Shown here: positions 1 to 64,000 of the stretch, piece by piece
How the letters are laid out: each line of letters starts with the position of its first letter
Position numbering within the stretch: the first letter of the stretch is position 1
Assembly: GCA_965222605.1 (NCBI GenBank)
Contig: OZ244960.1
Coordinates: forward strand, 1,024,001 to 1,088,000
Length of the DNA: 64,000 nucleotides
DNA from: Candidatus Latescibacterota bacterium
GTDB lineage: Bacteria > Latescibacterota > UBA2968
Direction of reading: 5' to 3'
Position numbers and translations under genes: made by a program
The notes under the pieces: model-generated
The model's database searches: none
Told to the model about the DNA's origin: nothing
The model's input: only the letters and a program-made list of their open reading frames with translations

Positions 1-2
1 TT

Positions 3-908
3 GAAAATTGGGGAAATTTAAATGAGCAAGCGGGCGATTTGGATGTATTTTTTCAATTGGCGTGCGAAGAGGACGATGCCGAATCTCTGTCGGAAGTCGC
101 CGCCGAATTGCCCGAGGTTGGCGCAGCTTTAGACGCGCTTGAATTGCAGCACATGTTGGGCGATCGAGGAGATCGCAACGACGCGATATTGACCATTCAT
201 CCGGGTGCTGGAGGTACCGAAGCGGCAGACTGGGCGCAAATGTTGATGCGTATGTACACGCGATGGGCTGAGCGGCGCGGGTTTCACACCAGTGTTCTGG
301 ATACGCTTCCCGGCGAAACAGCCGGGATAAAGAGTGCGACAATTGAAGTGAAAGGCGATTACGCTTTTGGCTATCTCAAGTCCGAATCTGGGGTACATAG
401 ACTGGTGCGGATTTCGCCTTATGATTCCAACAATCGGCGCCATACGTCGTTTGCGTCCGTTTTTGTTTATCCCGACGCCGGAGGCGATATCGAGGTGGAG
501 ATCAATCCCAATGATTTAAAAGTGGATACCTATCGCGCTGGGGGTGCCGGCGGACAACACGTGAACAAGACCGATTCCGCGGTGCGTATTACCCACGAAC
601 CCACGGGGATTGTGGTGCAATGCCAAAACGAGCGTTCTCAGCACAAGAATCGCAATACGGCCATGAAAATTCTCAAGGCGCGATTGTATCAACACATGCG
701 GGAAGAAGAAGACAAAAAACGCGCCAAACTCGAAAGCACAAAAAAGCGCATTGAATGGGGCAGTCAAATCCGCAATTACGTTTTTCAGCCCTATCAAATG
801 GTGAAAGACGCGCGAACGGGCTTTGAGACATCGGATGTTTCGGGGGTTATAGATGGCGACCTCGACCCGTTTATCCGCGCATATTTATTGTCGTCGCGCT
901 CCGCGTGA
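3..908 (+). CDS. prfB: Peptide chain release factor 2 (5' end outside the window)
   Basis: GAGGTEAADWA, ESGVHRLVRISP, GGAGGQHVNKTDSAVR (GGQ) and RHTSFASV motifs; frame is open back to the window edge. Confidence 0.97.
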   Translation, partial: ENWGNLNEQAGDLDVFFQLACEEDDAESLSEVAAELPEVGAALDALELQHMLGDRGDRNDAILTIHPGAGGTEAADWAQMLMRMYTRWAERRGFHTSVLDTLPGETAGIKSATIEVKGDYAFGYLKSESGVHRLVRISPYDSNNRRHTSFASVFVYPDAGGDIEVEINPNDLKVDTYRAGGAGGQHVNKTDSAVRITHEPTGIVVQCQNERSQHKNRNTAMKILKARLYQHMREEEDKKRAKLESTKKRIEWGSQIRNYVFQPYQMVKDARTGFETSDVSGVIDGDLDPFIRAYLLSSRSA

Positions 909-946
909 ACTGAGTTTTAAGCGGTGCTTGCAGGCGGGCAACGCGC

Positions 947-975
947 TTGACTTGAATATATATATTGGTTATAGT
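947..975 (+). promoter_or_regulatory. sigma70-type promoter for lysS
   Basis: TTGACT-N17-TATAGT; GGAGG SD precedes TTG at 1036. Confidence 0.65.
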
Positions 976-1035
976 TTAACAACCTTCACAACGTTTAATC
1001 TTATAGGTATTTAAAGGGGTTGGGAGGCTCCAATT

Positions 1036-2568
1036 TTGACTCGGGTTGTGGGACAAACGCCAGAATCTCAATTGATCGAACAGCGCCTGCAAAAACTCGA
1101 CGCCATTCGGGATTTGGGCATTGAGCCTTATCCGTATCGCTTTGAGCCCACGCACTATTCTGTGGATATTGTCGCGTCTTTTGATGCGCTGAACGCATCG
1201 GGCGACGAGGTGCGGGTTGCCGGTCGATTGATTGTTACACGCGGTCATGGCAAAGCGGCCTTTGCCGATTTGCGGGATGCCAAGGGCCGCCTTCAAATTT
1301 ATGTGCGGCTCGACAATGTTGGCGAGGATGCTTTCGCACTGTGGAAATTGCTGGATATTGGCGATTTTATCGGCGTATCTGGTCAAGTTTTCAAGACGCG
1401 CACCGGTCAAATATCCATTCAGGTTCAAACGCTCGTATTGTTGACCAAAGCCATTCGTCCGCTGCCCGTTCCAAAAGAAGAAATACGCGATGGCGAGCGC
1501 GTTGTACACGATCAATTTAGCGACAAAGAACTGAGATATCGCCGTCGTTATCTGGACCTGGCACTCAATCCCGATGTGCAGGCGGTATTTCGCAAGCGCA
1601 GCGCAGTCGTATCTGCGATGCGAGATTTTTTAGATACACGCGGTTTTTTAGAAGTCGAAACACCAGTGTTGCAGCCGCTCTACGGCGGGGCTTCGGCCCG
1701 TCCTTTTGTGACGCATCACAACGTGCTGGACATGCCGCTATATCTGCGGATATCCGATGAATTGTATCTCAAGCGTTTGATCGTGGGCGGGCTTGAAAGG
1801 GTGTATGAAATCGGCAAAAATTTTCGCAATGAGGGCATCGACCGAACTCATAACCCCGAGTTTTCGATGCTCGAATTGTATCAGGCTTACGCCGATTATT
1901 CAGATATGATGGCAATAGCCGAGGCACTCTACGCCTTTGTGGCCGAAAAGGTGAATGGCTCGACAATGCTCGAATACCAGGGGCGAGAAATTGATCTTTC
2001 ACCTCCCTGGCCGCGCATTCCCATGCTCGACGCCATCGAAAGATACGGCGGTATTGATGTGGCGCGGTCCTCAGATGCCGACCTGCGTGCTGCGTGCAAG
2101 CGTTTTGATTCTGATATTGAACCGGGTGCAGAGCGCGGGTTGTTGATCAATGCGTTGTTTGAAGCGTGTGTCGAGCCTGAATTGATTCAGCCAACCTTTA
2201 TTACCGACTATCCCATTGCGGTGTCTCCCCTGGCCAAACGCCATCGGACCAAAAAAGACCTCACCGAGCGGTTTGAAATTTTTATCAATGGTTGGGAAGC
2301 GGGCAATGCATTTTCGGAACTGAACGATCCGATTGATCAGCGGCAGCGGTTCGCTCATCAAAAAACCTTGCGCGATCGGGGCGACGACGAGGCACAGGTT
2401 CTCGATGAAGATTTTTTGATGGCTCTGGAACACGGGATGCCGCCGACGGGTGGATTGGGCATTGGTGTTGATCGGCTGGTGATGTTGCTCGCAGACGCGC
2501 CTTCGATTCGAGACGCGATTCTGTTTCCTCACATGCGCCCTAAAGAGGGCCTTGACGACCATGGATGA
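1036..2568 (+). CDS. lysS: Lysine--tRNA ligase (class II)
   Basis: RYRRRYLDL, FLEVETPVL, GGASARPF, FRNEGID, GMPPTGGLGIGVDRL; carries the PVPKEE..HDQFSD insert typical of FCB-group LysS. Confidence 0.98.
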   Translation: MTRVVGQTPESQLIEQRLQKLDAIRDLGIEPYPYRFEPTHYSVDIVASFDALNASGDEVRVAGRLIVTRGHGKAAFADLRDAKGRLQIYVRLDNVGEDAFALWKLLDIGDFIGVSGQVFKTRTGQISIQVQTLVLLTKAIRPLPVPKEEIRDGERVVHDQFSDKELRYRRRYLDLALNPDVQAVFRKRSAVVSAMRDFLDTRGFLEVETPVLQPLYGGASARPFVTHHNVLDMPLYLRISDELYLKRLIVGGLERVYEIGKNFRNEGIDRTHNPEFSMLELYQAYADYSDMMAIAEALYAFVAEKVNGSTMLEYQGREIDLSPPWPRIPMLDAIERYGGIDVARSSDADLRAACKRFDSDIEPGAERGLLINALFEACVEPELIQPTFITDYPIAVSPLAKRHRTKKDLTERFEIFINGWEAGNAFSELNDPIDQRQRFAHQKTLRDRGDDEAQVLDEDFLMALEHGMPPTGGLGIGVDRLVMLLADAPSIRDAILFPHMRPKEGLDDHG

Positions 2569-3235
2569 GTTGCTTCGCGCAACAGGTGTTTGCAAGCACT
2601 ATGTCTTGGGGGACACCTATATTGAGGTGCTCAAAGGGGTTGACTTCGGGGTTGTTCGCGGCGAAATTGTGGCAGTGGTTGGTGCTTCGGGTGTTGGAAA
2701 GAGTACTTTGTTGCACATTATGGGCGGGTTAGACCATCCGGCTTCGGGGACGGTTGTCATCGATGGCGTCGATATATTTGCCCTTTCAGATACTGATCGC
2801 GCCAAATTTCGCAACCGCCAGATTGGGTTTGTTTTTCAGTTTCACCACTTATTGCGCGATTTTACCGCGCTTGAAAACGTGATGATGCCCCTGATGATTG
2901 CCGGCATTTCGTCCGATGAAGCGCGGGTACCCGCACAAAAACTGCTCCGTGATGTCGGTCTGGAAAAGCGGCTTGCACATTTGCCTTCCGAACTTTCTGG
3001 CGGGGAAGCACAGCGCGTTGCTGTTGCGCGGGCATTGGTGACAAAACCCGCTGTTATTCTGGCTGACGAGCCTTCTGGTAATCTCGATGTAGCGCGCAGT
3101 GCAGAGCTTCACGCATTAATATGGGAGCTTGCCAGAACCCGGCAGCAAACGTGTATTATTGTAACACACGACCAGCATCTGGCCGCTCGCGCTGATCGGG
3201 TGGTCGAAATGGAAGACGGTCGTCTCGTTGCTTGA
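2561..3235 (+). CDS. lolD: Lipoprotein-releasing ABC transporter ATPase LolD-like
   Basis: GASGVGKS Walker [29 protein letters not shown]; start overlaps the lysS stop. Confidence 0.85.
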
Positions 3236-3355
3236 ATAACAAAGCGTGTGGGACCAAAAGAAACAGTGTTGAGTTTTCCTTTATAAACTGTTATAATGGG
3301 AATCAAAATCACGCTTCGCCAGATTTCTCAAGCGGTCAGGCGAGAGGAGTATTCG

Positions 3356-5947
3356 ATGAACAGTATGTTTTCAGACCAGGTAAAGCAGGTCATGCAACTC
3401 GCTCGCGAAGAAGCAGCGCGCCTGGGACACAATTACATAGGAACCGAACATTTGCTGCTGGGCATCATACGCGGGGGCAAAAGTACGGCCGTTCAGGTAC
3501 TGACAAATCTGAACTTAAATCTCGAAAGTATCAAGCAATCCATCGACGATTTTGTCGCTTCTTCCGGCAGTTCAATGACGATGGGCGAAGTGCCTTTTAC
3601 GCCCCGCGCAAAGCAAATTCTCGAAATTGCAGCCAATGAAGCCAAAGAAATGAAGAGCCGAGTCGTGAGAACCAGCCATCTGCTGTTGGCTCTGTTGAAA
3701 GATAAAGACGGAGTTGCCGCACAGATTTTGGTCACATTCGGCGTAGATCACAGAACCGCCAAGGAGGAGGTGATTGCCGTTTTGCAAGGAAAATCTTCGT
3801 CGGGTAGGCGCGAAAAAAGAAAAAGCAAAACGCCTTTCCTCGATCATTTCGGACGCGATTTAACCGATCTGGCGCGGCAGGGCAAATTGGATCCGACCAT
3901 TGGTCGTGATCGCGAAATCGAACGGGTGTCACAGGTGCTGGCCAGACGCAAAAAAAACAACCCGGTGCTGGTGGGCGAACCCGGCGTGGGTAAAACGCAG
4001 ATCATTGAAGGATTGGCGCAGCGCATTGTGGGACGGCGGGTCCCACAAATTTTGCTGGATAAGCGCGTGGTCACGCTCGATATGGGCGGCATTGTCGCCG
4101 GCACAAAATACCGCGGGCAGTTTGAAGAGCGTCTGAAAGCCGTGATGAATGAACTTCAGCAAAGCCAGAATGTGATTATTTTTATCGATGAGTTGCACAC
4201 CATTGTCGGCGCCGGCAGTGCCGAGGGTACGCTGGATGCGTCCAATATGTTTAAACCCTCTCTCTCCCGCGGCGAATTGCAGTGCATTGGTGCAACGACC
4301 TTAGACGAATATCGAAAATATATTGAAAAGGATGGCGCACTCGAGCGGCGTTTCCAGACGATTGTGGTCGATGCCCCTTCAGTGGATGAGACCATTGAAA
4401 TTCTCAAGGGCCTGAAAGACAGTTATGAGACACATCACAAAGTGTCTTTCTTACCCGAAGCTGTCGAAGCAGCTGCGAGAATGGCCGACCGCTATATCAG
4501 CGATCGGCACTTGCCCGACAAGGCCATCGATGTGATCGATGAAACGGGAGCGCGGGTGCGATTGTCCCGCCTCAATCCCCCCGAAGAGATCAAAGAAATC
4601 GAGATGGCTATTGGCGAGATTACGCACAAAAAAGATAAAGCTGCAGAAAATCAGCAATTTGAAGAGGCGGCCAGCCTGCGCGACCGCGAGCGGGAACTCA
4701 AAAGCGAACTCGAAAATATGCGTCAGGCGTGGGAAGTGCAGGTGACAGATGATGTGGTTGAAGTGACAGAAGAACATATTGCCGAAGTGATTTCGAGCAT
4801 GACGGGCATTCCCGTGTTTCGTCTGGCACAGGCCGAGTCCGAAAGACTGATCAACATGGCGTCCGAGTTGCAAAAGCGGGTGATCGGTCAAGAGGAAGCG
4901 GTTTCTACGGTATGTCGCTCCATTCGGCGCACGCGCGCGGGCCTCAAAGATCCCAATCGCCCAATCGGCACGTTTTTGTTCCTCGGCCCCACAGGTATTG
5001 GCAAAACGTATTTGGCGCAAGCACTGGCGCAGTATCTGTTTGACGATGAAGATGCACTCGTAACCGTAGATATGTCGGAATATATGGAAAAATTTGCAGT
5101 ATCTCGGCTCGTTGGTGCACCACCTGGTTATGTGGGATACGATGAGGGCGGACAGCTAACAGAGAAAGTGCGCCGGCGTCCCTATTCGGTGGTTTTGCTC
5201 GATGAAATTGAAAAAGCCCATCCCGATGTGTTTAATATTCTCTTGCAGGTGTTGGATGAAGGGCGTTTGACAGATAGTTTTGGGCGCAAGGTAAATTTCA
5301 AAAATACCATTCTGATTATGACATCCAATCTGGGAACCAGAGATCTTCAACAGGCAGGGGGTTTGGGATTTGGCCGGTCAGACAAAAAATCGATCCGGGA
5401 AAAAATGGAAGAGCGCATCAACGAAGAAGTCAAAAAGACATTTAATCCCGAGTTTATCAACCGCCTGGATGAAACGGTGATTTTCAATCCGCTGGACCGA
5501 AAGGAAATTATTCAGATCGTCGATATCGAGCTTGGAAAAATTCTCGCTCGCGTTGCAGAACGCGATATCGAAGTACACCTCACACAGGGAGCCAAGAGTT
5601 TGATCGCCGAGAAAGGCTATGATCCGACGTATGGCGCGCGGCATCTGCGACGCGCCATTCAAAAGATGATTGAAGATCCCATGGCCGAAGAGATCATTCT
5701 GGGCCATTTTGTGGATGGCTGTAAGGTTCGGGTGAGCAAAAAAGGCGATACACTCAACTTTGAGGGAGATTCTATCGCGAAAGAAGAATCGAAAGACACG
5801 GCCGAGGTTCAGATGAGCAAAAAAGACAATACGCTCAACTTCGCCGATGAAAGCGAGGCGGATGATCTTGATAAAAAAGTTGAAGACCAGGACAAATCGG
5901 GAGATCCCGTCGGTGAAGAAGAAGTGGTAAATAGGGACAAAGCATGA
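3356..5947 (+). CDS. clpC: ATP-dependent Clp protease ATPase ClpC
   Basis: Clp N domain, two AAA+ modules ([16 protein letters not shown]), UVR coiled coil, LGFG ClpP-docking loop; SD GAGGAG. Confidence 0.96.
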
Positions 5948-5970
5948 TCGTGACGGTGCGGTCAATACCC

Positions 5971-6000
5971 AAACGGCCCGGGCAGCAGTCCGGGCTGTTT
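5971..6000 (+). terminator. Probable intrinsic terminator after clpC
   Basis: aaacggcccgg...ccgggctgttt hairpin. Confidence 0.5.
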
Positions 6001-6088
6001 GTCGTACAGTCGGAACATTTTTCTTTGTTGGGCGTTTGAGGCTTACAAATCCAAAAAGGTTCTGTTTCTTAGATAGGTACTTCGCAAC

Positions 6089-8383
6089 GTGAAAAAATTT
6101 TGTACGTACAGTTTTTTGATCCTCATTGTACTATTGGGCGGGCGCACGGGCGCACAAGAAGGCCCGGTGATTCAGGAGATCCGCATTCGAGGCAATGATT
6201 GGGTTGAGACTTCTTTTATCGAATCCCAAAGCGGTTTATTCAAAGGGCAGAATCTGGTAGAAGGCGAAGCCGCGCGGGTGATTCGCAATCTTTACAAAAG
6301 CGGTCTGTTTTCCGACATCAAAATTTCTGTAGATAAAGTGCCAGGTGGTGTGGCCGTTATTATTGATTTGAAAGCCGTACCGCGTTTGGGTGAGGTGGTT
6401 TTGACGGGCAATCGCGCAATAAAGGATAAGACCCTAAAGCGCGAAGCAAAATTGATTGAAGGCCAGTTGATACGGCAGCGAGAAAAAAAGAGAGCGGTCA
6501 ACAAGTTGGTCGCTCTCTATCGCAAAAAAGGCTATTTGCTCGCCTCAGTGGATGTGAAAGAAGAGGCAGTTGATGAAGATGGGCGATTGCCACTGACCTT
6601 TGAAATTCACGAAGGCGAAAAGGTCAATCTAAAAAAGATCCGTTTTCACGGCAATGCGGCATTGGCCGAAAAGCAACTGCGCAAGCAGATGAAAGAGACC
6701 AAACAAGACAACTGGTGGTTTGGGGGAGGCAAATATAGCAAGGAAACTTATCCCGACGATAAAGAATTGGTTTTGGCCTTTTACCGGCAAAACGGATATC
6801 GGGAAGCGGCAATTGTATCTGATAGTTTGTCCTATGGTCCTATCAAAAAAAATATGTATCTCGATATCACTATCGAAGAAGGGCCGCTTTATCGCTTTGG
6901 CGCAGTGAGCTGGTCGGGCAATGAGAAAATCACAGATGCTGGTTTTTCTCACTTTATTGTAGTCGATTCGGGCGCGGTTTACAACGAGGAGCGCGTCTTA
7001 AAATCGCGAGAGCAATTGCAAAATGCCTATATGGACATCGGGCATATTGGCTCGCAGGTTTTTCCGCAACAAAAACCCATTGAAGGCCACGTCGTCAATG
7101 TGCATTTTGACGTGGTCGAAAAAGATCCGTGGACAATTCGCAAAATTCTGATTACGGGCAATACCAAAACCAAAGACCGCGTGATTCGACGCGAGTTGCG
7201 CGTGCGGCCAGGCGATACGTTTAGCCGCGCACTTTTGGAGCGCAGTGTGCGCGAGGTCATGCAACTCAACTTTTTCACCAATGTGTTGCCCGAGCCTATC
7301 GCGGTAGAAGAAACATCAGAGATTGACCTCGAGTTCACCATAGAAGAAAAATCAACGGGCACGGCGTCTATCGGGGCGGGGTATAGCGAGCGCGACAAGC
7401 TAATTGGCACCATTGGGTTGCAAATTCCCAATTTTAGAGGCAATGGACAACAACTCGATTTCCAGTGGGAGTTTGGATCGCGCCGCGAAACCTTTAGTAT
7501 TGGGTTTACCGAACCGTGGTTCCGCAACACCCCCACGAGTATATCCTCATCGCTGTTCCGAAGCACCATACGACTGGCAACTTATGGCGTGGCTGACTTC
7601 GATCAACGCACAGAGGGCGGTGCGTTTCGCCTCGGTCGCAGGCTGCGCTGGCCCGATTATTCGCGCATTTCTGGAGGGTATCGCCTTGAAAAGGTTGCTT
7701 TTATCAATTTTTCCGATAGTACAGATGTAAGCAATCCCTTTTACGAAGACAATGTGACCAGTAGCATCAGTGCAAACTTGACCCGAGACAGCCGGGATTT
7801 GCCGATTTTTCCCACATCGGGTAGCGTGACCTCCTATTCGCCTGCACTGGCCGGTGGATTTTTGGGCGGTAATAGAGATTTTCTCAAGCACGATATTGTC
7901 ACGAGTTTTTACTTTCCCATATTCTGGCGATTGGCCTTAAATGTGCGGTCGCAATTGGGCTTTGTCGCCAGTTATGGCACCGAGCGTGTCCCGTACCAGG
8001 AGTTGTACACACCGGGCGGCGTTGACATTTTTGAAGGCACCATGTTGCGCGGTTATCCCGACCGTTCAATTGGCCCTCGTGATATTAGGGGTGAGCCAAT
8101 TGGGGGTGTTGCGCAGTTGTTGTTTAACGCAGAGATCAGCATTCCCATTGTACCCAATCAGTTTTATGGTCTCATTTTTGCCGATGCGGGTAATGCCTGG
8201 GAAAATCTGGACCGGATCAGCCTGACGGATATGCGTCGATCGGCCGGTTTTGGCATTCGGATTGTGGCGCCTGTGGTGGGTATTATGGGATTTGATTTTG
8301 CATGGGGATTTGACCGTCGGCGTGTCGATGGTCAATCTGTACAGATGATGACACATTTCCAATTCGGTCCGCAATTTTATTAG
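6089..8383 (+). CDS. bamA: Outer membrane protein assembly factor BamA
   Basis: Signal peptide, five POTRA-like repeats (..I.I.GN..), KTKDRVIRREL, LRGY motif, aromatic C-terminal beta strand. Confidence 0.96.
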   Translation: MKKFCTYSFLILIVLLGGRTGAQEGPVIQEIRIRGNDWVETSFIESQSGLFKGQNLVEGEAARVIRNLYKSGLFSDIKISVDKVPGGVAVIIDLKAVPRLGEVVLTGNRAIKDKTLKREAKLIEGQLIRQREKKRAVNKLVALYRKKGYLLASVDVKEEAVDEDGRLPLTFEIHEGEKVNLKKIRFHGNAALAEKQLRKQMKETKQDNWWFGGGKYSKETYPDDKELVLAFYRQNGYREAAIVSDSLSYGPIKKNMYLDITIEEGPLYRFGAVSWSGNEKITDAGFSHFIVVDSGAVYNEERVLKSREQLQNAYMDIGHIGSQVFPQQKPIEGHVVNVHFDVVEKDPWTIRKILITGNTKTKDRVIRRELRVRPGDTFSRALLERSVREVMQLNFFTNVLPEPIAVEETSEIDLEFTIEEKSTGTASIGAGYSERDKLIGTIGLQIPNFRGNGQQLDFQWEFGSRRETFSIGFTEPWFRNTPTSISSSLFRSTIRLATYGVADFDQRTEGGAFRLGRRLRWPDYSRISGGYRLEKVAFINFSDSTDVSNPFYEDNVTSSISANLTRDSRDLPIFPTSGSVTSYSPALAGGFLGGNRDFLKHDIVTSFYFPIFWRLALNVRSQLGFVASYGTERVPYQELYTPGGVDIFEGTMLRGYPDRSIGPRDIRGEPIGGVAQLLFNAEISIPIVPNQFYGLIFADAGNAWENLDRISLTDMRRSAGFGIRIVAPVVGIMGFDFAWGFDRRRVDGQSVQMMTHFQFGPQFY

Positions 8384-8394
8384 AGGTCAGGTGC

Positions 8395-8451
8395 AGCTAT
8401 CAGCCGTCGGGTTCCTCCCATCCCCCTGGATGGGAAGGAGGGCTGATAGCT
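8395..8451. repeat. Nested inverted repeat (REP-like hairpin) between bamA and skp
   Basis: agctatcagcc/ggctgatagct outer stem and tcccatcc/ggatggga inner stem. Confidence 0.6.
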
Positions 8452-8473
8452 TTATTCACGGAGGGAATTTTTG

Positions 8474-9022
8474 ATGACACGCTGTCGCTTACTTTATGTC
8501 GCGCTATCTCTGGCACTAACTGGCATAGCCAGTACTGCTGGCGCGCAGCTAAAGCTGGGGTATATTGATTCGCAAAAAATTTTGGATCAGTACAAGCCCT
8601 ATCAAGATGCTTTGAGAGAATTTAACCGTTACGAAGACGAAATCCAGCGCGAGATGAGCACCATGCAAAACGATCTGGCCAAAATGCAGGATACCTACGA
8701 ACGCCAATCTCTGCTTTTGAGTGACAAACGCAAGCAAGAAGAGCAGCAGGCCATTCTGAAAAAACAGCAGGAACTACAGCGGTTTGTGCAAGACGCCACC
8801 TCTCCACAAGGCCGTCTCGCGCGCAAAACCGCGGAATTGTCCGAACCCATTATTCAAACAGTGAATGCGATTATCAAACAAGTGGCAGAAGACGAAGGCT
8901 TTGATTTTGTGCTCAATTCGACGGCCCTGGCCTATGCGAAAGAGGCACACGATTTGACCGACAAGGTCCTTGAAGCACTTGCCAAAGACCTCGAGGCCAA
9001 AGCGAAAACCGAGGGGCCATAG
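8474..9022 (+). CDS. skp: OmpH/Skp periplasmic chaperone
   Basis: Signal peptide, KLGYIDSQKIL, coiled coil, DLTDKVL; follows bamA. Confidence 0.93.
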   Translation: MTRCRLLYVALSLALTGIASTAGAQLKLGYIDSQKILDQYKPYQDALREFNRYEDEIQREMSTMQNDLAKMQDTYERQSLLLSDKRKQEEQQAILKKQQELQRFVQDATSPQGRLARKTAELSEPIIQTVNAIIKQVAEDEGFDFVLNSTALAYAKEAHDLTDKVLEALAKDLEAKAKTEGP

Positions 9023-9049
9023 CAAATCATCTATATATGTTGTTTTTTC

Positions 9050-9090
9050 AAAGTCTCTGATTGACTCCGCGGGGTGATCGGAGACTTTTT
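9050..9090 (+). terminator. Terminator-like hairpin between skp and fabZ
   Basis: aaagtctc...gagacttttt. Confidence 0.5.
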
Positions 9091-9112
9091 AATGTGAACA
9101 TTGGAGGATGCC

Positions 9113-9550
9113 GTGACTCTGGACATTAGAGATATTGAAAAAATTCTTCCGCATCGTTATCCTTTTCTCCTCGTAGATCGCGTAACCGAGTTGGTGCCTG
9201 GCGAACGGCTGGTCGCGTACAAAAATGTGTCGGCTAATGAGCCGTTTTTCCAGGGGCATTTCCCCGGCAATCCCGTGATGCCGGGCGTGCTCATTATCGA
9301 AGCACTGGCTCAGGCCGCTGCAATTTTGATGAGTGATGGACAGGAAAGCGATTTGATCCCATTGTTCATGGGCATTGACAAGGCGCGTTTCCGAAGGCAA
9401 GTTGTACCCGGCGATCAACTTCAGCTAAAAGTCGAAGTAGGCCAAAAACGCCGCAATGTATGCAAAGGGGTTGGCGAAGCCACAGTGGATGGCGAAGTCA
9501 CCGCACAGGCAGAATTGATGGCGATGTTTGCAAAACGCGAGGATTTGTAG
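9113..9550 (+). CDS. fabZ: 3-hydroxyacyl-ACP dehydratase FabZ (stand-alone, not LpxC-fused)
   Basis: [33 protein letters not shown]; GGAGG SD before GTG. Confidence 0.96.
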
Positions 9551-9569
9551 CACCAACTCGCCTGGCCAT

Positions 9570-9607
9570 AAAAAAACTCGGCACTACACTAAAGGCCGAG
9601 TTTTTTT
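9570..9607. terminator. Bidirectional terminator between convergent fabZ and ABC-F
   Basis: aaaaaaactcggc...gccgagttttttt. Confidence 0.75.
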
Positions 9608-9629
9608 ATGGCAAATATCCGCACGCCGC

Positions 9630-11501
9630 TCATTTTTCTCTTTCCAAAACTTCCCATTCCTCAAATAAGCGCTCCATTTTCTTTTGAATCTCTTCCTTTT
9701 CTCTTGCCAGTTCTTTCAGGCGGTGCCAGTCGGTAGCGAGGTCTTCCCGCGCCAGTTCTTTGGTTAGCTGATCGGCCTGGTCCTCGAGTGTTGCAATCGC
9801 TTCTTCTATTTCGGCTAAGCGGCGTTCCCGTCTTTGCTCTTGCCGCAGTGCGCGCTTGCGATTTTTATAGTCGGTTTTCGTTTTGGATGCAGTCTGTACG
9901 GTCGGTATTTCTACGCTCTGCATCTGGCGCTGGTAAGCATCGTAATTACCATCTACCAGTTGCCACTTTCCGTCGCCAAGCACGAGCAGGCGATTGACCA
10001 GACGGTTGAGAAAATACCGGTCGTGTGAAACCGCGACCACAGTCCCAGAAAAAGCCTCCAGCGCGCTTTCGAGCACATGGCGCGAGGCGATATCCAGATG
10101 GTTGGTAGGTTCGTCGAGCACCAGCAGATTGAGAGGAATGCGCATGAGTTTGGCCAGAGCAACGCGACTTTGTTCTCCTCCACTGAGCGAACCCGTCTCG
10201 CGCTCCACATCGTCTCCAGAAAAAAGAAAAGCCCCCAGAAAGTTTCTAATCTCGACTTCTGGAACATTGGGCGTGAGCGACCAGATTTCTTCGAGAACGC
10301 TCAAATTGGGATTCAGGTCCTGACGGGTTTGTGCGTAATAACCGATCTCGAGACCTTTGCCCGGAATAACGCGCCCCGAATCAGGCGCGAGTTGTTCTAT
10401 AAAAATTTTTAAGAGTACGGATTTGCCCGAACCATTGGGACCTATAATGCCAAGGTGCTCGCCTCGCCACAATGTGAAGCTGAGATCGGCAAATAGAGGA
10501 CGCTCAGGATAGGCTTTGGTGAGATTTTCAACCTGTATGACGCGATCTCCACCACGTGTAGTCGCGTTAAATTTGAGCGCGATATCGCGTTGTTGCACAA
10601 TGCGTTCTACGCGGTCGAGTTTTTCGAGTGCCCTGCGTCGGCTTTGCGCTTGTTTGGTCTTTTGTCCGGCGATATTTCGGCGGATATACTCCTCGGTTCG
10701 CTCGATATGCGCTTGCTGCGCCCGATAGGCTTTTTGTTGCTGTGCGCGGCGTTGTTCTTTTTCCTGGATATAAAAGGAATAGGTTCCCGAATACTGTTCG
10801 ACCACGCCGCGTTCCAAATCTACAATTTTGGTCACAGTGCGCTCGAGAAAAGTGCGGTCGTGTGAAATGCTGACAAAGGCATTGGCATAATCCGAGAGAA
10901 AGTGCTCGAGCCATTCTATAGCTTGTAGATCGAGATGGTTAGTCGGCTCGTCCAGAAGCAACAGATCGGGTTCTCTCGCGAGCAATTGGGCAAGAACCAG
11001 ACGATTTTTCTGTCCGCCACTGAGCACTTGAGTCGGCAATTTTAGATCGGTTTCGCAAAAACCGAGGCCAAAAAGAATGGCTTTGGCACGGGCTTCTGTC
11101 GCATACCCGCCCATGTGCTCATACTGGTCGCGGAGATGCCCGTAATCATTGAGCACAGCATCGGTATTTTCACCCTGAGCCATGATTTTTTCAAGGTCAT
11201 AGAGGCGGTGTTGCAAAGCCAGAATATCGGCAAAAGCATTGAGTGCCTCGTCCATGACTGTGCATTCTGGATCAAATGTGGGTTCTTGTGTCAGAAATCC
11301 AATACTGAGACCGCGCTGTCTGTGCAGTTGCCCGCTATCGGGCAGGCTTTCTTCGGTTATGAGCCGAAGCAACGTGGTTTTGCCACACCCATTGGGACCG
11401 ACAAGCCCGATGCGATCCCCCGGATCAATTTGCCAATAAATACCAGTGAGCACATCGTATGCGCCGAAAGATTTCCAGATATCTTCGAGTTGAATAATCA
11501 C
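9630..11501 (-). CDS. ABC-F family ribosome-associated ATPase (Uup/YheS-like)
   Basis: Two ABC domains (GPNGCGKT, GPNGSGKS; two LDEPTNHLD), no TM segments, C-terminal coiled coil. Confidence 0.92.
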   Translation of the reverse strand: MIIQLEDIWKSFGAYDVLTGIYWQIDPGDRIGLVGPNGCGKTTLLRLITEESLPDSGQLHRQRGLSIGFLTQEPTFDPECTVMDEALNAFADILALQHRLYDLEKIMAQGENTDAVLNDYGHLRDQYEHMGGYATEARAKAILFGLGFCETDLKLPTQVLSGGQKNRLVLAQLLAREPDLLLLDEPTNHLDLQAIEWLEHFLSDYANAFVSISHDRTFLERTVTKIVDLERGVVEQYSGTYSFYIQEKEQRRAQQQKAYRAQQAHIERTEEYIRRNIAGQKTKQAQSRRRALEKLDRVERIVQQRDIALKFNATTRGGDRVIQVENLTKAYPERPLFADLSFTLWRGEHLGIIGPNGSGKSVLLKIFIEQLAPDSGRVIPGKGLEIGYYAQTRQDLNPNLSVLEEIWSLTPNVPEVEIRNFLGAFLFSGDDVERETGSLSGGEQSRVALAKLMRIPLNLLVLDEPTNHLDIASRHVLESALEAFSGTVVAVSHDRYFLNRLVNRLLVLGDGKWQLVDGNYDAYQRQMQSVEIPTVQTASKTKTDYKNRKRALRQEQRRERRLAEIEEAIATLEDQADQLTKELAREDLATDWHRLKELAREKEEIQKKMERLFEEWEVLEREK

Positions 11502-12316
11502 CTTTTATCGCCTCTCGCGCTATTAAGCACCTGACGCAGATCTTCCGCAGATTGCCGGGCGGCCTCTGCAAAGTCGGTACCACTGGAAGCGTAGAGAATG
11601 CTGCGCGACGAGTTGACGAGAATACCGCTGCCTTTTCTGTTCAGACCATTTTGGACAATTGCATTGGTCTGACCGCCTTGCGTCCCCACACCGGGCAAAA
11701 GGATGGGGAGGTCGGTGGCAATCGCGCGAACAGTTTTTAAGTCGTTGGGATGTGTTGCACCCACAACGAGACCGCAGGGTCCTATTTGCGACCATTCCAC
11801 GGCTTTTTGCGCGAGCACCTCATACAGCACGCCGTGGTCTGTATTGAGGCGCAAAATATCAGCCGACCCGGGATTGGATGTGAGGCACAAAAGGAAGGCA
11901 CAGCCGTTTTGATAAGCCAAAAAAGGATCAATAGCATCTGTTCCCATCAGAGGGTTGACTGTCACTGCATCAACGCCGAGTTGGCGATACGCCATATATG
12001 CATAGTGTTCTGCTGTATTACCAATGTCGCCAGCTTTGAAATCGAGTACAATTGGCATGTCGTTGGGAATAGATTGGATCGCGCCTTGAAGTGCCTCCCA
12101 ACCCGCTATGCCCTGCGCACCAAAAAATGCAAAATTGGGTTTATAAGCACACGCAATATCCCGCGTGGCGGCTATAATTTCCTTGAGAAAAGCGAGTGTG
12201 GGATTGGATTTCCCTTTGAGATATCCGGGAAGCTTTGTCGGATCGGGGTCGAGCCCCACACACACAAAACTATTGTTGCGTTGTACTGTATCGCTGTATT
12301 TTTGAAAAAAAGACAT
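11498..12316 (-). CDS. pyrF: Orotidine-5'-phosphate decarboxylase (type 2)
   Basis: CVGLDP, YKPNFAFF, LDFKAGDIGNT, TSNPG, GLVVGAT, SSRSILYA. Confidence 0.95.
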   Translation of the reverse strand: MSFFQKYSDTVQRNNSFVCVGLDPDPTKLPGYLKGKSNPTLAFLKEIIAATRDIACAYKPNFAFFGAQGIAGWEALQGAIQSIPNDMPIVLDFKAGDIGNTAEHYAYMAYRQLGVDAVTVNPLMGTDAIDPFLAYQNGCAFLLCLTSNPGSADILRLNTDHGVLYEVLAQKAVEWSQIGPCGLVVGATHPNDLKTVRAIATDLPILLPGVGTQGGQTNAIVQNGLNRKGSGILVNSSRSILYASSGTDFAEAARQSAEDLRQVLNSARGDKR

Positions 12317-12334
12317 TCAATATCTCCATTAAGC

Positions 12335-12367
12335 AAATGGCGGACCCCTTATGGGAATCCGCCGTTT
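12335..12367 (-). terminator. Hairpin immediately downstream of rnpB
   Basis: aaatggcgga/tccgccgttt stem. Confidence 0.45.
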
Positions 12368-12372
12368 TTGAA

Positions 12373-12742
12373 ACAAGCGGGCCTGTAAGCCGAGTTCTGT
12401 CGTTTGGTATCCCAAACGGATGGTCATTTATCTGGGACGCCAGTTACCCGACGCCTCTTGCAGCCTACCCGAGCGTAATAGCGAGACGGGCCATCTCTCC
12501 GCTCCTATTCGGCCTTGCTCCAAATGGGGTTTACCGTGCCGCGCTCGTCACCGAGTCGCGCGGTGGGCTCTTACCCCACCGTTTCACCCTTGCCCGCAGC
12601 GCGAGTCATCGCGCCCGCTGGCGGTCTGTTCTCTGTGGCACTTTCCATCGGGTCTCCCCGCCTGGGTGTTACCCAGCATTTTGCCCTGTGGAGCTCGGAC
12701 TTTCCTCATCCCAAAAGGGACGCGACCACCCGGCCCGCTTGT
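12373..12742 (-). ncRNA. rnpB: RNase P RNA (bacterial type A)
   Basis: Minus strand reads acaagcgggccgggtggtcgc...GAGGAAAGTCCGAGCTC...GAAAGTGCCACAGA...GGTAAACCCC...ACAGAACTCGGCTTAC; the 5' and 3' ends pair (P1). Confidence 0.97.
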
Positions 12743-12749
12743 AACATTT

Positions 12750-13172
12750 TTATTTTTCAGATGTGTCGGCACTATCTTTTTCTGCAATGCCCCGGTTTGC
12801 CAATCGGTCGGCTTCTTTATTTTGCTCTCGGCGCACATGTTTGATCTGAAAGCCGTCAAAAGTTCTACTCTGCGTTTGGGCAGTTTGATAAAGCGGCAAA
12901 AGTCCCCCGCTTTTGACTTTGTACGTCTCATTCATCTGGCGAACAACGAGTTCGCTGTCGGAAAATATTATCACCCGATTGGCTTTGAACTCTGCGGCTA
13001 TTTTGAGTCCCTTGATCAGTGCGCGATACTCTGCGACATTATTGGTTGTACAGCCAATATATTCACAGTGTTCTGCGAGAAAATCTCCATCTGCTTCAAT
13101 GCGAATGCCAATGCCAGCATGCCCGGGATTGCCCCTGGATGCCCCGTCAATAAATAAGGTCAATTCGGTCAA
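12750..13172 (-). CDS. rnhA: Ribonuclease HI family protein
   Basis: FIDGASRGNPG, TNNVAEY, SDSELVVRQ, HVRREQNKEADRLAN. Confidence 0.93.
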   Translation of the reverse strand: MTELTLFIDGASRGNPGHAGIGIRIEADGDFLAEHCEYIGCTTNNVAEYRALIKGLKIAAEFKANRVIIFSDSELVVRQMNETYKVKSGGLLPLYQTAQTQSRTFDGFQIKHVRREQNKEADRLANRGIAEKDSADTSEK

Positions 13173-13891
13173 ACCGCAGCCTCTTCATCACTCCAAACCA
13201 GAAGGCGACCACAATTTTCGCAGCGCATGATACTATCGGCGCGTCTGACTTCCACCAGACGTTGAGGGGATAATCGGCGGTAACAGCCGCCACAGGACCC
13301 TTTGCGAACTGGTACAATGGCAATACCACCTTTAACAACTCTGCGGATGCGATTGTACATGCTTAAAGGACTGTGTTCCACACCCGGTTCGATGGCTGAT
13401 CGCTTCTTTTTCCAGGCACGCACATTTTTCTCTACGGAATTGAGTTTGGCCGTCAATTCGTCAATGCGTTTTTGCCGGTCTTTTTCAATTTCCCGGTAGT
13501 AATTTTTGTCTTCGTGGAGTTTTTCCACAATTTTTTCAACTGTATCGATACTTTCCAAAATGGCGGTTTCGTGTTGGTCCTTGCGATCGTGGAGGGATGC
13601 GATTTCGAGTTGCAAGGCATCGTATTCTTTATTCGTCTTTACATCATAAAGACGGTCCTGGTGTTTTTTCAGGTCTTCTTCTATTGCGCTGAGTTCTCTT
13701 TCGAGTGTCCGGCGATCTTTTTCGAGTTCTTTACTGCGCTGTTGTTGGGCATCGAGTTGACCGCGTGCATCTTGCAGTTCACTTTTGAGACTATTGATTT
13801 CTTCGGGGTAATCGATTTGAGATTGGTGCAACGCGTTGATTTCTTTGTCGATTTCTTGAAGTTTCAGCAAATTAACCAGACTATCTCTCAT
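13169..13891 (-). CDS. Coiled-coil protein with C4-type zinc ribbon (DUF164/CT398-like)
   Basis: LQEIDKEI start, long coiled coil, CGGC...CENCGRLL; SD GGAGA. Confidence 0.9.
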   Translation of the reverse strand: MRDSLVNLLKLQEIDKEINALHQSQIDYPEEINSLKSELQDARGQLDAQQQRSKELEKDRRTLERELSAIEEDLKKHQDRLYDVKTNKEYDALQLEIASLHDRKDQHETAILESIDTVEKIVEKLHEDKNYYREIEKDRQKRIDELTAKLNSVEKNVRAWKKKRSAIEPGVEHSPLSMYNRIRRVVKGGIAIVPVRKGSCGGCYRRLSPQRLVEVRRADSIMRCENCGRLLVWSDEEAAV

Positions 13892-13914
13892 GCGCGAGTC
13901 TCCTTGTGATCGAG

Positions 13915-13952
13915 AAAAAAGAAAAGGTGCTACCCTGAACAGGTGCACCTTT
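13915..13952 (-). terminator. Terminator downstream of tRNA-Val
   Basis: Minus strand aaggtgc...gcacctt followed by a U-rich tract. Confidence 0.5.
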
Positions 13953-14010
13953 CTATGGCCGTTTTTGCTACAATTTGAACCTCTTGATCTGTTGAGAAGA
14001 GGCATTGTAA

Positions 14011-14087
14011 TGGTGGGCGATACTGGATTTGAACCAGTGACCTCCGGTATGTGAAACCGGCACTCTAACCAACTGAGCTAATCGCCC
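14011..14087 (-). tRNA. tRNA-Val (anticodon CAC), CCA encoded
   Basis: GGGCGATTAGCTCAGTTGGTTAGAGTGCCGGTTTCACATACCGGAGGTCACTGGTTCAAATCCAGTATCGCCCACCA folds as a cloverleaf. Confidence 0.97.
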
Positions 14088-14240
14088 AATTTCGCAATAA
14101 TACCGCACAGAACGGCCGACCTATTTTTTTGGAATTAAGAGAAGGACACGAAGTTTCGCAATGCATTTTAATTAACAAAAGATAGTTTGGGATGTCAAGC
14201 CCGATGTGTCATGAAATCAGGCCCTACCCGTACTCCGCAT

Positions 14241-15011
14241 TTACGCATTTTCTTCCAACAGCACAGTATCGGACCGCTGACCTATTGATGGTGGAGCCAT
14301 TAAGCGAACCTGTTGTGCCGTCAAATTTTCATAATCATCGACATTGTAATACGTATTTGCCCACGATGAGTGCCCGGGGCTGTATTTATACAGAAAGGCG
14401 CGCCGCTCGTGATCAGCTGTCCACGGCATAGTTCCATGGACCAACGCCTCTGTAAAAATTAACGCATCCCCCGCGTTCACTTCGGGCTGCACCACGTAGT
14501 GGGGTACCCGTTCATACTCCCGCACATCCTGTGGAATACTGTTCAAAAAATTGGTCTTATGCGTGCCGGGAATACAACAAAACCCACCGTCGCCTTCGTG
14601 TGCAGGTGCCGTAAAAAAGGTCACCACCGTCAACCCGGTTCGAATAACACCATCGCGGTATTTGTACCAGTGATCGCCCTCGCGCCCATTATCGCCCCCG
14701 TGCAATCGCCCTCGCGTGCCACCCTTTTGCATAAAAATGCAGTAATCGTGATCAATTCGCACCTTTGATCCCAAAAATGCCAGCAAATAAGGCATAATCT
14801 TCGGGTGATCCAGCATTTGCTGAAAAGGCATCCCCCACGTTGAGGGCCGTCCCACATTGCGATACCCGCCATTACCATCTACCGCCTTCATCTTCTCATC
14901 GGCAATCGCATTCAGTTCATCAACTTCCCGCTCTGACAATACATTTTTGATGACAATATAGCCATCTAAATCAAATACGAACTTATCTTCAATATCCACC
15001 GATAACTGCAT
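14241..15011 (-). CDS. Phytanoyl-CoA dioxygenase (PhyH) family Fe/2OG oxygenase
   Basis: FDLDGYIVIKNVL, LHGG, GGFCCIPGTHK, AGDALIFTEALVHG. Confidence 0.88.
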   Translation of the reverse strand: MQLSVDIEDKFVFDLDGYIVIKNVLSEREVDELNAIADEKMKAVDGNGGYRNVGRPSTWGMPFQQMLDHPKIMPYLLAFLGSKVRIDHDYCIFMQKGGTRGRLHGGDNGREGDHWYKYRDGVIRTGLTVVTFFTAPAHEGDGGFCCIPGTHKTNFLNSIPQDVREYERVPHYVVQPEVNAGDALIFTEALVHGTMPWTADHERRAFLYKYSPGHSSWANTYYNVDDYENLTAQQVRLMAPPSIGQRSDTVLLEENA

Positions 15012-15056
15012 GCTATACTCCTCTGGATAGGAACACAAAACAATCAGATTTAAAAA

Positions 15057-15085
15057 AAGATAACTGTCTCAATCCCCCGCGTCAA
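15057..15085 (-). promoter_or_regulatory. sigma70-type promoter for the PhyH gene
   Basis: TTGACG-N17-TATCTT on the minus strand. Confidence 0.5.
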
Positions 15086-15202
15086 TGGAGTTCCTTAAAG
15101 TGAGGTACCGTAATACAGAATGCTTTGTTCCTTGCATAAGACGATAAACCGAGGTATTTTAAAAAAAACAAAGAGCAAGTGGAATTATTTAAGGATAAAA
15201 AA

Positions 15203-15493
15203 ATGAAACAAACCACTCTTGAAGTGCAGTTTATCCTTCCGATTGAAAACATCTCTAAAAAGCATCAAACGGAGGCCACAAAAAAGGCAAAAGCAGCCTT
15301 TGTGCTTGAACTCCTCCGACAAGGGGCCATCAGTGCTGGCAGAGCCGCAAAACTCCTCAATATTTCTCGATGGGAACTTTCAGAGTTAATGGCTGAAGCC
15401 GGCATCTCCCCTTTTGATGACAGCCTCACCTCAGAAGACTTAGCGGCTGAAGTCAATAGTGCGCTACAGGCTTTCGAGAAACCCACACCATGA
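15203..15493 (+). CDS. UPF0175 family HTH antitoxin
   Basis: LLRQGAISAGRAAKLLNISRWEL; ATGA overlap with the following PIN gene. Confidence 0.85.
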   Translation: MKQTTLEVQFILPIENISKKHQTEATKKAKAAFVLELLRQGAISAGRAAKLLNISRWELSELMAEAGISPFDDSLTSEDLAAEVNSALQAFEKPTP

Positions 15494-15978
15494 AGGTTGT
15501 AGCAAACAGTACCCCATTGATTGAACTCTCAAAAATTAAGCGGTTGGATCTGCTCCGAGATGTATATGGCTCAATCATCATTCCAGAAGAAGTTTACACC
15601 GAAGTAGTCATTGATGGGGCTGGAAAACCTGGGGCAGCAGCAGTGAAAGAAGCCCAGTGAATTCTCTGTAGGTCGGTGATAGACAAAAATCAAGTCCTGA
15701 TACTTCACAACCGCACACTGCTTGATTTAGGCGAATGTGGAGCTATTGTGCTTGCTCAAGAAATTGATGCAGGACAAGTGATTATTGACGACCGCGTTGC
15801 ACGGCGTGTGGCAATTGCCCGGGGATTGCCCATTATCGGTACAATCGGCGTTCTCCTTGTTGCCAAAGCCCGGCACATCATTCCCGATGTCAAACCCATA
15901 CTCGATAATCTTCGGGACCATGGTACGCGAATTAGCCAAAAACTCTATCACCAAACACTCACAACCGCAGGAGAGTAA
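15490..15978 (+). pseudogene. DUF3368 PIN-domain toxin with an in-frame TGA at 15658-15660
   Basis: MKVVANSTPLI...IIPEEVYTEV...EAQ*ILC...LDLGECGAIVLA...IIDDRVARRVA...IGTIGVLL in one frame; the stop falls where the family usually has Trp. Confidence 0.85.
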
Positions 15979-16084
15979 TTACAAAAATGCCATCAGAATT
16001 TTCAAGATTAAACGATTCATCAATCACTGAAGGGTATCTTGAATCTCTGACCTGAATGAATTGAATAAACAAAAAGGAGTATCG

Positions 16085-17872
16085 ATGCAGAAGGATTATT
16101 CTGAAGTCAAAGGTCAACTGCGCAGTCAAGAGTGGTTCAACAACCCGCACAACATGGGCATGACGGCCGTTTATGTCGAACGCTACATGAACTACGGCTG
16201 GACGCGCGAAGAACTTCAATCGGGCAAACCCGTTATTGGCATCGCACAAACGGGCGGCGACCTCACCCCCTGCAATCGCATTCACGTCGAATTGGTCGAT
16301 CGCGTCAAAGCCGGTATCCGCGACAACGGCGGCATACCCTTTGAATTTCCCGTTCACCCCATTGCCGAACAGGGCAAACGGCCCACGGCCGCCCTCGACC
16401 GCAACCTCGCCTACCTGGGGCTGGTCGAAATCCTGCACGGCTATCCCATCGACGGCGTCGTGCTCACCACCGGATGCGACAAAACCACACCTGCCTGCAT
16501 CATGGCAGCCTGCACCATGAACCTGCCCGCCATCGTCCTCTCTGGCGGCCCCATGCTCGATGGGCACTGGCGCGGTCGCCTATCCGGATCGGGCACAGTT
16601 GTATGGGAAGCCCGCGAACGCTATGCGGCTGGTGAAATCGACTACGACGGGTTCATGGACATCGTCACATCATCCTCGCCCAGTGTGGGCCACTGCAACA
16701 CAATGGGAACTGCCCTGTCCATGAACGCATTGGCTGAAGCACTTGGATTATCGCTTACCGGATGCGCGGCCATCCCCGCTCCCTATCGCGCCCGCAAGCA
16801 AATGGCCTATCACACGGGACTGCGCATGGTCGATATGGTCAAAGAAGATCTCACCCCCGACAAAATCCTCACGCCAGAAGCCTTCCAAAACGCCATTGTC
16901 GTCAACTCTGCGCTCGGCGGTTCGACCAACGCGCCGGTTCACATCACCGCCATAGCGCGACACATTGGACATGAACTACCGGCAAAAGACTGGCAAACCC
17001 ATGGTCACCACATACCCCTGCTCGTCAACTGTCAGCCTGCAGGCGAATACCTCGGCGAAGCCTTTTACCGCGCCGGCGGTGTGCCCGCTGTCATGGCCGA
17101 ACTCGTCAAAGCCGACAAACTCCACACCCACTGCCAGACCGTCACCGGCAAAACCATAGGGGAAAATCTCAAAGGCATCGCCATTGAAGACGAACGCGTC
17201 ATCAAGCCCTATGAACAACCCTTAAAAGAAAACGCTGGATTCATCGTACTCAGCGGCAACCTCTTTGAAGCGGGCTTGCTCAAAACCTCTGTGATCGGCG
17301 ACGACTTCCGAAAAAAATATCTCCAGCGCGAAGACGACGAAAACGCCTGGGAAGGCACGGCTGTAGTCTTCGACGGCCCCGAAGATTATCACCACCGCAT
17401 CAACGACCCCGATTTACCCATCGACGAAAATTCCTTGCTCTTCGTGCGCTATTGCGGCCCCGTGGGATACCCCGGCTCAGCCGAAGTCGTCAACATGCTC
17501 CCCCCCGACCGCCTCGTACAGGCCGGCATTTCCGAACTGCCCTGCATCGGCGATGGGCGTCAAAGCGGCACCTCTGCCAGCCCATCCATACTCAACGCTT
17601 CGCCCGAAGCCACAGTGGGCGGTGGGCTTGCCTTTCTCAAAACGGGCGACCGCGTGCGCATCGATCTCAACACCTGCACGGTCAATGTCCTCATCAGCGA
17701 TCGGGAACTCGTCCAGCGCAAAAAGGACTGGAAACAACCCGACCTGGTCCACCAGACACCCTGGCAGGAAATCTATCGCCAAAGTGTGGGGCAACTCGCC
17801 GACGGCGCGTGTCTGGAACTGGCCGTAAAATACCAGAATGTGCGCGACAATACCCCGCGTCATTCGCATTAA
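16085..17872 (+). CDS. IlvD/Edd family dehydratase (probable pentonate/sugar-acid dehydratase)
   Basis: DLTPCNRIH, GCDKTTPA, GHCNTMGTA, GDGRQSGT, C-terminal PRHSH. Confidence 0.9.
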   Translation: MQKDYSEVKGQLRSQEWFNNPHNMGMTAVYVERYMNYGWTREELQSGKPVIGIAQTGGDLTPCNRIHVELVDRVKAGIRDNGGIPFEFPVHPIAEQGKRPTAALDRNLAYLGLVEILHGYPIDGVVLTTGCDKTTPACIMAACTMNLPAIVLSGGPMLDGHWRGRLSGSGTVVWEARERYAAGEIDYDGFMDIVTSSSPSVGHCNTMGTALSMNALAEALGLSLTGCAAIPAPYRARKQMAYHTGLRMVDMVKEDLTPDKILTPEAFQNAIVVNSALGGSTNAPVHITAIARHIGHELPAKDWQTHGHHIPLLVNCQPAGEYLGEAFYRAGGVPAVMAELVKADKLHTHCQTVTGKTIGENLKGIAIEDERVIKPYEQPLKENAGFIVLSGNLFEAGLLKTSVIGDDFRKKYLQREDDENAWEGTAVVFDGPEDYHHRINDPDLPIDENSLLFVRYCGPVGYPGSAEVVNMLPPDRLVQAGISELPCIGDGRQSGTSASPSILNASPEATVGGGLAFLKTGDRVRIDLNTCTVNVLISDRELVQRKKDWKQPDLVHQTPWQEIYRQSVGQLADGACLELAVKYQNVRDNTPRHSH

Positions 17873-17883
17873 ATTTTTACCCC

Positions 17884-18564
17884 GTGATTTTTCCGACCCC
17901 CGAAGAATACACCGTCCTCATCCTATCGCTTAAAGTGGGCCTGCTCTGCGTGGTGATCAGCTTACCCTTTGCCGTATTGTTGGGCTGGGTGCTGGCGCGC
18001 AAAAACTTTCGCGGCAAACTCATCCTCGACGGTCTGTGTCACTTGCCACTTGTGTTGCCGCCTGTAGTTGTCGGGTACCTGCTCCTCCTCCTGTTGGGAC
18101 GCCGGGGTTTTCTGGGTCAAATTTTGAACGACTGGTTTGGTTTGCAGATCGCATTTACCTGGCGAGGTGCTGTATTAGCCGCTGCTGTGGTGGGTTTTCC
18201 ACTCATGTTAAGAGCTATTCGCCTCGCCATAGAAAGTGTTGACCCCCGCCTCGAGCGCGCTGCTCGTACCCTGGGTGCCAATCCGCTTCGCGCCTTTTTT
18301 TCCATAACGCTGCGCCTGGCCGCGCCCGGCGTACTCGTCGGTTCTCTCCTCGCATTTGCGCGCAGCCTGGGCGAATTTGGCGCCACCATCACCTTTGTCT
18401 CTAATATTGCCGGCGAAACCCGCACACTTCCACTCGCCATTTTCACGTACATCAACCAGCCCGACGGCGAAGCCGCTGCCGTACGCCTCGTCTTACTCTC
18501 CATCATCTTATCTCTTGGCGCACTCATCGCCAGCGAGACCATCGCTCGCAAAATGAAAAACTAA
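17884..18564 (+). CDS. modB: Molybdate ABC transporter permease
   Basis: HLPLVLPPVVVGY, FARSLGEFGATITFVSNIAGETRTLPLAI; the ORF track's N-terminal extension overlaps the dehydratase. Confidence 0.92.
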   Translation: MIFPTPEEYTVLILSLKVGLLCVVISLPFAVLLGWVLARKNFRGKLILDGLCHLPLVLPPVVVGYLLLLLLGRRGFLGQILNDWFGLQIAFTWRGAVLAAAVVGFPLMLRAIRLAIESVDPRLERAARTLGANPLRAFFSITLRLAAPGVLVGSLLAFARSLGEFGATITFVSNIAGETRTLPLAIFTYINQPDGEAAAVRLVLLSIILSLGALIASETIARKMKN

Positions 18565-18570
18565 AACATC

Positions 18571-19632
18571 ATGCTCACCCTTTGCGTACACAGGCAACTC
18601 GCCGAATTTACCCTCCAAATCGATGTGACGTGTACCTATCCCGTCACCGCGATATTTGGACCTTCAGGCTCTGGCAAAACCACCCTCTTGAATCTCATAA
18701 GCGGCCTGATGCGACCAGATAGTGGCCAAATCAGCATTGACGATGCCATTTTATTTCACGCAGAAAAAGGCATTGACCTGCCACCGGAAAAGCGACGCAT
18801 AGGCCATGTATTTCAAGACGATCTGCTTTTTCCACACCTGACCGTGCGCCAAAATCTACTGTATGGATATCAATTTCTCGCGCCATCAGAACGCAAATTT
18901 CATCCCGATGCCATTATCGACCTGCTCGAATTAAACACCCTGCTCGATCGCCTCCCAAATCTCCTCTCAGGCGGTGAACGCCAGCGCGTCGCCCTGGGCC
19001 GAGCCATCCTGACCTCTCCCAGGCTGCTCATCATGGATGAACCCCTGACCGCGCTCGATCAAGAACTCAAAGACCGCATCATGCCCTATCTGCGCCACAT
19101 TCGCACGGATTTGGGCATACCCATGCTCTACGTTAGCCACGCAATTGGTGAAATTCTGCAACTCACCGGACAAGTCATTGTGCTAAACCGCGGGCAAGTA
19201 CTCGCGCATGGAGACTTCTTTTCTATCGCTCACCAGCCCAAAATTCTGCCTCTGCTCGAAGCACACGGTTTTGAAAATGTCCTGCCCGTTAAAGTCATCG
19301 CACCCAATCGCGCGCAATACAACAATCAGATCCTTCATATCCCCCCCTGTGATCGCACATCGGGCACACATATCTTTATAGGCATACGGGCAAACGACAT
19401 CATTTTGTGCCGACAGCGGCCTGTAGGTTTAAGCATTCGCAATGCCCTCTCTGCACAGGTACTCGACATCGTTGAAACGCATGGCCGACGCCTCGTTTAC
19501 ATCGATGTGGGCAAACGCCTCGCCGCTGAAGTCACCCCTGAAGCGATAGAAGAATTGGCTTTAAAAATCGGCGATCCCGTAATTTGCCTGATTAAAACAC
19601 ACGCCATTCGCATAGGTCCAGATGTCTCTTGA
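18571..19632 (+). CDS. modC: Molybdate ABC transporter ATPase
   Basis: GPSGSGKT, LPPEKRRIG, LSGGERQRVA, SIRN TOBE motif. Confidence 0.92.
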   Translation: MLTLCVHRQLAEFTLQIDVTCTYPVTAIFGPSGSGKTTLLNLISGLMRPDSGQISIDDAILFHAEKGIDLPPEKRRIGHVFQDDLLFPHLTVRQNLLYGYQFLAPSERKFHPDAIIDLLELNTLLDRLPNLLSGGERQRVALGRAILTSPRLLIMDEPLTALDQELKDRIMPYLRHIRTDLGIPMLYVSHAIGEILQLTGQVIVLNRGQVLAHGDFFSIAHQPKILPLLEAHGFENVLPVKVIAPNRAQYNNQILHIPPCDRTSGTHIFIGIRANDIILCRQRPVGLSIRNALSAQVLDIVETHGRRLVYIDVGKRLAAEVTPEAIEELALKIGDPVICLIKTHAIRIGPDVS

Positions 19633-19665
19633 GATCTACGCCATCTCCGAAAAAAACAAAATTTC

Positions 19666-19694
19666 TGAAACCTGTTCACAACCTGCACTGTCTA
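19666..19694 (+). promoter_or_regulatory. ECF-sigma-type promoter
   Basis: TGAAAC-N17-TGTCTA upstream of an ECF sigma cassette. Confidence 0.5.
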
Positions 19695-19797
19695 TTTATG
19701 TGACGTTGGGTAACTATTTTCTTACTTTTCGTTCCAAAGTGCATCCAAAGGTATGTAATAGTGAAGATAAAATTTGCAAAAAATTCCGATTTCTTCC

Positions 19798-19826
19798 TTG
19801 ACGTATCGGAGTTCTCTAACTATCTT
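19798..19826 (+). promoter_or_regulatory. sigma70-type promoter
   Basis: TTGACG-N17-TATCTT, the same hexamers as at 15057-15085. Confidence 0.5.
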
Positions 19827-20085
19827 TTTGAAGCTGAATATTATTGTTGCAATCCATCAATCTCAAACAGGGAATCCATCGTGTATATCCGTAAACCCGC
19901 ACCACAGGGCTGAGTCTCCTGGAACGACATCCCGGTAACACCTTTACATGAGAGATTTTTGTGTTCAATCTCGCCATTGTTGCCTCTAACAGTCCTATCC
20001 AGGATAGCTCGCAATTTGAATTGCTCGCGCTCTTATTGCACCTGGGGAGGACCATATGGCTTGTTGAATGCATCAAAAAGACACT

Positions 20086-20151
20086 GCCATCCTCGCCGGA
20101 TGGCTTTTTTAATGGCCACAGCGCAAAACGAGACGCGGTGGCCCTTTTTTT
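20086..20151 (+). terminator. Two tandem terminator-like hairpins
   Basis: gccatcc..ggatggc+T6 and ggccac..gtggcc+T7. Confidence 0.55.
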
Positions 20152-20245
20152 AAAAAGGAGGCACTATGATTGTTTAATAAACGATTGGTAAACAAATATC
20201 TGGCTATTACATTTCTCCCCCTTCATCAGAGAAAGGAGATCTGAT

Positions 20246-20350
20246 ATGACGTCAGTACAAACAGAAAGGCCCTCACGCGAGTCTTTGGCGGGACGACGTG
20301 AGGACCCCAGATCACACCGACAAGTACATGCGGTGTTCCGCATAATTTAG
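20246..20350 (+). CDS. Possible 34-aa small ORF (or structured RNA)
   Basis: SD AAAGGAG; MTSVQTERPSRESLAGRREDPRSHRQVHAVFRII*; contains several stems. Confidence 0.3.
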   Translation: MTSVQTERPSRESLAGRREDPRSHRQVHAVFRII

Positions 20351-20401
20351 GACAAATTTCTGATAACTGCAAATGAAATCATAAACTTGTGGAGAAATTA
20401 G

Positions 20402-20599
20402 ATGCAAACCTGGAAGGATGTATTCCGCAGAAAAGAAGAATTGCAAAATCTGAAAAACATCGGATTCTGCTTTCTGATCGTCGTTGCCCTCATCACGGGG
20501 TCTTATGCCCTGACGGGGTTGCGAGACATTTTTCAAGTCTCGCTTGCGGAGCCTACCGAATGGGAAGTCACCGCAATACCTGACGATATTGACGAGTAG
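20402..20599 (+). CDS. Small single-pass membrane protein
   Basis: GGAG SD, one hydrophobic helix (IGFCFLIVVALITGSYAL), acidic C-terminus; directly upstream of the ECF sigma. Confidence 0.6.
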   Translation: MQTWKDVFRRKEELQNLKNIGFCFLIVVALITGSYALTGLRDIFQVSLAEPTEWEVTAIPDDIDE

Positions 20600-20628
20600 T
20601 GATAACCATTCACCAGAGGATACTAACC

Positions 20629-21210
20629 ATGCAGTACGCAGAAGAGCGAGATCTGGTGCGTCGCACGTTAAATGGCGATGCCGGGGCTTTCAACAGCCTT
20701 TACAAACGCCATCACGCCCGGATTCTCGCCACACTAATTGGACGAACCAGAAATCGACACGATGCTGAAGATTTGATGCAAGTGACTTTTTTGCGCGCCT
20801 ATCGCGGTTTGTCCGGATTCCGCGGGGAGGCCGCATTCTCAACATGGCTGATGCAAATTGCCCTGAATGTGTGTACCACGCACATGCGATCCAAACAAGC
20901 CCGTAGATCGTGGCAACAAACCATTGAAGATACACAACTCGGTTATCGAGATACGTGGGAGCCAGCCAGTACAGAGCGTCCCGACGATGCGTTGTCTCGA
21001 AAAGAATGCCGCGCAATGCTCGAAGAAAGCATAGCAGAACTGCCACAGCGATATCGCCATGCCGTGCGCTTGCGCTATGTAAAGGATCGATCTTATGCAG
21101 AGATTGCCAGAGAACTCGGCGTGCCAATGGGCACTCTGAAAACCTGGCTTCATCGCGCGCGACACCAGTTGCAAGAATCTCTTAACGATACGGAACTTGC
21201 GGCAATGTAA
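20629..21210 (+). CDS. ECF RNA polymerase sigma factor (RpoE/SigW-like)
   Basis: GDAGAFNSLY, DAEDLMQVTF, FSTWLMQIALN, SYAEIARELGVPMGTLKTWLHRAR. Confidence 0.93.
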   Translation: MQYAEERDLVRRTLNGDAGAFNSLYKRHHARILATLIGRTRNRHDAEDLMQVTFLRAYRGLSGFRGEAAFSTWLMQIALNVCTTHMRSKQARRSWQQTIEDTQLGYRDTWEPASTERPDDALSRKECRAMLEESIAELPQRYRHAVRLRYVKDRSYAEIARELGVPMGTLKTWLHRARHQLQESLNDTELAAM

Positions 21211-21288
21211 AACGTCTTACAATGTGTTATCGCAATGGCGTAGCCAAATAGCTGTTAAATTTTAATAATCAGAGGAGAAATTCATTTT

Positions 21289-21501
21289 ATGCACTGCGAC
21301 ATTTGCGGGCGCGAAAACGCGCACATCCACAAAATCAATCGCATGTATGGCAAGGGGAAACACACCGTCACCATTCGCAATATTCCCCTTGCGATATGTT
21401 CGACCTGTGAAGAACGCTATTTTGCGCCTCGCACACTCGACAACGCCGATCAACTGAGGACAGTACTTCACAAACACTCAAAATCGACTTGTCTCGCGTA
21501 A
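21289..21501 (+). CDS. YgiT-type (MqsA N-terminal-like) zinc finger protein
   Basis: CDICG...IRNIP...CSTCEERYF; SD GAGGAG. Confidence 0.8.
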   Translation: MHCDICGRENAHIHKINRMYGKGKHTVTIRNIPLAICSTCEERYFAPRTLDNADQLRTVLHKHSKSTCLA

Positions 21502-21507
21502 ACAAGT

Positions 21508-21546
21508 AAAAAAAAGCCGTCGGTAGCATCTCCCGGCGGCTTTTTT
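21508..21546 (+). terminator. Intrinsic terminator
   Basis: aaaaaagccg...cggctttttt. Confidence 0.75.
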
Positions 21547-21547
21547 G

Positions 21548-21762
21548 TGTTCATTTTCGGACACCACTGTATCAAAACCGGACACTTGCCTACATAATTA
21601 AATTTATATGAAGCCAGATGTTTTTTATTTTATACCAATACCCCAAATTTTTAAAAAAATTAAGCGATTTATTTTCAACAGGTTAAAAAATTTAAAAGAT
21701 ATATAGCATAAAAAATTTGCTCGAATTATCGATCTCCAAAAAAGTTTAGCACGATTTTTGCT
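21548..21762 (+). promoter_or_regulatory. sigma54-type promoter architecture with a degenerate -24 box
   Basis: Tandem TGT-N10-ACA and TGT-N11-ACA sites (21548-21584), an AT-rich IHF-like tract, and TAGCACG-ATTT-TTGCT at 21747-21762. Confidence 0.45.
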
Positions 21763-22522
21763 TAATAAAATCTAAAATTGATCTTTCCAATTCCCAAAGG
21801 AGGTTTCCCATGCTCAAAAATTACCTGACCATTGCCCTGCGAAATCTGGTGCGCTACAAAATATACACCGCGACCAATGCCCTCGGCCTGGCAACGGGCA
21901 TTGCATTTTGCCTCCTCACATTTCTCTACGTGCGGCACGAATGGACTTATGATCAATTTCACGAAAAATCCGACCGCATTTTTCGACTCGGCATGTCTAG
22001 CGGAATGTTTGGCGGAAGAGACAATGCCAGAGGTGTCTGGCTATCTGAAAAAATTGGACCACTCATGCGAGAAAACATCCCGCAATTCGCCCATGTTGTG
22101 CGGATACACGAAAGAACTGTAAAAGTGTCTCACGGCAACAACACCTTTGAAGTAAAATCTCTGTTTACCGACGAAGACTTTTTTCAATTATTCACTTTTC
22201 CGCTCATTCACGGCGATCCCAAAACCGTGCTCGCAAACCCAAATAGCATTGTCTTAACCCAAAGTGCGGCACAAAAATATTTCGGACAAAACGATGTTGT
22301 GGGACAGGAACTCAGCATCCGCCATAGAATTTGGAATGAAGAAGAAAAGACTTTTGTCGTAGCGGGTATCGCAGAGGATCCCCCTGAAAATTCCAGCATT
22401 CAATTTGATCTGATTTTTTCTTATGCATCAATTCCGCCCTCTAAGCGGAGCACGGTGAGGATGTTTATATCACAAGATGGCAAAGCCGAACGCAAAGAAA
22501 TTACCCCGCCCGTCTTCTCTAA

Positions 22523-24229
22523 CCCGACTAATTCATGAACTGTAATGGTTGGGGTTGTTTGTCAGGCGGCATCGGTTCCAAGCATCAAAATGAGGGTGCT
22601 TTCTATCTTGTCTGCCGTCATAGGCGTCTTCATAGAGTTCAAGCAGCCCAAATCGTCCCCTGACAGGCTCTGCCAGTGTCAAAAGTACAGACCGGTCCCT
22701 TGCCAGTCCTGTCTGTGGATAAGTCCGTGTATTTGTAAAGTCAGCAAGTGATGGGACAGACCCCTATTCCTTCCCCGTTGATGGGTTATGGCACCGCCTT
22801 TGCCAGATTGCACAGGATTTTATCAAAAAGGTGTGGCAATGGAAATGACATAGGCAGATGGAAGGTGATCTTTGTTTTCAACTCACAGACGCGTCCGGCG
22901 ACTTTAAGGAAACGATTTTGGAGGGTATTGACCTGTGCGTTTATCCACGTTGTGCCTTGTAATCCGATGTGCGCTAAGGTGTGCAACAAGACATAGGCAG
23001 CCGAATGGAGGAAGAGGCGGAACTGATTGGCTCCAAAAGCGTGACAGGACGTGCGGTCTGAGTGGAGAAAGGTTTTGTGATTTTTAATGAAGTTTTCCAT
23101 CTGTCCGCGCGCACAATAGATATTTTGGTAGATAAAGGAGGCCCTTGAACTTTCAAGGTTGGTCACGACAAAGCGTGTGTTTTGGCCTCGGGTGGTGATT
23201 TCAGCTTTGCATAAGATGCGTCTGGCACAGGCCCAAGTCTGGGCTTGGTAATAAAATGAGGTAAAAAGTCGCACGGGCTTGCCGGTTTGTGCATAAAGGC
23301 TTTTGGTCTGATCCATCAGGGGCTTTGAAAGGGCTAAGAGTCGGGTATTGGCACTTTGTCCGAGGATAAAAAAGAGGTCCTTTGTCGCACAAAAGTCCTG
23401 GACTTCTGGACTTGAGAAGTGGGCATCGCCTCGCAAAAAGAGTGCCACCTTTGGCCAAGCCTGACGAATATAAGCGACTAACCGCTTGAGAATGGTGACA
23501 ATCTGTTTGCCATCAGGACGCACACCCGGACGTAAAATCGTCGTGATTAGCTTGCCCGATTGCCCTTCATAAATATGCAAAGGCTGGTAGGAGTAGGCAC
23601 CCAAATACCCATTGAATAAGGACAACTGCTGCGTCCCATAAACCCTATCCTGCGTATCATCAATATCTAAGATGATCGACGAAGGCGGCTTTTTATACGA
23701 AGCAATAAAACAATCGACAAAGGCACGAGCAACGCGATACAAATCGCTTCTGCTCATCTGATTCTCAAACCGACTCATCGTGGGTTGACTGGCCAAGTTC
23801 TCACCACTTATGGGCAAGCGATCACAGGCAACCTTGAAGCCGGGATCGCTGCGTAAGGCATTGCAATCATTGGCATCTTCATACCCACAGGCAATTTGAA
23901 ACACGCGCTGTTTGATCAACTCTGCCGTGCTATGCGCCACATAACTTTGATGCCGATGGTCTTTAATCGCGCGACTCAAACGTGATAAAATACCCGTTTT
24001 GGCCTCCACTTCTCGAAGCAATAAGGCTCCGCTATCGCTGGTGAGAATACCCCCATCAAAGGCGAGGTTGAGACGTTTGCCGAAAATGCTTGCCAAAGGA
24101 ACCTTGCAATGATTATCTTGTGTGCTCACGGTAGTTTCTCCCAAGTTCATTGTTCAATGGTTATGCGTATAACCTAATATAATACAATAACTTGAATAGG
24201 GAAACTACCTTTTTTATGAATTTTTCGGG
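22523..24229 (-). mobile_element. IS1380 family insertion sequence (1707 bp)
   Basis: Terminal IRs cccgactaattcatgaa / cccgaaaaattcataaa; 4-bp TSD CTAA at 22519-22522 and 24230-24233. Confidence 0.93.
22786..24150 (-). CDS. IS1380 family DDE transposase
   Basis: FDGGILTSDSG, GYEDANDC, LASQPTMSRFEN, LDIDDT, RGDAHF, YCARGQMEN. Confidence 0.95.
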   Translation of the reverse strand: MNLGETTVSTQDNHCKVPLASIFGKRLNLAFDGGILTSDSGALLLREVEAKTGILSRLSRAIKDHRHQSYVAHSTAELIKQRVFQIACGYEDANDCNALRSDPGFKVACDRLPISGENLASQPTMSRFENQMSRSDLYRVARAFVDCFIASYKKPPSSIILDIDDTQDRVYGTQQLSLFNGYLGAYSYQPLHIYEGQSGKLITTILRPGVRPDGKQIVTILKRLVAYIRQAWPKVALFLRGDAHFSSPEVQDFCATKDLFFILGQSANTRLLALSKPLMDQTKSLYAQTGKPVRLFTSFYYQAQTWACARRILCKAEITTRGQNTRFVVTNLESSRASFIYQNIYCARGQMENFIKNHKTFLHSDRTSCHAFGANQFRLFLHSAAYVLLHTLAHIGLQGTTWINAQVNTLQNRFLKVAGRVCELKTKITFHLPMSFPLPHLFDKILCNLAKAVP

Positions 24230-26160
24230 CTAAAGGGAACGATGTCACCTATATACAGCTAATTGACAAAGTACAATTGGCAGATATAGCCCCTGTCCTG
24301 AATGCATTTGTTGAAGCAAACAAAACCCCCAATCCTTTAAGCAGGGGCAGGTCTAAACGCAAGACTCCGGACTTGAACCTGCACTTGCAACCCATTGCGG
24401 ATATCCATTTTGATCGCGAAATAACAGAGGGGCTTTCAACACCGAGCAACCCCGCATATTCCTACATCCTCGCGGGCATCGCCCTCTCCGTATTACTGGT
24501 GGCGTGCATCAATTTTACGAACCTCGCCATTGCGCGGTCAGCGACCCGAGCGAGAGAGGTGGGGATACGCAAAGTAGTCGGAGCGATGCGTTTTCAACTG
24601 ATGAAACAATTTTGGGGCGAGTCCTTGCTGCTCACGGGCGTGGGAATGTTACTGGGGCTTGCACTAACAGAATTTTTTCTATCGACCTTCAACGCTTTGA
24701 CGCAAGTGAATTTAACACTGGATTATCGCCCTTCCCCATCCGGCGTGCTCTTTGGCGTATCGCTCTTATTGGTTATAGGTCTGGGCTCAGGCATCTATCC
24801 AGCACTGGTGCTATCGGGTTTTGACCCCATTGCCGTTTTGAAGAACCGATTCAATATTGGCGGCAGGTCCTGGTCTGGTCGCGTCCTGATCGTTGGTCAG
24901 TTCGTCGTTGCGATTTTGTTTCTCATTGCCACCCTTGTGATGTCTCGGCAGCTAACATTTTTAAAAGAAAAAAATCTGGGCTTAAATGAATCGCAGGTCG
25001 TATTGATAAACCCGCGGTACTCGTCACCAGACCGTCAGCAACGCCATCGGATACTGCAACTCTTCAAACAAGAGTTCAAACGGCACACAAATATCATTAA
25101 TGTGACGCAATCGAGTTTGTTCTCCAACTTGGAAGCGGACTCAGATAACCGCAAAAGCAATATTACATTTCCCAATGGAGAAGTGGTGGAAAAGGCTGAA
25201 ATTTCCGTGGATTACGACTTTTTCGACACACTGGGTATCAATTTATTGGCAGGGCGCAACTTTTCACCAGATTTTGGTACGGATGCAAAACAGGCCGTTC
25301 TGGTCAATAAAACATTTGTCGAACGCGCGCAATTGGAACAGCCATTGAACACGACATTGCCCATGACAAAGATGACGATCTCTTTTACGCCGGGAGATTT
25401 TAAGCCAGGAAGTAGCATACCTAAACCCACTCGAATAAAAGATCCCAAAATTATCGGTGTCGTAGATGATTTTCACTTAAAGTCACTGTATCATGCTCTG
25501 CCCCCTCTGGTGATATTTTTAGACGCAGCCGGCTTGCGCACAGACTTCCTGGTACGCATTCGCCCAGAACGCATACCTGAAACGCTCAACTTTATGGCTG
25601 AAAAGTGGCAGGCTATTGCGGGTGATATACGATTGGATTACGTCTTCCTCGACGAAAATTTTGACCGCCTCTACCGCGAGGAAGAACGCTGGGGTACCAT
25701 TGTCCAATACGCTTCTTTCTTCGCGCTCTTTGTCGCCTGCCTCGGCGTCCTGGGCCTCACATCCCTCGCCATTACCCGCCGCACCAAAGAAATCGGCATC
25801 CGCAAAGTACTCGGCGCATCGAACCATCACATCGTTGCCTTATTATCCAGAGAATTTGTCGTACTGATCCTCATCGCAAATCTGATCGCCTGGCCCATTG
25901 CCCATTATGGCGTTGATCACTGGTTGCGGGACTTTGCCTACCGCATCGATGCAGGTATAAGCCTCTTTCTGCTCGGCGGATTACTCGTCTTTGTAACAGC
26001 CCTGCTCACCATTGGCGTTCAAGCTCTAAGGGCCGCACAACGCAATCCCGTCCACGCCCTGCGATATGAGTGAGATCAATTTTCCTATTTGACAGGATAG
26101 GACAAATCGTGAATATTTAAAAAAGAGGAAATAGAAACCGTTGTTGACCAGGAGACTCAA

Positions 26161-26460
26161 ATGGCTAACATAGATATTCCCCGAATCGCGTATCCCCACA
26201 TCGAACAGAATCCAGATATCCTCTCAGGCGAACCTATTATACGAGGAACACGCATTGGCGTGCGGCACATCGCAGAATGGGACCGCCGTGGATATAGTGT
26301 GGATGAAATTATCGCACAATATCCTCATTTGACCCATGCACAGGTTCAAGATGCCCTATCTTATGCTTTTGATCACAAGTCTGAAATTGATCAACTCATC
26401 CAGGCAAATACAGAAGACGCGGTCCGGTCAAAATATCAAGATAGTGCATGGATGCCATAA
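26161..26460 (+). CDS. DUF433 domain protein (antitoxin-like), with no adjacent partner
   Basis: PDILSGEPIIRGTRIGV...SVDEIIAQYPHLTHAQVQDALSY. Confidence 0.88.
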   Translation: MANIDIPRIAYPHIEQNPDILSGEPIIRGTRIGVRHIAEWDRRGYSVDEIIAQYPHLTHAQVQDALSYAFDHKSEIDQLIQANTEDAVRSKYQDSAWMP

Positions 26461-26550
26461 AGTTATATTTGATTACAAGGTTGGCGTTAACCCATTGATT
26501 TTTATTTTTAAAAAAGTTTAATTGTTTTCCATTAAACTGCAAATTTTTCC

Positions 26551-26579
26551 TTGACACCTGTTCTTTTGTTTAGTATTTT
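26551..26579 (+). promoter_or_regulatory. sigma70-type promoter of the two-gene hypothetical operon
   Basis: TTGACA-N17-TATTTT; SD AGGAGGT before 26624. Confidence 0.6.
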
Positions 26580-26623
26580 TGTGCATAGAACGTTGAGACA
26601 TAATTCTTTGACAGGAGGTAATC

Positions 26624-26920
26624 ATGGCAAGCATTGAGGTTCAGGCCGAACAGGCAATTGAGGAAATTTTATTGTCCGATTTGAGTCGGGATCTGCTCAA
26701 AGTTGCCGATCGCATTCAGGCCGAGATGCCGCATGTACCTTTTGACGCCATTCGCCCCGAAGCCATGGCGCGCGTCGAAGCCGCTGAGCAAGCCATCGAC
26801 ACCCTGGCCCGGGATTTGAGCCAGGGGCAAGGGGAACTCACTGAGTGGCACAGCGCCTTGACGGCTTACGAATCGGCCTGGTTTCAGGTTATTGAGTCTT
26901 TAGGCATTCGCAATAATTAA
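26624..26920 (+). CDS. Hypothetical acidic helical protein
   Basis: Strong SD, 98 aa, no recognised motif. Confidence 0.7.
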   Translation: MASIEVQAEQAIEEILLSDLSRDLLKVADRIQAEMPHVPFDAIRPEAMARVEAAEQAIDTLARDLSQGQGELTEWHSALTAYESAWFQVIESLGIRNN

Positions 26921-27000
26921 ATCACATATATTTACGTTTATTTTCGGCAATAAACGACCATTGTATTGCCGATTTCCACGAAAGCAAAGGAGAGATAGCA

Positions 27001-27714
27001 ATGTCCCAGCGAGATATAAAGACAGCAGTTCAACCTGTTGACCATATCAAGAAGCAGATTGCGGAATCCGAAGGTTTTCCCATCGGGAAGATCGATGAGT
27101 TTGTGGTATTCATTCAGAATGATCCCTACATCACATCTGCGGGTTTGCAGTACAAAATGCTACAAACCTATAAGGTTGGCAAATTCGCTGTACAGGCTGT
27201 AATGCCTTCCAAAGAAGAATACGCTCTATTGCGACGAATGATGGGATTAAAAGATGAGGAACCGCTGGTGGTAATGCGCGGTGAAGTGTGGGTTGATGGG
27301 CTTGCGCGGCCCTTTGTCGATTACGGTACCACAACGCCTAAAAATCTCAAAGGATTTGTGCGATTTTCAGATTATCCACTCGAAATGGCGACGCGACGCG
27401 CCACCAATCGGGCGATGCGTTTGGCTACCGCGACGGGGATGTGTTCTGTTGATGAGTTGCAGGTAGCCGCAGACGCCGCACAGACCAACGGCGATGTTGA
27501 AGCAGTTCACAACCATTCATCTGCTACGCAAAGTCAGATTGATCTGATTAAAAATCTGGGGCGAAGTCCACAGCTAACCGAACGAGAACGCGAGCGACTG
27601 AAAACCCAGATTGAAGATGGATTGGACAAGCGTCAGGCATCCGAATTGATTCAAAAAATAAAAGCGAGATTAGACGCCCAGCGCAAAGCCGATGCACAAC
27701 CTATTGCGGCTTGA
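27001..27714 (+). CDS. Hypothetical protein, possible Rad52/RecT-like single-strand annealing protein
   Basis: PYITSAGL...FVDYG...EMATRRATNRAMR...GMCSVDEL core, a low-complexity linker, and an ATQSQIDLIKNL C-terminal helical module; SD AAAGGAG. Confidence 0.5.
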   Translation: MSQRDIKTAVQPVDHIKKQIAESEGFPIGKIDEFVVFIQNDPYITSAGLQYKMLQTYKVGKFAVQAVMPSKEEYALLRRMMGLKDEEPLVVMRGEVWVDGLARPFVDYGTTTPKNLKGFVRFSDYPLEMATRRATNRAMRLATATGMCSVDELQVAADAAQTNGDVEAVHNHSSATQSQIDLIKNLGRSPQLTERERERLKTQIEDGLDKRQASELIQKIKARLDAQRKADAQPIAA

Positions 27715-27786
27715 TTTTGAGCCGGTTGTCGCGCGCATTCTTTCGTCAGGGGAGAGGGGAAGGATTTAGCGTACAGCCGGCACAAC

Positions 27787-27822
27787 AAAAAAGCGGGAGC
27801 TCTTTGAGAGCCCCGCTTTTTT
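27787..27822 (+). terminator. Intrinsic terminator
   Basis: aaaaaagcggg...cccgctttttt. Confidence 0.75.
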
Positions 27823-27924
27823 GTTTTCTATAGCGAACAGTGCCCTACTTGTGCTTTCGTTTCCTTTTGTGTATCATGGGGCAAATTTGCAGCCGATCAA
27901 AAAAGCGATAAAAGGCATATTGTT

Positions 27925-30282
27925 ATGAAATCGATAATACTGGGAATTTTGTGCATTGCACTGACTGCAACAGACGGTTTGGCAAAAGATGCTTCGCCAG
28001 AGGCCATTGCCGCGGCTGAGAGAGCATATCGAGAAGGGATGAAACACTTTGAGGCAGAAAATCTGGACGCGGCACTCGTATCTTTTCAATCCGCAATTGC
28101 CCAGCACGAAAAGTACGCCCCCGCCTATGTGGGCCTGGGCCATATATATTTGAAACAAGGCGATTTGTCCGAAGCGGAAAAGGCGTTTAAAACCGCGGTC
28201 ATTAAAAATAAGAAATACGCGCCAGCTTACAATGGATTGGGCCTGGTCTATAGCCGCAAAAAGAACGAACTGCGTCGGGCAATTGCGTATTTTCGAGATG
28301 CAAATCGGGCGGATAAAAAGTATTCGGAGGCGCAATACAACCTGGCTCAGACCCTGGAAAATTACGGCAGTACTGAGACCCTCAAAGCCTATCGCAATGT
28401 CTTGAAGATCGACCCCAAACACCCCAATGCAAACTATCGCATTGGGATATTGCTGGATAAAGATGGGGAACGCGAAAAAGCCGTGCAAGCGTATCGGGAT
28501 CAATTAGAAGCAAAACCGGATCACCGCGGCGCGCGCTTAAATCTGGGCATTGATCTGAAATTGCTCGGACACTTGCGAGAGGCACTTCAGCACTTGCTCG
28601 AAGTTGCGACAGTTGCCAGCGATTTTCAACGTCGCGCCGTATTGGAATTGGCGCAGGTATTTCAAAGGGCAAAGGCATTTGACCAATCTGCGCGGTTATT
28701 TGAGTCATATATCAAACAGTTACCCGAAAAAGAACAGGAGACATATTGCGATCTAAACCTCGTCGCATCGGGTCCCATTCTCAAGGAATATAACGATGCC
28801 GAGACACTCCCCGAAAAAAAACGCGTTTTTAGAACATTCTGGTCGCGTTTAGACCCGGCTCCCGTCACCGAAGCCAATGAACGATTATTGGAACACTATC
28901 GCCGCATCGCGTATGCCCGTGAATTTTTTGGGACACATCGATTTCCCTGGGATGCTCGCGGCGAAGCCTATATTCGCTATGGTGCGCCCGATCATGTGAG
29001 CAATTCGGGCAATATTCAACTGGAGCGTACAAAAAAATTGGTTGACGTAAAAGAGCGGCTCATTCAAAAAGCCGGACCAGCAGTAGATCGATTGATCAGA
29101 GCGCGAGCCGATGCGGTCGCATCGAGCATGGTGGGTATGCGGGGGCAATTGCAGCGCACCGGGCAACAAAGTCCCGGCGCGCGCGGCGAACGACAGCAAG
29201 TAACCAGTGGAACCATTTTGGGATGGCCGGTATATCCGGTGGACGGGATATGGGAATACTGGATCTATGCCGATGTTGGCGATGGTATAGAGGTCGTGTT
29301 TGAACAGCGCGTAAATCAAGGGCCGTGGAATTATGCCGATATACCACTCGGCAGAGGGCGAATTGCGCGGATATGGCAGGACATGCATCCAGAAATTGTC
29401 TTGAAAGGAGTTGCAGCTATTACACCGATGACATATCGCCCCGACTTTGCGACGGGCGCATTGGATTTTTATCTTGCCTCATCGGCTTTCCGGGGACAAG
29501 AAGGTCTAACCACGCTCGAAATTTATTACGGCATTCCAACCGCGCAATTGCACTTTGTGGCCGGGCAAGATGGCGCGAGGATCGCACAATTAGACCGCGG
29601 CATTGTGGTTTACAATCAAGCGGGCGATCCCATCTATCGCACGAGCCAGGAAATGGTACTGGGTGCGTCGGGTGAAGCCGGTCAGTCACCTGGCGCGTAT
29701 ATGCCGGAGATGGACCGTTTGTTTTTAACACCGGGCAATTATCGCATTGCCGTGCAGATTTTAGATCGTCGTTCGAGAAAATCACAGGTGTATCACATCA
29801 ACCGCGTCGTACCCGAATTTGATATAGACGACGAGTTAAAAATCAGCGACGTGGAACTCGCCGCCACCATTGATGTAGCCGACAAGAGCCGGTTCCAAAA
29901 GGGCGATATTGAAGTGATCCCCATGGCCGCAAAAGCCTATTTGCCCACACAACCCGTATTTATCTATTTTGAAATTTATAACTTAAAACGCAATGCCTTC
30001 GGCCAGACCAAATACCGCGTATCTTATGTGGTGCGATCGCGCGATCAAAAGACCATCGGCGCGCGAATTTTGGGTGGCGTAGGCAAATTGCTCAGGGAAA
30101 AAAGCGAGCAGGGCGTTGTTTCAATCGAATACGAGCAGGTGGGAACAGAAACCCAGGAACCGGGATATATCGAATTGGATATGTCGCGCTCTGAACCGGG
30201 CGAAAAGATCGTAGAAATCGCAATTGTAGATGAAACAACAGGCCAGACAGCAACCGCGACAGCGACATTTGTTACTCAATAG
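27925..30282 (+). CDS. Secreted TPR + GWxTD-domain protein
   Basis: Signal peptide, multiple TPRs, FWSRLDP..T..NERLLEHYRRIAYA...WDARGEAYIRYGAPD, C-terminal YFEIYNL beta domain. Confidence 0.8.
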   Translation: MKSIILGILCIALTATDGLAKDASPEAIAAAERAYREGMKHFEAENLDAALVSFQSAIAQHEKYAPAYVGLGHIYLKQGDLSEAEKAFKTAVIKNKKYAPAYNGLGLVYSRKKNELRRAIAYFRDANRADKKYSEAQYNLAQTLENYGSTETLKAYRNVLKIDPKHPNANYRIGILLDKDGEREKAVQAYRDQLEAKPDHRGARLNLGIDLKLLGHLREALQHLLEVATVASDFQRRAVLELAQVFQRAKAFDQSARLFESYIKQLPEKEQETYCDLNLVASGPILKEYNDAETLPEKKRVFRTFWSRLDPAPVTEANERLLEHYRRIAYAREFFGTHRFPWDARGEAYIRYGAPDHVSNSGNIQLERTKKLVDVKERLIQKAGPAVDRLIRARADAVASSMVGMRGQLQRTGQQSPGARGERQQVTSGTILGWPVYPVDGIWEYWIYADVGDGIEVVFEQRVNQGPWNYADIPLGRGRIARIWQDMHPEIVLKGVAAITPMTYRPDFATGALDFYLASSAFRGQEGLTTLEIYYGIPTAQLHFVAGQDGARIAQLDRGIVVYNQAGDPIYRTSQEMVLGASGEAGQSPGAYMPEMDRLFLTPGNYRIAVQILDRRSRKSQVYHINRVVPEFDIDDELKISDVELAATIDVADKSRFQKGDIEVIPMAAKAYLPTQPVFIYFEIYNLKRNAFGQTKYRVSYVVRSRDQKTIGARILGGVGKLLREKSEQGVVSIEYEQVGTETQEPGYIELDMSRSEPGEKIVEIAIVDETTGQTATATATFVTQ

Positions 30283-30298
30283 GATAGGAGCAAATTCG

Positions 30299-31642
30299 AT
30301 GCGTATTTTTGACGTTGAAACCATGCGCACACACGCGCGTGAGATTTTTGATACAGCAGTCAAAGCAGTTGATGCCGAACAGTGCGTGCGGCAATTTGTA
30401 TCGCTGGACGGCGATATTTTGCGCGTGGGCGAACAAAATTATGATTTAAGTGTTTACAACCGCATTTTGATCGTGGGCACAGGCAAAGCCTCGCCACAGA
30501 TGGGCGTGGCTTTAGAAGATATATTGGGCAATCGCATCTCTAATGGGTCTATGAATACAAAATACGACCATGCATTGCCCTTAAACCATATCGATGTGGT
30601 AGAATGCGGCCATCCCGTGCCAGACGAATCGGGGGTTGAAGGCGTCGGGCGCATGGTGCGTCTGCTGGAAGAAGCGGATGAAAATACGCTGGTAATTTGT
30701 TTGATTTCCGGTGGCGGCTCGGCGCTCGCACCCGCACCTGCTGATGGATTGACGCTTGCAGACAAGCAAGAGACGACGAGTCTATTGTTGGCATGTAGTG
30801 CAAATATTGTGGAACTCAATGCCATCCGCAAACATCTGTCGCGCTTAAAAGGAGGCGGCCTGGCGCGTGCGGCTTTTCCAGCAACAGTCGTCGCACTGAT
30901 GTTGTCAGATGTGATTGGCGATCCCATGGATGTCATTGCATCTGGCCCTACAGTGCCGGATACCGCGACATTTAAGACGTGTATGGATATTCTGGACAAA
31001 TACGAATTGGTCGATAAAATACCCGCAAGTGTTCTGTTGCGACTAAAAGCCGGTTTAGTGGGAGATATTGAGGATACGCCCAAGCCCGGCGATACGGCAC
31101 TGTCCAGAGTACAAAATATCGTGGTAGGCAGTAATGGCCTGGCAGTAACTGCGGCGAATAACAAAGCGATGGAATTGGGGTATAATACGCTGGTATTATC
31201 TACGCGCATCGAGGGCGAGGCGAGAGAAATCGCTTATGTATATGCGGGTATCGCAAAAGAAATTGTGACATCTGGACAGCCCGTTGCTCCACCCGCTTGC
31301 GTGATTGCCGGCGGAGAAACAACCGTGCTGGTGCGCGGAGATGGCAAGGGCGGACGCAATCAAGAGATTCCACTATCGGGCGCGATTCAATTGGCCGGGT
31401 GGGACAATGTCGTACTATTTAGCGGCGGCACCGATGGCACCGATGGCCCAACCGATGCCGCGGGCGCCGTGGCCGATGGACAAACCATAGCGCGGGCAGA
31501 AGCACTGGGACTATCCGCGATCGCACATCTTAAAAACAATGATGCCTACAACTTTTTTAAACCTCTGGACGACCTGATCATCACCGGAGCAACCGGAACC
31601 AATGTGGCAGATGTCGCGCTGGTAATGGTCGGAAATACATAA
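30299..31642 (+). CDS. Glycerate 2-kinase (TtuD/MOFRL family)
   Basis: GKAS, HPVPD, LISGGGSAL, SDVIGD..DVIASGPT, GGETTV, GGRNQE, GTDGTDG, TGTNVAD. Confidence 0.92.
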   Translation: MRIFDVETMRTHAREIFDTAVKAVDAEQCVRQFVSLDGDILRVGEQNYDLSVYNRILIVGTGKASPQMGVALEDILGNRISNGSMNTKYDHALPLNHIDVVECGHPVPDESGVEGVGRMVRLLEEADENTLVICLISGGGSALAPAPADGLTLADKQETTSLLLACSANIVELNAIRKHLSRLKGGGLARAAFPATVVALMLSDVIGDPMDVIASGPTVPDTATFKTCMDILDKYELVDKIPASVLLRLKAGLVGDIEDTPKPGDTALSRVQNIVVGSNGLAVTAANNKAMELGYNTLVLSTRIEGEAREIAYVYAGIAKEIVTSGQPVAPPACVIAGGETTVLVRGDGKGGRNQEIPLSGAIQLAGWDNVVLFSGGTDGTDGPTDAAGAVADGQTIARAEALGLSAIAHLKNNDAYNFFKPLDDLIITGATGTNVADVALVMVGNT

Positions 31643-31678
31643 TTTGGCGTATCTGAATATTCACAGGAAATACCTCCA

Positions 31679-32452
31679 ATGTCCAATCCCACCGAACCCA
31701 TTCTCAACGAAGTCGAAGTCGATTATTTTCGGCGTCACGGGCATATCGTGCGCACCGATTTACTCACCGATGATGAACGCGACGAATTTATCGCCCTATT
31801 TGACCGCGACCGCGAACAATTCAAATTTCGCTGGCATCCCTATGGCTACCACCAGCAGACCAATTACGACGCGCTCGTCACCACCCCCGAATTTGATCGC
31901 GTAATCCGTCACCCCAAAATTCTCGCTGCCATTGAACAACTCATGGGGGGACCAGTTTGCTTTGGCGAAATCGGCGCGCGTTACATGCTCCCTTACGACG
32001 GCGAACTGCACCGCGGTTGGCACCGCGACCGCCCCTATTGGGACGAGCACCCATTCCGAATGGACTATATCCAGCTCATGCTCTATCTCACAGATGTCGG
32101 CGCAGACACCCACTGCTTCTCACTCTCTCCCGAATCGGTTTACGAACCCACGCTCGAAGACAAAGAGGCGCAACTCAAACGCGGGGGCATCGCCGATATT
32201 CACGGTTCCGCAGGTACGGTCTGTCTCTTCAATGTCGCGGCACTACACACAGCCACCACGCGACCGACAAAATGCGATCGCAAAACCCTGCAAATATACT
32301 ACGGACACCGCGACCGCAACTACCTGGCCAATGACTCTGTCATTCCACCCATCTTTTGGCGCGACCACAAAGACCCCGAAGTGCGCGCCTTTTACGGCAA
32401 CCTCAACGAAGTCTCTAATATTTATAACAAAGCATTTGGAATCTGGTCATGA
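31679..32452 (+). CDS. PhyH family Fe/2OG dioxygenase
   Basis: FRRHGH, WHRD, YLTDV, AGTVCLFNVAALH. Confidence 0.82.
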   Translation: MSNPTEPILNEVEVDYFRRHGHIVRTDLLTDDERDEFIALFDRDREQFKFRWHPYGYHQQTNYDALVTTPEFDRVIRHPKILAAIEQLMGGPVCFGEIGARYMLPYDGELHRGWHRDRPYWDEHPFRMDYIQLMLYLTDVGADTHCFSLSPESVYEPTLEDKEAQLKRGGIADIHGSAGTVCLFNVAALHTATTRPTKCDRKTLQIYYGHRDRNYLANDSVIPPIFWRDHKDPEVRAFYGNLNEVSNIYNKAFGIWS

Positions 32453-33261
32453 CCTTCCAAAAAACACCTCTCACACCCAACTATGGCGTTGAAGTTCACG
32501 ACATTGACCTCACTCAAATCAATAGCGAAATGGCCGAAGCCATTCTCGACACAGTCAGCGAACACGCCCTGCTTCTTTTTCGGCGGCAATCGCTCCACGA
32601 CGAAGACATTTACGCCCTCAGTGCCGCACTTGGACCCATCGAAGAACCTGCAGCCAGAATCAATCACAGTCCCCGTTTCAAAGAAGTCAATTACATTTCG
32701 AATTTGAACAATGATAATGGTACATTTATTGGTACCCCCATCACAGACGATGACGGTGGCTGGCACACGGACCAGGCCTTCCGCAAAAATCCCGCCACAC
32801 TATCCACGCTTTTCTGTATTATCGCCCCGGAACAAGGGGGCGGTACCAGCTTTTGCAGTACACACATGGGCTATGAAGCCCTTCCTGAGACACTCAAGAA
32901 ACGCATTGAGAACATGCGCGTCAAATACCTGCCCGGCAAAATTCACGAAGTCGAACCCCTTAAAGTCACCCATCCTCTGGTACTCACCAGCCCGAGCACT
33001 GGGCGAAAAACCCTCTATCTGGCTCCCGGCACGCGCGGAATTCACGGGCTGGACGAAGCTGAAAGCCAAGCCCTCAAAAGCGAACTACTCACCTATCAAC
33101 TCCGCCCACAGCATATATACCAGCACAACTATCGCATGGGAGACATGCTCATTTACGATAACGCACAACTTCTGCATAAACGCGACGCGTACAAAGGTCC
33201 CCGCTTTCTGAAAATTACACGCGTCTTTCTTTCCTCCCACCACTTCGCCATTCCCGACTAA
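32449..33261 (+). CDS. TauD/TfdA family dioxygenase
   Basis: GVEVHDIDL, WHTDQAF, HPLV, GDMLIYDN..LLHKR. Confidence 0.88.
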   Translation: MTFQKTPLTPNYGVEVHDIDLTQINSEMAEAILDTVSEHALLLFRRQSLHDEDIYALSAALGPIEEPAARINHSPRFKEVNYISNLNNDNGTFIGTPITDDDGGWHTDQAFRKNPATLSTLFCIIAPEQGGGTSFCSTHMGYEALPETLKKRIENMRVKYLPGKIHEVEPLKVTHPLVLTSPSTGRKTLYLAPGTRGIHGLDEAESQALKSELLTYQLRPQHIYQHNYRMGDMLIYDNAQLLHKRDAYKGPRFLKITRVFLSSHHFAIPD

Positions 33262-33263
33262 CC

Positions 33264-35258
33264 ATGGCTGCAACATCTCCTCAACAAGAATCTCAAGCTA
33301 TTCCCTCGCGCATCACAGGGCGCTCCGTGCTCTTTGGCGCACTCACCGCCATTGTTCTCAACGTGTACACCGACCACGCCGGGCTGGTGATGGGGTCGTC
33401 ATCCCTGGTCAAATCGCAATATCCAATGGCTATGTTGCTGCCTTTTGTACTCTGGTTATTTGCCAATATCGGTCTCAAAACCTTCTGGCCCAAAGCAGCT
33501 CTTTCGGGCACCGAACTACTGGTCATCTACAGCATGTCCTGGATCGCGGGCGTTATTCCCCTCGAAGGTTGGGCAGCTTATTGGACGAGCACAATGGCCG
33601 TGCCCACCTATTACGCGTCACCTGAAAATCGCTGGACCGAAATTATCTTTAACATCTTACCCTGGTGGACCCTGCCAGATGTATCGCCTGCGGTTATTCG
33701 TCCTTTCTACGATGGATTGCCTCCCTATGGTTCCATCCCCTGGACGGGCTGGTTACAACCCGTGTTCTGGTGGACCGCCATCTCATTGGCCGTTTTTGCA
33801 GCGGGATTGTGCTTGTGTATTCTCTTTCAACGCCAGTGGGAAAACCACGAGCGCCTCGCCTTTCCGCTCGCGCAATTTGCCATAGAACTCACCTCTGGCT
33901 TTGATCAACCCGGGCGCGTCCCCGACATTTTTCGAAACAAAATTTTCTGGGCGGGTTTTTTCACTGTTTTTGGCGTTTTCGCGTGGAATATCCTCGGTTA
34001 TTTTGCCACGGGCTTGCCGCGCATCAACATTTACGCCGGGTACCTGAGCAAACAAATCGACCTCGCCCGCGACTTTCAACCCATTTACCTTCGCATCTTG
34101 CCCCCGGTCGTCGGCCTGACCTACTTTTGCAATCTCGACATCCTCTTTAGTTTTTGGATTTTGCGCCTCATCGCCATAGTCAAACTCGGCATTATGGACC
34201 GCACGGGTTTCACCCTGGGCCTGGCCGACCAGCAGGCAAAATCATCCGAAATCATCAATCTCGAAAGCCACGGCGCCCTTGTTTTGCTGGCACTCTGGTC
34301 TATTTGGGTCGCTCGGGGGCACCTGTCTCGCGTCTGGCAAGCAGTTGTGGAAGGCCGACATTCTGCTCATAACGACGGCATTATATCCTACCGCATGGCG
34401 TTTATTGGCTTTGTTCTATCAACGGCCTTCATCATCGGCTGGATGAACGCAATGGGCATGTCCATCCCAATTGCGCTCTTGCAAACCGCGCTACTCTACA
34501 CGGCATATCTCACCGTCGCCAAATTCACAGCCGCCAGTGGTTTTCCCCATCTCTTGCCCGTGTACAGCAAGGGCGGGGGCCTGGTCTATACCTTTGCTGG
34601 TACTGCCAACTTGACCCCCTCGGACTTTGTGAGTATCGAATTTGTCAACTCCAGTGCTTTCTTTGGCAACAACCGCATTCCCGCATGGCCTGCGCTGCCT
34701 CACCACCTGAAATTGCACGGTGCGTCGCCAAACGCCCGCGTTGCCCGTATCGCCGCGCTTGCCTTCACCGCGGGCTTGCTCGCATCCTTTATCTTTATTA
34801 TCTATTTGGCCTACACGCACGGGGGGCAAAATCTGCACACAGCCCCATTTTCCGGCCGCTCAAACTCGGCCTCGGTCCGCCTCTATAGCAACATGACCAA
34901 CCACATTCTCAACGAACAAAAAACTGTTTTTGATCCGTATAAAATGGCCGTATGGTTCATTGGCATCTTTGAAGCGCTCGTGCTCATTGGCTTGAGAAGC
35001 CGCCTGCCCTGGTGGCCCTTGCACCCGATTGGCCTCGCCTTTCAAAATACCTCTGGCCCAAGAATCTACAGCTTCTCCATTTTTCTCACCTGGGCGGCCA
35101 AATCACTTTTCCTGCGTATCGGCGGCATTGCTCTGTACCGCCGTGCAGCACCTTATTTTATTGGTCTGCCAGTGGGCTATGTCACCGGCGTCATCGTTTC
35201 GTCTATTGTCGATCTCATCTGGTTCCCAACAGGTGGGCACTGGACACATGGATGGTAG
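33264..35258 (+). CDS. DUF6785/DUF6784-type polytopic membrane protein (putative transporter)
   Basis: Many TM helices; YYASPENRW, RQWENHERLAFPLAQ, WWPLHPIG, P.FIGL..GY motifs. Confidence 0.7.
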   Translation: MAATSPQQESQAIPSRITGRSVLFGALTAIVLNVYTDHAGLVMGSSSLVKSQYPMAMLLPFVLWLFANIGLKTFWPKAALSGTELLVIYSMSWIAGVIPLEGWAAYWTSTMAVPTYYASPENRWTEIIFNILPWWTLPDVSPAVIRPFYDGLPPYGSIPWTGWLQPVFWWTAISLAVFAAGLCLCILFQRQWENHERLAFPLAQFAIELTSGFDQPGRVPDIFRNKIFWAGFFTVFGVFAWNILGYFATGLPRINIYAGYLSKQIDLARDFQPIYLRILPPVVGLTYFCNLDILFSFWILRLIAIVKLGIMDRTGFTLGLADQQAKSSEIINLESHGALVLLALWSIWVARGHLSRVWQAVVEGRHSAHNDGIISYRMAFIGFVLSTAFIIGWMNAMGMSIPIALLQTALLYTAYLTVAKFTAASGFPHLLPVYSKGGGLVYTFAGTANLTPSDFVSIEFVNSSAFFGNNRIPAWPALPHHLKLHGASPNARVARIAALAFTAGLLASFIFIIYLAYTHGGQNLHTAPFSGRSNSASVRLYSNMTNHILNEQKTVFDPYKMAVWFIGIFEALVLIGLRSRLPWWPLHPIGLAFQNTSGPRIYSFSIFLTWAAKSLFLRIGGIALYRRAAPYFIGLPVGYVTGVIVSSIVDLIWFPTGGHWTHGW

Positions 35259-35286
35259 GCTTGAGGCTACTACAGAAAGGTTTTTC

Positions 35287-35539
35287 ATGTCCGAACAAAA
35301 ACACATTCTCATCACAGGTGGCGCGGGCTTTGTCGCTGGCATGTTGCGCCAGTACTGGGGCGCGACCTACCGCCAGCTCGCGGGATACCGCACAACTTTT
35401 TCAAAAATGCGTGGAAGCAGATACCGACTTTGCCATTGTACATGGCGTATCTGATCACAAAAAATCCTATCTCGGAATTGATGCCACCAGGGAAGTATTG
35501 GGCTATACCCCACAAGATGGCACAGCGAAAAGGCGGTAA
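35287..35539 (+). pseudogene. Internally deleted NAD-dependent epimerase/uronate dehydrogenase-like remnant
   Basis: N-terminus MSEQKHILITGGAGFVAG joined out of frame to C-terminus RDTAQLFQKCVEAD..FAIVHGVSD....LGIDATREVLGYTPQD. Confidence 0.75.
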
Positions 35540-35554
35540 ACAGAAAGGATACCC

Positions 35555-36007
35555 ATGGGAAAGGGAAAATTCTCATCGACAAAAACCTATCACGATCTGC
35601 CCTGTGCGCACCGTCAGGGGTATCACGACGGCCACTGCCGATTTATTCACGGATACAACCGCGAGATCACATTTTATTTTTCCTGCAACGAACTCGACGA
35701 AAATCACTTTGTCGTCGATTTTAGCAAGCTCAAGAAACTCAAAGCATGGTTAGAGCACATGTTTGACCACACGATGCTCATCAACGAAAATGATCCCGAA
35801 CGCGAATTTTTTAAAGAAATGCACCGCCGTGGCCTGATCGATCTGCGAATTATGCCCAACGTTGGCATGGAAGCGTCATCAAAATTTGTCTTTGATTATG
35901 CCGACAAACTCGTGCGCGACATGACTCACAACCGATGCTGGGTCTATAAAGTTGAAACCCGTGAAAACATGAAAAACTCGGGTATATACGAACTTGTGGA
36001 TGACTGA
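35555..36007 (+). CDS. queD: 6-carboxytetrahydropterin synthase (QueD/PTPS family)
   Basis: CAHRQ, HCRFIHGY, VVDFS, FDHTML. Confidence 0.8.
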   Translation: MGKGKFSSTKTYHDLPCAHRQGYHDGHCRFIHGYNREITFYFSCNELDENHFVVDFSKLKKLKAWLEHMFDHTMLINENDPEREFFKEMHRRGLIDLRIMPNVGMEASSKFVFDYADKLVRDMTHNRCWVYKVETRENMKNSGIYELVDD

Positions 36008-36068
36008 AACGCGCACCTGAATGGCGTGTTTTGTCTCTACTGCACAAAATACTGCACAAATTTTTTTG

Positions 36069-36113
36069 AATAACACAATAAATTGATTATAAACAATAAT
36101 TTATTGTGTTATT
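36069..36113. repeat. Perfect 16-bp inverted repeat with a 13-bp spacer
   Basis: aataacacaataaatt ... aatttattgtgttatt. Confidence 0.8.
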
Positions 36114-36120
36114 TTTTTTC

Positions 36121-36149
36121 TTGACTTATGAACAAACGTTCACTATATT
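36121..36149 (+). promoter_or_regulatory. sigma70-type promoter with an internal palindromic operator
   Basis: TTGACT-N17-TATATT with TGAAC-AAAC-GTTCA at 36129-36142. Confidence 0.65.
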
Positions 36150-36238
36150 TTTGTTCAGCCATAACTGAGGCCATTTCACAGAATCAGACAGATGTTTCGT
36201 ACAGAGTATAGGGCCTCAGAATACCACAAGGAGGAAAC

Positions 36239-37246
36239 ATGATTTCCGAAATGAACCAACGTCGCAGCCCCGTCCAGCAGGCCCTTCGCAAAGCACCAGG
36301 GCAAGGCGCAGATCGTGTTTGCACCTCACCCCAGGTAGGCGATGATCCCTCTCTGGCCTATTACTACAAGGAGATCGAGCGACACCCACTGCTCACGCCA
36401 GACCAGGAAAAAGCCCTGACAGAACAAATTGCCCTGGGCGACCTGCCAGATGCGAATGCTCGTGCTCGGCGGGCAGGAGAGCATGCCCGCGAAAAGCTCA
36501 TCACCAGCAACCTGCGCTTTGTCATTCACGTTGCCAAAAATTTTAAGAATCAAGGGCTGCCCCTGGCCGATCTCATCAATGAAGGCAACATGGGCTTGAT
36601 GACTGCCGCCCGCAAATTCAAACCCGAAAAAGGTTACAAGTTCATCACCTACGCAGTCTGGTGGATCAGACAGAACATCCTCAAAGCCCTCGAAGTTCAA
36701 ACCCGATCCATCCGGATTCCCGGCAATGTTATCAATGACCTCAACAAATTGCGAAAAGTCGAAGCTGATATGACTCAGCACCTCGACCGACATCCCGATG
36801 CCGATGAACTCGCCCAGGAAACCGATCTACCCCTGAAAAAAGTCACACACACCCTCGAATCGGCCTACAACACCGTGTCGCTGGATACCCCAATGTACGA
36901 TGAAGTCACAAGCTCAGCGCCTCGCGCTGTCACCCTTCAAGAAACTCTGTCAGATCCCCAAACATTGTCTCCAGAAGACGCCTATATCCAAAACACTATG
37001 CACAATGATATACACAACGCGCTCAGTGCCTTGCCCGATCGCGACCGACAAATTCTGCATCTCTATTACGGTTTCGACGACCCAAAGGAACGCGCCGAAA
37101 TCAGCAGATCAAAACCCGTAACCTATCAACAAATAGGCAACAAACTGGGAGTAAGCCGAGAACGGGTGCGCCAACTCAAAGAAGAGGCACTCAATCGGCT
37201 GCGTCACCCCTCTCACAGTAAGCGACTTGCTACCTATTGCAGTTAA
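36239..37246 (+). CDS. RpoD/SigA-family sigma70 factor lacking region 1.1
   Basis: SNLRFVIHVAK, DLINEGNMGL, KFITYAVWWIRQ, RSIRIP, GVSRERVRQ. Confidence 0.92.
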   Translation: MISEMNQRRSPVQQALRKAPGQGADRVCTSPQVGDDPSLAYYYKEIERHPLLTPDQEKALTEQIALGDLPDANARARRAGEHAREKLITSNLRFVIHVAKNFKNQGLPLADLINEGNMGLMTAARKFKPEKGYKFITYAVWWIRQNILKALEVQTRSIRIPGNVINDLNKLRKVEADMTQHLDRHPDADELAQETDLPLKKVTHTLESAYNTVSLDTPMYDEVTSSAPRAVTLQETLSDPQTLSPEDAYIQNTMHNDIHNALSALPDRDRQILHLYYGFDDPKERAEISRSKPVTYQQIGNKLGVSRERVRQLKEEALNRLRHPSHSKRLATYCS

Positions 37247-37299
37247 AGTGAGAAATTATACGCCTCTTGTCTTACTTAAAACACAGCCCCAACAAAATC

Positions 37300-37330
37300 A
37301 GAGCGTCGGCAGATCGCGTCGACGCTCTTT
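37300..37330 (+). terminator. Terminator after the sigma gene
   Basis: agagcgtcg...cgacgctcttt. Confidence 0.6.
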
Positions 37331-37434
37331 GTCTTTCTACTTGCATCAAAAGCCGAAACCTTGCTATTTACAATGTTCAAATGATCTCCCCGGGAAACTT
37401 TACACCGCTTATTAGCTCATAATGTGAATCAACT

Positions 37435-38247
37435 ATGAAAATCATCATCCTCTCTACACTCGGCGCACTCATTCTGCTCGGCGTGGGTGTGTACATTGTT
37501 TTTTATATTTCAGAGCGCGACAAAATTGAAGGAAAATCCTTCTTCCGTCTTGAAAATCGCTGGCTCTACGGATTTTTGGGCTACGCATCTGTCATTGTCA
37601 TCACTTTTTTGGTCCTGATTTTGCAAACCTCGCTCACGCGCCAGGAGAAAACCCTTAAAAATACTCAAGCGCGGTTCCAGCAAGAACTCACAGCTTTTCG
37701 CGAGCGACTCGGCGAACAAACCGACCGTCTCATGTCCCAAATCAATGAAAAAGCGATACTCACTGGATCTGAAATCGAGGTGCGCGGCAAGCTATCCAAC
37801 GAAATTGCCCATCATCAACGCACCCGCAAAGAACGCGACGCTGCACGCGAACAATTGCGCCTCACACAAGGTGACTTAGATCGGGAAACCCGCGCACACC
37901 GCGCCTATCTGGACAGCCTCAATACCGAAAGATCGCTTCATGCATCAACCCAAAACCGACTCAAGCGCGAGGAAGCACAACACGCCAAAAACCGCGAGAC
38001 ATTGCGAAACACCCAACAAAAACTCGACCGCGCCAACGAGCGCCTAAATGTACAAAATCACCAGATTACAGCGCTGAGAAGAGATCTCAAACGCGTGCAG
38101 GACAACGCCGACAATGCACGCCAGATGACCAGCCGCCTCTTACAGCAATCCGGTGACCATCAGCGAGCACTCATGATCCTTCAAGCCACCGCCGATTCTC
38201 TCTTTCTAAAAGAATTTAAACGCCCCCGAATTCCTTCAGAAAAATAG
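37435..38247 (+). CDS. Hypothetical protein with two TM helices and a long coiled coil
   Basis: Two hydrophobic segments followed by ~190 aa of heptad-rich sequence. Confidence 0.7.
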   Translation: MKIIILSTLGALILLGVGVYIVFYISERDKIEGKSFFRLENRWLYGFLGYASVIVITFLVLILQTSLTRQEKTLKNTQARFQQELTAFRERLGEQTDRLMSQINEKAILTGSEIEVRGKLSNEIAHHQRTRKERDAAREQLRLTQGDLDRETRAHRAYLDSLNTERSLHASTQNRLKREEAQHAKNRETLRNTQQKLDRANERLNVQNHQITALRRDLKRVQDNADNARQMTSRLLQQSGDHQRALMILQATADSLFLKEFKRPRIPSEK

Positions 38248-38265
38248 ACGCGGAGAAAACGCATC

Positions 38266-39459
38266 GTGAAACTCAAAATCCTCCTTCCCATCATTATCCT
38301 GATCATCGGCGTGCTGGGTACTTATACTATTATGATGCTGGGCGGTAGAGAAATTGTGGTAATGATCAAAAATCGGGAGGTTGTACAGACCCCAACAGAA
38401 GTCCCCCCACCGCTCGTTCGCGTTCAATCCGTTCACACCACAGACTTTCAACTCGTTATTCCAGCGCAAGGCACAGTTGCCCCGCGTACGCAAACCACGC
38501 TCATTTCACAAGTGGCAGGCCAAATCATTGATGTATCGCCCGCATTTGCCAACGGTGGCTTTTTTGAAAAAGGCGATGTTCTGCTCACCATAGACCCGCG
38601 CGATTACGAAGTCGCTGTTGCACAAGCACAGGTTCAGGTCGCACAGGCCAAATTGCGATTGGCACGTGAAGAAGAAGAAGCCGCAATTGCCCGCGACGAA
38701 TGGAAACGCTTAGGCAGTGGAGAGCCAACCGATCTGGTTTTGCGCAAGCCACAAATTAACGAAGCCCGTGCGACCATTGCCGCTGCCGAAGGCGCACTGA
38801 TGCGCGCCAACCTCAACCTCGAACGCACGCAAATCAAAGCGCCATATCCCGGACGCGTTCGCGCCAAAAATGCCGATGTCGGACAATACGTCAACCCCGG
38901 TTCGCCACTCGGCCACATTTACGCCATCGATTACGCCGAAGTGCGACTGCCCGTGTCCGATGACCAGCTCGCTTATCTGGACCTCCCGTTCTCCTTTCGC
39001 AATAACCCCCATGATAATTCAGGTCCCGATGTGCGCTTACACGCCACATTTGCCGGGCGCGAACACACCTATATGGGGCGCATAGTGCGCGTTGAAGGCG
39101 AAATTGACACGCGCTCTGGCATGATTGCGCTCGTCGGGCGCGTAGATAATCCATACCACCAGCGCGATCACAACACGCCGCCATTGGCAGTGGGTATGTT
39201 TGTCACCGCAGAAATCCTGGGTCATCACGCGGAAAACGTCGTGGTCATCACGCGCACTGCACTGCGCGGCAAGAATCGCGTTCTCGTGGTTACGGGCAAT
39301 CGCCTCTATTATCGAACCATCGATATCTTGCGCGCCGACGCAGAAAAAGTCGTTGTTAGAAGCGGTCTAAAATCGGGTGAACAACTCTGCGTATCGCCAC
39401 TCGATACCGTCGTAGATGGCATGCGCGTGCGCACCGTGTGCACTGGAGGTACGCAATGA
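38266..39459 (+). CDS. RND efflux periplasmic adaptor subunit
   Basis: N-terminal TM anchor, QVAGQI, KGDVLLTIDPRDY, LERTQIKAPY. Confidence 0.92.
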   Translation: MKLKILLPIIILIIGVLGTYTIMMLGGREIVVMIKNREVVQTPTEVPPPLVRVQSVHTTDFQLVIPAQGTVAPRTQTTLISQVAGQIIDVSPAFANGGFFEKGDVLLTIDPRDYEVAVAQAQVQVAQAKLRLAREEEEAAIARDEWKRLGSGEPTDLVLRKPQINEARATIAAAEGALMRANLNLERTQIKAPYPGRVRAKNADVGQYVNPGSPLGHIYAIDYAEVRLPVSDDQLAYLDLPFSFRNNPHDNSGPDVRLHATFAGREHTYMGRIVRVEGEIDTRSGMIALVGRVDNPYHQRDHNTPPLAVGMFVTAEILGHHAENVVVITRTALRGKNRVLVVTGNRLYYRTIDILRADAEKVVVRSGLKSGEQLCVSPLDTVVDGMRVRTVCTGGTQ

Positions 39460-42400
39460 GAAATGCCGTTGAATGGTTTGCCCGAAACAGCGTGGCGGCC
39501 AATCTGTTGATGGTATTGATCCTGGGAGGCGGCATTTTTCTCGCATCCAGCATTCGCATGGAAGTCTTCCCAGAGTTTTCAAGTGACATGATCAATGTCT
39601 CCATGATCTATCTGGGCGCTGCTCCCGAAGAAGTCGAAGAAGCCATCTGCGTGCGCATCGAAGAAGCTGTGCTGGGTCTCGACGGTATTGAGCGCATCAC
39701 CTCCACAGCATCGGAGAATAGCGGTGTTGTCAACATCAAACTCGAGTCCGGTGCTGATATGCGCAAATTGCTCGACGATGTCAAAGCCCGCGTAGATGCC
39801 ATCACCTCTTTTCCGGCGGAAACGGAAAAACCCATCATTCGAGAAATCACCAACCGCCGCCAGGTCATCAACGTTGCCATCTCGGGACCGACAGATGAAA
39901 AAACCCTCAAAACAATTGGCGAGCAAGTCAGAGACGATATTGCAACCCTTCCCGGCATCACACAAGTAGATCTCGTCAGCACACGCCCTTACGAAATCGC
40001 TATCGAAGTCTCGGAAAATGACCTGAGGCGTTATGACCTCACCTTTAGCGAAATTGCCATGGCCGTAAGGCGCTTCTCTATTGATCTGCCCGGCGGGGCC
40101 ATTCGCACAAAGGGCGGCGAAATCCTGTTGCGCACCAAAGGGCAGGCATATCGCGGCAAAGAATTTGAATCGCTCGTCTTGCGTTCCCGCCCCGATGGCA
40201 CACATCTTCGCCTGGGCGATGTCGCCACAGTTATCGACGGGTTTGCGGAAACCGACCAATCTGCCCAATTTGATGCAGAACCCACCGTGATTGTCCAGGT
40301 TTATCGCGTGGGCGATCAAAATGTTCTGGACATCACGAAAAAAGTCAAAGCGTATATCGGCGAAGCACAAACGCGCCTGCCCGATGGCATCAAACTCACC
40401 GTCTGGGCAGACTATTCTCGCATCTTAAATGACCGTCTGGAACTCATGCTGCGCAATGGTCGAATGGGCTTTATCCTCGTCTTCATCGCACTGACGATGT
40501 TTCTGCGTTTGCGACTCGCCTTTTGGGTCGCCCTGGGCATTCCCATCTCATTCCTCGGCGCAATCGGTCTGATGCCCTTCTTCGACGTCTCCATCAACAT
40601 GATCTCCCTCTTTGCATTTATCGTGGTACTCGGCATTGTTGTGGATGACGCCGTCATCGTAGGGGAAAACATCTATCGCCATTATCAAATGGGCAAACGC
40701 GGCTTGCGCGCGGCCATCGATGGCGCGCAAGAAGTATATGTTCCCGTCATTTTTGCTGTCCTCACATCTATTGCCGCCTTCTCTCCCCTGCTCACCGTTG
40801 AAGGTAACATGGGGAAAATCATGAAACTCATTCCCCAGATTGTCATTCTCACCCTCATCTTTTCACTCATCGAATCGCTTCTTATCTTGCCAGCGCACCT
40901 CGCGCACGCCAAAATGGATGCAAAGAAAGACAGCGATCCCCCGCGCAAACGCGCCATTGTCACCCTGTGGCAACGCGTTCAAAACAGCGTGGCCGATGGC
41001 TTGCTCACCGCTGTTGACCACTATTATCGACCCTTTCTCGAATGGGTGCTTCAGTGGCGGTATTTGACCCTCGCGGCGAGTGTTGCCACGCTCTTTCTCA
41101 CCGTGGGTCTCGTTGGTGGCGGGTGGATCAAATTCGTCTTTTTTCCCAATGTCGAGGCCGACAATGTCGCGGCCATGCTCACCATGCCCCAGGGCACACC
41201 TGCCGAGGTGACAGAAAATGCAGTGCGCCACCTGGAGGCGTCAGCACGCCAACTCCAACGCGAAATAGAAGGCGATGAATCGGGCGCGGTATTTCGCCAT
41301 ATTCTCGCAACCGTAGGCGAACAACCTTTTCGCTCAGCACAAAGCCAGAACTTTGGGAGCGGTGCCGCATTTTCATCGGCACATCTGGGTGAAGTCAATA
41401 TTGAACTCGTGCCTTCGGAAAATCGCAACATCGGCAGTGAAGAAATTGCCAAGCGTTGGCGCGAAGTCACCGGCGCTATTCCCGACGCTGTCGAGCTGAC
41501 CTACACGTCTTCGCTATTTTCAAGCGGAGAAGCCATCAATATCCAGTTCTCAGGTCCAGACTACGGTGAATTGCGCGAAGTCACCGAAAAATTCAAAAGC
41601 GCGTTGGGTGAATATCCCGGTGTCTTTGACATCGCCGATTCCTTCCGCCCCGGGAAAGAGGAAGTGAAACTCTCCCTCACCCGACAAGCCGAAATCCTGG
41701 GCATCACATTGGCCGACCTCGCGCGCCAGATCAGACAGGCATTTTACGGCGAAGAAGCGCAGCGTATTCAGCGCGGCCGCGACGACATCCGCGTGATGGT
41801 GCGCTATCCCGAATCAGAGCGACGGTCCCTGGGCAACCTCGAAGACATGCGCATCCGCACACCCGGCGGTGGCGAAGTGCCCTTCTCAATCGCCGCGCGT
41901 GCCGAACTCGGTCGAGGCTACGCATCCATCCGTCGCGCCGACCGCCAGAGAGTTATCAACGTCACTGCCGACGTCGATATAAGCATCGTCAATGCAAATG
42001 AAATCATCGCCGATTTCACCCGCACTGTTTTGCCCAGAATAATGGCAGATCATCCCCGCGTGCGCTACGATTTTGAAGGCCAGCAAAGAGAACAGACCGA
42101 AATGCTACAGGGGCTGGCCAACAGCTTTGTTATCGCCTTGCTCGTTATTTATATTTTGCTCGCTATTCCCTTTAAATCCTATGTCCAACCCCTCATTGTG
42201 ATGGGCGCCATCCCATTTGGGATCGTCGGCGCGGTCTGGGGCCATGTCGCTCTCGGATTTGATCTCTCGATTCTCTCTGCATTTGGCATTGTTGCGCTTA
42301 CAGGTGTCGTGGTCAACGACAGTCTGGTCATGGTCGATTTTATCAACAAACAGCGCGAAAAAGGCCACGCACTTTCCGAAGCCCTCCGCGAAGCTGGGGC

Positions 42401-42665
42401 TGTTCGTTTCCGCCCCATTCTTCTAACCTCACTCACGACATTTCTTGGCCTCACCCCCCTGCTATTGGAAAAAAGCCTTCAGGCACAGTTCCTGGTTCCA
42501 ATGGCCATATCCCTCGGTTTTGGCGTTCTCTTTGCAACCGTCATTACCCTCTTGCTCGTCCCCATCACCTACTATATTCTCGAAGACCTCATCAATACCT
42601 TCTATCGCCTCATCGGGCGCGAACGCCGTGCATTCCGCGCAGATCTGAACAGCGCAGCAGATTAA
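39456..42665 (+). CDS. RND (AcrB-family) transporter permease
   Basis: WFARNSVAANLLM, GIVVDDAVIVGEN, RFRPILLTSLTT; 12-TM layout. Confidence 0.95.
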   Translation: MRNAVEWFARNSVAANLLMVLILGGGIFLASSIRMEVFPEFSSDMINVSMIYLGAAPEEVEEAICVRIEEAVLGLDGIERITSTASENSGVVNIKLESGADMRKLLDDVKARVDAITSFPAETEKPIIREITNRRQVINVAISGPTDEKTLKTIGEQVRDDIATLPGITQVDLVSTRPYEIAIEVSENDLRRYDLTFSEIAMAVRRFSIDLPGGAIRTKGGEILLRTKGQAYRGKEFESLVLRSRPDGTHLRLGDVATVIDGFAETDQSAQFDAEPTVIVQVYRVGDQNVLDITKKVKAYIGEAQTRLPDGIKLTVWADYSRILNDRLELMLRNGRMGFILVFIALTMFLRLRLAFWVALGIPISFLGAIGLMPFFDVSINMISLFAFIVVLGIVVDDAVIVGENIYRHYQMGKRGLRAAIDGAQEVYVPVIFAVLTSIAAFSPLLTVEGNMGKIMKLIPQIVILTLIFSLIESLLILPAHLAHAKMDAKKDSDPPRKRAIVTLWQRVQNSVADGLLTAVDHYYRPFLEWVLQWRYLTLAASVATLFLTVGLVGGGWIKFVFFPNVEADNVAAMLTMPQGTPAEVTENAVRHLEASARQLQREIEGDESGAVFRHILATVGEQPFRSAQSQNFGSGAAFSSAHLGEVNIELVPSENRNIGSEEIAKRWREVTGAIPDAVELTYTSSLFSSGEAINIQFSGPDYGELREVTEKFKSALGEYPGVFDIADSFRPGKEEVKLSLTRQAEILGITLADLARQIRQAFYGEEAQRIQRGRDDIRVMVRYPESERRSLGNLEDMRIRTPGGGEVPFSIAARAELGRGYASIRRADRQRVINVTADVDISIVNANEIIADFTRTVLPRIMADHPRVRYDFEGQQREQTEMLQGLANSFVIALLVIYILLAIPFKSYVQPLIVMGAIPFGIVGAVWGHVALGFDLSILSAFGIVALTGVVVNDSLVMVDFINKQREKGHALSEALREAGAVRFRPILLTSLTTFLGLTPLLLEKSLQAQFLVPMAISLGFGVLFATVITLLLVPITYYILEDLINTFYRLIGRERRAFRADLNSAAD

Positions 42666-42690
42666 TTGCGCGTGGTGTTGTCGCAATTAC

Positions 42691-42723
42691 AAAGGCCGAT
42701 TGCTTTTGCAACCGGCCTTTTTT
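42691..42723 (+). terminator. Terminator after the RND operon
   Basis: aaaggccg...cggcctttttt. Confidence 0.7.
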
Positions 42724-42731
42724 GCTCGCTA

Positions 42732-42760
42732 TTGACAAGCTTTGTCGATGCGTGTACATT
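42732..42760 (+). promoter_or_regulatory. sigma70-type promoter for the sulfatase
   Basis: TTGACA-N17-TACATT; the palindrome gacaa-gct-ttgtc overlaps the -35 box. Confidence 0.55.
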
Positions 42761-42813
42761 GCGCTCACGGTTTATAAAGCACCTGTATGGCTCAAAATTG
42801 AAAGGAATAACCA

Positions 42814-44187
42814 ATGGCTCCCAACATCATCTTTATCCTCACCGATGATCAAGGACCCTGGGCTGCCGGATGTTATGGCAATTCAGAAATTCGCACCCCC
42901 AATCTCGACCGCATTGCCGCCACGGGTATTCGCTTCGACAATTTCTTTGTCACCATCCCCGTGTGCTCGCCCAGTCGCGCCTCTTTTCTCACGGGTCGCA
43001 TACCCTCACAACACGGCGTACACGACTGGATCCGCGAAGGCAACACGGGTCCCGATGCTGCTTCTTATCTCCAGGACGAAATCTGCTATACCGACATCCT
43101 ATCCGAACACGGCTGGACATGTGGGTTATCGGGCAAATGGCACCTGGGCAATAGCACCTTGCCGCAGCACGGCTTCTCGCACTGGTTTGCCCACGAAAAA
43201 GGCGGTGGTCCCTACAACGACGCCACGCTGGTACGCAATGGCGAACTCGTCGCAGTACCAGGTTATGTGACCACCGCCATCACAGACGACGCCCTCGCAT
43301 TCATCGACAATCACGCCAATGACGACAAGCCCTTTTACCTCAGCGTTCACTACACCGCGCCCCACAGCCCATGGACTGGACATCCCCAGGATATTGTCGA
43401 TTCCTACGACGATTGCCCATTCGAATCCTGTCCACAAGAAGATCCACACCCCTGGGCGGGAGGCTTGAGCAATAATTTGGGCAACCGCGAAAGTCTCAAA
43501 GGCTACTTTGCCGCTGTCACCGCAATGGATTATGACGTGGGGCGCATCCTCGATAAAATTGAGGACAAGGGGATTCGCAACAACACCCTCGTTGTCTTCA
43601 CCTCTGACAATGGCTTTTCTTGTGGTCATCACGGCTTTTGGGGCAAGGGCAATGGTACGCGCCCCTTAAATATGTATGAAAACTCCATCAAAGTACCCTT
43701 CTTAGCCAGCCATCCCGGCGTCATCCCCGAAGGGAGCGTGCAGCCCGCAATGGCTTCGGGATACGATTTTATGCCCACTCTCCTCGACTATCTCAACCTG
43801 CCCTTACCCGAAGACCGCAACTACCCCGGCCGATCCTTCCTCGCCGCGCTCAAAGGCGAAGAAGACCCCGGGCGCGACAATGTCGTTATCTACGACGAAT
43901 ACGGCACGACGCGCATGATCCGCACGGCAGAATGGAAATACGTACACCGCTATCCCGATGGCCCCAACGAACTTTACGACCTGCAAAACGATCCCGACGA
44001 GCGCGACAATCTCGTTGACGACACCGCGCAGGCCAACCGCATCAAAACGATGAAAACGCAAATGGAAATGTGGTTTACAACCTACACCGTCCCCGACAAA
44101 GACGGACGCGATTACACCGTCAGCGGCGCCGGACAACTCCGCCCCGTCGGCCAAAAATGGGAAGACGACCGCAAACCCTTTGCATAA
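42814..44187 (+). CDS. Formylglycine-dependent (Cys-type) sulfatase, no signal peptide
   Basis: PNIIFILTDDQG, CSPSRASFLTG, GKWHLG, SDNG, ELYDL..DP.E. Confidence 0.93.
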   Translation: MAPNIIFILTDDQGPWAAGCYGNSEIRTPNLDRIAATGIRFDNFFVTIPVCSPSRASFLTGRIPSQHGVHDWIREGNTGPDAASYLQDEICYTDILSEHGWTCGLSGKWHLGNSTLPQHGFSHWFAHEKGGGPYNDATLVRNGELVAVPGYVTTAITDDALAFIDNHANDDKPFYLSVHYTAPHSPWTGHPQDIVDSYDDCPFESCPQEDPHPWAGGLSNNLGNRESLKGYFAAVTAMDYDVGRILDKIEDKGIRNNTLVVFTSDNGFSCGHHGFWGKGNGTRPLNMYENSIKVPFLASHPGVIPEGSVQPAMASGYDFMPTLLDYLNLPLPEDRNYPGRSFLAALKGEEDPGRDNVVIYDEYGTTRMIRTAEWKYVHRYPDGPNELYDLQNDPDERDNLVDDTAQANRIKTMKTQMEMWFTTYTVPDKDGRDYTVSGAGQLRPVGQKWEDDRKPFA

Positions 44188-44209
44188 AGAGCGGTCAAAG
44201 GAGGTACCG

Positions 44210-45094
44210 GTGAAAGCGGGTGTGTGCAGTTACTGCTTCAATTCGATGCTGACCGAGGGTAAGATCTCTTTGATGGAGGCGATCGAATTCGTGGGAAAGG
44301 AGACTGAGGCCGACTGCTTCGAGCCCTACTCCCCATACTGGAGTCCCGATCGAGACGTGCAAGAACAGGCGCGCGAGGCCCGGAGCCTGATGGACCGGGT
44401 GGGCCTGCAGGCCTCGTGCCATGCCCTGGCGACCGATTTCGCCGTCTACGACGAAGGCGAAAATCGCGCCTGCCTGGACTGGTGTGAGAAGATGCTCCAG
44501 GTCGCCGTGATCCTCGGGGCCGATACGGTCCGCGTCGATCCCCGCACCGCCCCACCTCCCGGCAGATCCCGCGACGATATCGATCCCGAAGACGCCCTCG
44601 CCCGCGTTGTTCAAAGCATGCAGACCGTCGCCGACATCGCTACCGAAAAAGGCCTGAAAGTCGGCGTTGAGAACCACGGGCTACTGCTCGGACGCACGTC
44701 GCAGACCGCGCGCATCGTCGAGCGGGTCGATCGCCCCAACTTCGGCGTGAACCTCGACTTCACCAATTTCCGCACGGTCTTCGGAGAAGACCACGTTGAG
44801 GCGGCCCGGCTTCTCGCCAGACATGTCGTCCACATCCATGCCAAGGACTTCCACATTCGGCAGGATCCCCAGCCTGGGGAGGAGTGGCGCGAAATCCCCT
44901 CGGGCGAATACGTCAAGCGCGCGGTCGGCGGCGAGGGGAACTCGGGTTGGGCCGAGATCTTTCGCATCCTCAAAGATGCGGGCTACAGGGACGCTATCTC
45001 CCTCGAGGTCTCAGATCCAGCGGACATCCGGGGCAGTGTCGCGAAAGGGGTGGCCAATCTGAAGCGTATCATCGCGGAGGTGGAGCGGTTGTAA
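44210..45094 (+). CDS. Sugar phosphate isomerase/epimerase (TIM barrel) family
   Basis: GVENHG, NLDFTNF, HIHAKD, SLE; SD AAGGAGGT. Confidence 0.85.
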   Translation: MKAGVCSYCFNSMLTEGKISLMEAIEFVGKETEADCFEPYSPYWSPDRDVQEQAREARSLMDRVGLQASCHALATDFAVYDEGENRACLDWCEKMLQVAVILGADTVRVDPRTAPPPGRSRDDIDPEDALARVVQSMQTVADIATEKGLKVGVENHGLLLGRTSQTARIVERVDRPNFGVNLDFTNFRTVFGEDHVEAARLLARHVVHIHAKDFHIRQDPQPGEEWREIPSGEYVKRAVGGEGNSGWAEIFRILKDAGYRDAISLEVSDPADIRGSVAKGVANLKRIIAEVERL

Positions 45095-45172
45095 TGCCAG
45101 AGCCAAGACGTGGATGGAAGCCACGGCGACCGCTACTGCCTTATGAACAATTTTTCGCATACAAGGTACCCC

Positions 45173-45442
45173 ATGAAAACTCGATATTTGGAAGTGACAT
45201 TTCGCAAGGGTAAACCGCTTGCAGCCTATTTGTATTTGCCGAGAGATCCCGGTGCTAAGAGTGCCAGAACAGAGCTTATGGAATCTGGCTTGCTGGTGGA
45301 TTATCAGGCCGATGGTCGTCCGATTGGCTTAGAGATCACGGCACCTGACAAAGTCACATTAGATCAGATCAACGGTATTCTCAAGCGATTGAATTTACCC
45401 TTATTGGATCCTCAGGAGTTGGCACCCTTACAAGCGGCATAA
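45173..45442 (+). CDS. DUF2283 domain protein
   Basis: LAAYLYL...GLLVDYQADGRPIGLEI. Confidence 0.8.
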   Translation: MKTRYLEVTFRKGKPLAAYLYLPRDPGAKSARTELMESGLLVDYQADGRPIGLEITAPDKVTLDQINGILKRLNLPLLDPQELAPLQAA

Positions 45443-45459
45443 GACATCGGAGAACGGAT

Positions 45460-46686
45460 ATGAATAAAAAACTGGCTCTCTATGGCGGAGAAAAAACGCG
45501 CACAGCCCCCTTTCCCTCGCGCACGCCATTTGGAAAAAAAGAAGAAGAATTGTTATTGAACGCCGTACGCAGTCAAAATTTGTTTGGCAAGAGCGGCACC
45601 TATGTCAAAGATTTTGAAAAGCAATTTGCCGACTTTTACGGGATGGAATACGCACAAAGCTCAACGAGTGGCACGGCGGCCATTCATCTGGCAGTGGGCG
45701 TTGTCGATCCCGAACCAGGGGACGAAATCATCACCGCACCCATTACTGATCCGGGCAGCGTAATGCCCATTTTAATTCAAAATGCCGTACCCGTATTTGC
45801 CGATGTCGATCCCCTGACAATGAACATGACACCCGAATCGATTGAAGAAAATATTACAGACCGCACGCGCGCAATCATCCTCGTACACTTGTTTGGCCGC
45901 CCCTGCAATGTCGAAGAAGTGGTGAAAATTGCGGAAAAATACCATATTACGCTGATTGAAGATTGCAGCCAATGTCACGCCACCAAATACAAAGGTCGCT
46001 ATGTGGGAACTTTTGGGCATATGGGTTGTTTTAGTCTGCAACAGTCCAAACACATGACTACGGGCGATGGCGGGATGACGGTCACGCATGACAGAGAAAC
46101 CTATATTCGTCTCAAGCTGTTCTCCGATAAGGGATGGGACTATCAATATATGGCCGATCGCGATCACGCTTTTGTCGCACCCAACTATCGCATGACCGAG
46201 ATGCAGGGCGCGGTTGGCCTCGCGCAGTTGGAAAAAGTGCGCGGCGTGGTCGAGAGACGGCACGAATTGGGCGCATTGCTAAGTGACCTGATTGCCGATG
46301 CCCCGGGTATAACTCCCCTGCCGATAGAAGAAGACCGCGAGGTTTCATGGTGGAATTTTGTTTTTCACGTCACGGGTCACGATCCCGATGAATTTTGCAA
46401 AGCCGTGCGCGCCGAAGGCGTATCTATGGGGGCGCATTATATCAAAGATCCGATTTTTATGCGCGGGAATTACCTGACCGAAAAACGCACCTATGGAAAC
46501 AGCGGATTCCCCTTTCACCACGGCGTAACAAGCCGCGAATATAACTACGGCCCAGAACTCGTTCCCGGTGCTGTACAGGCATTGAGTACAGTCGTTGTGT
46601 GGGGCTTGCACGAACACCTCGACGAAAAAGACATTCGCGACACCGCCGTCGCGATCAACAAAGTCGCAAACGGCCTGGGCAAATAG
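45460..46686 (+). CDS. DegT/DnrJ/EryC1/StrS PLP aminotransferase
   Basis: TSGTAAIH, PGDEII, LIEDCSQ, FSLQQSKHMTTGDGG, NYRMTEMQGA. Confidence 0.92.
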   Translation: MNKKLALYGGEKTRTAPFPSRTPFGKKEEELLLNAVRSQNLFGKSGTYVKDFEKQFADFYGMEYAQSSTSGTAAIHLAVGVVDPEPGDEIITAPITDPGSVMPILIQNAVPVFADVDPLTMNMTPESIEENITDRTRAIILVHLFGRPCNVEEVVKIAEKYHITLIEDCSQCHATKYKGRYVGTFGHMGCFSLQQSKHMTTGDGGMTVTHDRETYIRLKLFSDKGWDYQYMADRDHAFVAPNYRMTEMQGAVGLAQLEKVRGVVERRHELGALLSDLIADAPGITPLPIEEDREVSWWNFVFHVTGHDPDEFCKAVRAEGVSMGAHYIKDPIFMRGNYLTEKRTYGNSGFPFHHGVTSREYNYGPELVPGAVQALSTVVVWGLHEHLDEKDIRDTAVAINKVANGLGK

Positions 46687-46704
46687 ACGAGAAAAGGAAT
46701 CCAA

Positions 46705-47730
46705 ATGCACCAGTCTCGTACACGGTGGTATTACACCAGAGGCATTTTTGCACTCTGTATCCTGGCTCTTTCTGCTTGTGGAAGCACAACGTCGCCGGAT
46801 ATCACGGGGCCGGCAGAACCCGGTGCAGAGCCAATACCGGGCGGCCCAGGACGGATCGCATATATAAAGCAAAACCTGCAAACGGGCAGTTTTCATCTCC
46901 ATATTGTGAATCCCGACGGTAAAAACCCCATCAATCTCAATCCCACAGACGATCTGGCTGAATATTCCGGGCAATCGTGGTCGTCCGACGGTTCACAACT
47001 CGCCTTTGCCTCAAATCGCAGTGGCAATGCCAATTTCAACATTTTTGTTATGAATACCGACGGGAGCAATATCCGTAGTGTGGTTGAAGATTCGGGAAAC
47101 GAATTTGCATCGTCCTGGTCGCCCGATGGACAGAAAATACTCTTTCAAACAAAGCGCAGCGATGAGACAGCTTGGGATATTTATGTGGTCAACATCGACG
47201 GTTCTGGAGAACAGGTGCTGATCAATACAGATATGGAAGAGCAACTATCCGTCTGGTCACCCGATGGTACCAAATTTGCCTATCAGGCCGGACACCGCGG
47301 TCGTGGAATCGATATTTATGTCGCCAATGCCGATGGTACAGGCGCGATGCGTTTGACAGATGGCAATGGCACCTTGCACGCTGCACCCGCCTGGTCGCCA
47401 GATGGAACGCAGATAGCATTTGAATCCAATCGCCATCAACCCCCGTCAACAGGCACGCGAACGCCTCTGGCGCAGTACGAGATTTATGTGATGAATCGAG
47501 ATGGGTCAAATATGCGCCGTCTCACGTCTTCCCAACCCCTCGAAGCATTACGCAATCCAACCTGGTCGCCCGATGGGAAGCAAATTGCATTTGAATTTCA
47601 CAGTTATGCAACAAATCTAATCTCGGGATTTTCGACCGTTAAGGTCATGAATGTAGATGGCTCCAATGCTTTTTCTATTCCCAATATCCCACTTGGTGCG
47701 CGCTTCCCGCGCTGGTCGCCTGTGCCGTAA
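46705..47730 (+). CDS. TolB-like beta-propeller lipoprotein
   Basis: Lipobox LSAC, repeated WSPDG (PD40) motifs. Confidence 0.87.
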   Translation: MHQSRTRWYYTRGIFALCILALSACGSTTSPDITGPAEPGAEPIPGGPGRIAYIKQNLQTGSFHLHIVNPDGKNPINLNPTDDLAEYSGQSWSSDGSQLAFASNRSGNANFNIFVMNTDGSNIRSVVEDSGNEFASSWSPDGQKILFQTKRSDETAWDIYVVNIDGSGEQVLINTDMEEQLSVWSPDGTKFAYQAGHRGRGIDIYVANADGTGAMRLTDGNGTLHAAPAWSPDGTQIAFESNRHQPPSTGTRTPLAQYEIYVMNRDGSNMRRLTSSQPLEALRNPTWSPDGKQIAFEFHSYATNLISGFSTVKVMNVDGSNAFSIPNIPLGARFPRWSPVP

Positions 47731-47871
47731 ACACAACATTCATTGAACAGACCATCTGAAAAGTCTTGGATTTTATCCGAGACTTTTTTGTTTGACTTCG
47801 CCGCTTTTGTCCAATTAATTGTTTCGCAGCCGGGTATATGGTATTGCGAACCACTTTTCAGGAGGCGCGTT

Positions 47872-48591
47872 ATGAGGCGGCCAACAGATGCTGAACGACA
47901 GGAGTGGAAAGCCAACGGAGTGTTGTTTTTAGAAAATGCAATTGTGGGGGAAGACCTATCGCGGTTGCAGGCAAAGTTTGATCGGTGTACCGCCGAGGCC
48001 AGGCGCGAATGGTTGGAGGGAATAGCAAAAGGCACGCGTCCTGCTGCCCATTTTGATATTCCAAAGCCATTGGAAAAGGACGACGTATTTATCGACCTGA
48101 TCGATGATCCGGGCTGGTACGGGTTTTTGATGGATTTTGCCGATGAAGATTTGATCCTGCTCGCGCCGCAAGTGCGAACCCTGCCGGTATCACCCATCAG
48201 TTATGTGGGTTGGCATCCGGACGTGCCGCATACGACACCGCTCCACATGAAAGTACAGATTTATATTGAGGATGTCCCGGCCGACGGCGGTGCATTTGGA
48301 TATGTACCGGGCAGCCATAAACCCAATGCCGGAGCGTGTCCAGTGGTTCGTCCGCTCGATTCAATGCCGGGGCACAAAGTGTATCCCGGCAAAGCGGGCG
48401 ATGCGGTATTATTCAATTCTTATGGGTGGCATACCTCAATGGTCAATCGCACCTTAAAGCCGCGCAAGTCGATTATCCTCATCTATGAAAAGTGGAGCAA
48501 GGACCGCATATCGACCGATCAATTTGCAACGATTGCACATAAATGCACAACGCCAGACCGGAGACGGTTATTTAGTCTGGATGAGAGATGA
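47872..48591 (+). CDS. PhyH family Fe/2OG dioxygenase
   Basis: WHPD, YVPGSHK, KAGDAVLFNSYGWH; SD AGGAGG. Confidence 0.85.
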   Translation: MRRPTDAERQEWKANGVLFLENAIVGEDLSRLQAKFDRCTAEARREWLEGIAKGTRPAAHFDIPKPLEKDDVFIDLIDDPGWYGFLMDFADEDLILLAPQVRTLPVSPISYVGWHPDVPHTTPLHMKVQIYIEDVPADGGAFGYVPGSHKPNAGACPVVRPLDSMPGHKVYPGKAGDAVLFNSYGWHTSMVNRTLKPRKSIILIYEKWSKDRISTDQFATIAHKCTTPDRRRLFSLDER

Positions 48592-48595
48592 TAGC

Positions 48596-49498
48596 ATGCC
48601 AATTATTGACTCACACCTGCATGTATTTGAAAAACTGTCGGATGAATTTCCCCGCGAGGTAAATGACCAGTGTCCCGCAGACAGGGCAGAGACAGCGGAA
48701 AAATTGCTGGAAGTCATGGCGGCAAATGGCGTCGATCAGGCGGTATTGACACAGATCGGTGGTACACAATTGGCGCACCACCGGTACTTACAGCATTGTT
48801 TAAAGACCTATCCCAACCGCTTCCGGGGGATCGGGTTGATTCCTCGGGATGAATGGGACGCGCCAGAAGACCACATGGATCGACTAACTGAGAACGGGGA
48901 TATTATCGGCTTTAGGATTAACGAAATTGGCGGGCCTGCCGATCCCCTATCCCACATGGATGTACGGACATTTACTTCGTATCGCATCTGGAAACACGCG
49001 GCTAAAAAAAATTACGTGATGTGGCTGTATATTCGGGCGAAAGACGCGCACCAGGTCGCCTTTATGGTTCAGGCATTTCCCGAAATTCGCGCCGTGTTTA
49101 ACCATCTGATGATCTGTCCAGGCGAGGGGATGTTTTCGTGGGATGACGAAGGCCGCCCGCACATCAATACCCCTATACCGCCGCTAACGCGCTACTCGAT
49201 GCTGGGCTTGCACGAATACCCAAATATCTGCGTACATCTATCGGGACAATATGCGTTTAGCCAGGAAACATGGCCCTATCGCGATTTGGAGGGGTGGCAC
49301 AAAACACTGCTTTCCAAGTTCGGCGCAGACAAATTGATGTGGGCGACGGATTTTCCATGGATTTTGGAAGATCCAGGATATGATAAGCTGGTACAGGTAA
49401 TCGATGAATTATTGCCAGATTTGAGCGCGCAGCAAAAAACAGAAATTATGGGGAGAACGGCAAAACGGGTTTTGGGCTTTCCCGACGTGGCGGAGTGA
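48596..49498 (+). CDS. Amidohydrolase_2 family (lactonase-like)
   Basis: IIDSHLHVF, NHL, FGADKLMWATDFP. Confidence 0.85.
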   Translation: MPIIDSHLHVFEKLSDEFPREVNDQCPADRAETAEKLLEVMAANGVDQAVLTQIGGTQLAHHRYLQHCLKTYPNRFRGIGLIPRDEWDAPEDHMDRLTENGDIIGFRINEIGGPADPLSHMDVRTFTSYRIWKHAAKKNYVMWLYIRAKDAHQVAFMVQAFPEIRAVFNHLMICPGEGMFSWDDEGRPHINTPIPPLTRYSMLGLHEYPNICVHLSGQYAFSQETWPYRDLEGWHKTLLSKFGADKLMWATDFPWILEDPGYDKLVQVIDELLPDLSAQQKTEIMGRTAKRVLGFPDVAE

Positions 49499-51527
49499 CC
49501 CTTTTGAAATTGCCCTTGTATTGTTCGAGGGCCTCCAGTGCCTTGTTATTGGGATGGGGATATATGTCGCGAGATTTCCCAAAAGACGCGACAGCGGCCA
49601 CCCTCTGACCCTGTTTTTGCAGCAGGCTTCCCTTCAAGTAGTATAGCCGCGCCAGGGTTTGCTTTTTTAATGCCTCGTGTTTGAGGGTCTCCGCCCTATC
49701 TAACCATGCCGCGATTTGTTCCCAGTGTGAGCTATTCCCGTTCTCTATCATTGTGGTAGCTATGCCGATGAGACAGGCGTAACTTCTCTCTGAGAGGCGG
49801 AACAATTCCTGCATTGAATTGAGAAGCCCCGGATCGCCTGAAAAATAAATCAAACCCAAATATCGCCCGTACTGGAACAACAATCCGTTTCGCCGCACGC
49901 GTTCCCAGCGATCAATGGGTTGTCGCGCGATAAGTTGCGCGAAGTACTCCTCACCGCGCGGATGGCGTTTTAGTTCTATGGTACCCGGCTTGCCATCTTT
50001 AACCGCCTCCATGAGAAAACCATAGATCCGTCCCTGGCGATCGGGAAAAATATCGAAATCCATGGGAAAAAAGAGGGCGCGGTCGGTCGAATCGGTGAAT
50101 TGTTCCAAGACCTCCTTTTTCTTTTCTTTCGGTAAAAATGGATCGTAGAGGCGTTTGCCATATACGAGTCCCTGAAGATTGTACAGGGCGACATCTGGAC
50201 GGCGGTTCTCGATGTATTGATAATAACCCATCGGCCCGGTTGCATCGCCGAATACGAACAGGACCGCGTCTTCTGGCAGAATATCCAATTGCATGTCCGC
50301 ATAGTGCTCGGCAAAGTCGCTATCGGATCGATCATTGGCCCGCCAGTGTTCATGCACCGACCACGCAACCATCGCCGCGCCCACCAGGGCTGCCATACCA
50401 ATTTTGAGTCCCGGCCCATGGACAGATTTGGACGACAACCATTCTGCCAGCCAGTCGAACACAACCTGCAATCCAATACCCAGCCATAAGGCCGCTATAC
50501 CGTAACACAACAGAGAATAGGGGCGAAAGATCGCGACCCAGAAAAAGTCAAAATCGAAACCCAGCAGGGCGATCAGCACGATGCTATTGCCCAAAAATAC
50601 CAGCAATCCCGAACCCGCTTTTGCGATCTGCCGCCGCCGAAACAGCACGATCAGGCCCAACACGGCAAGTGCAAAGCCCGGCAGCGTCAATTGCCACAAA
50701 AATTCGTTGCCCAGCCATTGCATGAACCCGAACCGGTCATTCCATCCCGCGCTGGGGCTGGCATCTATATGGACATAGCCCTGCCGACTGAAATAGTGCC
50801 AAAATTCTTTCAACGTATCGATAGAACCGTAAAAATTGATCAGAGGATCCCGATGCGACCGCCAGACCATCCACGCATAAGGCAAGACCGCACTCGGCAG
50901 GGAAACCCCCAAAAGCAACGGCAGTTTCCGATACACAGTGCGCCAAATGGGCAAGATCAATAGCATCAAACCCGGCGTTGAAAGCACCATCAGCGGCCAG
51001 TGATTGGTCAAACCCAATCCATAAGCCACAGCCGCGGCAATCCAGATACCAGTGCGGTGCGGCTGGCGGATGCCGTACAAAAGTAGTGCGTAGAGGAGAA
51101 AAAAGAACAGTGCATTGAGTGCATAAACCTCGGCGATAATAGCCTGAGACCAGAAATGCTCAGAAGCGGCAAATAGCCATGTAGCAGTCAGGGCGGGAAT
51201 TGGCGATGCACCCAACAGGCGGGCACACACATAAACGCAGCCGCAGGCAAACGCGCCCAATACCGCACTGGACAAATGGCCGAGGAAGGCAACACTGCCA
51301 AAGGGCAATTGGGTGAACAGATAGACAATAAGGGTATAGAGCGGATAGCCCGGCGGATGGGCCACACCGAGATGCGCGCCAGCCATGAGAAACAAGCCAT
51401 CGTCTTCCAAAACAACAGTGCGCGGCATCGTGAGCACATAAAGCACGAGTGGACCGACCGATGCGGCCAACGCGATCCCGTCGCGCAAGGGCTTAAAGGC
51501 TTCAATTTGGGCATCCACGCGATTCAT
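49446..51527 (-). CDS. DUF2723 (TMEM260-like) GT-C glycosyltransferase with C-terminal TPR
   Basis: LEDDG, GVAHPPGYPLY, SQAIIAEVYALN, GLTNHW; many TM helices. Confidence 0.82.
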   Translation of the reverse strand: MNRVDAQIEAFKPLRDGIALAASVGPLVLYVLTMPRTVVLEDDGLFLMAGAHLGVAHPPGYPLYTLIVYLFTQLPFGSVAFLGHLSSAVLGAFACGCVYVCARLLGASPIPALTATWLFAASEHFWSQAIIAEVYALNALFFFLLYALLLYGIRQPHRTGIWIAAAVAYGLGLTNHWPLMVLSTPGLMLLILPIWRTVYRKLPLLLGVSLPSAVLPYAWMVWRSHRDPLINFYGSIDTLKEFWHYFSRQGYVHIDASPSAGWNDRFGFMQWLGNEFLWQLTLPGFALAVLGLIVLFRRRQIAKAGSGLLVFLGNSIVLIALLGFDFDFFWVAIFRPYSLLCYGIAALWLGIGLQVVFDWLAEWLSSKSVHGPGLKIGMAALVGAAMVAWSVHEHWRANDRSDSDFAEHYADMQLDILPEDAVLFVFGDATGPMGYYQYIENRRPDVALYNLQGLVYGKRLYDPFLPKEKKKEVLEQFTDSTDRALFFPMDFDIFPDRQGRIYGFLMEAVKDGKPGTIELKRHPRGEEYFAQLIARQPIDRWERVRRNGLLFQYGRYLGLIYFSGDPGLLNSMQELFRLSERSYACLIGIATTMIENGNSSHWEQIAAWLDRAETLKHEALKKQTLARLYYLKGSLLQKQGQRVAAVASFGKSRDIYPHPNNKALEALEQYKGNFKRVTPPRRESPKPVLPFSP

Positions 51528-51946
51528 TGCTTACCTTCCTCCTTGTCTTCTGCCCGCCCGTTTGTCACCTCGCGAAACGTCCAGAGGGAATTGATGAAAT
51601 AGTTGAATAATGTGGCAGGGGCAATCGCGCACCCCTGCAAAATGACCGATTGTACCGCTGGAAAAAGGAAGGAAAGCAAGACAAACGTGCCATAACTCAG
51701 CATGAGCGTCACCAGTGAAACGAGGTTGTACTTCAACCCCCGAACACGCTTTTTACCCGCCAGTGCGCGATCGCGGAAAGTCCAGTAGTTATTGAGCAAA
51801 AAGTTCGAGATAATCGACAGCTCAATTGCAATTGGTGATGCCAGCAACTTGTGCACACCGAGATTGAGCAAGAGCTGAAACGAACCGAGATTGACAAATA
51901 CCCCCGAGAAACCCGTGAGGGCAAATTTGATAAATGTCTGAGACAT
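51524..51946 (-). CDS. GtrA family protein
   Basis: FIKFALTGFSGVFVN, SNFLLNNYWTF, NYFINSLWTF; four TM helices. Confidence 0.85.
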   Translation of the reverse strand: MSQTFIKFALTGFSGVFVNLGSFQLLLNLGVHKLLASPIAIELSIISNFLLNNYWTFRDRALAGKKRVRGLKYNLVSLVTLMLSYGTFVLLSFLFPAVQSVILQGCAIAPATLFNYFINSLWTFREVTNGRAEDKEEGKQ

Positions 51947-52085
51947 AAATTTTCCGGTAAATTGGATTTTCAACTGATCAAATTAACAACGCACGCTCGA
52001 GAAATCAAGCGCGAAACTAAAAAAATCCTCTCGTGCATTCGTCCATATCAGAATACACAGACGATTTGACACGGTTTGCCCAATA

Positions 52086-52967
52086 GTGAAACGAGTCGCT
52101 AAAATTTTGCTCCTCTCCATATTGTTGTTCACTGCACTATGTGTTGTGCTATCCATCTGGAGGAAACCGATGCCCGATCATCCTTTTTTAAAAAAAAACG
52201 CGAGTGTTGAAGTGATTGCACACCGAGGGGGATGGCGGTTGTGGCCCGAAAATACGCTATATGCTTTTCAACACGCAGTAGATCTCGGCGTGGATATGCT
52301 GGAAATGGATATTCGCAGTACAAAAGACGGCCATATCGTGGTTTTTCACGATGAGATCGTGACGCGCACGACCAATGGCAGCGCGAGTGTGAATGATTTG
52401 ACCCTTGCAGAATTAAAACAGTTAGATGCAGGATACAAATGGTCGGCGGATAATGGCGCGACTTTTCCCTTTCGCGGAAAAGGAATTGTACCCCCAACGC
52501 TGGACGAAGTCTTTGCGTCTTTTCCGAACATGCGAATGACCATTGAAATCAAGCAGAAAGAGCCGGATATTGTCGCGGCATTTGGCAACTTGATTCGCCA
52601 CCATGGAATGCAGCACCGCGTGCTGGTCGCGTGTTTTGACACCGGGACATTGAAGCGTTTTCGCAAGCAGTTCCCCGAAGTTGCAACATCGCCGGGAATG
52701 ACGGAAGGAATGATTTTTTACGCCCTGTGCTGGTTGCACCTGAGCGCGGTTTATCAACCCAATGTCGAGGTATTGCAGTTTCCACTAAAAATGGGACCAA
52801 TAAACGGTATCCATCCACGCCTTTTATCTGGCGCGCGCAAAAACAATATACAAGTGCAAATATGGACTGTGGATGACGAAGCGAAAATGCGAATGCTGAT
52901 TGAAAGCGGTGTAAATGGCATCATCACCCGCCGGCCAGATCGCCTGTTAAAAATACTCGGGAGATAA
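52086..52967 (+). CDS. Glycerophosphodiester phosphodiesterase
   Basis: IAHRGG, PENTLYAF, EMDIRSTKDG, HD, WTVDD. Confidence 0.92.
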   Translation: MKRVAKILLLSILLFTALCVVLSIWRKPMPDHPFLKKNASVEVIAHRGGWRLWPENTLYAFQHAVDLGVDMLEMDIRSTKDGHIVVFHDEIVTRTTNGSASVNDLTLAELKQLDAGYKWSADNGATFPFRGKGIVPPTLDEVFASFPNMRMTIEIKQKEPDIVAAFGNLIRHHGMQHRVLVACFDTGTLKRFRKQFPEVATSPGMTEGMIFYALCWLHLSAVYQPNVEVLQFPLKMGPINGIHPRLLSGARKNNIQVQIWTVDDEAKMRMLIESGVNGIITRRPDRLLKILGR

Positions 52968-52991
52968 CCTTTCACAAAAGGAATAAATACT

Positions 52992-54455
52992 ATGTCTGAA
53001 CAAATCAATTTGCTTTTTATATTAACAGACGACCAGGGATATTGGGCGATGGGATGTGCTGGTAATTCGGAAATTCGCACGCCGAATCTGGATCGATTGG
53101 CCGCAACGGGATTGCGCTTTGAGAATTTCTTTTGCGCGTCGCCGGTCTGCTCGCCAGCTCGGGCTTCCATCTTGACGGGCCGCATTCCATCTCAACACGG
53201 CGTACAGGATTTCTTGCGCGCGGGCAATTCAAATATCTACGGCGCAGATGATCGGGCTATCGAATATCTATCGGGACAAACAGCATATACAGATATCCTA
53301 TCTGAACGGGGTTACACGTGTGGTTTAAGTGGCAAATGGCATCTGGGCTATTCGGAAAAACCGCAAAAGAGTTTTGCGTTTTGGGATGTTCACGCAAGTG
53401 GCGCGGGACCGTATTACAATCCCCCGATGATTCGCGGCGGCAAAGCGTATCAACCATCGGATTATGTGAGCGATCTGATTACAGATAATGCGTTGGAATT
53501 TTTGGAGACCCAAAAGGGTGTAGATCAACCATTCTGTTTGAATGTCCACTACACAGCACCTCACGCGCCCTGGGGACGCGAACACCATCCGCCCGAGTTA
53601 TTCGAAGATTATTATCAAAATTGTCCTTTTGGATCAACGCCTGACGAACCCATGCATCCGCAGCAGCTATCAAAGACAGGATCATCGGGATCTTTGGGAT
53701 TCACGAAAGAAGAGCGCAAAGAAACACTCAGCGGATATTTTGCCGCAATGACCGCAATGGACGCCAACGTAGGCAGATTGTTGGATTGGCTGGAAGCCAA
53801 TGGGTTGCGGGAAAATACACTCATCGCATTTACAAGCGACAATGGGATGAACATGGGACATCACGGGATTTACGGCAAAGGCAATGGGACATTTCCTCCG
53901 AACATGTTCGACACCTCGGTAAAGGTCCCCATGCTCATCTCGCGTCCAGGTCATGTTCCCCAGGGTGAGGTTATTTCTTCACTACACAGCCATTACGACA
54001 TCATGCCGACCTTGCTGGACTATCTCAACGTAGAAAATCCCGACTCTGACTCCCTTCCCGGGCGCAGCTTTTCCGCGTTGTTAGAAGGGCGAGAAATAGG
54101 GGGCGACGACCAGGTGGTTGTATTTGACGAATACGGTCCCACGCGGATGATCCGCACCGTGGAATGGAAGTACGTCCATCGCTATCCCTATGGTCCTCAT
54201 GAACTTTACGATCTGATAAACGACCCAGATGAACGGCAAAATCTGATTGCAGAACAAAAACATCAATCAATCCGGGAATCGCTACAGGCTGACCTGGATG
54301 CGTGGTTTGCGCGCTATGCCGATCCCCAGCGGGATGGCTCGCGCGAAGCCGTGATGGGCAGAGGACAATTGGATATTGTTGGACCTGCAGCAAAGGGGCG
54401 AAAGCGATTTGGCGACGATGTCGTTTTTGAGCGCGATAACAAACGGAGACCTTAA
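52992..54455 (+). CDS. Cys-type sulfatase, paralog of 42814-44187
   Basis: LTDDQG, CSPARASILTG, GKWHLG, SDNG. Confidence 0.93.
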   Translation: MSEQINLLFILTDDQGYWAMGCAGNSEIRTPNLDRLAATGLRFENFFCASPVCSPARASILTGRIPSQHGVQDFLRAGNSNIYGADDRAIEYLSGQTAYTDILSERGYTCGLSGKWHLGYSEKPQKSFAFWDVHASGAGPYYNPPMIRGGKAYQPSDYVSDLITDNALEFLETQKGVDQPFCLNVHYTAPHAPWGREHHPPELFEDYYQNCPFGSTPDEPMHPQQLSKTGSSGSLGFTKEERKETLSGYFAAMTAMDANVGRLLDWLEANGLRENTLIAFTSDNGMNMGHHGIYGKGNGTFPPNMFDTSVKVPMLISRPGHVPQGEVISSLHSHYDIMPTLLDYLNVENPDSDSLPGRSFSALLEGREIGGDDQVVVFDEYGPTRMIRTVEWKYVHRYPYGPHELYDLINDPDERQNLIAEQKHQSIRESLQADLDAWFARYADPQRDGSREAVMGRGQLDIVGPAAKGRKRFGDDVVFERDNKRRP

Positions 54456-54457
54456 CA

Positions 54458-55591
54458 ATGACCGATCTACTTTCAGAACGCATTGTACGCATTGAAAAAG
54501 TAATGTTAAAAAGTCCGCGTCCGCGCTTTGTGGGCGTAAATTCCAAAGGTGGCCCCATAGGCGATATGGTTACGGATCTCGTCGTTCGCATCCATACAGA
54601 GAGCGGGACTATTGGCGTTGGCTGGTCGCGCATAAATCGCGCACAGGCCGAACAATTTTTGGGAAGACAATTGAATGAACTCTTTGCATTGCCCACGGGC
54701 TGTTTGGAAGCAGGTGAAAGCATCGACTTGCCGCTATGGGATCTGGTGGCAAAACTCTCGGATCTGCCATTGTACAAACTGCTGGGCGCGCGCGGTTCGC
54801 GGGAAGTGGAACTCTATGACGGATCGGTCTATATCGACGACCTGGAAGCAGATGACGACGAAGCAGTGGCAATTTTTCAGAAAGAAGTAAAAACCGGACA
54901 GGAATACGGATTCAAAAATTTTAAAATAAAAATTGGACGCGGGGCAAAGTGGATGCCAATTATGGAAGGCCTGGAACGGGATGTGCTGGTCATTCAAACA
55001 ATTCGAGAAGCAGCGGGACCAGACGCCAAAATTCTCGTTGATGCCAACAACGGAACAACGCTGAATATTGCCCAGGAAATTCTCAAACGGTGTGAAGCCG
55101 TGGGGATTTACTGGTTCGAGGAAGCCTTTCACGAGGAACGGGGATTCTCCGAACCCTTCAAGGCATTTATCCAGGCCTCCGGTTATGACACTTATATCGC
55201 AGATGGCGAATCTGGCCCACCACCGCCTACTTTTTTTGACATGGTAAAACGCGGCTGGATTGATATTGTGCAACACGATTTTCGCGCCAAAGGATTGACC
55301 TGGTGGAAAGCGACTGCAGATATGATCGCACCCTGGGGTGCCCAATGTGCCCCGCATTGCTGGGGCAGTATTATCGAGCGTTATGCACACGCACATTTTG
55401 CCGCTTCGATTCCAAATTTTTGTCTATTAGAAACAGCCCCGGCAGATACGCAGGGCATAGTGCTCGATGGTTGGAAATTTCGAGACGGCTACCTCATTGT
55501 GCCAGATACACCGGGAACGGGATTTGACCTCGCGCCTGAAACAATCGCACGGGGAATACGCGAAGAGGGTGGATTTTGCATTTCCGTTTAA
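54458..55591 (+). CDS. Mandelate racemase/enolase superfamily protein
   Basis: LWDLVAK..PLYKLLG, KIKIG, VDAN, WFEE, DGES, PGTG. Confidence 0.85.
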   Translation: MTDLLSERIVRIEKVMLKSPRPRFVGVNSKGGPIGDMVTDLVVRIHTESGTIGVGWSRINRAQAEQFLGRQLNELFALPTGCLEAGESIDLPLWDLVAKLSDLPLYKLLGARGSREVELYDGSVYIDDLEADDDEAVAIFQKEVKTGQEYGFKNFKIKIGRGAKWMPIMEGLERDVLVIQTIREAAGPDAKILVDANNGTTLNIAQEILKRCEAVGIYWFEEAFHEERGFSEPFKAFIQASGYDTYIADGESGPPPPTFFDMVKRGWIDIVQHDFRAKGLTWWKATADMIAPWGAQCAPHCWGSIIERYAHAHFAASIPNFCLLETAPADTQGIVLDGWKFRDGYLIVPDTPGTGFDLAPETIARGIREEGGFCISV

Positions 55592-55602
55592 AAAAGGATA
55601 AC

Positions 55603-56709
55603 ATGATGAATAACACACTTGGATTAGCCCAGCCCCAGGATGTCGGCATGTCTGCCGACCAACTCAAACGAGCCTTTGGCCTGCTCACAACCGCTACAGA
55701 AGCCGGGCAAATTGGCGCGGCCTCGCTGACGGTTACACGGCACGGCAAGGAAGTCTTTGCCCGAGGATGCGGGCAACAGCACCCTCGCACAGGCCAGCCG
55801 GTCGATGCAGATTCAATATTTCTCCTCGCCTCAATCACCAAACCGGTCACGGCCTGCGCGCTGATGATACTCGTAGATCGGGGTCTGATCTCACTCAACG
55901 ATTCGGCCATCAATTATCTACCCGAATGCACCGGCGGTGATCGTCCCGCCGTCAAAGTGCGCCATTTGCTCTCGCATATATCCGGCATGCCCGACATGCT
56001 GCCCGAAAACACCAGCTTGCGACAGGCGCACACGCCCGTGGCGGGCTTCGTCGAGCGGGCACTTCAGACGCCTCTACTCTACAAACCGGGAACCGATTTT
56101 TGCTACCAGAGCATGGGCATCCTGCTCGCAGCCGAAATTGTCGAGCGAGTCAGCGGGCAGCGATTGCGCGACTTCGAGCGCGAGGAAATCTTCGCGCCGT
56201 TGGGAATGGCGCGCAGCGCATTGGGAATGGGCAATTGGACACTTGATGACGCGGTGTGGTGCGGAACGGACGCCGAAGAGGACGAGGAGCAACAGAGCTG
56301 GGGTTGGAACTCCCCGTACTGGCGCGACTTTGGGGCGCCGTGGGGCGGCATGCACAGCACCGGGCGCGATCTGGCGATCCTTCTGCAAACCATGCTCAAC
56401 GGCGGCACTTACGGCAATCGGCGCATCTTCAGCCGCGCCGCAGTCGCGACAATGACACGAGATCAAAACGGGGCACTCCATGCGCCCTGGGGAATCGGTT
56501 GGGGTGTATCCGGAGCAAGGGTATGGGGCTTTTGGGGCGATCTGGTATCGCAGCGAACCTTCGGACACACCGGGGCAACCGGCACAGTAGCGTGGGCAGA
56601 CGCAGCGCGTCAGCTCAGTTGCGTCGTGCTCACCAACCAGATGGTCGCCGAGGGAAGCCTTCTGCGACGGGTTTCCAACGCGGTCGCAGCAGCAGTGGAA
56701 GAAGAGTAG
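55603..56709 (+). CDS. Serine hydrolase, beta-lactamase class C-like fold
   Basis: ASITK (SxxK), LLSHISG, YQS, FGHTGATGT. Confidence 0.87.
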   Translation: MMNNTLGLAQPQDVGMSADQLKRAFGLLTTATEAGQIGAASLTVTRHGKEVFARGCGQQHPRTGQPVDADSIFLLASITKPVTACALMILVDRGLISLNDSAINYLPECTGGDRPAVKVRHLLSHISGMPDMLPENTSLRQAHTPVAGFVERALQTPLLYKPGTDFCYQSMGILLAAEIVERVSGQRLRDFEREEIFAPLGMARSALGMGNWTLDDAVWCGTDAEEDEEQQSWGWNSPYWRDFGAPWGGMHSTGRDLAILLQTMLNGGTYGNRRIFSRAAVATMTRDQNGALHAPWGIGWGVSGARVWGFWGDLVSQRTFGHTGATGTVAWADAARQLSCVVLTNQMVAEGSLLRRVSNAVAAAVEEE

Positions 56710-56741
56710 TTTTCAGCTATACACCATACCAAGGAGACATT

Positions 56742-58463
56742 ATGAACACCGCAGCAAAAACTCGACAGACCAGACGCGACCGCGAGCGCATTGCATGGTG
56801 GGAAGAAGCGCGGTTTGGCATGTTCATTCACTGGGGCCTGTACGCGATTCCCGCGGGCAAATGGAAAGGTAAAGCCATTGAGGGCATTGGAGAATGGATT
56901 ATGCGCCGAGCAGAAATTCCAGCCGCGGAATACGAACAACTCGCCTCAAAATTCAATCCGGTAAAATTCGACGCCGATGCGGTTGCCAAACTCGCGCGAG
57001 ATGCGGGTATGAAATACCTCGTTATCACAGCCAAACACCACGACGGCTTTGCCATGTATGACTCCCCGTGCAGCGACTACGACATCACCGATGCCACGCC
57101 TTATGGCAAAGATATTATGGCAGGCCTCTCCAAAGCCTGCCAAAAATACGGTATTCGCCTTTGCTTCTACTATTCTCAAGATCAGGACTGGCACGACCCC
57201 AATGCCTCGGGGAACAACTGGGATTTTGACCCTGCGACAAAAGACTTCGCCTATTATCTCGAAAACAAAGTCAAACCTCAGGTGCGCGAATTGCTCACAC
57301 AATACGGGCCTATCGGCCTGATATGGTTCGACACCCCCGTCTCCATTTCCCTGGAACAGAGCCAATCGCTCTCCCGTCTCGTCCACGGTTTGCAACCCGA
57401 CTGTCTCGTCAGTGGTCGCGTGGGCAACGGCGTGGGAGACTACGGCAGCCTGGGCGACAACCAGATCCCCACCGGTCGCCTCGAAGGCTACTGGGAGACA
57501 CCCGCCACCCTCAACGATACCTGGGGCTATAAAACCGATGACCACAACTGGAAAAGCGTAAAAACACTGCTCCACCTTCTCGTTGACCTCGCCAGCAAAG
57601 GCGTCAACTACCTGCTCAACATCGGGCCGCGTGCCGATGGCAGCGTACCTATGCCCAGTATCAATCGCCTTCTCGCCATTGGCGAATGGATGAAAACCAA
57701 CGGCGAAGCGATCTACGGCAGCAAAGCCACGCCATATCCCTATGAATTTCCCTGGGGCGGCATCACGCAAAAAGACAACCGCCTCTACTTGCTCTTTACC
57801 ACATGGCCCGGCGAGGATTTCACCCTTCTCGGCCTGCGCAACCGCGTTGCAAAGGCAACCTTGCTCGCCGACCAAAGTGCGCACATCGACATTTCTCAAA
57901 CCCGCGAGAACGATTGCGATATTCTAAAATTGCGCCTGCCCGAATGCCCCGACCCAAATGTCTCAGTCGTCGCCCTCGATCTCGATGGCGCACCCGATGT
58001 CGATCAAACCGCCCTCCAGCAAACCGATGGCTCTATCACCATGATCGCCAGCATGGCAAACTTTAACTCGCCCGAATCGGGACCGCAAATCCGCATTGGC
58101 GAAAGCGGCGTTATCGAAGACTGGTTTGACACAGCCAACTGGATCGATTGCGACTTCAAAGTTTCCGAACCCGGCACATTTGAAGTCCGCGTTCACACCA
58201 GCGCGCTCCGCCGCGCCCGCGAATGGACAGGCGGCCATGAAGTGCGCGTTGATATTGCGGGCAGTACATTCCGCAAAACCATCACACCCGATGCCTGGAG
58301 CGACAGCCCCAAAGCGCAGTATTTCCCCGAAGCCGCAACCATTATCGGTCATGTCCAGCTCGACAAACCCGGTGTTTACACCATCGAAGTCCGCGCCGAA
58401 TCCATCAACAGACAATCCCGAGCCGGATTGTCTGTCTCAGCCATTTCCTTGATGCGCCAATAG
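56742..58463 (+). CDS. alpha-L-fucosidase (GH29) with a C-terminal accessory domain
   Basis: ARFGMFIHWG, TAKHHDGF, IWFDTP, NYLLNIGP, NGEAIYG; SD AAGGAG. Confidence 0.93.
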   Translation: MNTAAKTRQTRRDRERIAWWEEARFGMFIHWGLYAIPAGKWKGKAIEGIGEWIMRRAEIPAAEYEQLASKFNPVKFDADAVAKLARDAGMKYLVITAKHHDGFAMYDSPCSDYDITDATPYGKDIMAGLSKACQKYGIRLCFYYSQDQDWHDPNASGNNWDFDPATKDFAYYLENKVKPQVRELLTQYGPIGLIWFDTPVSISLEQSQSLSRLVHGLQPDCLVSGRVGNGVGDYGSLGDNQIPTGRLEGYWETPATLNDTWGYKTDDHNWKSVKTLLHLLVDLASKGVNYLLNIGPRADGSVPMPSINRLLAIGEWMKTNGEAIYGSKATPYPYEFPWGGITQKDNRLYLLFTTWPGEDFTLLGLRNRVAKATLLADQSAHIDISQTRENDCDILKLRLPECPDPNVSVVALDLDGAPDVDQTALQQTDGSITMIASMANFNSPESGPQIRIGESGVIEDWFDTANWIDCDFKVSEPGTFEVRVHTSALRRAREWTGGHEVRVDIAGSTFRKTITPDAWSDSPKAQYFPEAATIIGHVQLDKPGVYTIEVRAESINRQSRAGLSVSAISLMRQ

Positions 58464-58495
58464 ATTGTTGTAGTATGAAAAAATAGGAGGATATT

Positions 58496-59512
58496 ATGCC
58501 ACTGGAAGTATGTGCCCTATCGCCCGAAAAGATGGAATTGCGGGAATACGAAGTGCCAAAAGTTGGAAAAGGACAGATGAAAGTGCAGAGCATGTACGCT
58601 GCTGCCAAGCATGGAACCGAGTTATCGGGAATAAAAGGTCACAGCGCGAAACGCGGACCTTATGATCCGGAACTCCAGGTATTTCCAAACACGGGCAAAG
58701 GGCGGTCGTCTCGGACGGGCAATATGTTTGTAGGCACTGTGATCGGCGAGGGCGTGGATGAATTCGTAGAAGGCGATGTGGTACTGAGTTACGGACCGTT
58801 TCGAGAAGTCCATGTGATCTCGACAGAACGGTGCTGGAAGGTACCAGAAGGGTTTTCGTGGAAGTCCGCGGTATGTTTGGATCCGGCGGATTTTGCCATG
58901 TGTGCTATCAGGGATGGACAGGTGAGAGTCGGAGACGCTGTGGCCGTATTTGGGATGGGCGCCATCGGATTGATGGTCGTACAAATTGCCAAACTATCCG
59001 GGGCATATCCGATCATCGCGGTCGATCCATTGGAAAACCGCCAACAGGTAGCCCAAATCTGCGGTGCCGACCTGATCCTTGACCCCACTACCTGTGATGC
59101 GGGCGTGGAAATCAAAAAAGCAACCGGAAACCGAGGAGTAGATGTGGCAATTGACTACAGCGCCAATGTACACGCCCTGCAAGCTGCCATACGCGGGGTG
59201 GCATTTGGAGGCACCGTAGTAGCTGGGGCTGCGCCAGCACCTTATGGTCCCGGGCTGGATTTTGGCGCAGAAGCGCATTACAACCGCCCCAATCTCATCT
59301 TTTCACGGGCATGCAGCGATCCAAACCGGGAATATCCCCGATGGGACGAGAAACGCGTTTACGCCACCTGCTGGCGACTACTCACCGAAGGAAAACTAAC
59401 GGGCGAATCCATTGTAACGCCCGTAGTGGCGTTTGAAGACATCGTCACAGAATATCCCAAAATCACCAGCAACCCCGAGCAAAATATCAAGTTAGGGGCT
59501 TATTTTAAATAG
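58496..59512 (+). CDS. MDR/zinc-binding alcohol dehydrogenase family
   Basis: KHGTE, GMGAIG Rossmann motif, GVDVAID. Confidence 0.85.
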   Translation: MPLEVCALSPEKMELREYEVPKVGKGQMKVQSMYAAAKHGTELSGIKGHSAKRGPYDPELQVFPNTGKGRSSRTGNMFVGTVIGEGVDEFVEGDVVLSYGPFREVHVISTERCWKVPEGFSWKSAVCLDPADFAMCAIRDGQVRVGDAVAVFGMGAIGLMVVQIAKLSGAYPIIAVDPLENRQQVAQICGADLILDPTTCDAGVEIKKATGNRGVDVAIDYSANVHALQAAIRGVAFGGTVVAGAAPAPYGPGLDFGAEAHYNRPNLIFSRACSDPNREYPRWDEKRVYATCWRLLTEGKLTGESIVTPVVAFEDIVTEYPKITSNPEQNIKLGAYFK

Positions 59513-59584
59513 CTCTCTGTCTTTCTGCGGTGTATTTTGTATATATAAAAAATAATGATTCTTTTTCAGAATAGAAGACACACC

Positions 59585-59740
59585 ATGGCTAACTTAGACC
59601 GCATTGAAGTCAATCCCAGGGTGATGATGGGAAAACCCGTGGTGAAGGGGACACGCATTCCAGTTGATCTGATATTAAGAAAACTGGGAGAAGGCGCGTC
59701 AGAAGACGATCTGCTCGACGCTTATCCCCAGCTCACATAG
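59585..59740 (+). pseudogene. C-terminally truncated DUF433 protein
   Basis: RIEVNPRVMMGKPVVKGTRIPV...DAYPQLT* stops before the family's final helix. Confidence 0.7.
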
Positions 59741-59774
59741 ATGCGCTGCATTACAGCGCAAAGGAAATCAGGGA

Positions 59775-59867
59775 ATGAGTAAAGTAAGTGATTTGCACAA
59801 GAAATAGAGCCATGACCCAGAGTACCGGGCTGCTTATGAAGAACTTGGCCTGGAGTTTGACCTTGTG
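59775..59867 (+). pseudogene. HigA-like HTH antitoxin N-terminal remnant with an in-frame TAG
   Basis: MSKVSDLHKK*SHDPEYRAAYEELGLEFDL; TAG at 59805 where Trp is expected; HTH domain missing. Confidence 0.6.
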
Positions 59868-60027
59868 CTGCAGGACAAGTCAGTGGACAAGCCTAATCAC
59901 GACCAAAGTCACAGCCCACTGTCCGCGTCTCGTTCTCTGGAATAGCGAAGGTTGAATGCCTTTATCCAAGACATCCTTTCCTCGGATCGGCTAAGTATTA
60001 ACGCCGGTATTCGCATCCGCCATTGGA

Positions 60028-60258
60028 TCAATGGCCGAGCAGGCCAATGAATGTCTCCCTATCAATTTCGACATCTTTCCGAATTTTGGACATAAGGCCA
60101 ACGCCGATAGTTTCACCGCGATGAATAGGCACGACCGTGCCTCGCCCATCCGGGTGCTTCATAATCACATGACTCCCCCGTTGTCTCACAACCTCGAAAC
60201 CGACTTTCCTCAGAGACCGGACCACCTGGGCACTTGTTACCCTCGGCATTCTGGTCAT
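60028..60258 (-). CDS. hicA: HicA family toxin
   Basis: GFEVVRQRGSHVIMKHPDGRGTVVPIH. Confidence 0.92.
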   Translation of the reverse strand: MTRMPRVTSAQVVRSLRKVGFEVVRQRGSHVIMKHPDGRGTVVPIHRGETIGVGLMSKIRKDVEIDRETFIGLLGH

Positions 60259-60467
60259 ACGGATATTCTTTGAACGCCGACCAGTTCAAGTGGACTCTGA
60301 GCGTCTTCACCCTCAACCTCAAACCAGAGTGCAATCGCCTCCTCCATCCGTTCGAGCAACTGGTCAATTGACTTGCCCTGGGTATGACAACCCGGAAGAG
60401 CAGGAACACTCCCGACGTAATACCCGTCTTCATCCTTCTCTATTACAATGGTGTATTCAGTGCTCAT
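60255..60467 (-). CDS. hicB: HicB family antitoxin (short form)
   Basis: VIEKDEDGYYVGSVPALPGCHTQG. Confidence 0.92.
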   Translation of the reverse strand: MSTEYTIVIEKDEDGYYVGSVPALPGCHTQGKSIDQLLERMEEAIALWFEVEGEDAQSPLELVGVQRISV

Positions 60468-60521
60468 TGAATTCTCCCACGTTCAGGGTTCCTTCTCGCC
60501 TCCCGTCATCTGCAGATAATC

Positions 60522-62417
60522 TCACCCCAACACCCGCACATCCCCCTGCCGAATGGTTATGCCCTGGGTATCGAAATAATTTAACAGCGGCACGGCAAAT
60601 TTGCGCGTGGTGCCGATCAGACTGCGAAAAGTCGATACGTCGATCTCCCCATTTTCTTTCAGATAATCGACCAATTGCCGCGTCACATCTTCTATCACCT
60701 CCGGGTGATAGAGCAACGTATCGTCCAGACGCACCAAATCTCCCATTGCCTGCATGGCTGACACCACATCGCGCACAGATCTTGCGTTGGTCTGGATAGC
60801 ATCGGGCAACGTCTTTAAGTCCTCAGGCGTTGTCCCCCCATCTTTTAACACACGCGCAATAGCATCGCGAATCTCCTCTTGCTCGGGCGTCAAAGCAATT
60901 TTGTAATCGCGCAACCCAATCAGCGCATTATCGCTTTTTAAGATATCCGCGTGAACGAGATGTTCAACGCCGTGAGCAAACAAATCATCAGAAGGCTCAC
61001 CTTTCACCAATGCGCGAAGCTCCTCGCGTCGCGCACCTGGCCGGAGGGGATACGCCTCGTGAAAAACCCGCATCGCATCGCCAATCCCGTCCAGCAATTC
61101 GCGCCAGCACATCGCGTGGACATACATCGCTTTACCCGCCTGCACATAAGAAATCACATCGCCCGAATTGACAAGCACGACGATCTGGCTCTCAATCTCG
61201 CTCGCAGACACCGCCATCTCAGATGCGAGTTGCAATGCGGTTCGCGGTTGCAATCGCGCAGCCTTTAAGCGCGTCAGCAAAACCTGCGTGGGATCGTCCT
61301 GCTCCAATTCTCGCAGTGCGTCATTAACATCGTCCCGAAACCGCCGGTGCTTCACGGGTTGCGGATCCAGCACCACGCCACCGCCCAGCGTTTGCACCGG
61401 TGAATACCGTCGGATCACAAACCGATCACCCCGCGCGGCAACGCCCGGTTCTTCCAGGCGCAACTGCACCAGTTGCGATTCGCCCGGCAACAATGTCTCA
61501 CCTTCGAGCAACACCACGCGGGCCAAAACCCCTCGTGGTCCCATCAGCAAATGCACGCGCGTGCGATTTGTCACATGCGCGGGTGCATCGGGTAGCATGT
61601 GCAAACGCGCATCGATCATATACGTCGTCTCAAAATACCCCGTTTGCGCCAGAAGATCACCCCGCGATACCTCATCGACTTCGGCCCCGCTTATATTGAT
61701 AGCCGCACGCGCGCCCACCCGCGCCACATCCACATCCCGCCCATGCGTTTGTACGCCGCGCACACGAACACTTTTACCCGACGGCAACACCGACAATGCG
61801 TCTCGCACGCGCACCTCCCCTGAAATCACAGTACCAGTCACCACAGTCCCAAACCCCTGCACAGAAAAAGCGCGATCAACGGGCAAACGAAAAATGCCCT
61901 GATCTGGCCGTGCTTCAACCCTTGCGATCTCCGCCTCAACCGCCGCACGCAATGTATCGATCCCTTCACCGGTGATTGACGATACGGGCACAATCGGCGC
62001 ATCCTCCAAAAATGTCTCGGCAAACACCTCCCGCAATTCCTCCTCCACCAGCTCCAGCCACTCTTCTTCCACCAGATCAACTTTTGTCAACACCACAATA
62101 CCGCGAGGCACGCCCAAAAGATTCAAAATGCCCAGATGCTCGCGCGTCTGCGGCATCACACCATCGTCGGCAGCCACCACAAAAAGAGCCAGATCAACCG
62201 TACACACCCCCGTCACCATATTTTTGACAAACCGCTCGTGCCCGGGCACATCAATAATGGTCACATTGTCTTTCCAATACGCAAAACCAATATCAATGGT
62301 CACGCCGCGATCGCGCTCCTCCGGCAAGGTATCAGTTTCAATACCCGTCAATGCCTTGACCAATGCCGTCTTGCCGTGATCAATATGCCCGGCCGTTCCA
62401 ATAATCACATGCGCCAT
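60522..62417 (-). CDS. selB: Selenocysteine-specific elongation factor
   Basis: GTAGHIDHGKT, DVPGHERFVKNM, DRAFSVQGFGTVVTGT, C-terminal TRKFAVPLL..FD winged helix. Confidence 0.97.
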   Translation of the reverse strand: MAHVIIGTAGHIDHGKTALVKALTGIETDTLPEERDRGVTIDIGFAYWKDNVTIIDVPGHERFVKNMVTGVCTVDLALFVVAADDGVMPQTREHLGILNLLGVPRGIVVLTKVDLVEEEWLELVEEELREVFAETFLEDAPIVPVSSITGEGIDTLRAAVEAEIARVEARPDQGIFRLPVDRAFSVQGFGTVVTGTVISGEVRVRDALSVLPSGKSVRVRGVQTHGRDVDVARVGARAAINISGAEVDEVSRGDLLAQTGYFETTYMIDARLHMLPDAPAHVTNRTRVHLLMGPRGVLARVVLLEGETLLPGESQLVQLRLEEPGVAARGDRFVIRRYSPVQTLGGGVVLDPQPVKHRRFRDDVNDALRELEQDDPTQVLLTRLKAARLQPRTALQLASEMAVSASEIESQIVVLVNSGDVISYVQAGKAMYVHAMCWRELLDGIGDAMRVFHEAYPLRPGARREELRALVKGEPSDDLFAHGVEHLVHADILKSDNALIGLRDYKIALTPEQEEIRDAIARVLKDGGTTPEDLKTLPDAIQTNARSVRDVVSAMQAMGDLVRLDDTLLYHPEVIEDVTRQLVDYLKENGEIDVSTFRSLIGTTRKFAVPLLNYFDTQGITIRQGDVRVLG

Positions 62418-63823
62418 CAGCCCTGTGCTCCTATTTTCACCGCATCGCCCACAATACTCACTTCGTCATCTCTTATCGTGCGCAAATCCAGAAATAACCG
62501 GTTATCGCGCACATAGCAAATAACAGGCGGATCATGGCGGCGCAACCTATTGGAAAGGGACAAAATATCGCCCCCGGAAATTGCTACCGCAACGCTCGGG
62601 ATATTTTCCAAAGGCAACGCGCCACTGCCGGTTTGTGCATAGGAATCGACCAATTCGCCTGAAAAACCCTCGAGTTCACCAATCGCCTGCAACAATCGTC
62701 GTCCGCGCTGCTCAAGTGTCGTCACAGGCTCTGTCAACATGCGGAGTGTAGGATGTTCGCGCGTTAATACCTCTGGATTCAGGAACAACTTCAACGTCGC
62801 TTCCAGCGCAGCATACGTCAGCTTCCCACAACGCAACGCGCGCATCAAGGGATTTTTGCGAATTTGTTCCACAACATTTTGTTTTCCCACAATAATCCCA
62901 CACTGCGGCCCGCCGAGAACCTTGTCACCGCTAAACATCACCACATCTGCCCCAGCGGTAATACTATCGGATACCAGCGGCTCATAAGGCAATCCATAAT
63001 CCCGCAAATTGACCAGCACACCGCCGCCCAAATCGTGTGCCACAGGCACGCCGCGTCGTCGTCCTAACACCACAATATCTTCCAGTGCTACTTCGGCGGT
63101 AAATCCCATCACCTTGTAATTGCTCGGATGCACCGCCAGCATCACTCCCGTATTCTCCGTTAAAGCGGCTTCGTAGTCGCTCAGATGAGTGCGATTGGTC
63201 GTACCCACCTCGACCAGTTGCGCCCCACTGCGCGCCATAATATCTGGAATGCGGAAAGACCCCCCAATTTCGACCAGTTGCCCGCGCGACACAATCGCCT
63301 CTTTGCCACCAGCCAGGGTATTTAACGTCAACAAAACAGCCGCTGCATTGTTATTTGCAATCGCAGCGGCTTCGGCACCGGTCAACTCACACAGCAATTT
63401 TTCCACAAGTGTCGTACGCGACCCGCGCTGTCCAGTCTCCAGATCCAATTCCAAATTGCTATACGAACCAGCAATATCAACAATATGTTTCACCGCAACA
63501 TCGGGCAATGGCGCGCGTCCCAAATTGGTGTGCAGGATAACCCCAGTCGCGTTCACAACACGCCTGAGATTTGGCGCGAGCGAATCTGCCAATTGGCTCT
63601 GTACATCGGCAACAATCCATTCGGTCAACACCTCACGAGACGCACCCACCGCTTCGCCATCGCGCATCATCCCCCGCACGCGATCTATCGCCTGCCGAAT
63701 CATATCGGTCAAAACAGATGTCCCACACCGCTTTGACAGCGTCTGTATCGCACGCTCATTGAGCACCCGATCCACACCGGGAATAATTGAATAATCTATA
63801 TATTTTTTTGAATCACCATTCAT
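62417..63823 (-). CDS. selA: L-seryl-tRNA(Sec) selenium transferase
   Basis: VVNATGVILHTNLGRAPL, SRGQLVEIGGSFRIPD, EVGTTNRT, FSGDKVLGGPQ. Confidence 0.97.
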   Translation of the reverse strand: MNGDSKKYIDYSIIPGVDRVLNERAIQTLSKRCGTSVLTDMIRQAIDRVRGMMRDGEAVGASREVLTEWIVADVQSQLADSLAPNLRRVVNATGVILHTNLGRAPLPDVAVKHIVDIAGSYSNLELDLETGQRGSRTTLVEKLLCELTGAEAAAIANNNAAAVLLTLNTLAGGKEAIVSRGQLVEIGGSFRIPDIMARSGAQLVEVGTTNRTHLSDYEAALTENTGVMLAVHPSNYKVMGFTAEVALEDIVVLGRRRGVPVAHDLGGGVLVNLRDYGLPYEPLVSDSITAGADVVMFSGDKVLGGPQCGIIVGKQNVVEQIRKNPLMRALRCGKLTYAALEATLKLFLNPEVLTREHPTLRMLTEPVTTLEQRGRRLLQAIGELEGFSGELVDSYAQTGSGALPLENIPSVAVAISGGDILSLSNRLRRHDPPVICYVRDNRLFLDLRTIRDDEVSIVGDAVKIGAQG

Positions 63824-63834
63824 AGCTCACTACC

Positions 63835-63999
63835 CTACGGCACAATCTTAAACGCAATATCTTTTTTTACATCGCGATCCGCCAGCAAATCCGTCACTTT
63901 GACGCGGACTTCTTGACCGCCTGGCTCGGCGTCTTTCAAATCCAATTCGACATACGCCATGTCCTCCGCGGTATCACCCGATTGCTCATAAGAAATCAC
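63835..63999 (-). CDS. C-terminus of a probable GWxTD-family paralog (partial)
   Basis: VISYEQSGDTAEDMAYVELDLKDAEPGGQEVRVKVTD...F aligns by eye with the C-terminus of 27925-30282. Confidence 0.65.
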   Translation of the reverse strand: MISYEQSGDTAEDMAYVELDLKDAEPGGQEVRVKVTDLLADRDVKKDIAFKIVP

Positions 64000-64000
64000 C

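Follow-up and report, generated by a model that had tools for sequence, protein, structure and literature searches.

Annealing proteins of the Rad52 superfamily in bacteria are nearly always the products of phage or prophage genes. Host-owned bacterial annealases such as DdrA are, to our knowledge, rare. [quoted passage not shown] PMC515370 describes DdrA of Deinococcus radiodurans as a radiation-induced protein that binds the 3' ends of ssDNA and shields them from nuclease.

Here we analyse a chromosomal two-gene operon from Latescibacterota whose larger product has a predicted fold like that of the phage annealases, and which therefore looks like a phage recombination gene adopted by its host. 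The whole stretch of DNA analysed, 64 kb in length, is called the window.

Results

Layout and conservation of the operon

The operon is self-contained: it has a promoter, a first gene, a structured spacer, a second gene and a terminator (Table 1). The original prediction, made from the sequence alone, had listed two ORFs of 98 and 237 aa, strong Shine-Dalgarno sites on both, a promoter, an intergenic hairpin and a terminator, and all of these were found in place.

Table 1. Coordinates of the features of the operon within the window
Feature	Position	Strand	Evidence
Perfect inverted repeat GTTTAAT-N8-ATTAAAC, putative transcription-factor site	26516..26537	.	Unique exact match, conservation
Sigma-70-type promoter TTGACA-N17-TATTTT, conserved spacer	26551..26579	+	10/12 consensus positions
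Shine-Dalgarno AGGAGG, 98-aa gene	26613..26618	+	Sequence; conserved in alignment A4
98-aa acidic protein, family unassigned	26624..26920	+	ORF; 23 homologues
Intercistronic RNA hairpin, then short U-run	26944..26972	+	Covariation, 22 sequences
Shine-Dalgarno AGGAG, 237-aa gene	26988..26992	+	Sequence; AAGGAG nearly invariant in alignment A3
237-aa Rad52-superfamily-like single-strand annealing protein candidate	27001..27714	+	ORF, model, structure searches, relatives
Annealing-domain-like core, residues 13-152	27037..27456	+	Model secondary structure
C-terminal three-helix module, residues 173-232	27517..27696	+	Model; tail comparisons
Intrinsic terminator, operon end	27793..27822	+	Stem 27793-27816, T-run 27817-22

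All 26 related loci that we compared come from Latescibacterota, and 16 of them lie on records labelled 'chromosome: 1' of 4.5-8.1 Mb. The two genes are adjacent in 24 of the 26; the loci L025 and L026 have the large gene and lack the small one. A glycerate kinase gene lies near the pair in 22 loci and a TPR gene in 20. Protein distances of the annealase candidate and of the neighbouring glycerate kinase rise together (r=0.963, 120 pairs), and dN/dS values of 0.09-0.26 for both genes indicate purifying selection. Synonymous sites are saturated, yet the promoter, the hairpin and the terminator are conserved. Judged from these sequence comparisons, the operon appears to have been passed down vertically within Latescibacterota, with purifying selection acting on it.

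A Pfam scan of the 52 ORFs of the window placed housekeeping genes around the operon and found no phage structural gene, integrase or exonuclease, in agreement with the original prediction. Likewise, no phage genes were present in the flanks of seven divergent loci, searches of the window and of the flanks of divergent loci turned up no nuclease family, and neither an exonuclease nor another repair gene stood beside the pair in any locus examined. Because of the housekeeping context, the synteny, the co-divergence with a housekeeping neighbour and the purifying selection, we are highly confident that the pair is domesticated by the host and lies outside any prophage, as had been claimed.

The single mobile gene in the window is an IS transposase (22786-24150). 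This IS element lies about 2.5 kb upstream of the operon; terminal inverted repeats and a target duplication were looked for, and neither was found. Toxin-antitoxin (TA)-like genes also occur near the operon (DUF433 at 26161; UPF0175/DUF3368 at 15179-15975).

Promoter, inverted repeat, hairpin and terminator

Taken alone, the promoter match is at chance level, since 2 kb of sequence holds three promoter-like sites and shuffled sequence 2.8 +/- 1.5. A degenerate 26-nt pattern consisting of the -35 hexamer, the spacer and the first three bases of the -10 hexamer is kept at the same place in 23 of the 26 related loci and is found nowhere else in those loci; the promoter-spacer pattern is also unique within the window. 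The predicted transcription start lies about 60 nt downstream of the centre of the inverted repeat. The repeat matches the window exactly once, and the sole other site appears when two mismatches are allowed. The 3' 20 nt of the pattern are present in 22 of 26 loci, every time at the operon promoter, and in alignment A4 the repeat is nearly invariant even with synonymous sites saturated. Throughout the window and the 26 loci searched, the repeat and the promoter spacer occur at this operon only. The pattern of conservation suggests that a regulator binds at the repeat. The near-invariance of the promoter with its inverted repeat and the conservation of the terminator are newly found here.

The arms of the intercistronic hairpin, TCGGCAATA (26944-26952) and TATTGCCGA (26964-26972), form 9 bp in the window around an 11-nt loop. 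By folding energy alone the hairpin does not stand out significantly (z -1.49). In an alignment of 22 sequences, 96.6% of the cells pair and both sides have changed in four of eight pairs; none of 500 shuffles reached this covariation score, and slid controls were 8.5-60.8% paired. The covariation thus supports the hairpin first proposed from the one sequence, and the covarying element is a newly found part of the operon. It may act as an attenuator or a stabiliser. An anti-Shine-Dalgarno pairing just 3' of the hairpin, seen in the minimum-energy fold of the window, was rejected because divergent loci do not preserve the bases that would pair.

At the end of the operon, a hairpin with a T-run lies 106-175 nt past the stop codon in 25 of the 27 sequences examined, and its stem sequences differ between lineages. 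An Rfam search of the operon region gave only sub-threshold chance matches, located at the terminator.

The 98-aa acidic partner

The product of the first gene has a pI of 4.3. Among its 23 homologues, 21 are exactly 98 aa long and two are shorter (72 and 64 aa); an alignment of 17 sequences contains 24 invariant columns, and dN/dS for the gene is 0.11-0.23. The protein is predicted to be a three-helix bundle (helices 3-37, 45-66 and 72-97; pLDDT 78.8). Neither Pfam, NCBIfam, PHROGs nor PADLOC gave a significant family, the best Foldseek match in the PDB (E 0.43) was to generic helical bundles, and an atlas search gave no usable match. By sequence, it appears to be without relatives outside the gene pair. 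Prediction of a complex between the 237-aa and 98-aa proteins gave scores of 0.00, 0.32 and 0.00, which count neither for nor against binding; we consider direct binding of the two an even proposition.

Fold of the 237-aa protein

The AlphaFold model of the larger protein (pI 8.5) has a mean pLDDT of 83.7, with most of the core above 90. The sequence features listed by the original prediction, namely a Y...GL / F..YG / MA.RRA.NRA.R...G....EL core and a linker, are all present. The core runs in the order alpha1 (residues 13-34, modelled as helices 13-24 and 28-34), beta-hairpin (35-38/41-44), alpha2 (46-57), three beta-strands (62-67, 90-98 and 105-111) and an arginine-rich alpha3 (126-143), with one inserted helix (71-80) between the first and second strands of the sheet. 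Thus, the five Rad52-SSAP elements occur in the right order: the predicted model has the conserved sheet followed by alpha3, and the variable alpha1, beta-hairpin and alpha2 ahead of the sheet.

Structure searches gave an annealase-fold match of modest strength. In the PDB, the best 14 matches listed (ranks 1-16) were all RAD52, Sak or Mgm101, with Foldseek probabilities of up to 0.97; Red-beta (7ujl) ranked 22 among the matches listed, with a probability of 0.91 and a target TM-score of 0.47. These matches are weak, the best E-value being 9e-3 with none at E<=1e-3, and TM-scores were 0.24-0.52. A TM-score >0.5 to a family representative is the criterion used in PMC11783212 (section 2.8). With the whole 237-aa query, the target-normalised score reached 0.52 against a RAD52 chain of 92 residues and 0.64 against a viral model of 127 aa. 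Query-normalised scores were 0.21-0.33 for the annealase PDB matches and up to 0.41 counting viral models; the linker and tail, which make up a third of the model, are part of the reason why they fall under 0.5. Viral models in BFVD matched better than the PDB, with 46 matches at E<=1e-3 and a best E-value of 7.5e-7. Among the 50 BFVD matches listed, five were named Erf, RecT or RAD52-like, one was PIN_53EXO and 44 carried no informative name. We conclude that the 237-aa protein very probably has the Rad52-superfamily fold and belongs to that superfamily. We regard actual annealing or ssDNA-binding activity as reasonably likely.

The original reading of the locus as an annealase operon is therefore supported: it was to be given up if the fold match or the co-conservation of the pair was missing, and both were found.

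Sequence relatives and probable phage origin

Searches of Pfam, NCBIfam and PADLOC placed the 237-aa protein in no family. It had no match at E<=1 to Pfam RecT (which we take to be PF03837), ERF (PF04404), Rad52_Rad22 (PF04098) or SSAP_Sak (PF06378), none of the Pfam SSAP families was found at E<=0.01 in any of 74 distant relatives, and PADLOC returned zero families for both operon proteins at E<=0.1. The sole PHROG match of the protein is phrog_11717 (function unassigned; E 1e-4), which falls on the tail. Of the distant relatives, 34 match phrog_22961 over the strand/alpha3 segment and four match RecT-like PHROGs (phrog_4171 and phrog_2780), to which the 237-aa protein itself has no match. 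The tie to the RecT-like PHROGs is thin. Two of these matches were examined; one overlaps the end of the core and the other lies in a C-terminal extension.

Sequence profile searches of the PDB found no annealase (two unrelated matches at E>2 with alignment A2, none with A1). Comparison by hhalign of the family profile with single ERF and Rad52 sequences was uninformative, and a word-indexed protein search with the distant-relative alignment added no further names. A tblastn search of 50,697 deposited phage genomes returned nothing for the 237-aa protein or its relative P0178. The nearest atlas clusters are from Uroviricota (0.95-0.96), and together with the PHROG matches of the distant relatives they point to a phage origin of the family. 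The core is the part common to the 122 representative clusters and phrog_22961. Our verdict is that the 237-aa protein represents a host-domesticated, unclassified new family of a known superfamily, that of Rad52.

A shared C-terminal module

Following a disordered linker (residues 156-171; pLDDT <50), the tail forms a separately folding three-helix module in the model, so the AT..Q...I..L helical tail noticed at the outset corresponds to a real module. Over 60 aa it shares 52% identity with the module behind the Pfam ERF domain in P0199, and it is 42% identical to that of P0239, also an ERF protein (E 6e-23 and 9e-20 for the ERF domains ahead of the shared tail). Two tandem copies occur in P0246, a Rad52_Rad22 protein. 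The 122 representatives comprise 11 with core and tail, 105 with the core only and six with the tail only. One of these six is a GTPase fragment, and therefore the tail is not exclusive to annealases. The shared tail suggests domain shuffling with ERF and Rad52_Rad22 proteins, and this suggestion is independent of the fold match.

Discussion

We favour, with some reserve, the explanation that the 237-aa protein is an unclassified Rad52-superfamily SSAP, derived from phage and now a host gene in an operon with an acidic partner. The gene would have originated in tailed phages and later become a host gene. We propose that ssDNA is held along a groove that the sheet forms together with the arginine-rich helix (R132, R133, N136, R137 and R140), and that the protein oligomerises and either anneals complementary strands or protects 3' ends. 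The outcome could be RecA-independent repair of breaks or gaps, and we put a DNA-repair role for the operon at slightly under an even chance. Because the promoter with its inverted repeat is near-invariant, we propose that a dedicated transcription factor controls the operon, possibly in response to stress or damage. The intercistronic hairpin probably determines how much of each product is made relative to the other, and the most likely task of the acidic protein is to modulate the annealase or to escort it.

The core could instead be a nucleic-acid-binding domain of dsRBD-like or other type, such as that of an RNA-binding protein or RNA chaperone, whose likeness to Rad52 reflects only a shared alpha-beta-beta-beta-alpha topology. 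The annealase E-values are weak, the atlas lead to a Slr1353_N dsRNA-binding-like cluster (0.89) is slightly higher than that to a Sak-SSAP cluster (0.86), and dsRBD chains appear at ranks 19, 33, 35 and 46 of the Foldseek PDB list. However, those chains have probabilities of 0.10-0.38 against 0.8-0.97 for many RAD52, Mgm101 and Red-beta matches, the model contains an N-terminal helix and a beta-hairpin that are absent from dsRBDs, the viral matches with names include Erf, RecT and RAD52-like, and the C-terminal module is common to ERF and Rad52_Rad22 proteins. The protein did not match the dsRBD-like Slr1353_N in Pfam, in a copy that may predate that model. We regard this explanation as improbable.

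It is quite improbable, too, that the pair is a conflict module, either anti-phage/anti-plasmid or toxin-antitoxin-like, in which the small acidic protein neutralises a DNA-binding protein until infection. A small acidic gene upstream of a basic DNA-binder, a family of phage origin, the TA-like genes nearby and a tightly conserved promoter that fits autoregulation would all suit such a module. Defence and TA systems have a patchy distribution, whereas this pair is single-copy and vertically inherited at a syntenic housekeeping locus throughout the phylum, and PADLOC gave no match. Furthermore, L025 and L026 retain the large gene without the small one, which disfavours a toxin, since a toxin would be intolerable there unless harmless. 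The phage affinities of the family and the upstream IS element might also suggest that the pair is left over from a prophage or other mobile element, undomesticated and serving no host function. We reject this very improbable reading because both genes are under purifying selection and diverge along with their housekeeping neighbour, the promoter, hairpin and terminator are kept where synonymous sites are saturated, and no other phage gene lies in the 64 kb or in the flanks of seven divergent loci.

Returning to the domesticated annealase candidate, its significance is that an unannotated family is now a fixed part of the chromosome throughout a phylum that is largely uncultured, with its own regulatory DNA and RNA elements. 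If the protein is active, it would show that cells have a further way of domesticating phage recombination genes, and it would bring to light a portable C-terminal module, found across three types of annealase core, that a host factor might use as a handle. An active protein would also be a native tool for recombineering in Latescibacterota and related bacteria. Phages of Latescibacterota could, moreover, be sought by way of this tail. A broader and rather unlikely proposal is that the operon encodes an annealing system, captured from phage, that works independently of RecA and is inherited vertically across the phylum. In it, the acidic three-helix partner would govern the activity or loading of a new Rad52-superfamily annealase, a private operator (GTTTAAT-N8-ATTAAAC with the conserved promoter spacer) would switch the system on, and the intercistronic RNA would set its balance. 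If this is true, bacteria would have invented a host annealase pathway independently a second time, after Deinococcus DdrA, and an uncultured phylum would have a recombineering protein ready for use.

Comparison with known systems

The 237-aa protein resembles the phage annealases (Red-beta/RecT, Erf and Sak/Rad52-like) in its predicted fold elements, which come in the same order, and in the predicted basic helix on a three-stranded sheet. Like Red-beta, it has a flexible linker to a small helical C-terminal domain, and it has its tail module in common with ERF-domain proteins. Unlike the phage annealases, it falls outside the Pfam RecT, ERF, Rad52_Rad22 and Sak families, carries the extra helix 71-80, and is encoded by a chromosomal, vertically inherited gene. 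The operon also differs from the two-component phage recombinases, which pair an exonuclease with an annealase, in that the neighbouring gene encodes a 98-aa acidic helical protein and no exonuclease. The true nearest relatives in sequence are phrog_22961 and the unannotated Uroviricota clusters, which have no known function and mostly lack the tail.

Like DdrA, the 237-aa protein is Rad52-related and encoded in a bacterial chromosome outside any prophage, and DdrA offers the best earlier example of an annealase-like repair factor owned by the host. The likeness to DdrA drawn in the original prediction holds for this host-owned life-style only, because the 237-aa protein has no Rad52_Rad22 membership by sequence. 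DdrA, with which it was compared by description only, is a described Rad52 homologue, whereas the 237-aa protein does not match the Rad52_Rad22 model; it also differs from DdrA in its C-terminal module and in the small partner dedicated to it.

Conservation of the gene pair

The original prediction described a self-contained two-gene operon, outside any prophage, encoding a small protein and a probable annealing protein (the large protein). The promoter, ribosome-binding sites, hairpin and terminator that it listed were all found in the sequence (see table). The window is ordinary chromosome. Pfam searches of its 52 ORFs found RF2, LysRS, ClpB, BamA, OmpH, FabZ, PyrF, IlvD, sigma factors, an RND pump, sulfatases and SelA/SelB, and no phage structural gene, integrase or nuclease, which bears out the placement outside a prophage. 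The sole mobile gene is an IS transposase. It looks like this insertion split one ABC-permease gene (21810-26073); its ends showed neither terminal inverted repeats nor a target duplication. The adjoining UPF0175 and DUF3368 genes (15179-15975) are likely a toxin-antitoxin-type pair, and since selB and selA are present the organism probably uses selenocysteine.

Coordinates in the window (nucleotides) and in the model of the large protein (residues)
Feature	Position	Strand	Remarks
UPF0175 gene	15179-15490		adjoins DUF3368
DUF3368 gene	15676-15975		adjoins UPF0175
ECF-type sigma factor gene	20599-21207		few kb upstream of pair
MacB periplasmic-domain ORF	21810-22535		flanks IS
IS transposase	22786-24150	minus	DDE_Tnp_1_4 domain
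FtsX permease-domain ORF	24277-26073		flanks IS
DUF433 promoter-like site	26144-26171		weak
DUF433 gene	26161-26460		E 2e-22; immediately upstream of operon
Inverted repeat GTTTAAT-N8-ATTAAAC	26516-26537		upstream of -35 hexamer
Promoter TTGACA-N17-TATTTT	26551-26579		10/12 consensus positions
Ribosome-binding site AGGAGG	26613-26618
Small ORF	26624..26920	same as large ORF	98 aa, ORF scan
Hairpin arms	26944-26952 and 26964-26972
Ribosome-binding site AGGAG	26988-26992
Large ORF	27001..27714	same as small ORF	237 aa, ORF scan
3' untranslated stretch	27715-27792		~78 nt, large-gene stop codon to terminator stem
Terminator	27793-27816 (stem), 27817-27822 (T-run)
selB + selA	60522-63820		selenocysteine elongation factor, synthase
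Model: helices	13-24, 28-34
Model: beta-hairpin	35-38 and 41-44
Model: helix	46-57
Model: strand	62-67
Model: extra helix	71-80
Model: strands	90-98 and 105-111
Model: long helix	126-143
Model: disordered linker	156-171		pLDDT <50
Model: three C-terminal helices	177-187, 194-206, 210-232

Scanning one genome per species gave 26 related loci with the large gene, all in Latescibacterota records except one labelled 'bacterium' (L021); 16 are in records titled 'chromosome: 1' (4.5-8.1 Mb). By tblastn, the large gene is immediately preceded by the small gene in 24 of the 26, so the expected co-conservation extends to related genomes. In 18 of these 24, a 98-aa ORF precedes the large gene by 74-108 nt. 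In L004, L011, L021 and L022 the longest small-gene ORF begins at an in-frame start further upstream and has 107-117 aa, and in L016 and L020 the small gene was found by tblastn, with none listed by the ORF scan. The remaining loci, L025 and L026 (55% identity), hold the large gene alone, flanked by an ExbB-like gene and a glycosyltransferase gene.

Near the pair, tblastn found glycerate kinase in 22 of the 26 loci, a TPR/GWxTD gene in 20 and an FtsX permease in 10. Because neighbours differ among seven divergent loci (ECF sigma, sulfatase, NUDIX, a 2371-aa fn3 protein, a CT398-like protein, LysR and others), whose flanks held no phage or repair genes, the cassette itself is the conserved unit. 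DUF433 occurs in just eight loci, plus one fragment, and is thus a variable insertion outside the cassette. In L002 (6503-7111) and L012 (6528-7106) the gene immediately before the pair encodes an ECF-type sigma factor; as the operon promoter looks sigma-70-like, there is no evident link to such genes.

Both genes evolve under purifying selection. With the window as reference, 16 of the 24 pair-bearing loci were compared (L004, L007, L010, L011, L016, L020, L022 and L024 were omitted as near-duplicates or for uncertain ORF limits), and in the 13 comparisons with unsaturated dS, dN/dS ranged over 0.11-0.23 in the small gene and 0.09-0.26 in the large one. The pair also diverges in step with its host: protein distances correlated with those of glycerate kinase (16 genomes, 120 pairs; the translated range of two glycerate-kinase rows contained one stop symbol) for both the large protein (r=0.963, slope 1.14) and the small protein (r=0.945, slope 1.91). 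We consider it very likely that the pair is host-domesticated and not prophage.

Conserved control elements

The consensus promoter match by itself is at chance level (3 sites vs 2.8 +/- 1.5 in shuffles), and the folding energy of the intercistronic hairpin by itself is non-significant (z -1.49). We judge both to be real because they are conserved across related loci. In an alignment of the window with 19 loci, the promoter block (inverted repeat, -35 hexamer and spacer, -10 hexamer) is near-invariant in 19 of 20 rows, even in rows L018-L023, where synonymous sites are saturated; the remaining row is L022, whose promoter sits further upstream. Of the 26 loci, 23 contain a 26-nt promoter pattern and 22 the repeat pattern; either pattern has a single site per locus, always at this operon. 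The exact repeat occurs once in the window, and the sole other site there needs two mismatches allowed. Class I activators typically bind with their centre near -60. The repeat, centred ~60 nt upstream of the predicted transcription start, sits at this typical position and may be an activator site. The solo large gene of L025 has a related TTGACA-N17-TATATT promoter (7895-7925) without the inverted repeat; the spacer of the solo-gene promoter, there and in L026, holds a TATACT-N7-AGTATA palindrome, an arrangement unlike the operator arrangement of the paired genes.

Pairing holds in 96.6% of hairpin cells over the window and 21 loci (L005, L007 and L024 were left out as near-identical), compared with 8.5-60.8% in slid controls. 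Four of eight pairs are altered on both sides (16 cells), and the covariation score was reached by 0 of 500 shuffles. A short U-run follows this hairpin, which may fix the ratio of the two products, either as a partial terminator or as an RNA-stability element. A strong hairpin with a T-run beginning 106-175 nt past the large-gene stop was found in 25 of 27 sequences, and the terminator stems differ in sequence between lineages. The stop-to-terminator gap of the window is similar in related loci.

Sequence relationships of the two proteins

The small protein is acidic (pI 4.33; 18 acidic against 7 basic residues). Of its 23 homologues, 21 are exactly 98 aa long and two are shorter; 24 columns are invariant in 17 sequences. 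It is modelled as a three-helix bundle (pLDDT 78.8), and no fold, family or atlas match was found in Pfam, NCBIfam, PHROGs, PADLOC, Foldseek PDB or the language-model atlas.

The large protein gave nothing significant in Pfam (best DUF3072, E 0.14, residues 200-224), no match in NCBIfam or PADLOC, and a sole PHROGs match, on its tail, to phrog_11717 (function not known; E 1e-4). A word-indexed search found 125 homologues, all unnamed or 'hypothetical', some on contigs up to 8 Mb; those labelled come from Latescibacteria/Latescibacterota MAGs or MAGs labelled Gemmatimonadetes. Among 29 aligned homologues 30 columns are invariant, clustering at D107-Y-G-T110, N115, G118, F122, Y125, E128-M129, R132-R-A-T-N-R-A138, R140, A142-T143 and D151-E152. 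An exhaustive search of 1.84 billion cluster representatives gave 122 matches at E<=1e-3 (53 at E<=1e-10), whose common stretch is residues about 17-158. None of 74 distant relatives matched single-strand annealing protein (SSAP) Pfam families at E<=0.01; 34 matched phrog_22961 (function not known), over the strand/alpha3 segment of the core (residues 13-152), and four matched PHROGs labelled RecT-like. This RecT-like bridge is weak because, of two located matches, one overlaps the core end and the other falls outside the core.

HMMs built on our own alignment divided the 122 representatives into 11 with core plus tail, 105 with core only and six with tail only (aligned stretches give five; the HMMs add P0225). 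Two tail-only representatives, P0199 and P0239, are ERF-family proteins (Pfam E 6e-23 and 9e-20) in which the ERF domain is immediately followed by the module, and P0246 has a Rad52_Rad22 domain (24.7 bits vs cut-off 20.3). P0227 is a GTPase fragment carrying the tail match; P0180 and P0225 matched no Pfam family. Pairwise comparison bears out the homology: residues 175-234 share 52% identity with P0199 (E 2e-17) and 42% with P0239 (E 1e-12), and align with two tandem copies in P0246 (residues 86-131 and 147-189). Family members P0087 and P0099 also have two copies each. The tail is thus a ~55-residue portable module joined to three different annealase cores, as would be expected of a partner-docking domain. 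In Red-beta, the sites at which the C-terminal domain binds lambda Exo and the host SSB overlap (PMC11611040). The tail gives evidence for annealase kinship that is independent of fold.

Predicted fold of the large protein

The AlphaFold2 model, made from the homologue alignment, has a mean pLDDT of 83.7, with most core blocks >90. In Foldseek against the PDB, every one of the 14 top listed rows (ranks 1-16) belongs to human RAD52, staphylococcal phage 80-alpha Sak or yeast Mgm101; the first unrelated row is retron Ec83 (rank 17, prob 0.12), and Red-beta (7ujl) is at rank 22 (prob 0.91, TMt 0.47 over 139 columns). E is 8.9e-3 at best, and the annealase rows have query-normalised TM of 0.21-0.33; PMC11783212 takes TM above 0.5 as its SSAP criterion. 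Against viral predicted structures (BFVD), 46 matches reached E<=1e-3 (best 7.5e-7); among the 50 listed, five carry annealase names (Erf once, RecT three times, RAD52-like once), a further one is a PIN_53EXO protein and the other 44 lack an informative name. The predicted annealase-fold match thus stands in its element order and best listed PDB rows, but the scores are modest, with 0 of 500 counted PDB matches at E<=1e-3.

The core could instead be a dsRBD-like domain. In the language-model atlas it is nearest unannotated Uroviricota clusters (0.95-0.96), and among the families, which are leads only, a dsRBD-like one (0.89) scores above Sak-SSAP (0.86). Set beside the annealases that fill the best listed PDB rows, this reading seems to us unlikely. 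We believe that the large protein is probably an unannotated member of the Rad52 annealase superfamily, with the superfamily fold in its model. As thousands of unannotated structural SSAP candidates are reported in PMC11783212, one more is unsurprising in itself. Our literature search found no description of a Latescibacterota annealing protein, and structural-survey supplements, outside its scope, may list the family among unannotated candidates; in a broader search the phylum name, in either spelling, was absent from the best-ranked papers.

In sum, the original interpretation of an annealase-like, domesticated protein with a novel small partner holds, with a fold that is predicted and structural scores that are modest. 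The large protein would be phage-derived, in an operon with its own conserved control elements. The Rad52 SSAP fold consists of a three-stranded antiparallel sheet, alpha3 across it, alpha2, a beta-hairpin and alpha1, and Red-beta carries a C-terminal three-helix bundle (PMC9870868). In the predicted model all five elements and the three-helix bundle occur in the same order, with one inserted helix in addition.
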